Positions 1 through 32,000 of a DNA stretch of 32,000 nucleotides are shown here, one piece after another. The DNA is taken from the NCBI RefSeq assembly GCF_000010065.1, contig NC_006576.1, forward strand, positions 1,050,001-1,082,000, read 5' to 3'. The notes under the pieces are model-generated. The model worked only from the letters and a program-made list of their open reading frames with translations, made no database searches and had not been told where the DNA came from. Source of the DNA: Synechococcus elongatus PCC 6301. Lineage in GTDB: Bacteria > Cyanobacteriota > Cyanobacteriia > Synechococcales > Synechococcaceae. Position 1 is the stretch's first letter; each line of letters starts with the position of its first letter. The translations under genes were made by a program, and so were the position numbers.

Positions 1-255
1 GGCTGGTCCCCGTTCGCTCGCCGCTACTGAGGGAATCACTTTTGTTTTCTCTTCCTCCGGCTACTAAGATGTTTCAATTCGCCGGGTTCGCTCGCGCCAC
101 CCTATGGATTCAGGTGGCCGTACATGGGGTTGCCCCATTCGGAAATCCTCGGATCAATGCTTGCTTCCAGCTCCCCGAGGCGTATCGTCGGTAGCCACGT
201 CCTTCTTCGCCTCTGTGTGCCTAGGTATCCACCGTAAGCCCTTCGTAGCTTGACC
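1..255 (-). rRNA. rrl: 23S rRNA, 5' end only (gene continues past window start)
   Basis: Reverse complement of ~195-255 reads GGTCAAGCTACGAAGGGCTTACGGTGGATACCTAGGCACACAGAGGCGAAGAAGGACGTGG, the conserved bacterial 23S 5' domain. It lies downstream of 16S-tRNAIle-tRNAAla on the same strand. Confidence 0.95.
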
Positions 256-341
256 ACTACTTCTTTCTGACTTCCATTTCTCCCACTTGACTCAATCAAG
301 TGATGATGAAGATGGTGTCTGTGATACCTACACTCTCATCT

Positions 342-384
342 CTATGCAGTTTTCAAGGTTCTTGCTGAGTCTTTCAACTCAGCA
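342..384 (-). promoter_or_regulatory. rrn spacer BoxB hairpin (363-384) followed by BoxA antiterminator (342-361)
   Basis: Minus-strand transcript reads TGCTGAGT-TGAAAG-ACTCAGCA, a perfect 8-bp stem. It is directly followed by GAACCTTGAAAACTGCATAG, the conserved cyanobacterial ITS BoxA, positioned between tRNA-Ala and 23S. Confidence 0.7.
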
Positions 385-456
385 TTCCTAACCTTCCGAT
401 ACGAAAATCGAAAACTTAAGATGCTGAACTGATTTTTTGAATTTTAAGCAGTCTTT

Positions 457-532
457 TGGTGGAGGTTAGCGGACTCGAACCGCTGACATCCTGCTTGCAA
501 AGCAGGCGCTCTACCAACTGAGCTAAACCCCC
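457..532 (-). tRNA. tRNA-Ala (anticodon UGC), CCA apparently encoded
   Basis: Reverse complement starts GGGGGTTTAGCTCAGTTGGTAGAGCGCCTGCTTTGCAAGCAGG and ends CCTCCACCA. It has the G3:U70 Ala identity pair and a TGC anticodon loop. The ITS location is typical. Confidence 0.95.
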
Positions 533-565
533 ACATCACTTCTTCACTCTCATGAAAAAGCTAGG

Positions 566-639
<74 letters not shown>

Positions 640-800
640 ACATCCTGCTCTTGACCCAAACATCTTTGTCTAGGAAAAACCCAGACTAGTTTAGAAGCCC
701 TTGCTCGAAAGACTCGACCGACCTAGGTTGACCTCTGATACCGCTCTATCAAATATGAAGCTTGCGCTTCTCGCAGTTATCAGTAGGGTAGGTCTCCCTG

Positions 801-2289
<1,489 letters not shown>

Positions 2290-2482
2290 GGTTGAACTCT
2301 TAATTTGAAATCTCACCCATTAGGCAAGACTTCCAAGTTCGTAAGTTTTCCCGAACCCAGTTAACCGGATTCATCATTTTATTGACGAGTCCCTCAAGAC
2401 TGGCTTCTAAACTATTCTCTTGTCTAGGTCCTGTCGCCAGCCCCGCTTCGCGTTTCCGCTCCGCTCTCACCGGCGCTTAATT

Positions 2483-2511
2483 AATCTACCTAACTCGCCT
2501 AGTCGCGTCAA
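2483..2511 (-). promoter_or_regulatory. candidate rrn operon sigma-70 promoter
   Basis: Minus strand reads TTGACG (2506-2511), a 17-nt spacer, then TAGATT (2483-2488). An A/T-rich UP-like tract AAAAAATTTTTCTC lies just upstream. The site is about 190 nt upstream of the mature 16S 5' end. Confidence 0.5.
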
Positions 2512-2599
2512 CCCCCTCAGAGAAAAATTTTTTCGGGATGGACAGAAGAGTAGACGGAGACTGGGTTTTGGGGTGGTTGAAGACTTTGCTGGAGATGCA

Positions 2600-3340
2600 A
2601 TGACCCTCTCGATCGCTCAAATTACTGACCTTCATCTCCTAGTCGATCCGCAAGCTGCCCTTCGAGGTTGCGTGACAACACCCCGAGCCGCTGCCGTATT
2701 TGGCAATCTCAAACAGCGATCGCCCGATCTACTTCTTCTGAGTGGCGACTTGAGCGAGGATGGCAGCCCTGCTAGCTATGAGCGATTACGAGATTGGGTT
2801 GAAGAACTAGGTTGTCCTGCTATTGCGATCGCGGGTAATCATGACCAGCCTGAGCGTTTGACGGAAATTTGTGGGCGATCGCCTTTTATGGGTGAGCCTG
2901 TCTATTCCATCCAAGGCTGGCGAATCATTGCACTGGATTCCTACCAACCCAAACGGATAGATGGTCGATTGAGGGGCGATCAACTTGACTGGCTGGATCA
3001 GCGCTTAGGAGAAGACTCGTCCCCAACCTTGCTGATGCTGCATCATCCACCGGTGCTGATCGGGGTTACCAAGATGGATGCGATCGGGCTTAAGGACGGG
3101 CCAGAGTTTCTAGAAGTGATTGCTCACCATCAGCAAGTCCGCCTTGTGCTTTCGGGGCATGCTCATCAGGCATTTATTCAAGGTCGTGGTTTGACTACCT
3201 TCCTCGGGTGCCCCGCCACAGCTATGCAATTTGACCAGCCTGAGCTGCCGGCTGGTTGGCGATCGCTAGAGCTAGAGCCAGATGGATCTTGGCGATCGCA
3301 AATCCATTGGGTTGACACCGATTCAATTCATTTCGCTTGA
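2600..3340 (+). CDS. metallophosphoesterase, CpdA/Icc-like (class III cyclic-nucleotide phosphodiesterase signature)
   Basis: Part of ORF 2420..3340. The first ATG at 2600 gives MTLSIAQITDLHLL. Motifs DLH, SGDLSEDG, AGNHD, HHPP and GHAH are present in canonical order. Confidence 0.85.
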   Translation: MTLSIAQITDLHLLVDPQAALRGCVTTPRAAAVFGNLKQRSPDLLLLSGDLSEDGSPASYERLRDWVEELGCPAIAIAGNHDQPERLTEICGRSPFMGEPVYSIQGWRIIALDSYQPKRIDGRLRGDQLDWLDQRLGEDSSPTLLMLHHPPVLIGVTKMDAIGLKDGPEFLEVIAHHQQVRLVLSGHAHQAFIQGRGLTTFLGCPATAMQFDQPELPAGWRSLELEPDGSWRSQIHWVDTDSIHFA

Positions 3341-3490
3341 ACAGGGCTTGCATCTTAGACAGATCTTGGAACCGTCACTGGAGTCCCAGCGTCTACAGGC
3401 TCTATCACTCTTTGCTTAGGATAGGTGGCGATCGCTAACGTCAGTTCGCGACCCACTACTGAATGAGCGTTCGTGGATCTCGGAGGTGTC

Positions 3491-4711
3491 ATGCGTCATC
3501 GTCGTTCTGGTCAGCGCCGGTTATCAGTCCGCGCAATCTTGAGTCACACCCTGGCAATTAGCTTGGGCGTCTTGGTGACAGTGGGCGGATTACAAGCACG
3601 TCCCTCTTTGGCCCAAGCAGCACCTGTAGAAATCGCACAAGCGACTCCTGCGAATACAGCAGCTCCCAACAGTAACCCAGATAGTTTTGTTGCAGCAGCA
3701 GTCCGTCAGATTGGCCCTGCAGTCGTTCGGATTGATACTGAGCGGACGGTGACACGGCGGGCAGCTCCCATGTTTGATGACCCGTTTTTCCGTGAGTTTT
3801 TTGGGTCTGACTTTTTTGGCAATGTCAATCCGCCAGCACGGCAAGAAGTACAGCGTGGTCAGGGTTCTGGTTTTGTCGTAGATGGTAACGGCTTGATCAT
3901 GACCAATGCCCACGTGGTCGCCAATGCGGATCAAGTGCGGGTCACGCTACGGGATGGTCGAGAATTTACGGGACGAGTGCGGGGTGCAGACTCTGTCACT
4001 GATTTAGCGTTGGTAGAAGTTGATACCAAAGGTGAACGGCTGCCCACTGCTCGCATCGGCAATTCCAGTAATGTCGAGGTCGGAGACTGGGCGATCGCGA
4101 TCGGGAACCCGCTCGGACTCGACAACACCGTCACTTTAGGGATTGTCAGCAGCCTTGGCCGCCGGAGCAGCGCTGTCGGTATTCCGGATAAGCGCCTCGA
4201 CTTTATCCAGACCGATGCAGTGATCAACCCCGGTAATTCGGGCGGCCCGCTGGTCAATAGTCGGGGCGAAGTGATTGGCATTAACACCGCCATTCGCCAA
4301 GCGCCGGGTGCAGGGATTGGCTTTGCGATTCCAGTTAACACGGCCAAGCAAATTGAAACGCAGCTGCTGAAAAACGGGAAAGTCTCACACTCCTACCTAG
4401 GGGTGCAGCTGCTCTCCCTGACGCCACAAATGGCTCGAGATAACAACCGCGATCCCAACTCCACCGTGCGCTTACCAGAAGTGCAAGGTGTCTTAATCAT
4501 GGGGGTTCAGCGCAATGCACCCGCTGCTACTGCGGGACTGCGACGCGGAGATGTGGTGATAGCGACTGATGGTCAAGCGGTGACGACTGCGGATGAGTTC
4601 CAGCGCCGTGTCGAAGCGAGCCAAGTCGGCCAGTCACTCAACCTCAGCGTGATTCGCGACGGTAACCGCCAGCAGATTGCTGTGCGCACTGGCGAACTCC
4701 AAGCTGGTTAA
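3491..4711 (+). CDS. HtrA/DegP-family periplasmic serine endopeptidase with C-terminal PDZ (HhoA/HhoB/HtrA type)
   Basis: GGAGG lies about 5-9 nt before ATG 3491. An N-terminal hydrophobic anchor is present. Catalytic triad contexts are TNAHVV, DLALV and GNSGGPL. The PDZ-like segment is GVLIMGV...[14 protein letters not shown]. Confidence 0.9.
4091..4103. repeat. HIP1 palindrome (GCGATCGC), overlapping double copy; one example of a dispersed family
   Basis: GCGATCGCGATCG. The octamer recurs every few hundred bp through nearly all CDSs in 2600-32000, for example at 2716, 2825, 2875 and 3259. Confidence 0.95.
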
Positions 4712-4740
4712 ACCGCGATCGCTCGCACATGAGGTTACTC

Positions 4741-4767
4741 AGGCGGCTGGATTCAGTCGCCTTTTTT
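4741..4767 (+). terminator. intrinsic terminator after the HtrA-type gene
   Basis: AGGCGGCTG-GATT-CAGTCGCCT forms a 9-bp stem with one G.U pair. It is followed by a T-run and lies 30 nt after the stop codon. Confidence 0.7.
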
Positions 4768-4826
4768 AGTTGCGACAGGCAGGCCCGTATACTGATTCGA
4801 TGTTGTTGAACACCCGCAAGCCTGTT

Positions 4827-5525
4827 ATGGATCCAGTCACCCACATGAAACATGAAGTCGCGAAAGCAGCCGCGAGTCGGGTGCAATCTGGCATGGTGGT
4901 CGGGCTGGGCTCGGGCTCTACAGCAGCCCTCATGATTCAGTACTTGGGCGATCGCGTTCGCAATGGCGAACTCACCAATATTCAGGCTGTACCCACCTCT
5001 TTTCAGTCCTCAGTATTGGCGAATGAATACGGCATTCCGCTGACGACCCTGAACGAAGTCGATCGCATTGATATTGCAATTGATGGCGCGGATGAAGTTG
5101 ATCCACAACGCAACCTGATCAAAGGCGGTGGCGCTTGCCATACCCGCGAGAAACTAGTGGATGCGCGGGCTGAGCAATTCATTGTCGTCGTTGACAGCAG
5201 CAAACTGGTAGAGGCACTCGGAACAACCTTCTTACTGCCCGTGGAAGTGCTGCCGGAAGCTTACATTCAAGTCGGCAAAGCCTTGGAAAAATTGGGTGGC
5301 AAACCAGAACTGCGGATGGCGGTCAAAAAAGCAGGCCCAGTCGTGACTGACCAAGGCAACCTCGTTCTCGATGTGAAATTCGATCGCATTGACCAGCCCG
5401 CAGAACTGGAGAAAGCGATTAACAACATTCCAGGCGTGCTGGAAAACGGTCTGTTTGTTGGCTTGACCGATCTTGTACTCGTTGGTGAAGTTGACGGCGA
5501 TCGCGTTTCTGTGCGCGAGTTCTAG
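4827..5525 (+). CDS. rpiA: ribose-5-phosphate isomerase A
   Basis: Motifs [15 protein letters not shown] and [11 protein letters not shown] are present. The track start 4770 sits directly on the upstream terminator, so ATG 4827 (or 4800) is preferred. Confidence 0.9.
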
Positions 5526-5549
5526 GCTTTCGATCAACCCAATCAACTG

Positions 5550-5577
5550 AGCCAGCTTCAGATCGAAGCTGGCTTTT
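5550..5577 (+). terminator. intrinsic terminator after rpiA
   Basis: Perfect 10-bp stem AGCCAGCTTC / GAAGCTGGCT with a 5-nt loop, followed by TTTT. Confidence 0.7.
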
Positions 5578-5600
5578 CGCTGGCTGAAAACACTGTGATC

Positions 5601-5631
5601 AAAACGCCCTGAAGAGACAGCCTTCAAGGCG
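5601..5631 (-). terminator. intrinsic terminator after chlI
   Basis: Minus-strand RNA folds as CGCCUUGAAG-GCUGUCU-CUUCAGGGCG, a 10-bp stem. One position is G.U on the minus strand and a C.A mismatch on the plus strand. UUUU follows, 31 nt past the chlI stop. Confidence 0.6.
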
Positions 5632-5661
5632 TGGCAGCCTTTATCCAGTTGAAAATAGTGA

Positions 5662-6756
5662 TTAGCTGACCAGAGAGAAGGCACTGGTGTCGGTCGGCTC
5701 CGGCAGGCCAAAGACACGGCAGAAGACTTTCGCCACTTTGCCCCCCGAGTCCACAGACTCTAGCGGATCCTTGCGGAGGCGGTGCCGCAGACAGGGGGCA
5801 ACGATCCGCTGAATATCTTCGAGGGTGACTTCCGACCGCCCTTCAAAGGCCGTCAGCGCTTTGGCAGCGCGGTTGGTGACGATGTCACCCCGCAGGCCGT
5901 CAATATCCAGCTCCGAGCAGACCTCCGAGATTTTCACCCGCAGGTCATAGTCCAGCTCAACGGATGGCAGCAGCGTTTGCGCTGCAACAATCCGTGCTTG
6001 CAGGCTATCTTGCTCGCTGGCATAGCGATCGAGGAAAGTCTGAGGATTTTGATCGAAGGTCGATCGCTGTTCTACGACCTGAACCCGCAGTTCCGGATCT
6101 TTGACAGTGCGCACTTCGACACTCATACCGAAGCGATCAAGCAACTGAGGCCGCAGTTCACCTTCCTCGGGGTTACCGGAACCAACCAAGACGAAGCGAG
6201 CAGGGTGGCGAATCGATACGCCTTCCCGTTCCACCGTATTCCAACCAGAAGCCGCCGAGTCCAGCAGCACATCTACCAAATGATCGTCGAGCAGGTTGAC
6301 TTCGTCGACGTAGAGAATGCCACGATTGGCTTTTGCGAGTAGACCCGGTTCAAAGGCTTTGACGCCTTCCGACAGCGCTTTTTCGATGTCAATCGTACCG
6401 CAGACGCGATCTTCCGTCGCACCCAAAGGCAGGTCGACCATTTGTACTTTGGCGCGACCAATCGTCGGGGTTTCGCCACGGGCAATGCGATCGCGAACCT
6501 CATTACTCATCAGCTCTGGATCGCTGGGATGGCTGTTGTAGGGATCCTCTGCCACCACCTCAATTTCGGGCAGTAGGTCAGCCAAGGCACGAATTGTGGT
6601 TGATTTCCCAGTACCGCGATCGCCCATGATCATCACCCCGCCCAATTTGGGGTCGATCACATTCAGCAGCAGGGCAAGCTTCATCTCCTCCTGGCCGACG
6701 ATCGCCGTGAAGGGGAAAACAGTGCGGCGTGGCGCAGTCGGAAGAGTCGCAGTCAC
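5662..6756 (-). CDS. chlI: magnesium chelatase ATPase subunit I
   Basis: [40 protein letters not shown] (Walker A), [13 protein letters not shown] (Walker B) and the full AAA+ ChlI architecture are present. GTG at 6756 gives (M)[10 protein letters not shown], like other cyanobacterial ChlI. The track's TTG at 6777 is an alternative start. Confidence 0.95.
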
Positions 6757-6854
6757 GGGTAAAGCAACGCTGAGCAAAGACCGTTTTTCATTGTGCCACA
6801 GTGCTTATACCCCTGCCGTGAACCCTGCTCGGCTAATCAGGTGCCTGTTCGACC

Positions 6855-7859
6855 ATGCCGCTCTACCCCGATCGCTTTCGTTGTCCGTTCGTTCTGCGCC
6901 AAGGCTGGGGAATGACGATCGCCGCTGCTTTAGCTAGCGATCGCCCGCCATCTCTGCCAGCACCGATCTACCAAGGGCAATGCCTACGTGGGGCAGATGA
7001 TGTGCCGCTCTGGACAGAGCGCGCAATTCCAACAAATCCCCGTGGCACCTTGATCGCCACCTACGGCATCACCGGGTCCCTGCAGAATCAAGGCATTCTC
7101 CAGCGCTGGGCAACTGCTGCTTATCAAGCCGGTCTGGCAGTGCTGCTCTTTGACTGGCGCGCCCATGGGCGATCGCTGGAATTGTCGCCCGTTCTGACCA
7201 GCGATGGGCTACGGGAAGGCGATGATTTTCTGGCGTTAGCTGGACAAGCTCGGCAGCTGGGGCTGCCAGAGCCCTACATATTTGGCGGCTATTCCCTCGG
7301 CGGTCAGCTGGCACTCTGGGGCGCTTGGCGCGGGCAACAGGAGGGCTGTCCTCCAGCAGCGGTCCTGTCGCTCTGCCCCAATCTCGATGCCGAGCGATCG
7401 CTGCCTTGGTTACGCAGCACGAGGCTCGGTCGCTGGATTGAGCAGCGGATTTGTCGCGAACTGTGCCGATTAGCGACCGACATTGCCAATCACCATCCGG
7501 GCAGCCTCGATCCAGCCGCGATCGCCCAAGTCACCACCATTCAGGACTTTGATAACTATTTGGTTGCTCCCCGTTTGGGCTTCCAGAGTAGCGTCGACTA
7601 TTACCGTGCCAGCAGTCCGCTACCTTTTCTTGCCGATCTACACGTACCTGGACTGGTTCTCTACGCCGCAGACGATCCCTTCTTTCATCCTGCGATCGCC
7701 CCCGAACTCGCAGCGATCGCTCAGCGCAATCCAGTTCTAGAGATTGAAATCACGCGCCATGGCGGTCACGTGGGCTATTGGCAGGGCCGCGATCGTTGGT
7801 GGGCGATCGATCGATTCCAAGGCTGGTTGGAAGACTCCGGGACTTTACCTAAAGCCTGA
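6855..7859 (+). CDS. alpha/beta-fold hydrolase (YheT/COG0429-like)
   Basis: Nucleophile elbow GGYSLGG, then [13 protein letters not shown] and HGGHVGY. The N-terminal F-x-x-P-F-x-L-R-x-G-W-G-M-T segment fits this family, so ATG 6855 is kept. Confidence 0.85.
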
Positions 7860-7897
7860 GTAGACTGGCGATACGCCTGCTCATCTGCCACTCTCCT

Positions 7898-8245
7898 ATG
7901 ACCGTTTTGACGCTCCAACTGAGCAATGGCTCGCTGAGCTTGCCGCTCAATTTGGCGGCTGGCCTAGAGCTCAAGTCTGTTTTGCAGCAGCTCCTGCAGC
8001 AGCTCCGACAAGCCGCGACGCCGCTCAGTCCTGGTCAACGACCGACCCCACAGCCCAGCACTGATCATCGGTTGGAAGTCGGCGAAATTCATCTCGAAGT
8101 GTTCTGCAATCCCAATCTTTGGCCGAGTCCCTTTGCTGCCAAAGTCTTGCTGAGCCTACGACAAGGGGAGTTGCGGCTCAGTCTCGAAACCGAGCTAAGT
8201 CGTTTGATGGAAGATCTCGATCAGTATCTCGAGTCAATTCGCTAG
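7898..8245 (+). CDS. hypothetical protein (115 aa, Leu/Gln-rich, no recognisable domain)
   Basis: Clean ORF with ATG start filling the gap between two + strand genes. Codon usage resembles its neighbours. I recognise no motif. Confidence 0.55.
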   Translation: MTVLTLQLSNGSLSLPLNLAAGLELKSVLQQLLQQLRQAATPLSPGQRPTPQPSTDHRLEVGEIHLEVFCNPNLWPSPFAAKVLLSLRQGELRLSLETELSRLMEDLDQYLESIR

Positions 8246-8341
8246 GTTAGGGCGGTTTGCAGATTGCCTACACCCTGCAATCGCCGCCTTTGCGTAGACT
8301 GGTTGGACAATCCTGACTGTAGACCAGCGATCGCAATCGGT

Positions 8342-10159
8342 ATGGCGAATCCCACATTTGGCAATCGCGACTCGGGCCGCAGTGTTGGCCGCTCCTATCA
8401 GTCGCTATGGCTGCTCTTGGGAATCACCACCGTCTTTTTTGGGGCTTTGGGTGGCCGCCTCGCCTACATGCAAATTCAGCAGGGCGAACGAAATCGCGAA
8501 CTGGCCAACGAGAATCGCATCCACCTGTTGCCTCGCCTCCCTGAACGTGGACGTATCCTCGACCGCGAAGGGCGTGTATTAGCGAGTAGCCGCCACGTTT
8601 ACTCACTCTATGTTTGGCCGCTGGCAATTAAAGACGACCGCTGGCCCGATACCCGACGCCGGCTAGCCGAGCTACTCAAAGTGCCGGAGTCTACGCTGCA
8701 AGCCCGCATCGATCGCCAGAAAGACAATGCCGCTTATCGAGTTCGCCTGGCCCAAAATCTGAGCCAACCCCAAGTTATTGCTTTTGAAGAAAATCGCCGT
8801 AACTTCATCGGCGTCGAAGTGGACTACGACAGCGTGCGCTACTACCCCAATGGGTCAATCGCAGCCCACGTTTTGGGGTACACCGGCGAGATTTCGGATG
8901 AGGAATTAAAACGGCGCGAGGAACAAGGATATCGACCTGGCGATGTCATTGGCCAAGCTGGACTCGAAGCCGCCTTTGAGAAGCAGTTGCGCGGTGAGTG
9001 GGGCGGTCAACAGGTAGAAGTGGATGCCCTCGGCAACGTCGTCCGCATTTTGGGCGACAAGCAAGCGCGAGCGGGCAAAGATGTCACCATCACACTGGAT
9101 CTCGATCTGCAAAAAGCAGCAGAGGCTGCGATCGGCAACAGCATGGGGGCGATCGTGGCGATCGATCCTCGGGACGGCAGCATCTTGGCGATGGTCAGCC
9201 GTCCCACCTACGATCCCAACGTCTTTGCCACCGAAATCAGCCAGGCCGAATGGGATCGACTGCAGCAGCTGGAATTCCCCTTCGTCAATCGCGCTCTGCA
9301 GTCCTTTCCGCCAGCCAGTACGTTCAAGATTGTGACCACAGCAGCGGCCTTGGAATCGGGCAAATATTCCCCCGACGCCGTGCTGCAAACCTTCCCCTTC
9401 CTGCGGGTTGGCGGCATTCAGTTTTGGGACTGGAATAATGCGGGCTTTGGTCCCCTCGGCTTTGTAGGCGCAATGCGCTATAGCAGCGACACCTTCTTCT
9501 ACCAAGTCGCTCAGCGGATTGGCGGCGACGCGATCGCAGCCATGTGCCGTCGGTTTGGCATGGGGCAGCGTACAGGGGTAGAGCTTGCCGCGGAGGAAGG
9601 GCGGGGTCTTGTGCCCGACAAAGCTTGGAAACTGAAGAACCTGAATGAGGAATGGACCGTCGGCGACTCGATCAATATGTCCATTGGTCAAGGCTTCTTA
9701 CTGCAAACGCCACTGCAAGTCGCGGTGATGTTTGCGATTCCAGCCAATAACGGCTTCCGGGTAAAACCGCACTTCCTCAAGGACGATCGCGACAGCAAAG
9801 AATGGCGCGAGGATCTGAAACTGAAGCCATCCACGATGAAAGTCATCCGGGACGGGCTAGTCTCAGTCGTCGCGGATGGAACTGGAGCTGCCCTGCGAGT
9901 GCCCTCACTGCCGCCCAACGCAGGCAAAACTGGAACAGCGGAGGATCCGCCCCGGCGATCGCACACTTGGTATGGCGGCTATGCACCGATTGAGAAACCT
10001 GAGATCGTCGTCGTTTCCTTCAACGAAAACTCAGGCGGCGGCGGTGGCAGTACAGCGGCTCCAAAAGTCCGTCAAGTGATGGAAGCCTACTTCCGCAAGA
10101 AGGCGCTTCGAGCTCAGGCCGCTAAGGGTAAGCAACCATCTGCCAACACCTCGCAGTAG
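8342..10159 (+). CDS. mrdA: penicillin-binding protein 2 (class B transpeptidase, elongation-type)
   Basis: N-terminal TM anchor, then IQQGERNRELANENRI...ERGRILDREGRVLA, typical of the PBP2 dimerisation domain. Motifs STFK (SxxK), SSD (SxD) and KTGTA (KTG) are present. The first ATG is at 8342; the track start 8264 is TTG. Confidence 0.85.
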   Translation: MANPTFGNRDSGRSVGRSYQSLWLLLGITTVFFGALGGRLAYMQIQQGERNRELANENRIHLLPRLPERGRILDREGRVLASSRHVYSLYVWPLAIKDDRWPDTRRRLAELLKVPESTLQARIDRQKDNAAYRVRLAQNLSQPQVIAFEENRRNFIGVEVDYDSVRYYPNGSIAAHVLGYTGEISDEELKRREEQGYRPGDVIGQAGLEAAFEKQLRGEWGGQQVEVDALGNVVRILGDKQARAGKDVTITLDLDLQKAAEAAIGNSMGAIVAIDPRDGSILAMVSRPTYDPNVFATEISQAEWDRLQQLEFPFVNRALQSFPPASTFKIVTTAAALESGKYSPDAVLQTFPFLRVGGIQFWDWNNAGFGPLGFVGAMRYSSDTFFYQVAQRIGGDAIAAMCRRFGMGQRTGVELAAEEGRGLVPDKAWKLKNLNEEWTVGDSINMSIGQGFLLQTPLQVAVMFAIPANNGFRVKPHFLKDDRDSKEWREDLKLKPSTMKVIRDGLVSVVADGTGAALRVPSLPPNAGKTGTAEDPPRRSHTWYGGYAPIEKPEIVVVSFNENSGGGGGSTAAPKVRQVMEAYFRKKALRAQAAKGKQPSANTSQ

Positions 10160-11247
10160 TAGTCCTGGAGTTGGCGCGTGGCTGCGTTCCAGCTCCAGCG
10201 TTCGGCTTCTTGACGAGCCGCTTGGCGTAGAATCTCGCGCTCTGCAGGGTTAGCCAACAAGCGCTGAATCGCAGCGATCGCCCCTTGTTCATCCTCAGGA
10301 TCGAACAGGAAACCATTAATGCCGTCGCTGACAATATCGGGAATGCCACCGGAATTGGCCGCCACGACCGGACAACCCGCTGCCATGGCTTCCAGCAAGA
10401 CTAGACCGAGGGTTTCGGTCCGGGAGGGAAAGACAAAAGCGTCAGCAGAAGCGTAGGCCGCCCCTAGCTGTTCCCCATGCAGATAGCCAATGAACTGCGT
10501 CTGGGTGCCAGCAAACAATTGCTCTAGTTCGGCCCGATGCGGGCCATCGCCGACCAAGGCCAAGCAAGCCTCAGGATTGGCATCCAAAATGGGTCGCAGG
10601 CGATCGATTTGCTTCTCGGCTGAGAGGCGTCCGACGTAGAGCAACAAGGGCGCAGTGGGCTTACCGCCACTGAGGCGATCGCGCATCGCAGCAGTAGCCA
10701 AGTCTGGCCGAAAGGTCTCGGTATCCACTCCTCGCTGCCAGAGGCAACAGTGCTCAATGCCGTGATCTGTCAGCTCCTGCACCATCGCGGTTGAAGTACA
10801 GAGGTTGATCGCTGCTTGGTTATGCGCCAGCTTCAGCAATTCCCAGAGCACCCCCTCCAAGACCCCCAGCCCGTAATGCTCAAGGTATTTCGGCAAATGG
10901 GTGTGATAGGACGCCACGAGTGGCACATTTAGCGCCTTGGCATAGTAGATGCCGCCCAACCCCAACACAGCCGGATTGACCACGTGGATCAGGTCGGGCC
11001 GGAACCGCTCCAAGGCTTTTCCCACTTTCGGCAACGGAAAAGCTAGCTTCAGCTCGGGATAGAGCGGTAGCGGAAAGCCTTTAACCCCATAGACTCGAGC
11101 CCCCTTGTGCTCGCGGAGCCCGCCGTCGGGGCAAAAAACCATGACGGTGTGGCCAAGACGCTGCAGGTGATCGACCGTGTGCCGAAGCCGCGTGACGATG
11201 CCATCCACTTTGGGGAGGAACGTCTCGGTAAAGAGAGCGATGCGCAT
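10114..11247 (-). CDS. sqdX: sulfoquinovosyl diacylglycerol synthase (GT4 glycosyltransferase)
   Basis: GT4 fold with FVFPSRTETLGLVLLEAMAAGCPVV. It lies 15 bp downstream of sqdB on the same strand, the arrangement described for Synechococcus PCC 7942. Confidence 0.9.
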   Translation of the reverse strand: MRIALFTETFLPKVDGIVTRLRHTVDHLQRLGHTVMVFCPDGGLREHKGARVYGVKGFPLPLYPELKLAFPLPKVGKALERFRPDLIHVVNPAVLGLGGIYYAKALNVPLVASYHTHLPKYLEHYGLGVLEGVLWELLKLAHNQAAINLCTSTAMVQELTDHGIEHCCLWQRGVDTETFRPDLATAAMRDRLSGGKPTAPLLLYVGRLSAEKQIDRLRPILDANPEACLALVGDGPHRAELEQLFAGTQTQFIGYLHGEQLGAAYASADAFVFPSRTETLGLVLLEAMAAGCPVVAANSGGIPDIVSDGINGFLFDPEDEQGAIAAIQRLLANPAEREILRQAARQEAERWSWNAATRQLQDYYCEVLADGCLPLAA

Positions 11248-11262
11248 AGAGAGAGTGCGACT

Positions 11263-12471
11263 TTAGCGCAGAGCGGTTTCAGGAGCGCTGAGAGCTTCAG
11301 CTTGATTACGGGTCCAGGCAGAAACGCAGGGAATTTTGGCGCGATCGCAGCGATCGGCAAACTTCTGCGCAATTTCTACCACTTCGCTCATCAGGCCATT
11401 GTCCAAGGTGGTCGGATTGAGGCCTAAATCAATCAAGCAGCGGTTGTCGACAATCAAGTCGTTCTCAAGGGCTTCCTTGCGTGGATTGGGCAGGTAGGCG
11501 ATTTCAGCACCGGTCAATGCCGCCACTTTCTCTGCCAAATCCTTGACTTGGTAGGTTTCCGTCATCTGGTTAAAGATGCGGACTTTTTCATTGGCTGCTG
11601 GCGGATTTTCGATCGCCAGTTGGACGCAGCGCACTGAGTCGCGAATGTGGATGAAGGCTCGGGTTTGGCCACCAACGCCATGCACAGTCAAGGGATAGCC
11701 GATCGCCGCCTGCATCAAGAAGCGGTTCAAGACTGTGCCGTAATCACCGTCGTAGTCGAACCGATTGGTCAGATCCGGGTGGAGATTACAGTGATCGGTG
11801 TTCGTGCCCCAGACAATACCCTGGTGAAGGTCGGTGACTTGGATGTTGTCGTTCTTGTTGTAGTAGTAGAACAACAATTGATCCAGCGTCTTGGTCATGT
11901 GATAGACGCTACCCGGATCAACGGGGTGAAGAATCTTCTCTTCAAAGCGTTGGCCATCCCGCTGGACGACTTCCACTTCTAAGTAGCCTTCAGGAATCGT
12001 AGCCCCGCGATGGCTACCGTATCCATAGACGCCCATGGTGCCCAAGTGGACAATGTGGGACTTGAGGCCGACATCCACACAGGCGCAGAGCAGATTGTGG
12101 GTGGCGTTGACGTTGTTATTGACCGTGAAGCGCTTATGCCATGCACTCTTCATTGAATAGGGGGCGGCGCGCTGTTCGGCAAAATGCACGATCGCATCCG
12201 GCTGCGTTTCTAGCAGTAGTGCACAGAGGCGATCGTAATCAGCCGCTAAGTCGAGATTGACAAAGCTAATCGGCTGCCCGCCCGTTTCTTGCCATGCCTT
12301 CAACCGGCGTTCAATCGTCGCGATCGGAGTGAGGGACTGAACCCCCAATTCCACGTCTGTCTTGCGGCGAACGAGGTTGTCAACAATGGTGACGGCGTGA
12401 CCTGCAGCAGCCAAATTGAGAGCGCAGGGCCACCCGCAGAAACCATCGCCACCCAATACAAGAATCTTCAC
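11263..12471 (-). CDS. sqdB: UDP-sulfoquinovose synthase
   Basis: Rossmann motif KILVLGGDGFCGW and catalytic YHMTK. The ~400-aa SDR-type length and overall similarity match SQD1/SqdB. It is followed by sqdX. Confidence 0.95.
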   Translation of the reverse strand: MKILVLGGDGFCGWPCALNLAAAGHAVTIVDNLVRRKTDVELGVQSLTPIATIERRLKAWQETGGQPISFVNLDLAADYDRLCALLLETQPDAIVHFAEQRAAPYSMKSAWHKRFTVNNNVNATHNLLCACVDVGLKSHIVHLGTMGVYGYGSHRGATIPEGYLEVEVVQRDGQRFEEKILHPVDPGSVYHMTKTLDQLLFYYYNKNDNIQVTDLHQGIVWGTNTDHCNLHPDLTNRFDYDGDYGTVLNRFLMQAAIGYPLTVHGVGGQTRAFIHIRDSVRCVQLAIENPPAANEKVRIFNQMTETYQVKDLAEKVAALTGAEIAYLPNPRKEALENDLIVDNRCLIDLGLNPTTLDNGLMSEVVEIAQKFADRCDRAKIPCVSAWTRNQAEALSAPETALR

Positions 12472-12564
12472 GCAGTTCCGCTCCTGAGATCGCGTTTGAC
12501 CGGGGCAATCAGGCTCACGGCCAAATTACCACAGAGCGATCCCCGGGAGCGGTTGTCCATGACA

Positions 12565-12735
12565 CTAGTGAGAAGCAGACACGGCAATCACTAACATCCC
12601 TGCAATCAGCACCAGGGCAGCCCCGCCCGTCCAGAGCCATTTTTTGCCCTGATCAGCGTTGGCTTCTGCTTGGTACATTCTGGGTTCTTTGGCGAAGTTA
12701 TTAAGCCGTCCGCCTTCTTCGGTGGTGTAGGGCAT
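12565..12735 (-). CDS. unlisted 56-aa single-TM protein with Hlip/Psb34-like N-terminal arm
   Basis: My own translation in a frame different from track ORF 12606..12797 gives MPYTTEEGGRLNNFAKEPRMYQAEANADQGKKWLWTGGAALVLIAGMLVIAVSASH*. One clear TM helix is present, along with the RLNNFA-x-EP-x-x-Y motif known from HliA/B N-termini and Psb34. It is below the 60-aa cutoff of the track. Confidence 0.5.
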   Translation of the reverse strand: MPYTTEEGGRLNNFAKEPRMYQAEANADQGKKWLWTGGAALVLIAGMLVIAVSASH

Positions 12736-12818
12736 GGGAATGGATGAGACCTCAATACAGCTCTGTCGTGCCCCAGAGTAGCAAAGGATGCTGTCATCGC
12801 CCTGAGTCGCTGCAGCTT

Positions 12819-13679
12819 CTAAACAGTGGCTGGTGACTGCCCGACCAAGCCTGTTTGCGGAGAGCTAGCGATCGCCGCCGATCGCGTGGGAATCCGACCC
12901 GCTTGAAAGGCCAATCGACCCGCGATCGTGGCCATGGCCATCGCTTGGGCCATCCGCGCCGGATCTTCGGCTTGAGCGATCGCGGTATTGATCAGCAGGG
13001 CATCGGCTCCTAGTTCCATCGCCTGTGCAGCTTCACTGGCGGTACCGATGCCGGCATCAACAACAACGGGAACCTTCGCGTTCTCAACGATGATGCGAAT
13101 GTTGGCTTCGTTGCGAATGCCTTGCCCCGAACCGATCGGCGAGCCCAGGGGCATCACCGTTGCGCAGCCCACTTCTTCTAAGCGCTTGGCAAGCAGTGGA
13201 TCGGCATTGATGTAGGGCAAGACTGCGAAGCCCTCTTTGACTAACTGCTCCGCCGCCTGCAACGTCCCGATCGGATCGGGCAGCAGATAGCGACTGTCGG
13301 GGATGACTTCCAGCTTGACGAAGTTGTTGTCTTCCTGACCCAGCAATTTCGCCATTTCCCGCCCGAGGCGGGCGACCCGAATTGCTTCCTCTGCCGTGGC
13401 ACAGCCGGCAGTGTTCGGTAGCATCCAGATCTTTTGCCAGTCCAGAGCCTCGGCCAAGCCTTCATGGCCGGGAGCATTGGTCTGCACTCGCCGCACTGCA
13501 ACAGTCACAATCTCGCAGCCACTGGCGGCAATGCTGGCGCGCATTTGCTCAAAGCTGCGGTATTTGCCCGTCCCCGTCATCAGGCGCGATCGAAACGACC
13601 GTCCGGCGATCGTCAAAACATCGGCAGTGGTGTCGGGGGTGGCGACCATGAACTCGGCATCAGCACAACTGTTTTCCAT
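12819..13679 (-). CDS. thiG: thiazole synthase
   Basis: Motifs [33 protein letters not shown] and VVVDAGIGT are present. The start is uncertain: ATG 13679 was chosen, ATG 13649 is possible, and the track's TTG 13724 is unlikely. Confidence 0.9.
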
Positions 13680-13738
13680 TATTCCGACTTGCCTGAGCCG
13701 AATCGAGATTGTGGATGTTGACAAAATTGCGACAAAGA

Positions 13739-13756
13739 GTTACAAAAGTTTACAGA
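13739..13756. promoter_or_regulatory. HLR1-type direct repeat (candidate RpaB-class response-regulator site)
   Basis: GTTACAAA-AG-TTTACAGA matches the consensus (G/T)TTACA(T/A)(T/A)-N2-(G/T)TTACA(T/A)(T/A) at 15 of 16 positions. It lies in the divergent intergenic region between thiG and a + strand gene. Confidence 0.5.
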
Positions 13757-13789
13757 GAAAGACAGTGACGACCTGCTAACGCTTACTCA

Positions 13790-13880
13790 GCGTTTCAGAA
13801 CAAGCATTTCGAGAACTGACCCTTCTCCTCCTCGACTCAGCTCTGTATCGACTGCCTCGGTTCTGCCGGGGCTTTTTTTT
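13790..13880 (+). ncRNA. candidate small RNA or terminated leader (5' end not determinable from sequence)
   Basis: Imperfect stem AGAACTGA (13812-13819) / TCAGCTCT (13837-13844) presents the 17-nt loop CCCTTCTCCTCCTCGAC, which is anti-Shine-Dalgarno-like. A GC hairpin plus T8 follows. No + strand CDS lies upstream. Confidence 0.3.
13854..13880 (+). terminator. orphan intrinsic terminator
   Basis: GCCTCGG-TTCTG-CCGGGGC forms a 7-bp GC-rich stem with one G.U pair, followed by TTTTTTTT. On the minus strand no U-tract follows the hairpin, so it is + strand specific. Confidence 0.6.
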
Positions 13881-13901
13881 GACCTCGACTGGCCTGCCAT
13901 A

Positions 13902-14465
13902 ATGGCGATGGTCGTTCGTCGAGATGTTATGCGATCGCTCTTTTTGTCTGCACTGCTAGCCGCCACGACGGTGGCCACCGGAGCACTACCGGCGACGGCT
14001 CAAAGCATTTTTAACCGTGATGCCTTTTTTAATCGCGTTACGCCTGAGCTAGCACCTTGGGCTTCTCCTCAGGTCTTGCTGGAGCGTCTGCCGCGCCAGT
14101 GGAAGGGCAACTTTAACTACGAAGGGAGTACCCAAGCCCAGAACTATCCGACTGGCCTACAAGTGACTGGCTATTCGATCTCCGGCCGGGTGCTGTCCTT
14201 CTCCGGTCTGCTCAACTGGGGCAGCGATCGCCAGTCTGATGTGTTTGGCTACATCGACAGCCAAACGGGCCAAATTGAGTTTTACGAACGGCAAAATCTC
14301 GGTCCCACGGCTGCAAGTTCCTCCGGTGGCGGCTTTATCGGCTTCTTAGCTCTGCCCGATGAGCAACGCATTCCCGGTGAAGCCCTGTTCTACTGGGTTC
14401 CCAACAGCATCATTCAGCCCACTGGGGTCCTAGCGATCAAACCCGCACCTGCGACGAATCGCTAA
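13902..14465 (+). CDS. secreted hypothetical protein (signal peptide)
   Basis: N-terminus MAMVVRRDVMRSLFLSALLAATTVATGALPATAQS looks like a Sec signal with an A-x-A-type cleavage site. I recognise no domain. Confidence 0.7.
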   Translation: MAMVVRRDVMRSLFLSALLAATTVATGALPATAQSIFNRDAFFNRVTPELAPWASPQVLLERLPRQWKGNFNYEGSTQAQNYPTGLQVTGYSISGRVLSFSGLLNWGSDRQSDVFGYIDSQTGQIEFYERQNLGPTAASSSGGGFIGFLALPDEQRIPGEALFYWVPNSIIQPTGVLAIKPAPATNR

Positions 14466-15267
14466 GCCGCTGCTCGGTGATGAGAGTCACACTCGTCCAC
14501 GCACCACTGGCATCGAAACTGCGGATCAGGCGCAGTCGGCGATCGCGACTGACGAGCCAGCCTAGTTCAAGCTGAAAAGGCGATCGAAGGGCCAGTTCTG
14601 TCGGGCAAGCACAGCTCACGCCACCGGGTAATAGCCAGATCGTGACTGCCTGTTGTTTGCCGACAAAGACCAGTTGCGATCCTTGAATTGGCGCAAGGGA
14701 TTCGATCGTGCGATCGCCCCAGTCGAGCTGGGACTGCAACTGATTCCCCACTTTCTCCAAACGGAGTTGGGTGGTGACGCGATCGGGCGATCGCCAGTCG
14801 GGATACCGAGTTTCGGCGATTCCGCTCCAGGTTCCCAGCAAGTCTTGAACGGTCAACGGAGCTTGTTGGAACGCATCAATGCCAGGTAGTGCCTCCCGAA
14901 TCAGGGTTAGCCCCTGTAGCTGGCGATCGCGGTACTGCCAGACCAAGCGGCGGCGCTGTTGATCGGCGAGCAAGCCCTGCTCTGCGCCAAACTCCCCAAA
15001 CGGGGCAAGCTGCATGCCACCTTGGGAAAAAGCCCCGTCGTCAAAGCCAAGGTAAGCGCGACTGACACTCGTGAAGGGAATCTCAACCCGGCGATCGGGT
15101 TGCTGCTGATAGTCAACAACGATTTTGGCCTGTTGGCGATCAGCACTAGCGCTGAGAGTCACGACCGTCGGCTGCTCAGACAGGATTTCGCCCTGCAGGT
15201 TCAGGCTGGTAAAGCTGCCTCGCCACTCACCTACATTTTCCAGCAAGCAATTCCAGACCGATTTCAT
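14437..15267 (-). CDS. DUF3598-family protein (two tandem beta-barrel-like halves)
   Basis: N-terminus MKSVWNCLLENVGEWRGSF matches my memory of the cyanobacterial DUF3598 N-terminus. The first ATG is at 15267; the track start 15285 is TTG. Confidence 0.75.
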   Translation of the reverse strand: MKSVWNCLLENVGEWRGSFTSLNLQGEILSEQPTVVTLSASADRQQAKIVVDYQQQPDRRVEIPFTSVSRAYLGFDDGAFSQGGMQLAPFGEFGAEQGLLADQQRRRLVWQYRDRQLQGLTLIREALPGIDAFQQAPLTVQDLLGTWSGIAETRYPDWRSPDRVTTQLRLEKVGNQLQSQLDWGDRTIESLAPIQGSQLVFVGKQQAVTIWLLPGGVSCACPTELALRSPFQLELGWLVSRDRRLRLIRSFDASGAWTSVTLITEQRLSDSSQVRV

Positions 15268-15345
15268 ATTTGCATCGCCTTGCAAGGTGAGTTACGCCGA
15301 AGCAATCGGGCTTTATAGGGGTACAGTCACCGACTAACAACCACT

Positions 15346-15582
15346 ATGAAACGAGAAGGGGTTCCCTCATTGACCGCCGATCAAGAAGCAGAGCTTCAAC
15401 ACATTCTCCAAGAGATTGATCGGGACTTTCTCAGTGACGGCAGAATCAACTTGCAAAAGGCACGGGCAATCGTGCAGCTTTCGCAGCAACTAGCACCCGT
15501 ACAAGCTGAAGTGCTCTACCGGATCCGCCAAGCCATTCGCGAGCGCTGGGGGGATCGCCTAGACGTGGAATTCGAGGATTAA
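15346..15582 (+). CDS. hypothetical protein (78 aa, acidic, helical)
   Basis: ATG-initiated ORF in an otherwise empty gap. No recognisable motif. Confidence 0.5.
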   Translation: MKREGVPSLTADQEAELQHILQEIDRDFLSDGRINLQKARAIVQLSQQLAPVQAEVLYRIRQAIRERWGDRLDVEFED

Positions 15583-15590
15583 AGCTTCAG

Positions 15591-15661
15591 AGCGGGCTGC
15601 GGGAATCGAACCCGCATCATTAGCTTGGAAGGCTAAGGTTTTACCACTAAACTAAGCCCGC
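15591..15661 (-). tRNA. tRNA-Gly (anticodon UCC)
   Basis: Reverse complement reads GCGGGCTTAGTTTAGTGGTAAAACCTTAGCCTTCCAAGCTAATGATGCGGGTTCGATTCCCGCAGCCCGCT. It has a 7-bp acceptor stem, a CTTCCAA anticodon loop and a GGTTCGATTCC T-arm. Confidence 0.95.
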
Positions 15662-15744
15662 TGGCAGATTTCACAATATCATGCGGCGATAACAGTGTTG
15701 AGTGGGCTGACATACCCTCAACTGTGCTGCAAGAGGATGGCACT

Positions 15745-16185
15745 ATGGCGATCGCCCGTTCTCAAGGCTGGCTGAGGGGCGTCCACCACGTTGCGCTACA
15801 TGTGCAAGATCTAGCGCGATCGCGGCAGTTTTACGGCGAGATTTTAGGACTAGCGGAGCTGACAGATGATCAGGTTCCTAGTACGCTGCGACCGCTGGTT
15901 GAGGCCGGTCAGGTTGCCAACTTTCGGCTACCAGATGGCGTGATTTTGGACCTGTTCGCAGCACCAAAACTGCAGCCGCCTGACCCCGACCCTAGCCAAG
16001 AATTTACCCGCTTTGCCCATCTGGCCTTCGACATTGCGCCCGAGCAATTTGATGCGGCCGTGCAAATTCTCCAAGAGCAGAATGTCGCGATCGCCCAAGG
16101 GCCAGTCAGCCGTCCGACCGGTCGCGGTGTCTATTTTTACGACCCTGATGGCACCCTGTTAGAAATTCGCTGCGACCCTTCATGA
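15745..16185 (+). CDS. VOC-family protein (glyoxalase/bleomycin-resistance/dioxygenase fold)
   Basis: GVHHVALHVQDLARSRQFYGEILGL ... HLAFD ... GVYFYDPDGTLLEI is the typical paired beta-alpha-beta-beta-beta pattern. GAGGA lies upstream of ATG 15745. Confidence 0.85.
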   Translation: MAIARSQGWLRGVHHVALHVQDLARSRQFYGEILGLAELTDDQVPSTLRPLVEAGQVANFRLPDGVILDLFAAPKLQPPDPDPSQEFTRFAHLAFDIAPEQFDAAVQILQEQNVAIAQGPVSRPTGRGVYFYDPDGTLLEIRCDPS

Positions 16186-17555
16186 TTCCTCAACTCGACC
16201 TACGCACCAAACTCAGCTTCGGAGTTGGTGACTTTGGCACAGCAGTCATGGCGAATTTGCAGGTTTTCTTCCTGCTCTTTTTTCTAACGACGGTAGCGGG
16301 CTTGGATGCCGCTTGGGCCGGCAGCATCCTGATGATTGGCAAGGTTTGGGATGCCGTCAATGACCCCTTGATTGGCTGGTTGAGCGATCGCACCAAGAGT
16401 CGCAACTGGGGCCGCCGCTACCCTTGGATGCTCTGGGCTGCTATTCCCCTCGGACTCACTTTTTACTTGCAGTGGATTGTTCCGACTCAGAATCCAACTT
16501 GGCTCTTTATTTTCTATGTCGTGGTTGCACTGCTGTTTAACAGCTTCTACACAGCGGTTAACTTGCCTTACACCGCCCTGACGCCGGAGCTGACCCAGGA
16601 CTACAACGATCGCACAAAACTCAACAGCTTTCGCTTTAGCTTTTCGATTGGCGGCAGTATCCTCTCGCTCTTGCTCGCTCAGGCAATTTTTAGCCTCATT
16701 CCCAATCCACAAGAACAGTACCAATGGCTAGGGGCGATCGCAGCGATCGCGTCAGTCCTTCCCGTCTTTATCTGTGTTTGGGGCACCCGTCGTCGCTATC
16801 AGTTCATGCAGCCGTTGGTCGAAACCACTCTACCGCCACGCCAATCGATTGCCGAAGAATTGCAGGTCGTCAAAGGCAATAAACCATTCTTATTTGTGAT
16901 TGGCCTTTACCTCTGCTCTTGGCTAGCCGTGCAAGCGACAGCCTCCGTGATTCCCTACTTTGTCCGCTACTGGATGCGATTGCCCGACCCCGATCTCACT
17001 TCAGTGATGTTGGCAGTGCAGGGCACCGCGTTAGTCACTCTTTTTGGCTGGAGTTGGCTGAGCAATCGCATTGGCAAACAGGCCGTTTATTACTGGGGTA
17101 CCGGCTTATGGCTAATCGCCCAAGTCGGCCTGTTTGTTCTGCAACCCAACCAAGTGGGTCTGATGTATGTCATGGCGATCTTGGCCGGTTGTGGTGTTTC
17201 CGTGGCTTACCTGATTCCTTGGTCAATGCTGCCGGATGTGATCGAATGGGATGAGCTGCAAACGGGTCAGCGCCGCGAGGGGATTTACTACGGCTTCATG
17301 GTCTTTTTGCAAAAACTCGCACTGGCGTTGGGTTTATTTATCGTTGGCCAAGCGCTGTCGCTCGCTGGTTTGATTCCCGGTGACTCAACCGTTGTTCAAC
17401 CTGACAGCGCCCTCTGGGCAATTCGAGTCGCAGTTGCACCCTTCCCCACACTCTGTCTGATTTTGGGAATCCTCTGCGCCAAGGGCTATCCGATTACCCG
17501 CGATCGCCACGAAGCCATGCTCTTACAACTTGCCGAACGGCGATCGCAGGTCTAG
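16182..17555 (+). CDS. MFS transporter, glycoside-pentoside-hexuronide (GPH/MelB-like) family
   Basis: About 12 predicted TM helices. The GPH N-terminal signature is KLSFGVGDFG...GKVWDAVNDPLIGWLSDRT.SR.GRRYPW. The start ATGA overlaps the VOC stop codon. Confidence 0.9.
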   Translation: MIPQLDLRTKLSFGVGDFGTAVMANLQVFFLLFFLTTVAGLDAAWAGSILMIGKVWDAVNDPLIGWLSDRTKSRNWGRRYPWMLWAAIPLGLTFYLQWIVPTQNPTWLFIFYVVVALLFNSFYTAVNLPYTALTPELTQDYNDRTKLNSFRFSFSIGGSILSLLLAQAIFSLIPNPQEQYQWLGAIAAIASVLPVFICVWGTRRRYQFMQPLVETTLPPRQSIAEELQVVKGNKPFLFVIGLYLCSWLAVQATASVIPYFVRYWMRLPDPDLTSVMLAVQGTALVTLFGWSWLSNRIGKQAVYYWGTGLWLIAQVGLFVLQPNQVGLMYVMAILAGCGVSVAYLIPWSMLPDVIEWDELQTGQRREGIYYGFMVFLQKLALALGLFIVGQALSLAGLIPGDSTVVQPDSALWAIRVAVAPFPTLCLILGILCAKGYPITRDRHEAMLLQLAERRSQV

Positions 17556-17657
17556 AAACCTTTTCACCGCTGGGGCACCCGCGATCGGCGACAGCAAGCA
17601 GCCCTCAGCCGTAGACCTATGTGGCACGATCGACGCAGTGGATTGAGCCTGTAGCCC

Positions 17658-17765
17658 GTGGTCAAAATTGTTCGGCGGCGTTCCTTGGGTGTGCAACCCG
17701 TCTACGACCTTGGCGTGGCAACCGTACATAACTTTGTGCTGGCCAATGGCCTTGTGGCCTCCAAC
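17658..17765 (+). other. IntC half of DnaE split intein (36 aa)
   Basis: The 36 codons end in the HNF...ASN block, and Cys+1 of the extein is at 17766. The pattern matches the Ssp/Npu DnaE IntC ([36 protein letters not shown]). Confidence 0.9.
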
Positions 17766-19001
17766 TGCTTCAACAAGAGCCACTCCACCGCCTATGGCTA
17801 CGTCACCTTCCAGACGGCTTACCTCAAGGCCAACTTTCCTGTCGAATACATGGCGGCGCTGCTGACCGTCAACAGTGGCAATGCCGACAAGGTGCAGAAA
17901 TACATCGCTAACTGCGCGGCCATGGGGATCGAAGTCCTGCCGCCAGACATTAACCGTTCGGGCGTGGACTTTACCCCCACCGGCGATCGCATTCTGTTCG
18001 GCCTTTCGGCAATTCGCAACTTGGGTTTGGGCGCGATCGAGTCGATTTTGGCGGCCCGAGACGTAGGCGGCCCATTTCTATCGCTGGCGGATCTCTGCGA
18101 TCGCGTAGATACGGGGTCGCTCAACCGCCGCGCTATGGAATCTTTGATTCACGCCGGCGCCCTCGATGTCCTAGAAACCGGGGCCAACCGTCAGCAGCTC
18201 GTCGCTGATCTCCCACTAGTTATCGATTGGGCCAACAGCCGAGCCAAGGACCGCGCCAGTGGCCAAGGCAATTTGTTCGACATGCTGGGCAGTAACGACA
18301 GCAACAGCAGCCCGCTGGACACCGCGCCTAAAGCGCCTGCCGTTCCCGACTATTCCCCCGACGAAAAGCTCAAGCTGGAAAAAGAGCTGCTGGGTTTTTA
18401 TCTCTCCGATCATCCACTCAAAGTGGTGCAAGAACCGGCGCGACTCCTCGCCCCCGCCAGCATTAGTGACTTAGAAGACTACTGCGATCGCGGTCTGATC
18501 AGCACGATCGCTCTACTAACAGAAGTCAAACCCGTCGTCACCAAAAAGGGCGATCGCATGGCGATTTTGCGGATCGAAGACCTGAGCGGCAACACCGAAG
18601 CCGTCGTCTTCCCGCGCAGCTACGAACGCATTGGCCACTACATCGAAGCGGATGCCCGCTTGATGCTTTGGGGCAAGGTCGATCGCCGCGACGACCAAGT
18701 GCAATTCATCATCGAAGATGCCGAGCCGATCGACCATGTCCGCCTCGTCTTGGTTGAACTGAGCGTCGAGCAAGCCAGCGACATCGTCCAGCAGCAACGC
18801 CTCAAGGAACTGCTGTTGCAGCAGAAACGCGAAGAGGAGCGATCGAAGGTGCCTGTCGTCGCAGTGATTCAAGCCGGCAGCGATCGCTACTTCGTCCGCT
18901 TGGGCGCCCAATTCCGCGTTGAGGATCCAGAGGAGGCTGTGGAAGCACTGCAAGCCGCTGATTTTCAAGCCCGCGCCGAAGCCCTCTTGTCGCCAGCCTA
19001 G
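17658..19001 (+). CDS. dnaE: DNA polymerase III alpha subunit, C-terminal fragment preceded by split-intein C-half (DnaE-C)
   Basis: Starts (GTG) MVKIVRRRSLGVQPVYDLGVATVHNFVLANGLVASN|CFNKSHSTAYGY. This is the classic cyanobacterial DnaE IntC ending in ...ASN, followed by the CFNK extein. The rest is the Pol III alpha fingers/OB C-terminal region. Confidence 0.95.
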   Translation: MVKIVRRRSLGVQPVYDLGVATVHNFVLANGLVASNCFNKSHSTAYGYVTFQTAYLKANFPVEYMAALLTVNSGNADKVQKYIANCAAMGIEVLPPDINRSGVDFTPTGDRILFGLSAIRNLGLGAIESILAARDVGGPFLSLADLCDRVDTGSLNRRAMESLIHAGALDVLETGANRQQLVADLPLVIDWANSRAKDRASGQGNLFDMLGSNDSNSSPLDTAPKAPAVPDYSPDEKLKLEKELLGFYLSDHPLKVVQEPARLLAPASISDLEDYCDRGLISTIALLTEVKPVVTKKGDRMAILRIEDLSGNTEAVVFPRSYERIGHYIEADARLMLWGKVDRRDDQVQFIIEDAEPIDHVRLVLVELSVEQASDIVQQQRLKELLLQQKREEERSKVPVVAVIQAGSDRYFVRLGAQFRVEDPEEAVEALQAADFQARAEALLSPA

Positions 19002-19032
19002 GCCAACCACCCCACACAGCGATCGCGGTTGA

Positions 19033-19066
19033 CCCTCAGAGAGCCATTTCTGGGGGTTTCTTGTTT
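19033..19066 (+). terminator. intrinsic terminator after dnaE-C
   Basis: CCCTCAGA-GAGCCATT-TCTGGGGG forms an 8-bp stem with one G.U pair, followed by TTTCTTGTTT. It lies 32 nt after the stop. Confidence 0.6.
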
Positions 19067-19146
19067 AGTATCCCAAACTACTAAATGCAACAAAGACTGT
19101 CATCTACTTAACAGTTCTTTGAAGCAAAAAGGCTGAATTTTCTCCT

Positions 19147-19167
19147 TTTAGAGAAACTTTAGAAAAA
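19147..19167 (+). promoter_or_regulatory. 11-bp-phased direct repeat TTTAGAGAAA / TTTAGAAAAA upstream of sigma-factor promoter
   Basis: Two 10-mers identical at 9/10 positions start at 19147 and 19158. They lie inside an A/T-rich tract, just upstream of the candidate -35. Each half resembles an HLR1 half-site (TTTACA) with a C-to-G change. Confidence 0.35.
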
Positions 19168-19173
19168 TCGCTG

Positions 19174-19201
19174 TTGTCCTTTCTGCGATCGGTGCTATAG
19201 T
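19174..19201 (+). promoter_or_regulatory. candidate extended -10 promoter of the sigma-factor gene
   Basis: TTGTCC (19174-19179), a 16-nt spacer, then TGcTATAGT (19193-19201). The ATG is at 19226. Confidence 0.4.
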
Positions 19202-19225
19202 CTCCGCAAAACTCAGCGAGCGGCC

Positions 19226-20161
19226 ATGAACGTACAGGAACGCCGAAACCTGAACGCAGCGGTTGAGCGACACACCAGTGATCATGTCAGCTGGTATCTC
19301 AGTTCAATCGGTAGAATTCCGCTCCTCACTGCCGAGGAAGAGGTTGAACTCTCACGCAAGGTTCAACTGATGATGGCATTGTTGGAAAACCCAGATGCCG
19401 AGAGCAATTCAGAGAACCAAGCGGTCTTACAGGCCGGTCAAAGAGCGAAAACAAAAATGCTCAAAGCCAACCTCCGGTTGGTTGTGAGTGTTGCGAAGAA
19501 ATACCAGAATCAAGGCCTAGAACTACTCGACTTGATCCAAGAAGGGTCACTTGGTTTAGAGCGAGCAGTTGAAAAATTTGACCCAGCCTTGGGTTATAAA
19601 TTCTCGACCTACGCTTACTGGTGGATTCGCCAAAGCATGACTCGGGCGATCGACAATCATGCCCGCACGATTCGTCTTCCCATTCATGTCAGCGAGAAAA
19701 TTAGCCGCATCAAAAAAATGACGCGAGAGCTGACTCATCAGCTCAAGCGATTGCCCAGCCGTGCCGAAATCGCTGAGGCGTTAAAGTTGCCGCTTCAAGA
19801 TGTAGAAATGCTGCTCAGCCAATCGACCCCCTGCACCAGCTTGGATGCCCAAGCACGGGGCGACGATGGCCGCAGCTTCTTGGGAGACTTGATTCCGGAT
19901 CCCAAGAGTCTAGAGCCGATGGACGCCATGGATCGCCACATCCAGCACGAGCAAATCTCGACTTGGTTGGCACACCTGACCGAACGTGAGCAGCAGGTCT
20001 TGCAACTGCGCTTTGGTCTCCACGACGGCGAGCAACACACCTTGGCGGAAATTGGTCGGCGGCTGAATGTGTCCCGCGAACGGATTCGTCAAGTTGAAGC
20101 TCGGGCACTGCAAAAACTGCGGGTCTTGAGTCAACAACCGCTTTGCCCAGAGGCTTGCTAG
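19226..20161 (+). CDS. RNA polymerase sigma factor, group 2 (RpoD/SigA-like, non-essential class)
   Basis: Region 2 is VAKKYQNQGLELLDLIQEGSLGLERAVEKFDPALGYKFSTYAYWWIRQSMTRAI. Region 3 is TIRLPIHV. Region 4.2 is HTLAEIGRRLNVSRERIRQVEARALQKLR. The short N-terminus lacks region 1.1, which fits group 2. It could be the high-light sigma factor rpoD3 of S. elongatus, judged from my memory of gene order, which I cannot verify here. Confidence 0.95.
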   Translation: MNVQERRNLNAAVERHTSDHVSWYLSSIGRIPLLTAEEEVELSRKVQLMMALLENPDAESNSENQAVLQAGQRAKTKMLKANLRLVVSVAKKYQNQGLELLDLIQEGSLGLERAVEKFDPALGYKFSTYAYWWIRQSMTRAIDNHARTIRLPIHVSEKISRIKKMTRELTHQLKRLPSRAEIAEALKLPLQDVEMLLSQSTPCTSLDAQARGDDGRSFLGDLIPDPKSLEPMDAMDRHIQHEQISTWLAHLTEREQQVLQLRFGLHDGEQHTLAEIGRRLNVSRERIRQVEARALQKLRVLSQQPLCPEAC

Positions 20162-20191
20162 GCTAGCTCCGGTTGCTGGGGCTAAACCGAC

Positions 20192-21508
20192 GTGATCCTG
20201 TCTCTTGTCTTGCCTGAGAGCGATCGCTACTGTCTGCAGCAAGCGCGGGTTCCACAAGCAGTCCTCACTGACTGGAGCAGCCTCGGTCAACCCGATTGGG
20301 AAGGTAACTTTCTGATCGATCTTGAGATCGACAGGGGCAAGATTTGTGCGATCGCCCCCACCCAGTCCAGCGCTGGCAACGTCGCCAGTCTGGATTTACA
20401 GGGTCGGCAACTCTGGCCCGGATTTGTCGATATCCACACCCACATCGATAAAGGACATATCTGGCCGCGCAGTCCCAATCCTGACGGCAGTTTTGATGGC
20501 GCTTTGACGACGGCGATCGCGGATTCTCAAACCCACTGGAATTCCGATGAGTTGCTGGTGCGGATGGAATTTAGCCTGCGCTGTGCCTACGCCCACGGCA
20601 CGGTCGCGCTACGCACCCATCTCGATTCTGCAGGTGATTTGGCAGCCCAGGGCTTCACTGTTTTTCAGGAATTACGGGAACGCTGGCGCGATCGCCTGAC
20701 GCTCCAAGCCGCTTCGCTAGTCTCCCTCGATCACTATCAGGGGGTAGCAGGAGAGCGGCTCGCCGATTTGGTAGCGGCAGCAGGCGGTCTACTCGGTGGA
20801 GTAACTTTTCCGTCGCCAGCCTTGGATGAGCAACTCGATCGCCTGCTGGATCTTGCCCGCGATCGCCAGCTCGATCTGGATTTGCATGTGGATGAAAGCC
20901 TCAATCCAAGCGATCGCACTCTGCTGCAGGTAGCTGCTGCCGTCCAACGCAACGGCTTCACCGGTAAAGTGCTCTGCGGCCACTGTTGTAGCTTGTCCGT
21001 ACAACCCGAGGCAGACTTACCGATTCAGTTACAGGCAGTGCAAGCGGCGGGACTGGGGATTGTCTCACTACCGCTCTGCAATTCCTACCTACAGGATCGG
21101 CAGGCCGGTCGGACGCCACGATTGCGCGGTATTGCCCCAGTTCAAGAAATCCAAGCGGCAGGGATTCCCACCTTCCTCTCCAGCGACAACAGCCGCGATC
21201 CCTTCTATGCTTACGGCGATTTGGACATGGTCGAAGTCTTTCGAGAGTCGGTGCGAATTGGGCAGCTCGATCATCCTGGGTCACCTTGGCCTGCTGCCGT
21301 CACCCGTACGCCGGCGGATTGGATAGGACTGCCAGATCAAGGCCGGATTGCGATCGGGGCGCGGGCTGATTTCGTGATTTTTAACGCCCGTTCTTTCACA
21401 GAACTGCTGGCTCGCCCCCAAAGCGATCGCCTGATTGTGCGCAATGGCCGCGCGATCGCGCCGGAACTGCCTGACTATGCTGAATTAGATGCAATCTTGG
21501 CGCAGTAG
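20192..21508 (+). CDS. amidohydrolase-superfamily protein, cytosine deaminase-like
   Basis: Metal ligand motifs are VDIHTHIDKGH (HxH), DLHVDE, CGHCCS and SSDNSRDPF. The length and N-terminal beta-sandwich (IDLEIDRGKICAI) resemble CodA. The start is GTG and the substrate is unknown. Confidence 0.8.
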   Translation: MILSLVLPESDRYCLQQARVPQAVLTDWSSLGQPDWEGNFLIDLEIDRGKICAIAPTQSSAGNVASLDLQGRQLWPGFVDIHTHIDKGHIWPRSPNPDGSFDGALTTAIADSQTHWNSDELLVRMEFSLRCAYAHGTVALRTHLDSAGDLAAQGFTVFQELRERWRDRLTLQAASLVSLDHYQGVAGERLADLVAAAGGLLGGVTFPSPALDEQLDRLLDLARDRQLDLDLHVDESLNPSDRTLLQVAAAVQRNGFTGKVLCGHCCSLSVQPEADLPIQLQAVQAAGLGIVSLPLCNSYLQDRQAGRTPRLRGIAPVQEIQAAGIPTFLSSDNSRDPFYAYGDLDMVEVFRESVRIGQLDHPGSPWPAAVTRTPADWIGLPDQGRIAIGARADFVIFNARSFTELLARPQSDRLIVRNGRAIAPELPDYAELDAILAQ

Positions 21509-21510
21509 CA

Positions 21511-22860
21511 ATGGTGGATTGGACAGCAGTAGATCTAGCGCTGGCTGACATTGAAAGCGATCGCGATCGGGCGACCTGTCAGCGCCTGTCCTTGGACTAC
21601 GCCCATTTCAGTCCGATCCTCTGGCCACAATTGCAAGATCGGGCCGCCGATCGCGTCCTCTATCCCCGTAGCGAAGCGGATCTATTGGCGATCGCGCGGG
21701 TCTGCGTGCAAGAGCAAATCCCTTTGACGGTGCGCGGTGCAGCCACGGGTAATTACGGACAATGCACGCCGCTCCACGGAGGATTGCTAGTCGATCTCAC
21801 CGCTTTTGATCAAATTGTTTGGCAGCGTGAATCTCGCTTACGAGTTCAGGCGGGCGCAAAACTGGCTGCGATCGATCGCGCCCTGCGTCCGAGTCGGTGG
21901 GAACTCCGCTGGGCACCGTCGACCTACCGCACAGCCACCATCGGTGGGTTCTTTGCAGGCGGCAGCGGTGGCATTGGCTCGATCACCCATGGACAACTGC
22001 GCGATCGCGGCAATCTGTTGGGGGCTAAGGTGCTGACCTTGGAAGCAGAACCGCGCTTTGTCGAGCTACAAGGCGAAGCCGTGCAAGCGATCAACCATGC
22101 CTACGGTTGCACGGGCTTGATCACCGAGCTGGAGATTCCGCTCGCGCCCGCCTACGACTGGCAGGAATGCATGGTCGATTTCCCGAGCTGGGCTGCTGCT
22201 TTGGATTTTGCCCAAGCGATCGCCGAGGCGGATGGCTTGATCAAGAAGATGGTCTGCGTTCTCGCCGACCCGATCCCTAGTTTTTGTAAAGCGCTCAAGG
22301 ATTCTTGGCAAACAGGCGAAAGCGCTGTGTTGCTACTCCTGACAGAGCCGAGTTTAGAAGGGGCGACGGCGATCGCCTCAGAACTGGGAGGCCGGATCAG
22401 TTGGCAGCGATCGCCCCAGGATCAACCGCTGTTCACCTTGATGGAGCAGAGCTGGAATCACACCACCCTCCATGCCCGCAGCGTTGATCCAGTTTGGACC
22501 TATCTGCAAATGTTGCTGCCCTTGGGAGAAGAAGCGCAGTTCATCAGGCACATTCAACAGGACTGGGGCAACAACCTGCTCTGGCATTTGGAATTGATCC
22601 GCAGCCATGGTCAAGTCCGAGTCGCAGCCCTACCCTTGGTGCGCTTTGAAGGGCGCGATCGCCTCCAACAACTCACTGATCAGCTGACCGCAGCCGGCGC
22701 GATCCTATTTGATCCGCATACCTACTGCCTCGAAGACGGCGGCATGAAGCAAATTGATCTTCAGCAGTTGACCTTTAAGGAGCAAGTCGATCCCCAAGGA
22801 CTGTTCAATCCGGGTAAGATGCGTGCCTGGCGCGAGAAGTACGGCGATCGTACGGTCTGA
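21511..22860 (+). CDS. FAD-binding oxidoreductase (PCMH / FAD_binding_4 type)
   Basis: LTVRGAATGNYGQ and the surrounding PCMH-type FAD-binding pattern are present. The gene starts 2 nt after the deaminase-like stop. Confidence 0.8.
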   Translation: MVDWTAVDLALADIESDRDRATCQRLSLDYAHFSPILWPQLQDRAADRVLYPRSEADLLAIARVCVQEQIPLTVRGAATGNYGQCTPLHGGLLVDLTAFDQIVWQRESRLRVQAGAKLAAIDRALRPSRWELRWAPSTYRTATIGGFFAGGSGGIGSITHGQLRDRGNLLGAKVLTLEAEPRFVELQGEAVQAINHAYGCTGLITELEIPLAPAYDWQECMVDFPSWAAALDFAQAIAEADGLIKKMVCVLADPIPSFCKALKDSWQTGESAVLLLLTEPSLEGATAIASELGGRISWQRSPQDQPLFTLMEQSWNHTTLHARSVDPVWTYLQMLLPLGEEAQFIRHIQQDWGNNLLWHLELIRSHGQVRVAALPLVRFEGRDRLQQLTDQLTAAGAILFDPHTYCLEDGGMKQIDLQQLTFKEQVDPQGLFNPGKMRAWREKYGDRTV

Positions 22861-22861
22861 G

Positions 22862-23632
22862 CTAAGCGCGATCGCGCAGCAGCACCTCAACTAGTTCCAG
22901 GAAACCTGCCACTTCCGGTTGCTGACAAAGGTAACGTGGGGGCTGGGGCAGACGATGAAGGTACGGCACTAGATTGGCCACACCGACACTCAGAGGAAAC
23001 TCGGCAAAGAGGCTGGCGTCGTTGGGGCTATCGCCCACGGTCACAATTTGCTCAGGCTGCAACGCAGGAAAAGTTGATTGGCAAACTTGCCAGAGCGATC
23101 GCCCTTTGCTTTGGCCGCGCGGCAGCAAGTGACACTGAACGGCGCTATAGACAAAATCTAACCCTTGCCCCATGGCAATCGCAGCTATTTGGGTCAGGTC
23201 GGCTTCCGTTAGCCCTGTCACATCAAAGGCCCAGTCCGTTTGCCGAAAGGCATTATCAGCCGCTGCTTGCAGCTGGGGCCAATGCTGCTGGATTTGCTGG
23301 AAACACTGCTGCAACTGCTGACGGTGATCGGCGATCGCAGCGATCGGGCTGAGGATAATCGGTGCTTGTTCCGGCCAGCAAATCGCGCCGCCGTTCTCGG
23401 TCATCACGCCTGCCACCGGCAGGTATTGGGCCAAGGCCATGCCCCAACCCACCGATCGCCCCGTGCTGATGAGCACTCTTATTTCAGCCGCTGCCAGCTG
23501 TTCGAAGGCTTCGATCAGAGCCGCAGACAAGCGATCGCTCGCTGTCAGAGTCCCGTCAAGATCGCTGACGATCAAGCGAACGGCACTAAGGTTGGCCTGC
23601 TGGATCGCCTGGGGCACTTGGAACGAGATCAC
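22862..23632 (-). CDS. HAD-IIB (Cof/sucrose-phosphatase-like) hydrolase
   Basis: Motif I is IVSDLDGTL, motif II is STGRS, and motifs III/IV are K...GDSPNDASLF. The GTG start overlaps the upstream FHA gene stop (GTGA). Confidence 0.85.
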   Translation of the reverse strand: MISFQVPQAIQQANLSAVRLIVSDLDGTLTASDRLSAALIEAFEQLAAAEIRVLISTGRSVGWGMALAQYLPVAGVMTENGGAICWPEQAPIILSPIAAIADHRQQLQQCFQQIQQHWPQLQAAADNAFRQTDWAFDVTGLTEADLTQIAAIAMGQGLDFVYSAVQCHLLPRGQSKGRSLWQVCQSTFPALQPEQIVTVGDSPNDASLFAEFPLSVGVANLVPYLHRLPQPPRYLCQQPEVAGFLELVEVLLRDRA

Positions 23633-24291
23633 GCTTCGAATTCAGTGGTGCTATCCGGCGACAGACTCACCGTCGGATCTTGGAGACCGGTCAGGCTACG
23701 GAACTGTGGACTGAGATAGAAGTAGGTAGCTTTGACATCCGCACCAAACAAAATTTGGTCGTAGTGCTTAAGGTCACACTCGGTAATGCTGCGATTGTTG
23801 ACGTAGGTGCCATTGGCACTGCGGCGACTTGTCTCTGGATCTCCGTCGATCAGGCGATAGCGAACCTCACCGTTTTCTGTCAGGAAGCGCACCAACGTGG
23901 CATGCTGCCGTGAGGCATAGATGGAATGGAGGCGGATATCGCAGGAATCAGCCTTACCAATGGTGTAGTGAGATTTATAGAGCTTGAGCTCGGTTGCACC
24001 ACGCGAATCTTCAACAATAAAGACGTGTTCCGGCTGGGCTGGATCTGCCAAGTCGAGGGTCAGCACCTTTTCCAACGTGTTTTGCAGAGAAGCCAAGCTT
24101 CGCAGAGCTGCAGCACTGTTTTGGAGCACTTGTTGGATGATCGTCAGATCACCCGAAACCACCGCCTGCTTTAGTGCATTGAGGGAGGTTCCATAGTCGC
24201 TGGTTTGCTGATCGACCAATTCGAACAGCTCCGAAAGCGCATAGTCGGTATTGCCAACTTTGACTCGAGTATCGAGGCTGATGATCGACAC
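23629..24291 (-). CDS. FHA-domain protein with helical N-terminal domain
   Basis: The C-terminal half reads YTIGKADSCDIRL...SRQHATL...SANGTYVN...L.HYDQILFG, which is the FHA core (G-R/S-x-H...S-x-N-G-T-x-V-N). The start is GTG, preceded by AGGAAA. Confidence 0.85.
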   Translation of the reverse strand: MSIISLDTRVKVGNTDYALSELFELVDQQTSDYGTSLNALKQAVVSGDLTIIQQVLQNSAAALRSLASLQNTLEKVLTLDLADPAQPEHVFIVEDSRGATELKLYKSHYTIGKADSCDIRLHSIYASRQHATLVRFLTENGEVRYRLIDGDPETSRRSANGTYVNNRSITECDLKHYDQILFGADVKATYFYLSPQFRSLTGLQDPTVSLSPDSTTEFEA

Positions 24292-24391
24292 AATAGTTTC
24301 CTAGAACAATAAGTCGGCTCACGAAGTCGGAGTCGTATGGGATATTGTGCCTCCTCCAGTGCCTTCTTGCCTGTCGGGAACCGCAGAAAAT

Positions 24392-25105
24392 TTAGGCTTT
24401 CTGGAGCACAGGGCTGGTCAGTCCACCTTTCACAAGGCGACCATCTTCCATTTCTAAAATGCGATCGGCAATATCTAGGATGCGATTGTCGTGGGTGACC
24501 AGCAGAATCGTGCAGCCCTGCTCTTTCGCAAGCTGCTGCATCAGGTCTACGACATCCCGCCCCGACTGACGATCGAGGGCAGCGGTGGGTTCATCGGCCA
24601 GCACCAGTTTGGGACGGCCCACCAAGGCGCGGGCGATCGCAACCCGTTGCTTTTGACCGCCGGATAAGTTTTCGGGATAGTAGTCGAGATGATCGCCAAG
24701 GCCAACTGCCTCTAGCATTTGATGCGATCGAGCGATGCGTTCATCCCAGTTGAGATCTGCCTGCAGGTCTAAGGTCATCTGCACGTTTTGGCTGGCAGTC
24801 AAGAAGCGGAGAAGATTGTGGGCCTGAAAGATATAGCCAATGTTGCGGCGCACTTCAACGCGCTGGCGCTGACTAGCACCGTGTAACTCTTGGCCCAGAA
24901 CGCTGAGGGTGCCGGCCTGCACCGATCGCAAGCCCCCAATCAGGGTAAGGAGGGTCGTTTTGCCGCAGCCCGAGGGGCCAGTCAGCAGGACAATTTCGCC
25001 TGGGTTAAGGTCAAAGCCGACATCAAACAAGACTTGTTTCTGCAGCGAGTCATGGCCATAGAAATGGTCGAGGTTCCGAATGGAGACCACTGCGTCGCTG
25101 CTCAT
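24392..25105 (-). CDS. ABC transporter ATP-binding protein, DevA family (MacB/LolD-like exporter ATPase)
   Basis: Walker A is GPSGCGKTT, followed by LLTLIGGLRSVQAGTLSVLGQEL and YIFQAHNLL. The signature is LSGGQKQRV and Walker B is LVLADEPT. The protein closely resembles Anabaena DevA as I remember it. The first ATG is at 25105; the track start 25117 is TTG. Confidence 0.9.
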   Translation of the reverse strand: MSSDAVVSIRNLDHFYGHDSLQKQVLFDVGFDLNPGEIVLLTGPSGCGKTTLLTLIGGLRSVQAGTLSVLGQELHGASQRQRVEVRRNIGYIFQAHNLLRFLTASQNVQMTLDLQADLNWDERIARSHQMLEAVGLGDHLDYYPENLSGGQKQRVAIARALVGRPKLVLADEPTAALDRQSGRDVVDLMQQLAKEQGCTILLVTHDNRILDIADRILEMEDGRLVKGGLTSPVLQKA

Positions 25106-25160
25106 GACCTTATCCAAAGAGCTGCCTGCATTTTAGCGGTACTGTTTGGGTCAGTTACCC

Positions 25161-25174
25161 GGGGCGATCGCCCC
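25161..25174. repeat. extended HIP1 palindrome GGGGCGATCGCCCC in the devA-like/uvrB divergent intergenic region
   Basis: Perfect 14-nt palindrome read directly from the sequence. Confidence 0.9.
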
Positions 25175-25224
25175 TGAATTCAGCAGGATTGCTATCTTCA
25201 AGCAACACCGGCAGCCGCATCGCC

Positions 25225-27225
25225 ATGACGCCCTTTCAACTGCAAGCCCGCTATCAACCGATGGGAGACCAACCGACTGCGATCGCGCAGTTGGTCGAAC
25301 AAGTTCAGGCCGGTGCTCCCTATCAAACCTTGCTGGGCGCGACTGGAACGGGCAAGACTTTTACGATCGCCAACGTGATTGCGCAGGTGGGGCGCCCAGC
25401 CTTAGTACTGGCCCACAACAAGACCTTAGCGGCTCAGCTGTGCAATGAGCTGCGTGAGTTTTTCCCGAATAACGCCGTCGAGTATTTCATCAGCTATTAC
25501 GACTACTATCAACCGGAAGCTTACATTCCGGTGACCGACACTTATATCGCCAAAACAGCTTCGATCAATGAAGAGATCGATATGCTTCGGCACTCCGCCA
25601 CGCGAAACTTATTTGAGCGACGTGATGTAATTGTCGTTGCTTCAATTAGCTGCATCTATGGCTTGGGTATTCCTAGCGAGTATTTAAAAGCAGCAATCCC
25701 GCTAGAAGTCGGGGCTGAAATCAATATGCGCGAGGTTTTGCGACAACTCGTTGATGTTCAATACAGTCGCAATGATCTGGAGTCAGGTCGCGGTCGATTC
25801 CGGGTGAAAGGCGATGTCCTCGAAATCGGCCCAGCCTATGAGGATCGGATTATTCGGGTCGAATTTTTTGGTGATGAAATTGATGCGATTCGCTATATCG
25901 ATCCAGTCACCGGCGAAATCCTCCAAAGCCTCGATCGCCTCAATATCTATCCTGCCCGTCACTTTGTGACGCCAGAAGAACGGCTGGAAATTGCGATCGC
26001 AGAAATCAAAGAAGAACTCAATCAGCAGCTCCTGACTTTACAAGCAGAAGGCAAACTGGTGGAGGCTCAGCGGCTCGAGCAACGCACCCGCTATGACCTC
26101 GAAATGCTGCAGGAAGTGGGCTACTGCAACGGCGTTGAAAACTATGCCCGCCATCTCGCTGGCCGCGAGCCCGGATCGCCCCCAGAATGTCTGATCGACT
26201 ACTTCCCAAAAGATTGGCTCCTCGTTGTTGATGAATCCCACGTCACCGTTCCGCAGTTGCGGGGCATGTATAACGGTGATCAGTCTCGCAAAAAGGTTTT
26301 GGTGGATCACGGCTTCCGCTTGCCAAGCGCTGCAGATAACCGTCCACTAAAGTCGGAGGAATTTTGGGAGAAAGTGCGTCAGTGCATTTTTGTCTCAGCA
26401 ACGCCTGGTGATTGGGAAATAGAGCGATCGGAAGAGCAGATTGTTGAGCAAGTGATTCGCCCGACAGGCGTGGTTGATCCCGAGGTTTTCGTTCGCCCCA
26501 CGGAAGGACAAGTTGATGATCTCCTCGCTGAAATTCAGCAGCGGGTCCGTCGCCAAGAGCGAGCATTGATTACGACGCTGACCAAGCGAATGGCTGAGGA
26601 TTTAACGGATTATTTGAGCGATCGCGGCGTTAAAGTTCGCTATCTCCACTCAGAGATCAACTCGATCGAACGAATTGAAATCCTGCAGGATTTGCGCAAT
26701 GGCGATTTTGATGTCTTGATTGGGGTTAACTTGCTACGGGAAGGCTTAGACCTGCCAGAGGTATCCCTAGTCGCTATTTTGGATGCCGACAAGGAAGGCT
26801 TTTTGCGGACGGAACGCAGCCTCATTCAAACGATTGGGCGAGCAGCTCGCCACATCAATGGCCAAGCGATTCTGTATGCCGATCGCATGACCGAAAGTAT
26901 GGAGAAGGCGATCAGTGAAACGGAACGACGGCGACGTATTCAATTGGATTACAACCAACGTCACAACATTACCCCTCAACCGATTATCAAGCGATCGAGC
27001 AACGCCATTCTCTCGTTCCTTGAAGTCTCGCGGCGGCTGAATAAGCAAGAGTTAGAAGTAGCAGTCAGTCAAGCCGATGATCTCTCCCTCGAAGAGATTC
27101 CCAACTTGATTACGCAACTAGAAGCCCAGATGAAAGAGGCCGCTAAAAATCTGGAATTTGAGGAGGCTGCTCAATACCGCGATCGCATTAAGAAATTACG
27201 TGAACGACTGGTGGGTCGCCACTAA
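25225..27225 (+). CDS. uvrB: excinuclease ABC subunit B
   Basis: F.L...Y.P.GDQP.AI and GATGTGKTF (Walker A) are present. [10 protein letters not shown] marks the beta-hairpin region and VVDESHVT is the DExH motif. The C-terminal UVR domain is [18 protein letters not shown] 25225 gives MTPFQLQ. Confidence 0.97.
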
Positions 27226-27282
27226 AAACCCGATCTAGCAGGCATCCACTCCCACGCCAGTTGAAATGTGCGATCGCTGGAA

Positions 27283-27738
27283 CTAATTCCAGTCGTCTGC
27301 GGCAAAGTCCAAGCTACGGCGTCCGGGTGAGGGCCAGTCGGCATTTTCACCACCGACAAAGACTTGCTCTAGCCCAACCATTTCTTCGCTCAGACGCTGA
27401 AGGGCATTCAGCAATACGTCTAAAGCGATCGCGTCACTGGTACCCAGATCAAACCAGCAGCGAGCCCAACGCCCTTGATACTCGACTTCTCCCATGTTGT
27501 GCATCAGGGCGGCCAGGCTAGAACGCTCTTGAGCTGACTGATAGCTCATATAACTCAGTTCTAAGCCCTCTTCTTGAGCTTGCAGGTTTTCAGCATTGAA
27601 GCCACCTAGCTTGCCTAGGAAAAACCAGGAGTCAAACAATTCCTCTAGATATTGCTGCTCTAAGGGCGCAGGGACAGTACTAAATTCCACCCAAATCCAG
27701 CAGTCAAAGGGGTTAAATTCACGAAATTCAATTTGCAT
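27283..27738 (-). CDS. DUF3531-like conserved cyanobacterial/plastid-lineage protein
   Basis: MQIEFREFNPFDCWIWVEF...LEELFDSWFFLGKLGGFNAENLQ matches my memory of DUF3531. The first ATG is at 27738. Confidence 0.7.
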   Translation of the reverse strand: MQIEFREFNPFDCWIWVEFSTVPAPLEQQYLEELFDSWFFLGKLGGFNAENLQAQEEGLELSYMSYQSAQERSSLAALMHNMGEVEYQGRWARCWFDLGTSDAIALDVLLNALQRLSEEMVGLEQVFVGGENADWPSPGRRSLDFAADDWN

Positions 27739-27829
27739 GGGCGAGACCAAATTCCTCAAGGTTTCAACGACTGAACCAACAGCCAGTCATCACTGGCTCT
27801 GACTGGAACCTACAGCTTAGAGTGGGGCA

Positions 27830-28825
27830 CTAGAGGGGCGGCAGAGTAGCTGGTCCCCAGGGGCCTGGCGCTTGGGTCACTTGATCGCGCAGTGACACAC
27901 AGTCTTGGCCGCGATTGTCGAAGGTCTTCTGGTTATTGCAGGCTTCAAAAAAGAGTTGCCAAACCAGGGGTTGCGGCAGTTGCGAAGATTTTGCCAGTGC
28001 CTTTTGGAATTCTGCTGCTGCCGCTCGCCGCAAATTGGCATCACCGGTGGCTTTGCTCTGTTCCACGAGGATTTGGGCTTTGAGATAGCGCAGCTCTGGA
28101 TTCTCGGGAGCCGCCGCGATCGCCCGATCAACGTACTGAATCGCTTCGGGATAGCGCTTGAGATTCCGCAGTCCGAGAGCAATGCCGCGATCGGCAAGGT
28201 AACGCGGGCTGGCTTTTTCTAGCTTGGCGATCGCGCCGCTGGGATTGGCCAAGGGCAGATTGGTCGCCACTATCAAATCCACGAAACCTTGCACCAGATT
28301 CAACTCAGGATCATTGGGATTGATCTGAGCGGCCGCCCGCAAGCTGCCGTAGACCGTCTGGAGGGACTGTAAGGCTTGGGGAACAGCCGCCAGCGGCACC
28401 CCTCCATCCCCCGTCAGTTGGGGCAGCAAGGTTGAAGCCGCCATCATCAACTCGCCCACTGCAATGTAGAGCTGGCTGCGCAGGGGTTGTTGAGGGGCGA
28501 TCGCCTGGGCCTTGCTCTTGGTTTGGCGAGCATAGTCGGCAAAGGCTTGGCGATTTTGCTGGGCAAACGCTAGGCTGCCCGCCAAGGCAAACACCAAAGG
28601 ATCCGAAGAGTCCTGGCGCAGCGCTTGCTGCAGGGCTTGTTCGGCAGCGGGATAGTTGCCCTGTTGAAAGGCAGCGGTAAAGGCTGCTGCCGTCGAAGCA
28701 CTGATCGGCTGGGGATTGCTGCTGCGGAAAGGATCGCCAGCCCGCCCCGCGGGGATACCGACGGTACTGCAGAGAACGACCGCACAACTTGCAGCAATCA
28801 AACGATGGACCAAGCGAATATTCAT
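27830..28825 (-). CDS. exported TPR-like repeat protein
   Basis: ATG 28825 gives a signal-like MNIRLVHRLIAASCAVVLCSTVGIPAG. The body is Ala/Leu/Gln-rich with TPR-like helical pairs (GNYPAAEQALQQALRQD, YPEAIQYVDRAIAAAPENPEL). Confidence 0.7.
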   Translation of the reverse strand: MNIRLVHRLIAASCAVVLCSTVGIPAGRAGDPFRSSNPQPISASTAAAFTAAFQQGNYPAAEQALQQALRQDSSDPLVFALAGSLAFAQQNRQAFADYARQTKSKAQAIAPQQPLRSQLYIAVGELMMAASTLLPQLTGDGGVPLAAVPQALQSLQTVYGSLRAAAQINPNDPELNLVQGFVDLIVATNLPLANPSGAIAKLEKASPRYLADRGIALGLRNLKRYPEAIQYVDRAIAAAPENPELRYLKAQILVEQSKATGDANLRRAAAAEFQKALAKSSQLPQPLVWQLFFEACNNQKTFDNRGQDCVSLRDQVTQAPGPWGPATLPPL

Positions 28826-28899
28826 GCCGGCGCTAGAAGCGATAGAAAGCAGAAAGACGTTGCCAGAACTCACTCGTTCCAGAAGAGGCAACTGGCAGA

Positions 28900-29604
28900 A
28901 TGGAACGGTTGCGATCGCTTAAGCCTTTGACCCTGCAACTGGACGGCATTTCGTACCATCCTCCCGCGAGTTCACGGCCCATCTTAGACAATATCAGCTT
29001 CGATCTGGGCTTCCCGGAGCTAGGTTTGATTGTTGGCCCCAGCGGTTCTGGCAAAACGACGCTGCTAGAACTCCTCGCCGGTTTGATAATTCCACAACAG
29101 GAGCGAGTCACCTGGCGTGATCAGGATTTGAACTATCTCCAACTACGGCAGCTCGCTGGGCTAGTCTTTCAGTTTCCTGAGCGGCATTTCTGCGGCCATA
29201 CCGTGCTGGAGGAGTTGCGCCTCGGACATCCTGAAATCAGTCGCGATCAGGTCAAATCGGCTCTAGTTTCGGTGGGGCTGGGGGATTTACCTTTTTCTGC
29301 TTCGCCTTACCAACTCAGCGGCGGTCAACAGCGGCGGTTGGCACTCGCAGTGCAGTTGATTCGCCAGCCCTGCATTTTGCTGTTGGATGAACCGACAGCC
29401 GGCCTCGATTGGTCAATGCGTCGTCAGTTGATTCAGCTGTTTCAGGAACTGAAGCAAACCTGGGGGTTGCTGATCGTCACCCATGAACCGCAGGAACTGG
29501 CCGCGATCGCTGATCGCCAGTGGGGAATTGTCCAAGGTCGGCTGGAACCCTGGCCAGTGCAGCCGTCAGCCCAGGCATTGGACCAGCAGATTAGCATTTG
29601 TTAA
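28900..29604 (+). CDS. ABC transporter ATP-binding protein, ECF/CbiO-like
   Basis: Walker A is GPSGSGKTT, the Q-loop is VFQFPE, the signature is LSGGQQRRLA and Walker B is LLLDEPTAGLD. The 234-aa single ATPase domain has no adjacent permease. Confidence 0.85.
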   Translation: MERLRSLKPLTLQLDGISYHPPASSRPILDNISFDLGFPELGLIVGPSGSGKTTLLELLAGLIIPQQERVTWRDQDLNYLQLRQLAGLVFQFPERHFCGHTVLEELRLGHPEISRDQVKSALVSVGLGDLPFSASPYQLSGGQQRRLALAVQLIRQPCILLLDEPTAGLDWSMRRQLIQLFQELKQTWGLLIVTHEPQELAAIADRQWGIVQGRLEPWPVQPSAQALDQQISIC

Positions 29605-29636
29605 GAGTCTTTTTTGTTCACCCAGCGATCGAGCAC

Positions 29637-30530
29637 ATGGCAGACCAACTGATTCGAGCGACTGCAGCAGGTGGTGGCATTCGTGCCGTCGGCGTGATCA
29701 CCACTGATCTCACTGCCGAGGCTCAGCGTAAACACGGTCTGTCGTTTGTGGCGACCACGGCCCTGGGGCGCAGCATGGCAGCGGGACTGCTCCTGGCCTC
29801 CAGCATGAAAAAAGAAGGTTCACGGGTCAATTTGCGGATTCGCAGCGCTGGCCCCCTCGGGGGGTTGATGGTCGATGCTGGCTTAGATGGCACCGTGCGC
29901 GGCTATGTGGAACATCCCGCGATTGAAATTGAGCCCAACACCCAAGGATTACCCGATGTCGGCCGCGCCATTGGCCCCGGCTACCTGCATGTGATGCGAG
30001 ATGTCGGCTACGGTCAGCCCTACACCAGTACTGTCGAGCTGGTCAACGGCGAAATTGGCGACGATGTAGCCTACTACTTGGCCAGCTCTGAGCAAACACC
30101 TTCAGCGATTCTGCTAGGGGTTTATCTTGATCGCCAAGGGGTCGAAGCCGCCGGTGGGCTATTGATTCAAGTGCTGCCCCAAGCCGCTCGCGATCCAGAG
30201 CTGGTCAGCTTGCTGGAATCGCGGATCAGCCATCTGAAAGGCTTCACGCAACTCCTACGATCGGGCAAGGATTTGCCAGAGATTCTGGAAGACCTGCTGG
30301 GCGACTTGGATCTGACAATTCTGGCCGAACCACGATCGCTGCGGTTTTTCTGCCCCTGTACCCACCAACGGATGCTAGGCGCTCTCAAAATCTTTGGGGC
30401 ACCGGAACTGCGCGACATGATCGCCAAGGATCAAGGGGCCGAGGCAACCTGCGAGTTTTGTAGCGAGGTCTATCAAGCCAGCATTGAAGAGCTGGAAGAA
30501 CTGATCAGCGACTTGGAAACCGCCGCTTAA
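29637..30530 (+). CDS. hslO: Hsp33-family redox-regulated chaperone
   Basis: The N-terminus is MADQLIRATAAGGGIRAVGV. The C-terminal zinc centre is FFCPCTHQRM...ATCEFCSEVY (CxC...CxxC). The length is typical. Confidence 0.93.
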   Translation: MADQLIRATAAGGGIRAVGVITTDLTAEAQRKHGLSFVATTALGRSMAAGLLLASSMKKEGSRVNLRIRSAGPLGGLMVDAGLDGTVRGYVEHPAIEIEPNTQGLPDVGRAIGPGYLHVMRDVGYGQPYTSTVELVNGEIGDDVAYYLASSEQTPSAILLGVYLDRQGVEAAGGLLIQVLPQAARDPELVSLLESRISHLKGFTQLLRSGKDLPEILEDLLGDLDLTILAEPRSLRFFCPCTHQRMLGALKIFGAPELRDMIAKDQGAEATCEFCSEVYQASIEELEELISDLETAA

Positions 30531-30581
30531 TCCTGTCCACTCTTCCAAAACTGCTAGCTCGGACAAACCGCGATCGCCCAA

Positions 30582-31196
30582 TCAGTGCAGAAAGGTGGCG
30601 ATCGCCCAGAGCAACAGCAGGGCAAAGGCTGTGGCAATCTGCTCGGGGCTGAGCGGGCCAAGAACAGGAATGAGTCCCGCGATCGCGGTACCGGCGAGCA
30701 GCCCCACTAGCAACGCCGCAAAAGAGAAGAGAGCAGCCCGCCCAAAGTGGTTCTCTTTACGCATCACCAGCCAAATTGCACTGCCAATCCCGGCCACCAG
30801 CAGCAGTTGCAGAATAGTGGGTTGTAGGCGCGGGAAGAGCGACACCACCAGCAGCCCGCCAAAGAGCAGCGAGCTGATCAACAACTCCTGCGGCTGAGGT
30901 TTATCAAAAAAGCGACCCGCCCAGGCTGGTGCCGAGGGTGTCGGGAACGTCGGTGTTTTCTTGGACTCTACGATCGGCTTTTCGGCAAAGCGAATCCGCT
31001 CCGGCACCTTGATCTTGCCTTCTTGGCGTAGCCGCAAGCGCTCCATCAGAATGGCGTCGTAGGCGGTCTCGATGGCAGTCCGCTGCGGTGAATCGGGTTC
31101 TAGTTCTGCCAGCCGGCGATCGCGGGTTGCTTGAATTTCATCAAAAGAGGCGGATTCTGCAACACCCAGCCGTTCGTAAGGAGTTTGGTCTGCCAT
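30582..31196 (-). CDS. CPP1/CDF1-like membrane protein with N-terminal J-like domain (DUF3353 type)
   Basis: TPYERLGVAESASFDEIQATRDRRL is J-like and lacks HPD. IETAYDAILMERLRLRQEGKIKVP follows, then 3-4 C-terminal TM helices. Confidence 0.75.
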   Translation of the reverse strand: MADQTPYERLGVAESASFDEIQATRDRRLAELEPDSPQRTAIETAYDAILMERLRLRQEGKIKVPERIRFAEKPIVESKKTPTFPTPSAPAWAGRFFDKPQPQELLISSLLFGGLLVVSLFPRLQPTILQLLLVAGIGSAIWLVMRKENHFGRAALFSFAALLVGLLAGTAIAGLIPVLGPLSPEQIATAFALLLLWAIATFLH

Positions 31197-31273
31197 CGCA
31201 CTTGGGCTCTACAGAGTGGGTTGAAATTCTCTGCTCTATGGTATTGCGTCCAGCCCAATGCTCGAGTTGTTGT

Positions 31274-31465
31274 CTAGCAGAAGGGCGTGGGCCAGAGGGT
31301 CGCTGGCTCGCGATCGCGGCAGACGGACTGGGCCGCCAGACTCGATCGCAGCAGAGTTTGCTGCAAGGGCGACTGCTGCAGTTTGGGGTACCACGGTCCA
31401 ATCACCACTGCAGTCAGGGCCGCTAGCGCAGCGGTCTGAGCCGCAATCGGTAATTCTGTCAGCAT
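31274..31465 (-). CDS. possible small hypothetical protein (63 aa)
   Basis: Internal ATG of track ORF 31274..31501, preceded by AAGGTG. Codon choice is host-like (CTG, GCG, GCC, ACC). No recognisable motif. It is the only plausible ORF in a 464-bp gap. Confidence 0.3.
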   Translation of the reverse strand: MLTELPIAAQTAALAALTAVVIGPWYPKLQQSPLQQTLLRSSLAAQSVCRDREPATLWPTPFC

Positions 31466-31569
31466 TGCACCTTTACTCCCCACACCTGGCCTAGGCTTCA
31501 CGCTACTGGGATAGCCATGAAGCTGGCATCAAGCGACTGTAAAGCTTGCATAAAGCAGACTATGCCAAT

Positions 31570-31583
31570 CGATCGCGATCGCG
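31570..31583. repeat. tandem/overlapping HIP1 (CGATCGCGATCGCG)
   Basis: The 12-nt perfect palindrome CGATCGCGATCG lies within this span, about 80 nt upstream of the response-regulator start. Confidence 0.9.
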
Positions 31584-31659
31584 AAGGGAATGTTAAGGCT
31601 CAGTGAAAGCCAGAGCAGCTCTCTAGACTAAGGGCAGATCAAAAGGTCTGCGCAAGCCA

Positions 31660-32000
31660 ATGGAGACAGCCAAAATTTTGGTCGTGGATGATGACAGCGC
31701 GGTCCGAACTTTGTTAGTGCGCTTTCTATCGCGCCAAGGCTATCAGGTAGAAGCCGCAATCGATGGCAGCAGTGCCTTGGCTCAGTTCGAGCGCTTTAGC
31801 CCAGATTTGTTGATTCTGGACGTTAACCTGCCGGATACCAACGGCTATCAACTCTGCGAGATTGTTCAGAAACGCACAGGCGTCTACGTCATTTTGCTGA
31901 CCAGTCGCGATGATGAGGCCGATATTCTGACCGGCTTTGCTAAAGGCGCGGACGACTACATCACCAAGCCGTTTTCGCTGATGAGTGTGGGGGCGCGGAT
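31660..32000 (+). CDS. response regulator, receiver domain (OmpR/PhoB-type likely), 3' end beyond window
   Basis: My own translation gives METAKILVVDDDSAVRTLLVRFLSRQGYQVEAAIDGSSALAQFERFSPDLLILDVNLPDTNGYQLCEIVQKRTGVYVILLTSRDDEADILTGFAKGADDYITKPFS. The acidic pair DD, the phospho-acceptor D in LILDV, the T/S in LLTS and the K in TKPF are all present. Confidence 0.9.
   Translation, partial: METAKILVVDDDSAVRTLLVRFLSRQGYQVEAAIDGSSALAQFERFSPDLLILDVNLPDTNGYQLCEIVQKRTGVYVILLTSRDDEADILTGFAKGADDYITKPFSLMSVGAR

Follow-up and report, generated by a model that had tools for sequence, protein, structure and literature searches.

A spacer between thiG and a sqdB-like gene of Synechococcus elongatus PCC 6301 raises the question of whether a very short open reading frame (ORF) within it is a gene and, if so, which kind of small membrane protein it specifies. 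The locus lies in a 32,000-nt stretch of DNA (the window), whose positions are used below. An initial annotation, made from the letters and a list of ORFs, had pointed to a 56-aa frame with one strong transmembrane helix and an N-terminal arm of the sort found in HliA/HliB-type high-light-inducible proteins (Hlips) and in the photosystem II (PSII) assembly factor Psb34, and had favored the latter. We find that the ORF is almost certainly psb34, the single-copy S. elongatus ortholog of Synechocystis ssl1498 and Thermosynechococcus tsl0063, with a role deduced from these homologs. The gene is not new: it belongs to a characterized family and has been described and annotated before.

The 56-codon frame and its family

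On the minus strand, the frame comprises 56 codons between an ATG at 12735 and a TAG at 12565-12567, as determined from the ORF listing and its translation. The initial annotation had translated its frame by hand and had given no strand; that 56-aa translation is identical, letter for letter, to the minus-strand frame of 12565..12735, and the plus-strand reading of the same interval has a stop inside. With 35 ORFs of 30 aa or more overlapping the surrounding 3.5 kb, a 56-aa ORF could by itself have arisen by chance. Its significance comes from an HMM match (E = 1.2e-20) and from the substitution pattern, rather than from its length.

The substitution pattern was obtained from a same-genus genome (G053) with 84% identity across the region. 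In the psb34 frame, dN/dS was 0.108 (dS 0.76; Nei-Gojobori) and the 29 differences were split 5/4/20 over codon positions 1/2/3, while the two shifted frames gave dN/dS values of 1.4 and 1.6. By this measure, which comes from one same-genus genome and is otherwise accompanied by protein-level conservation in ~110 distant loci, the psb34 frame is under purifying selection. Full-length homologs that run from start to stop with the same motif were present in another 29 genomes from the phylum scan and in 80 named genome records. A comparison of frame conservation, one of the checks that the initial annotation had proposed, therefore favors the 56-aa frame.

The 63-aa ORF offered by the ORF track in this gap lies on the same strand in a different frame. 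The initial annotation had seen no membrane or motif character in it, and it is spurious: it matches no Pfam or NCBIfam family, and in G053 it is interrupted at codon 32 by an in-frame stop.

Table 1. Features at the psb34 locus, in window positions
Feature	Position	Strand	Evidence or remark
thiG, thiazole synthase	12819..13724	-	PF05690, 369.4 bits; upstream of psb34, 83-nt gap
Conserved 62-nt block, probable promoter or 5' leader (putative)	12736..12797	-	~95% identity to G053
63-aa ORF, spurious	12606..12797	-	Other frame; no Pfam/NCBIfam match; stop in G053
psb34 CDS	12565..12735	-	ORF and translation; NF033486, 73.1 bits; PDB Tsl0063, E = 1.1e-11; dN/dS 0.108 vs. G053
N-terminal cytoplasmic arm, residues 1-26	12658..12735	-	Invariant columns; 15/27 identical to own-genome Hlip arm
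Single transmembrane helix, ~residues 33-55	12571..12639	-	Kyte-Doolittle, AlphaFold2
Imperfect ~75-nt predicted hairpin, psb34-sqdB spacer	12478..12552	-	Fold z = -1.7; opposite strand z = -2.7
sqdB-like UDP-sulfoquinovose synthase	11263..12471	-	NF041015, 330 bits (below the 575-bit equivalog cutoff), and PF01370; downstream of psb34, 93-nt gap

The 56-aa protein matched NF033486, the NCBIfam equivalog 'harvest_ssl1498' (product 'photosystem II assembly protein Psb34'), with 73.1 bits (curated cutoff, 45 bits; E = 1.2e-20), from residues 4-55 over model positions 1-53 of 53. When the whole 2.70-Mb genome was scanned, the psb34 locus scored 71.7 bits and was the only copy above the cutoff, which identifies it as the ortholog. 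Among all PDB chains, phmmer returned Tsl0063 as the sole match (7DXA, 7DXH, 7NHP, 7NHQ; E = 1.1e-11, residues 1-54). A profile of 25 family sequences, the first row of which is the protein from 12565..12735, found the same Tsl0063 chain (E = 1.1e-20) and no other. These scores substantiate the Psb34-type identity that had been suggested initially, and a search against the Ssl1498/Tsl0063 and Hlip families, also proposed at the outset, was significant for the Psb34 model and blank for the Hlip family PF00504. Pfam as a whole gave no family for the ORF at E <= 10, because Pfam holds no Psb34 model. When the AlphaFold2 model was compared with the PDB by Foldseek, nothing was returned at E <= 10 either, which is expected for one helix with a disordered arm and is uninformative on homology.

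All eight invariant columns of the 25-sequence alignment (M1, G9, L11, N12, N13, P18, Y21, and A51) are retained in the S. elongatus protein, as are the nearly invariant T4, A15, E17, A23, and E24. Its arm reads G-R-LNNFA-K-EP-x-x-Y, for which the family form is MPYT-x-E-x-G-x-LNNFA-x-EP-x-x-Y-x-AE. The RLNNFA-x-EP-x-x-Y motif of the initial annotation is thus found in the protein, and G9, L11, N12, N13, P18, and Y21 within or beside it are invariant across the 25 homologs. The protein departs from the family consensus only in the linker that follows (AE-A...GKKWL vs. AEPP...QKRNY): this linker is one residue shorter, and has lost both the Pro-Pro and a nearly invariant Arg (KKW vs. KRNY). This divergence accounts for an NF033486 score of ~73 bits, compared with ~95 bits in most cyanobacteria. 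Family membership does not hinge on the linker, because the structurally solved Tsl0063 departs from consensus there too (AQPW...QKVRA).

Hydropathy and structure prediction agree with the single strong transmembrane helix claimed earlier. The 19-residue Kyte-Doolittle mean was negative through residue 24, rose to 2.0-2.27 in windows starting at residues 33-38, and reached its maximum of 2.27 at residues 34-52. AlphaFold2, run on the alignment, predicted one helix at residues 27-55 (pLDDT > 90) preceded by an arm with a pLDDT of ~51-67. In this model, the low confidence of the arm in isolation is consistent with an arm that becomes ordered only on the PSII surface.

Gene order and the psb34-sqdB spacer

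The gene lies in a string of four on the minus strand, thiG, psb34, the sqdB-like gene, and, 15 nt after the latter, a GT4 glycosyltransferase gene in the position of sqdX. In other cyanobacteria, a same-strand thiG immediately preceded psb34 at 15/29 distant loci and at 44/80 further, named ones; a median of 171 nt separated the two genes in the named set. The pair was seen in Nostocales, Microcoleus, Moorena, Limnospira, Lyngbya, and Elainellaceae; it is conserved widely, and nothing obvious connects the functions of the two genes. The occurrence of sqdB downstream of psb34 was limited to the S. elongatus genus, a pattern more readily explained by a local rearrangement than by a functional connection. 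The longest ORF for thiG in the window (301 aa) begins with TTG, and its ThiG domain starts only at residue 38; with two in-frame ATGs in between (13614-13724), the true thiG start is probably further downstream.

On its 5' side, psb34 is preceded by a 62-nt block that is ~95% identical in G053, against a background of ~80-85%, and that may hold a promoter or form a 5' leader. No sigma-70-like site was found in this block by scanning, and its fold was no more stable than those of shuffled sequences (z = +0.85). A promoter and terminator scan of 12300-13000 on both strands returned zero sites, with neither a promoter-like site nor a clear Shine-Dalgarno sequence at the psb34 start. In G053, a 22-nt insertion directly follows the thiG stop.

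On its 3' side, the segment at ~12405-12565, which takes in the spacer between psb34 and sqdB together with ~65 nt at the start of sqdB, was 97.5-100% identical to G053 in 40-nt windows, again over a background of ~80-85%; this conservation rests on two near-identical sequences. The spacer is predicted to fold into an imperfect hairpin (Table 1), the 3' arm of which spans an AGGAG located 9 nt 5' of the sqdB GTG start. The terminator scan of 12300-13000 found no U-tract terminator in the spacer, and Rfam assigned no family to 12300-13000 at E <= 1 or to 10000-15500 at the gathering threshold. Because thiG precedes psb34 in about half of the distant cyanobacteria, sqdB and sqdX follow it with no terminator found from thiG to sqdB, and the nearly identical spacer holds a predicted hairpin that would mask the sqdB ribosome-binding site, psb34 could be part of a transcriptional unit in which a structured leader couples a PSII assembly factor to the synthesis of PSII-bound sulfolipid. 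We regard this reading as speculative and rather unlikely.

Further upstream, several features of the window were noted in passing. An HLR1-like direct repeat, GTTACAAA-AG-TTTACA in the plus-strand reading (~13744-13761), precedes a plus-strand hairpin with a T-run (~13850-13880). Rfam reported a weak plus-strand match to PsrR1 at 13823-13877 (14.4 bits vs. a gathering score of 42; E = 3.8). If real, this PsrR1 would be divergent from thiG and not the leading gene of the thiG-psb34-sqdB string. On the plus strand at 13902-14465 comes an unannotated ORF of 187 aa, with no family match and an N-terminus resembling a signal peptide; the 3' end of this ORF overlaps that of a minus-strand gene (14437-15285) for a 282-aa protein with DUF3598_N and BFA1_C domains. 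BFA1 is a biogenesis factor required for ATP synthase 1.

Psb34 weighed against other readings

Three other readings of the locus were weighed. If the frame were open by chance in a non-coding spacer, with the 63-aa ORF real in its place or with no gene at all, one would expect just such a plenitude of short ORFs (35 with 30 aa or more within 3.5 kb) and would not be surprised that a promoter-like site and a Shine-Dalgarno sequence went undetected. The reading is countered by an HMM match of E = 1.2e-20, a dN/dS of 0.11 in frame against values above 1 in shifted frames, a stop in the 63-aa frame of the relative, and full-length homologs throughout the cyanobacteria. The HMM match and the substitution pattern together refute a chance ORF, and we put its probability close to nil. 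It is also conceivable on the face of it that the protein is a true Hlip (Hlip/Scp), with bound chlorophyll and carotenoid and an excitation-quenching function. Exactly two proteins of the genome match the Psb34 model, and the second is a 72-aa protein that stays below the cutoff (~30-32 bits). With an A-E-K-L-N-G-R chlorophyll-binding motif and a borderline PF00504 match (21.3 bits), this 72-aa protein is a true Hlip, which we take to be the original hliA of Synechococcus PCC 7942. It is encoded on the plus strand at L002 1486..1701 (G000:C1:2250660-2250875), and five other weak PF00504-like sites are found elsewhere in the genome. No other protein of the genome has a Psb34-like arm, and Psb34 aligns with it over this arm only (residues 4-30, 15/27 identities, E = 3e-8). 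HliA/B-type Hlips in general resemble the 56-aa protein in their N-terminal arm (G-R-x-NNFA-x-EP), single helix, and small size, but their helix contains E-x-x-N-G-R and they match PF00504, neither of which is true of the 56-aa protein. The motif is absent from its whole sequence. Thus, the arm and the Hlip's own 30-32 bits on the Psb34 model speak for a Hlip, whereas the helix without E-x-x-N-G-R, the blank PF00504 result at E <= 10 (21.3 bits for the real Hlip), and the clear separation of the pair by the Psb34 model (73.1 vs. 31.6 bits, cutoff 45) refute that identity at the level of sequence and leave it a negligible chance. The initial annotation had argued both that the arm is common to HliA/B-type proteins and that the lack of E-x-x-N-G-R favors the Psb34 type, and both arguments stand. 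The N-terminus of Synechocystis Psb34 is likewise common to HliA/B, and that protein likewise lacks the Cab motif (PMC9458560).

The remaining reading accepts the Psb34 family but supposes that the diverged linker gives this member a binding mode or role unlike that of Ssl1498/Tsl0063, perhaps tied to the adjacent sulfolipid genes. A linker that lacks the Pro-Pro and the nearly invariant Arg is compatible with this, as are the same-strand order thiG-psb34-sqdB-sqdX with gaps of 83, 93, and 15 nt, in which no terminator was found from thiG to sqdB, and a psb34-sqdB spacer nearly identical in the same-genus relative. Against it, the gene is the sole copy in the genome and hence the ortholog, its arm retains every residue that is invariant in the family, the linker of the solved Tsl0063 is also off consensus, and adjacency to sqdB does not extend beyond one genus. 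We therefore consider a diverged role very improbable and retain the assignment to psb34 as the ortholog of ssl1498 and tsl0063.

Proposed role and distribution of Psb34

What Psb34 does is known from two other cyanobacteria. In Thermosynechococcus, the Psb34 helix binds CP47 beside PsbH and the arm, ordered along the cytoplasmic surface of PSII, covers D2 at its side and top; RC47-Psb28 and a later intermediate, PSII-I, with CP43 and Psb27, are recovered in pull-downs with tagged Psb34 (bioRxiv 10.1101/2020.09.14.294884). In Synechocystis, Psb34 binding requires PsbH, and the FLAG-Psb34 eluate contains RC47, monomeric and dimeric PSII, Psb27, Psb28, PsbO, and PsbV, but never HliA/B (PMC9458560). 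Deletion of psb34 in that organism leads to more HliA/B on RC47 and PSII with no apparent growth phenotype, and the authors proposed that Psb34 displaces Hlips from late intermediates, allowing the Hlips to be recycled to new CP47 modules (PMC9458560).

The S. elongatus protein is close to both. Like Tsl0063, it is 56 aa long, has a near-identical arm (residues 1-24) and one helix at the C-terminus, and lacks a chlorophyll-binding motif; the structures and pull-down come from the Thermosynechococcus protein, and the linker and helix sequences of the two differ, with one gap after residue 31. With Ssl1498 of Synechocystis sp. PCC 6803, it shares an equivalog match over the whole model (via NF033486), the HliA/B arm, and a genome that encodes PsbH and Psb28 (psbH and two copies of psb28 in S. 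elongatus), whereas competition with HliA/B and PsbH-dependent binding have been shown only in Synechocystis. S. elongatus also differs from Synechocystis sp. PCC 6803 in having just one Hlip with a matching arm. Our literature search found no transcript or protein evidence for S. elongatus Psb34, and the one S. elongatus paper that names Psb34 does so in a structural overlay only.

From the structures of the homologs, the helix of S. elongatus Psb34 would dock on CP47 next to PsbH, with the arm along the cytoplasmic face of PSII, and the protein would be present in RC47 and in assembly intermediates that contain Psb27 and Psb28. Since it has the same arm as HliA/B-type Hlips and no chlorophyll-binding motif, Psb34 would compete with these Hlips for one site; in S. 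elongatus, the likely competitor at the CP47/PsbH site would be the 72-aa Hlip. Such competition would release Hlips, which could then be recycled to new CP47 modules, and late intermediates would stay free of Hlips until Psb34 leaves on conversion to active PSII. By analogy with the two characterized systems, this assembly and competition role is the most likely one in S. elongatus. Its physiological weight may be modest, given that Synechocystis grows without apparent impairment when psb34 is deleted.

Across the phylum, NF033486 scored above its cutoff in 112/301 sampled genomes. Matches occurred in every family of the class to which the window belongs, with four small genomes of one genus lacking them, and there was no match in the remaining families of the phylum in this 301-genome sample. 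Psb34 has also been reported missing from Gloeobacterales (preprint PMC13174344).

Copy number varies elsewhere. Many cyanobacteria carry several copies above the cutoff, and many large genomes have 3-10 matches. One genome holds five near-identical 56-aa Psb34-family genes in tandem (L120 284-1361; G020:C1:5112200-5113800), spaced 226-227 nt from start to start and each above the NF033486 cutoff. These copies form a second subtype that begins M-Y-T-T-S-N-E-E-G-I-L-N-N-Y (M-Y-T-T-x-N-E-x-G-I-L-N-N-Y-A-T-E-P), which was also found at L004, L017, and L018. A full-length Psb34, 60% identical to the S. elongatus protein, was found on a metagenome-assembled contig labeled 'Candidatus Sericytochromatia bacterium' (DATNQT010000477.1; L043 2501-2671). 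As Sericytochromatia are non-photosynthetic, this contig is probably mis-binned cyanobacterial DNA.

The exact 56-aa sequence is already in public databases (NCBI, UniRef, and nr), where 400 contigs carry it. For the other named members of its 90%-identity cluster, from S. elongatus PCC 11801, PCC 11802, and IITB7, RefSeq gives either 'photosystem II assembly protein Psb34' or the name 'ssl1498 family light-harvesting-like protein'. The frame was indeed unlisted in the ORF track of the initial annotation, but it is not unlisted in public databases, and the suggestion that annotation had missed the gene fails because the cluster mates in other S. elongatus strains already carry the Psb34 name. 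Psb34 itself was named in 2020-2021, is found in four PDB entries, and has an NCBIfam equivalog model of its own. The locus thus illustrates how an ORF list with a 60-aa floor conceals a genuine photosynthesis gene, and the thiG-psb34 pair and the structured spacer offer small leads on how psb34 and the sulfolipid genes may be expressed.

Follow-up and report, generated by a model that had tools for sequence, protein, structure and literature searches.

Locus and published transcript

The window, by which we mean the whole stretch of 32 kb analyzed here, is identical in every base to the reverse strand of the PCC 7942 chromosome, such that a window position x equals 570,879 − genome coordinate. 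With this conversion, the coordinates of 10 genes, Synpcc7942_0571 to 0580, in the PCC 7942 gene table (Vijayan et al., 2011) coincide exactly with ORFs of the window, and the position of the rRNA operon in the window agrees with the gap expected from the same table. On one side, the spacer of interest is bounded by the divergent gene thiG (Synpcc7942_0576, Pfam label ThiG), which occupies positions 12819–13679 of the minus strand (557,200–558,060 in PCC 7942). On the other side lies Synpcc7942_0575, a plus-strand gene for a signal-peptide protein that gave no Pfam match. Its product is 100% identical to a protein that NCBI assigns to Synechococcus elongatus. The annotated coordinates of the gene, 556,414–556,977, convert to window positions 14465–13902; the start is revised below, so that we place the gene at 13929–14465, as a neighbor outside of the small RNA. 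Beyond thiG, psb34 (Synpcc7942_0577, label PF26394) is found on the minus strand at 12565–12735 (558,144–558,314), 1.0 kb from psrR1. Upstream of psrR1 on the plus strand, the nearest coding sequence ends at 10159, several kilobases away, as had been stated in a preliminary description of this DNA. An Rfam search of the whole window at the gathering threshold returned rRNA and tRNA only, and a megablast search of the psrR1 region against plasmids gave no match.

For this spacer, Vijayan et al. (2011) listed the non-coding transcript 952 (557,130→557,000, minus strand, 131 nt) with a mean RNA-seq coverage of 109, high confidence, 0% antisense and no Rfam homology. Mapped onto the window, transcript 952 runs from 13749 to 13879 on the plus strand, and is the discrete short transcript ending near 13880 that the preliminary description had anticipated. 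The published ends look as if they had been rounded to 10 nt, so that they do not give the start site to single-base precision. Tan et al. (2018) recognized transcript 952 as the homolog of PsrR1, together with a counterpart of 131 nt in UTEX 2973 (start at CP006471:11,213), and reported a high-light log2FC of 5.79 in that strain, that is, about 55-fold induction. In addition, RNA polymerase peak 100 of Piechura et al. (2017), with its maximum at 557,032/557,023, has its summit at 13847/13856 of the window, inside the RNA. The values of this peak were 1.31, 6.09 and 1.80 at 0, 15 and 60 min in high light, which corresponds to a 4.6-fold rise of RNA polymerase on psrR1 (+2.2 log2) after 15 min; in shade, they were 1.59, 0.83 and 0.65. 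Piechura et al. (2017) assigned both this peak and the RpaB peak described below to Synpcc7942_0575. The published transcript and ChIP data are from PCC 7942 and the induction figure of Tan et al. (2018) is from UTEX 2973; our own contribution is the mapping onto the window. Thus mapped, the published data establish a discrete transcript, its high-light induction, RpaB occupancy and a rise of RNA polymerase at psrR1. The PsrR1 RNA of S. elongatus is a real gene that has already been described, and it is not new.

The promoter and the RpaB-binding region

The psrR1 promoter on the plus strand has a −35 box TTGACA (13718–13723), which is invariant in the relatives of S. elongatus, and, 17 nt past it, a −10 box TACAAA (13741–13746). 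The promoter scan tool missed the latter because it demanded a T at position 6 of the hexamer; the homologous promoters have TACATT, TATACT or TAAATT where S. elongatus has TACAAA. A TTGACA at 17 nt from the −10 box is also present in the verified PsrR1 and psb34-PsrR1 promoters. From this geometry, a start at 13752–13754 and an RNA of about 127–129 nt are predicted, and we place the small RNA of about 129 nt at 13752–13880 of the plus strand, compared with the rounded published ends of 13749–13879. The exact start at 13752–13754 is a prediction from the promoter sequence. A start between 13757 and 13830 and an RNA of 70–100 nt belonging to the RpaB/HLR1-controlled class had been expected previously. 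The class was named correctly, and the RNA is PsrR1 itself, but the start appears to lie further upstream, at about 13749–13754 inside the second HLR1 octamer, and the length is about 129–131 nt.

The HLR1 repeat GTTACAAA-AG-TTTACAGA (13739–13756, plus strand) matches 15 of the 16 positions of the consensus used here, which consists of two octamers (G/T)TTACA(T/A)(T/A) with 2 nt between them. The sequence thus bears out the initial report of this element. When up to one mismatch is allowed, this is the single occurrence of the pattern on either strand of the 32 kb window, and 100 shuffled sequences gave none. The −10 box is contained in the first octamer of the repeat. Altogether, there are four phased octamers, TTGACAAA / GCGACAAA / GTTACAAA / TTTACAGA, which start at 13718, 13729, 13739 and 13749, and the octamer pair GCGACAAAGAGTTACAAA scores 14/16 against the HLR1 consensus. 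This four-octamer array (13718–13756) is an extended RpaB-binding region that spans the whole core promoter, with the canonical HLR1 as its last pair.

Both the −10 box and the start site lie under the canonical HLR1, the center of which, at 13747.5, is at about −5. Riediger et al. (2019) described a repressive class of HLR1 elements that overlap the start site and are centered at −5 (range −38 to +23), and another class that is found at −66 to −45. The location over the −10 box and start therefore puts the psrR1 element into the repressive position class, and, by analogy with Synechocystis, RpaB would repress the psrR1 promoter in low light. Binding of RpaB over 13739–13756, which had been suggested as a check, is borne out by the published ChIP-seq peak 49 (556,873–557,367; Piechura et al., 2017), the maxima of which in two replicates, 557,123 and 557,118, convert to window positions 13756 and 13761, at the edge of the HLR1. 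The enrichment of RpaB over mock was 7.68, 10.26 and 8.94 at 0, 15 and 60 min of a high-light pulse (Piechura et al., 2017). That the enrichment at psrR1 does not fall in high light is a poor fit with a simple repressor-release model. The S. elongatus genes hliA and rpoD3 are similar to psrR1 in that octamer direct repeats cover the core promoter, RpaB is bound in vivo, and expression is induced in high light. However, these two genes have two octamers, whereas psrR1 has four phased ones, and at psrR1 the RpaB enrichment is not lowered after the high-light pulse.

RNA structure, conservation and the PsrR1 family

The minimum-energy fold of PsrR1 reaches −36.6 kcal/mol, modestly better than shuffled sequences (z = −1.9). 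It comprises a 5′ hairpin, a helix between the 5′ GAGAA and UUCUC, a stretch CUCC that is exposed, one more, small hairpin, and the terminator. The 5′ domain hairpin (13774–13806) has the core stem AACGCU/AGCGUU (13778–13783 / 13789–13794) and a variable 5-nt loop. Across the clade, the stem is kept while the loop varies freely (UACUC, CUAAC, CUCAC); the changes seen in relatives are one double change from U-A to G-U, one change from A-U to G-U, and one break at the end of the stem. Because only three distinct sequences are involved, the conservation of this hairpin is weak evidence.

The pyrimidine tract CCCUUCUCCUCCUC (= CCCTTCTCCTCCTC; 13820–13833), which is invariant in all relatives and coincides, in the alignment, with CU-rich blocks that are conserved in PsrR1, is a candidate anti-Shine-Dalgarno seed. 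Within the tract, CUCC (13828–13831) is predicted to be unpaired with a probability of at least 0.95 in the window and in the related loci L122 and L124, and UUCUC (13823–13827) is predicted to pair with the 5′ GAGAA. The preliminary description had proposed instead a loop-displaying hairpin with the stem 13812–13819 / 13837–13844. The respective segments, AGAACTGA and TCAGCTCT around CCCTTCTCCTCCTCGAC, are indeed complementary with one A/C mismatch, but the hairpin itself is disfavored: its pair probability is about 0, and a fold that includes it has −31.3 compared with −36.6 kcal/mol, a cost of 5.3 kcal/mol. The octamer CCTCGACT is present twice, at 13830–13837 and 13883–13890, as had been reported, and both copies are invariant in the relatives; the estimated chance of an octamer being repeated within about 170 nt is about 0.2, so that the repeat is not improbable on its own.

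The intrinsic terminator (13854–13880, plus strand) consists of the stem-loop GCCTCGGT-TCT-GCCGGGGC (13854–13872) and a U8 tract (13873–13880), in agreement with the GC hairpin and T8 originally described. Its stem, CCUCGG/CCGGGG, has the same letters as the terminator of the PsrR1 family, and the hairpin is part of the minimum-energy fold in all three clade sequences. No second terminator-like site is present from 13000 to 14600, a region for which a simple scan expects 1.9 ± 1.2 sites per shuffle. As a pattern, the terminator is thus not above chance, and the functional claim rests on the mapped 3′ end of the published RNA at 13879. RNAalifold applied across phyla recovered the terminator and nothing else, and the covariation of the terminator across the loci of the genome scan described below is uninformative because the search pattern had fixed those letters.

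Three related loci were found via the neighboring protein, with protein identities of 88% and 73%; L125 (CP144288) was left out as a poor assembly, in which thiG is broken, 0575 is truncated, and both the HLR1 and the terminator contain indels. The promoter (13718–13751) is 97% identical to the window in both L122 and L124, and the RNA (13752–13880) is 94% and 85% identical, respectively. The corresponding values are 89% and 80% for the thiG coding sequence, 81% and 71% for that of 0575, and 71% and 68% for the thiG-proximal spacer (13680–13717), and the spacer at 13881–13901 is 100% and 90% identical to the relatives. Thus, in these two relatives, the promoter and the RNA of psrR1 have diverged less than the coding sequences on either side. 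The structural elements fared differently in the conservation check that had been proposed: in L124, the terminator shows changes from U·G to U-A with pairing kept, but the stem 13812–13819 / 13837–13844 loses one G-C pair, which has become C/C.

The search with the curated Rfam covariance model of PsrR1 (RF02701), also proposed at the outset, had a negative outcome. The window scored 14.4 bits, below the gathering score of 42 (E = 2–4.5), and the match comprised model positions 42–79 only, that is, the 3′ half with UUCUCCU and the terminator. Judged by this score, sequence homology alone is weak. A scan of species-representative genomes, which selected for a pattern of a CU block, CCUCGG...CCGRGG and a U-run, yielded at least 25 cyanobacterial PsrR1 loci above the Rfam threshold, with 42–80 bits; S. 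elongatus was not among the loci listed. Covariance models built from 23 and 39 members gave the window 20.7 and 21.2 bits (E about 0.02 by a rough calibration), with 13800–13880 as the only match in the window at E <1; the relatives scored 24.1 bits (L124) and 21.5 bits (L122). The model alignment is colinear, UCUCCUCcUCGAC--UCAGCUCUGU of S. elongatus being aligned to the consensus UAUCUCuCA.UcGACAUUgAgUUCUCCU. The 3′ module of PsrR1 is present, with UUCUCCUCCUC at 13823–13833, the unpaired CUCC, CCUCGG/CCGGGG, and U8.

PsrR1 of Synechocystis sp. PCC 6803 (SyR1, RF02701) is similar to the S. elongatus RNA in its length of about 130 nt, its strong high-light induction, its RpaB/HLR1 promoter, and its CU-rich UUCUCCU block that is followed by a CCUCGG/CCGRGG terminator and a U-run. 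In S. elongatus, in contrast, the first of the CU blocks is enlarged to UUCUCCUCCUC, and the terminator-adjacent CU block is degraded to CUCUGU or, in an alternative alignment, is separated from the terminator by 19 extra nt. The promoter layouts also differ: in Synechocystis-like loci, the HLR1 covers the −35 box and the spacer, whereas in S. elongatus it covers the −10 box and the start, with two additional octamers upstream. The verified PsrR1 genes of Crocosphaera, Scytonema and others have the same layout as S. elongatus, TTGACA-17 nt-TAnnnT with an HLR1 over the −10 box and start, and the Crocosphaera loci have the four-repeat arrangement, GTTGACAAAATT and a 5′ GACAGU in common with S. 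elongatus. The RNA lengths predicted from the layout are 129 nt for S. elongatus, 128 nt for Crocosphaera, and 131 nt for a Synechocystis-like locus, and the published length of Synechocystis PsrR1 is 131 nt. As far as the letters go, the RNA sequence is weak but consistent evidence for membership in the PsrR1 family; far stronger evidence comes from the promoter.

In loci of Nostocales and Pleurocapsales, PsrR1 is preceded by an ORF of 56 codons, which is Psb34; the PsrR1 core starts at the stop codon of this ORF or immediately behind it, and a PsrR1-type HLR1 promoter is located about 42 nt upstream of the psb34 ATG. In two loci, all that is left of psb34 is a C-terminal remnant within an sRNA that is driven by an HLR1 promoter; one locus has two tandem copies of PsrR1. 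The identification of Psb34 rests on the precomputed PF26394 label and on BLASTP, in which the psb34 product of the window matched the Nostoc ORF directly preceding PsrR1 with E = 5e-8; hmmscan against a local copy of Pfam gave no match for either of the two Psb34 proteins.

Alternative readings, proposed function and linkage to psb34

We are highly confident that the region is the psrR1 gene of S. elongatus, with an RpaB/HLR1 promoter, an RNA of about 129 nt, and its own terminator, and that it encodes a trans-acting sRNA. An alternative that the preliminary description had raised is a premature-termination leader of the secreted-protein gene. The RNA would then be a terminator-controlled leader (“actuaton”) of 0575, whose expression would depend on regulated read-through, with most transcription from the HLR1 promoter ending at the terminator. 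The arrangement invites this reading, since the annotated ATG of 0575 follows the U-tract after only 21 nt, the published 0575 transcript has a 5′UTR length of 0, so that no separate start was mapped, and the authors of the ChIP study attributed the RpaB and RNA polymerase peaks to 0575. Moreover, cyanobacterial sRNA genes located ahead of coding regions have been described, and psrR1 resembles the actuatons reviewed by Kopf and Hess (2015) in being an sRNA gene with a terminator directly upstream of a gene on the same strand. However, the expression of 0575 does not follow the sRNA promoter: after 15 min of high light, the 0575 mRNA changed by −0.77 log2, whereas RNA polymerase on the sRNA increased by the 2.2 log2 mentioned above. 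The ATG at 13902 is indeed the next one after the T-tract, as had been noted, but in L124 and L123 the upstream ATG lies 32 nt from the ATGCGATCG start, and the gene call begins at the equivalent of 13929. Because the upstream ATG is out of frame in these two relatives, the start of 0575 is taken to be the ATG at 13929 (MRSLFLS..., signal-peptide-like), and the annotated start is probably 27 nt too far upstream. A start at 13929 leaves room for a promoter of its own, for which TGCCATAAT (13895–13903, plus strand), invariant in the relatives, is the predicted extended −10 box; a separate 0575 promoter is probable. In other species, PsrR1 homologs adjoin unrelated genes or follow psb34, and the linkage of 0575 to PsrR1 is confined to the S. 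elongatus clade. Together with the strong terminator and the discrete transcript at psrR1, these observations make the leader very unlikely.

It had also been suggested that the HLR1 might serve thiG. In this case, the RpaB site would mainly control the divergent thiG(-psb34-sqdB) operon, and the plus-strand RNA would be incidental. The candidate boxes on the minus strand do exist (TTGTCG at 13730–13735 and CACAAT at 13708–13713, with 16 nt between them), the octamer array overlaps the −35 candidate, and psb34, which belongs to the thiG transcript, uses a PsrR1-type promoter elsewhere. However, thiG mRNA changed less than about 2-fold over the high-light and shade series, and thiG is not listed among the targets of RpaB; the octamers are oriented and spaced so as to match the plus-strand promoter, as in other PsrR1 promoters; and the RNA polymerase summit lies over the body of the plus-strand RNA, not towards thiG. 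We regard a main role in thiG expression as very unlikely. The probability that an HLR1-like repeat, a CU tract, and a hairpin with a T-run merely co-occur by chance in an ordinary intergenic spacer is negligible. Such a coincidence would be compatible with a terminator scan that does not exceed the shuffle expectation and with an Rfam match that is not significant, but not with a single HLR1 in the window that is absent from all shuffles, nor with a psrR1 region that is conserved above the flanking genes, and it is excluded by the published transcript and by the RpaB and RNA polymerase peaks at psrR1.

For the psrR1 gene as an HLR1-controlled sRNA gene, the following mechanism can be proposed. 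In low light, phosphorylated RpaB would occupy the HLR1 over the −10 box and start and limit initiation. After a shift to high light, the sigma-70-type psrR1 promoter would fire, and an RNA of about 129 nt that ends at its own intrinsic terminator would be made. The PsrR1 of Synechocystis represses mRNAs such as psaL, psaJ and cpcA at their ribosome-binding regions. By analogy, the exposed CU-rich segment of the S. elongatus RNA may pair with mRNAs for photosystem I and the phycobilisome at their ribosome-binding regions; such pairing would block translation and expose the mRNAs to RNase E, and would thereby trim light harvesting. Both the targets and the pairing mechanism are thus carried over from Synechocystis to S. 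elongatus.

The finding as such is of small significance, since publications already cover the RNA, its induction by high light, and the RpaB peak. It is of value for annotation, in that the curated Rfam model does not detect the divergent PsrR1 of S. elongatus, and the RpaB and RNA polymerase peaks are listed in the source tables under Synpcc7942_0575 instead of the sRNA. The presence of psb34 in the neighborhood is relevant to psrR1, given that the two are combined in a single unit in other cyanobacteria. The psb34-PsrR1 units of Nostocales and Pleurocapsales share with S. elongatus psrR1 the TTGACA-17-TAnnnT promoter, the HLR1 over the −10 box and start, the ...ACAUA... motif, and the 3′ module. 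They differ in that psb34 is transcribed first, whereas in S. elongatus the RNA does not code for protein and psb34 is found at a distance of 1 kb on the opposite strand. The psb34 coding part is likewise absent from the PsrR1 loci of Crocosphaera and of Synechocystis-like genomes. It seems possible, although on balance not quite probable, that PsrR1 was originally the 3′ module of an ancestral RpaB/HLR1-driven psb34 unit and not a free-standing sRNA gene. A literature search that did not extend to the primary description of PsrR1 gave no paper in which PsrR1 is mentioned along with Psb34 or ssl1498, and the novelty of the linkage is uncertain. If this origin is correct and previously undescribed, a single promoter would link the expression of an assembly factor of photosystem II with that of an RNA that represses the synthesis of photosystem I and the antenna. 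The linkage could bear on the origin of this regulator and on the possible processing of PsrR1 from an mRNA in filamentous cyanobacteria.

RpaB and RNA polymerase at the psrR1 promoter

In the published ChIP tables, the RpaB site at the HLR1 motif of psrR1 (window 13739-13761, that is, PCC 7942 557,118-557,140) shows enrichment values of 7.7, 10.3 and 8.9 in the course of a high-light pulse, with no drop, and RNA polymerase increased 4.6-fold while RpaB enrichment at the motif stayed undiminished (Piechura et al., 2017). The source tables attribute the peaks of both proteins to the protein gene Synpcc7942_0575, not to the sRNA.

The downstream gene and neighboring transcripts

The annotated start of Synpcc7942_0575, the same-strand gene downstream of psrR1, at window 13902 is probably wrong, judging from the alignment of relatives. 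Two relatives have the upstream ATG in a different reading frame, and the gene call in these two begins at the equivalent of window 13929, where a signal-peptide-like sequence (MRSLFLS...) starts. At window 13895-13903, the conserved TGCCATAAT resembles a promoter of the extended −10 type. The octamer CCTCGACT is present at window 13830-13837 and again at 13883-13890, the second copy being located between the PsrR1 terminator and this predicted promoter; both copies are invariant in all relatives.

Two further transcripts have been listed for PCC 7942 (Vijayan et al., 2011). Transcript no. 183 (window 13739-13939, minus strand; PCC 7942 556,940-557,140, plus strand), which runs antisense across PsrR1 towards thiG, is weak and of low confidence, with a mean coverage of 2.1. 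Transcript no. 182 (window 15502-15589, minus strand) is 88 nt long and very abundant, with a mean coverage of 774. It lies directly 3′ of tRNA-Gly(UCC) (15590-15661, minus strand) and overlaps the 3′ end of Synpcc7942_0573 in antisense orientation; it may represent a stable trailer of this tRNA or an sRNA linked to it.

On the minus strand, thiG and psb34 are followed by an epimerase-type gene (402 aa; window 11263-12471) and a GT4 glycosyltransferase gene (377 aa; window 10114-11247), which we take to be, probably, sqdB and sqdX of sulfolipid synthesis. The first three of these four genes form a single transcript according to Vijayan et al. (2011).

PsrR1 and psb34 in other cyanobacteria

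For picocyanobacteria, PsrR1 homologs have been reported as absent or undetectable. A locus from one member of this group, a Cyanobium MAG (L057:3925-4018, plus strand), contains a CU-rich stretch (CACCUCCUCCUCG ... UUCUCCUCC) directly followed by a GC hairpin and a U-run; this region had no match to our in-house PsrR1 model at E <= 0.01.

Among the matches listed, Rfam-verified PsrR1 starts at or just past the psb34 stop codon in Nostocales and Pleurocapsales (loci L038:5201-5456, L009, L026, L077, L078, L088, L109, L082 and L115). At these loci psb34 has 56 codons, and an HLR1 promoter of the same type as that of psrR1 is located about 42 nt upstream of its ATG. In S. elongatus, in contrast, psb34 (window 12565-12735, minus strand) is on the opposite strand, 1.0 kb from psrR1. 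No mention of a linkage of PsrR1 to Psb34 was found in the literature searched.

At L082, one psb34 gene is followed by two tandem PsrR1-like copies (5055-5136 and 5556-5643, minus strand; 38 and 60 bits with the in-house model). Some HLR1-driven PsrR1 RNAs retain a C-terminal psb34 coding remnant (...GVS stop), and a psb34 copy at L040 carries an in-frame stop. Together, the loci of this set (L047:327-470, L105:3863-4040 and L040:466-700, all minus strand) appear to capture the coding part at different stages of its loss.
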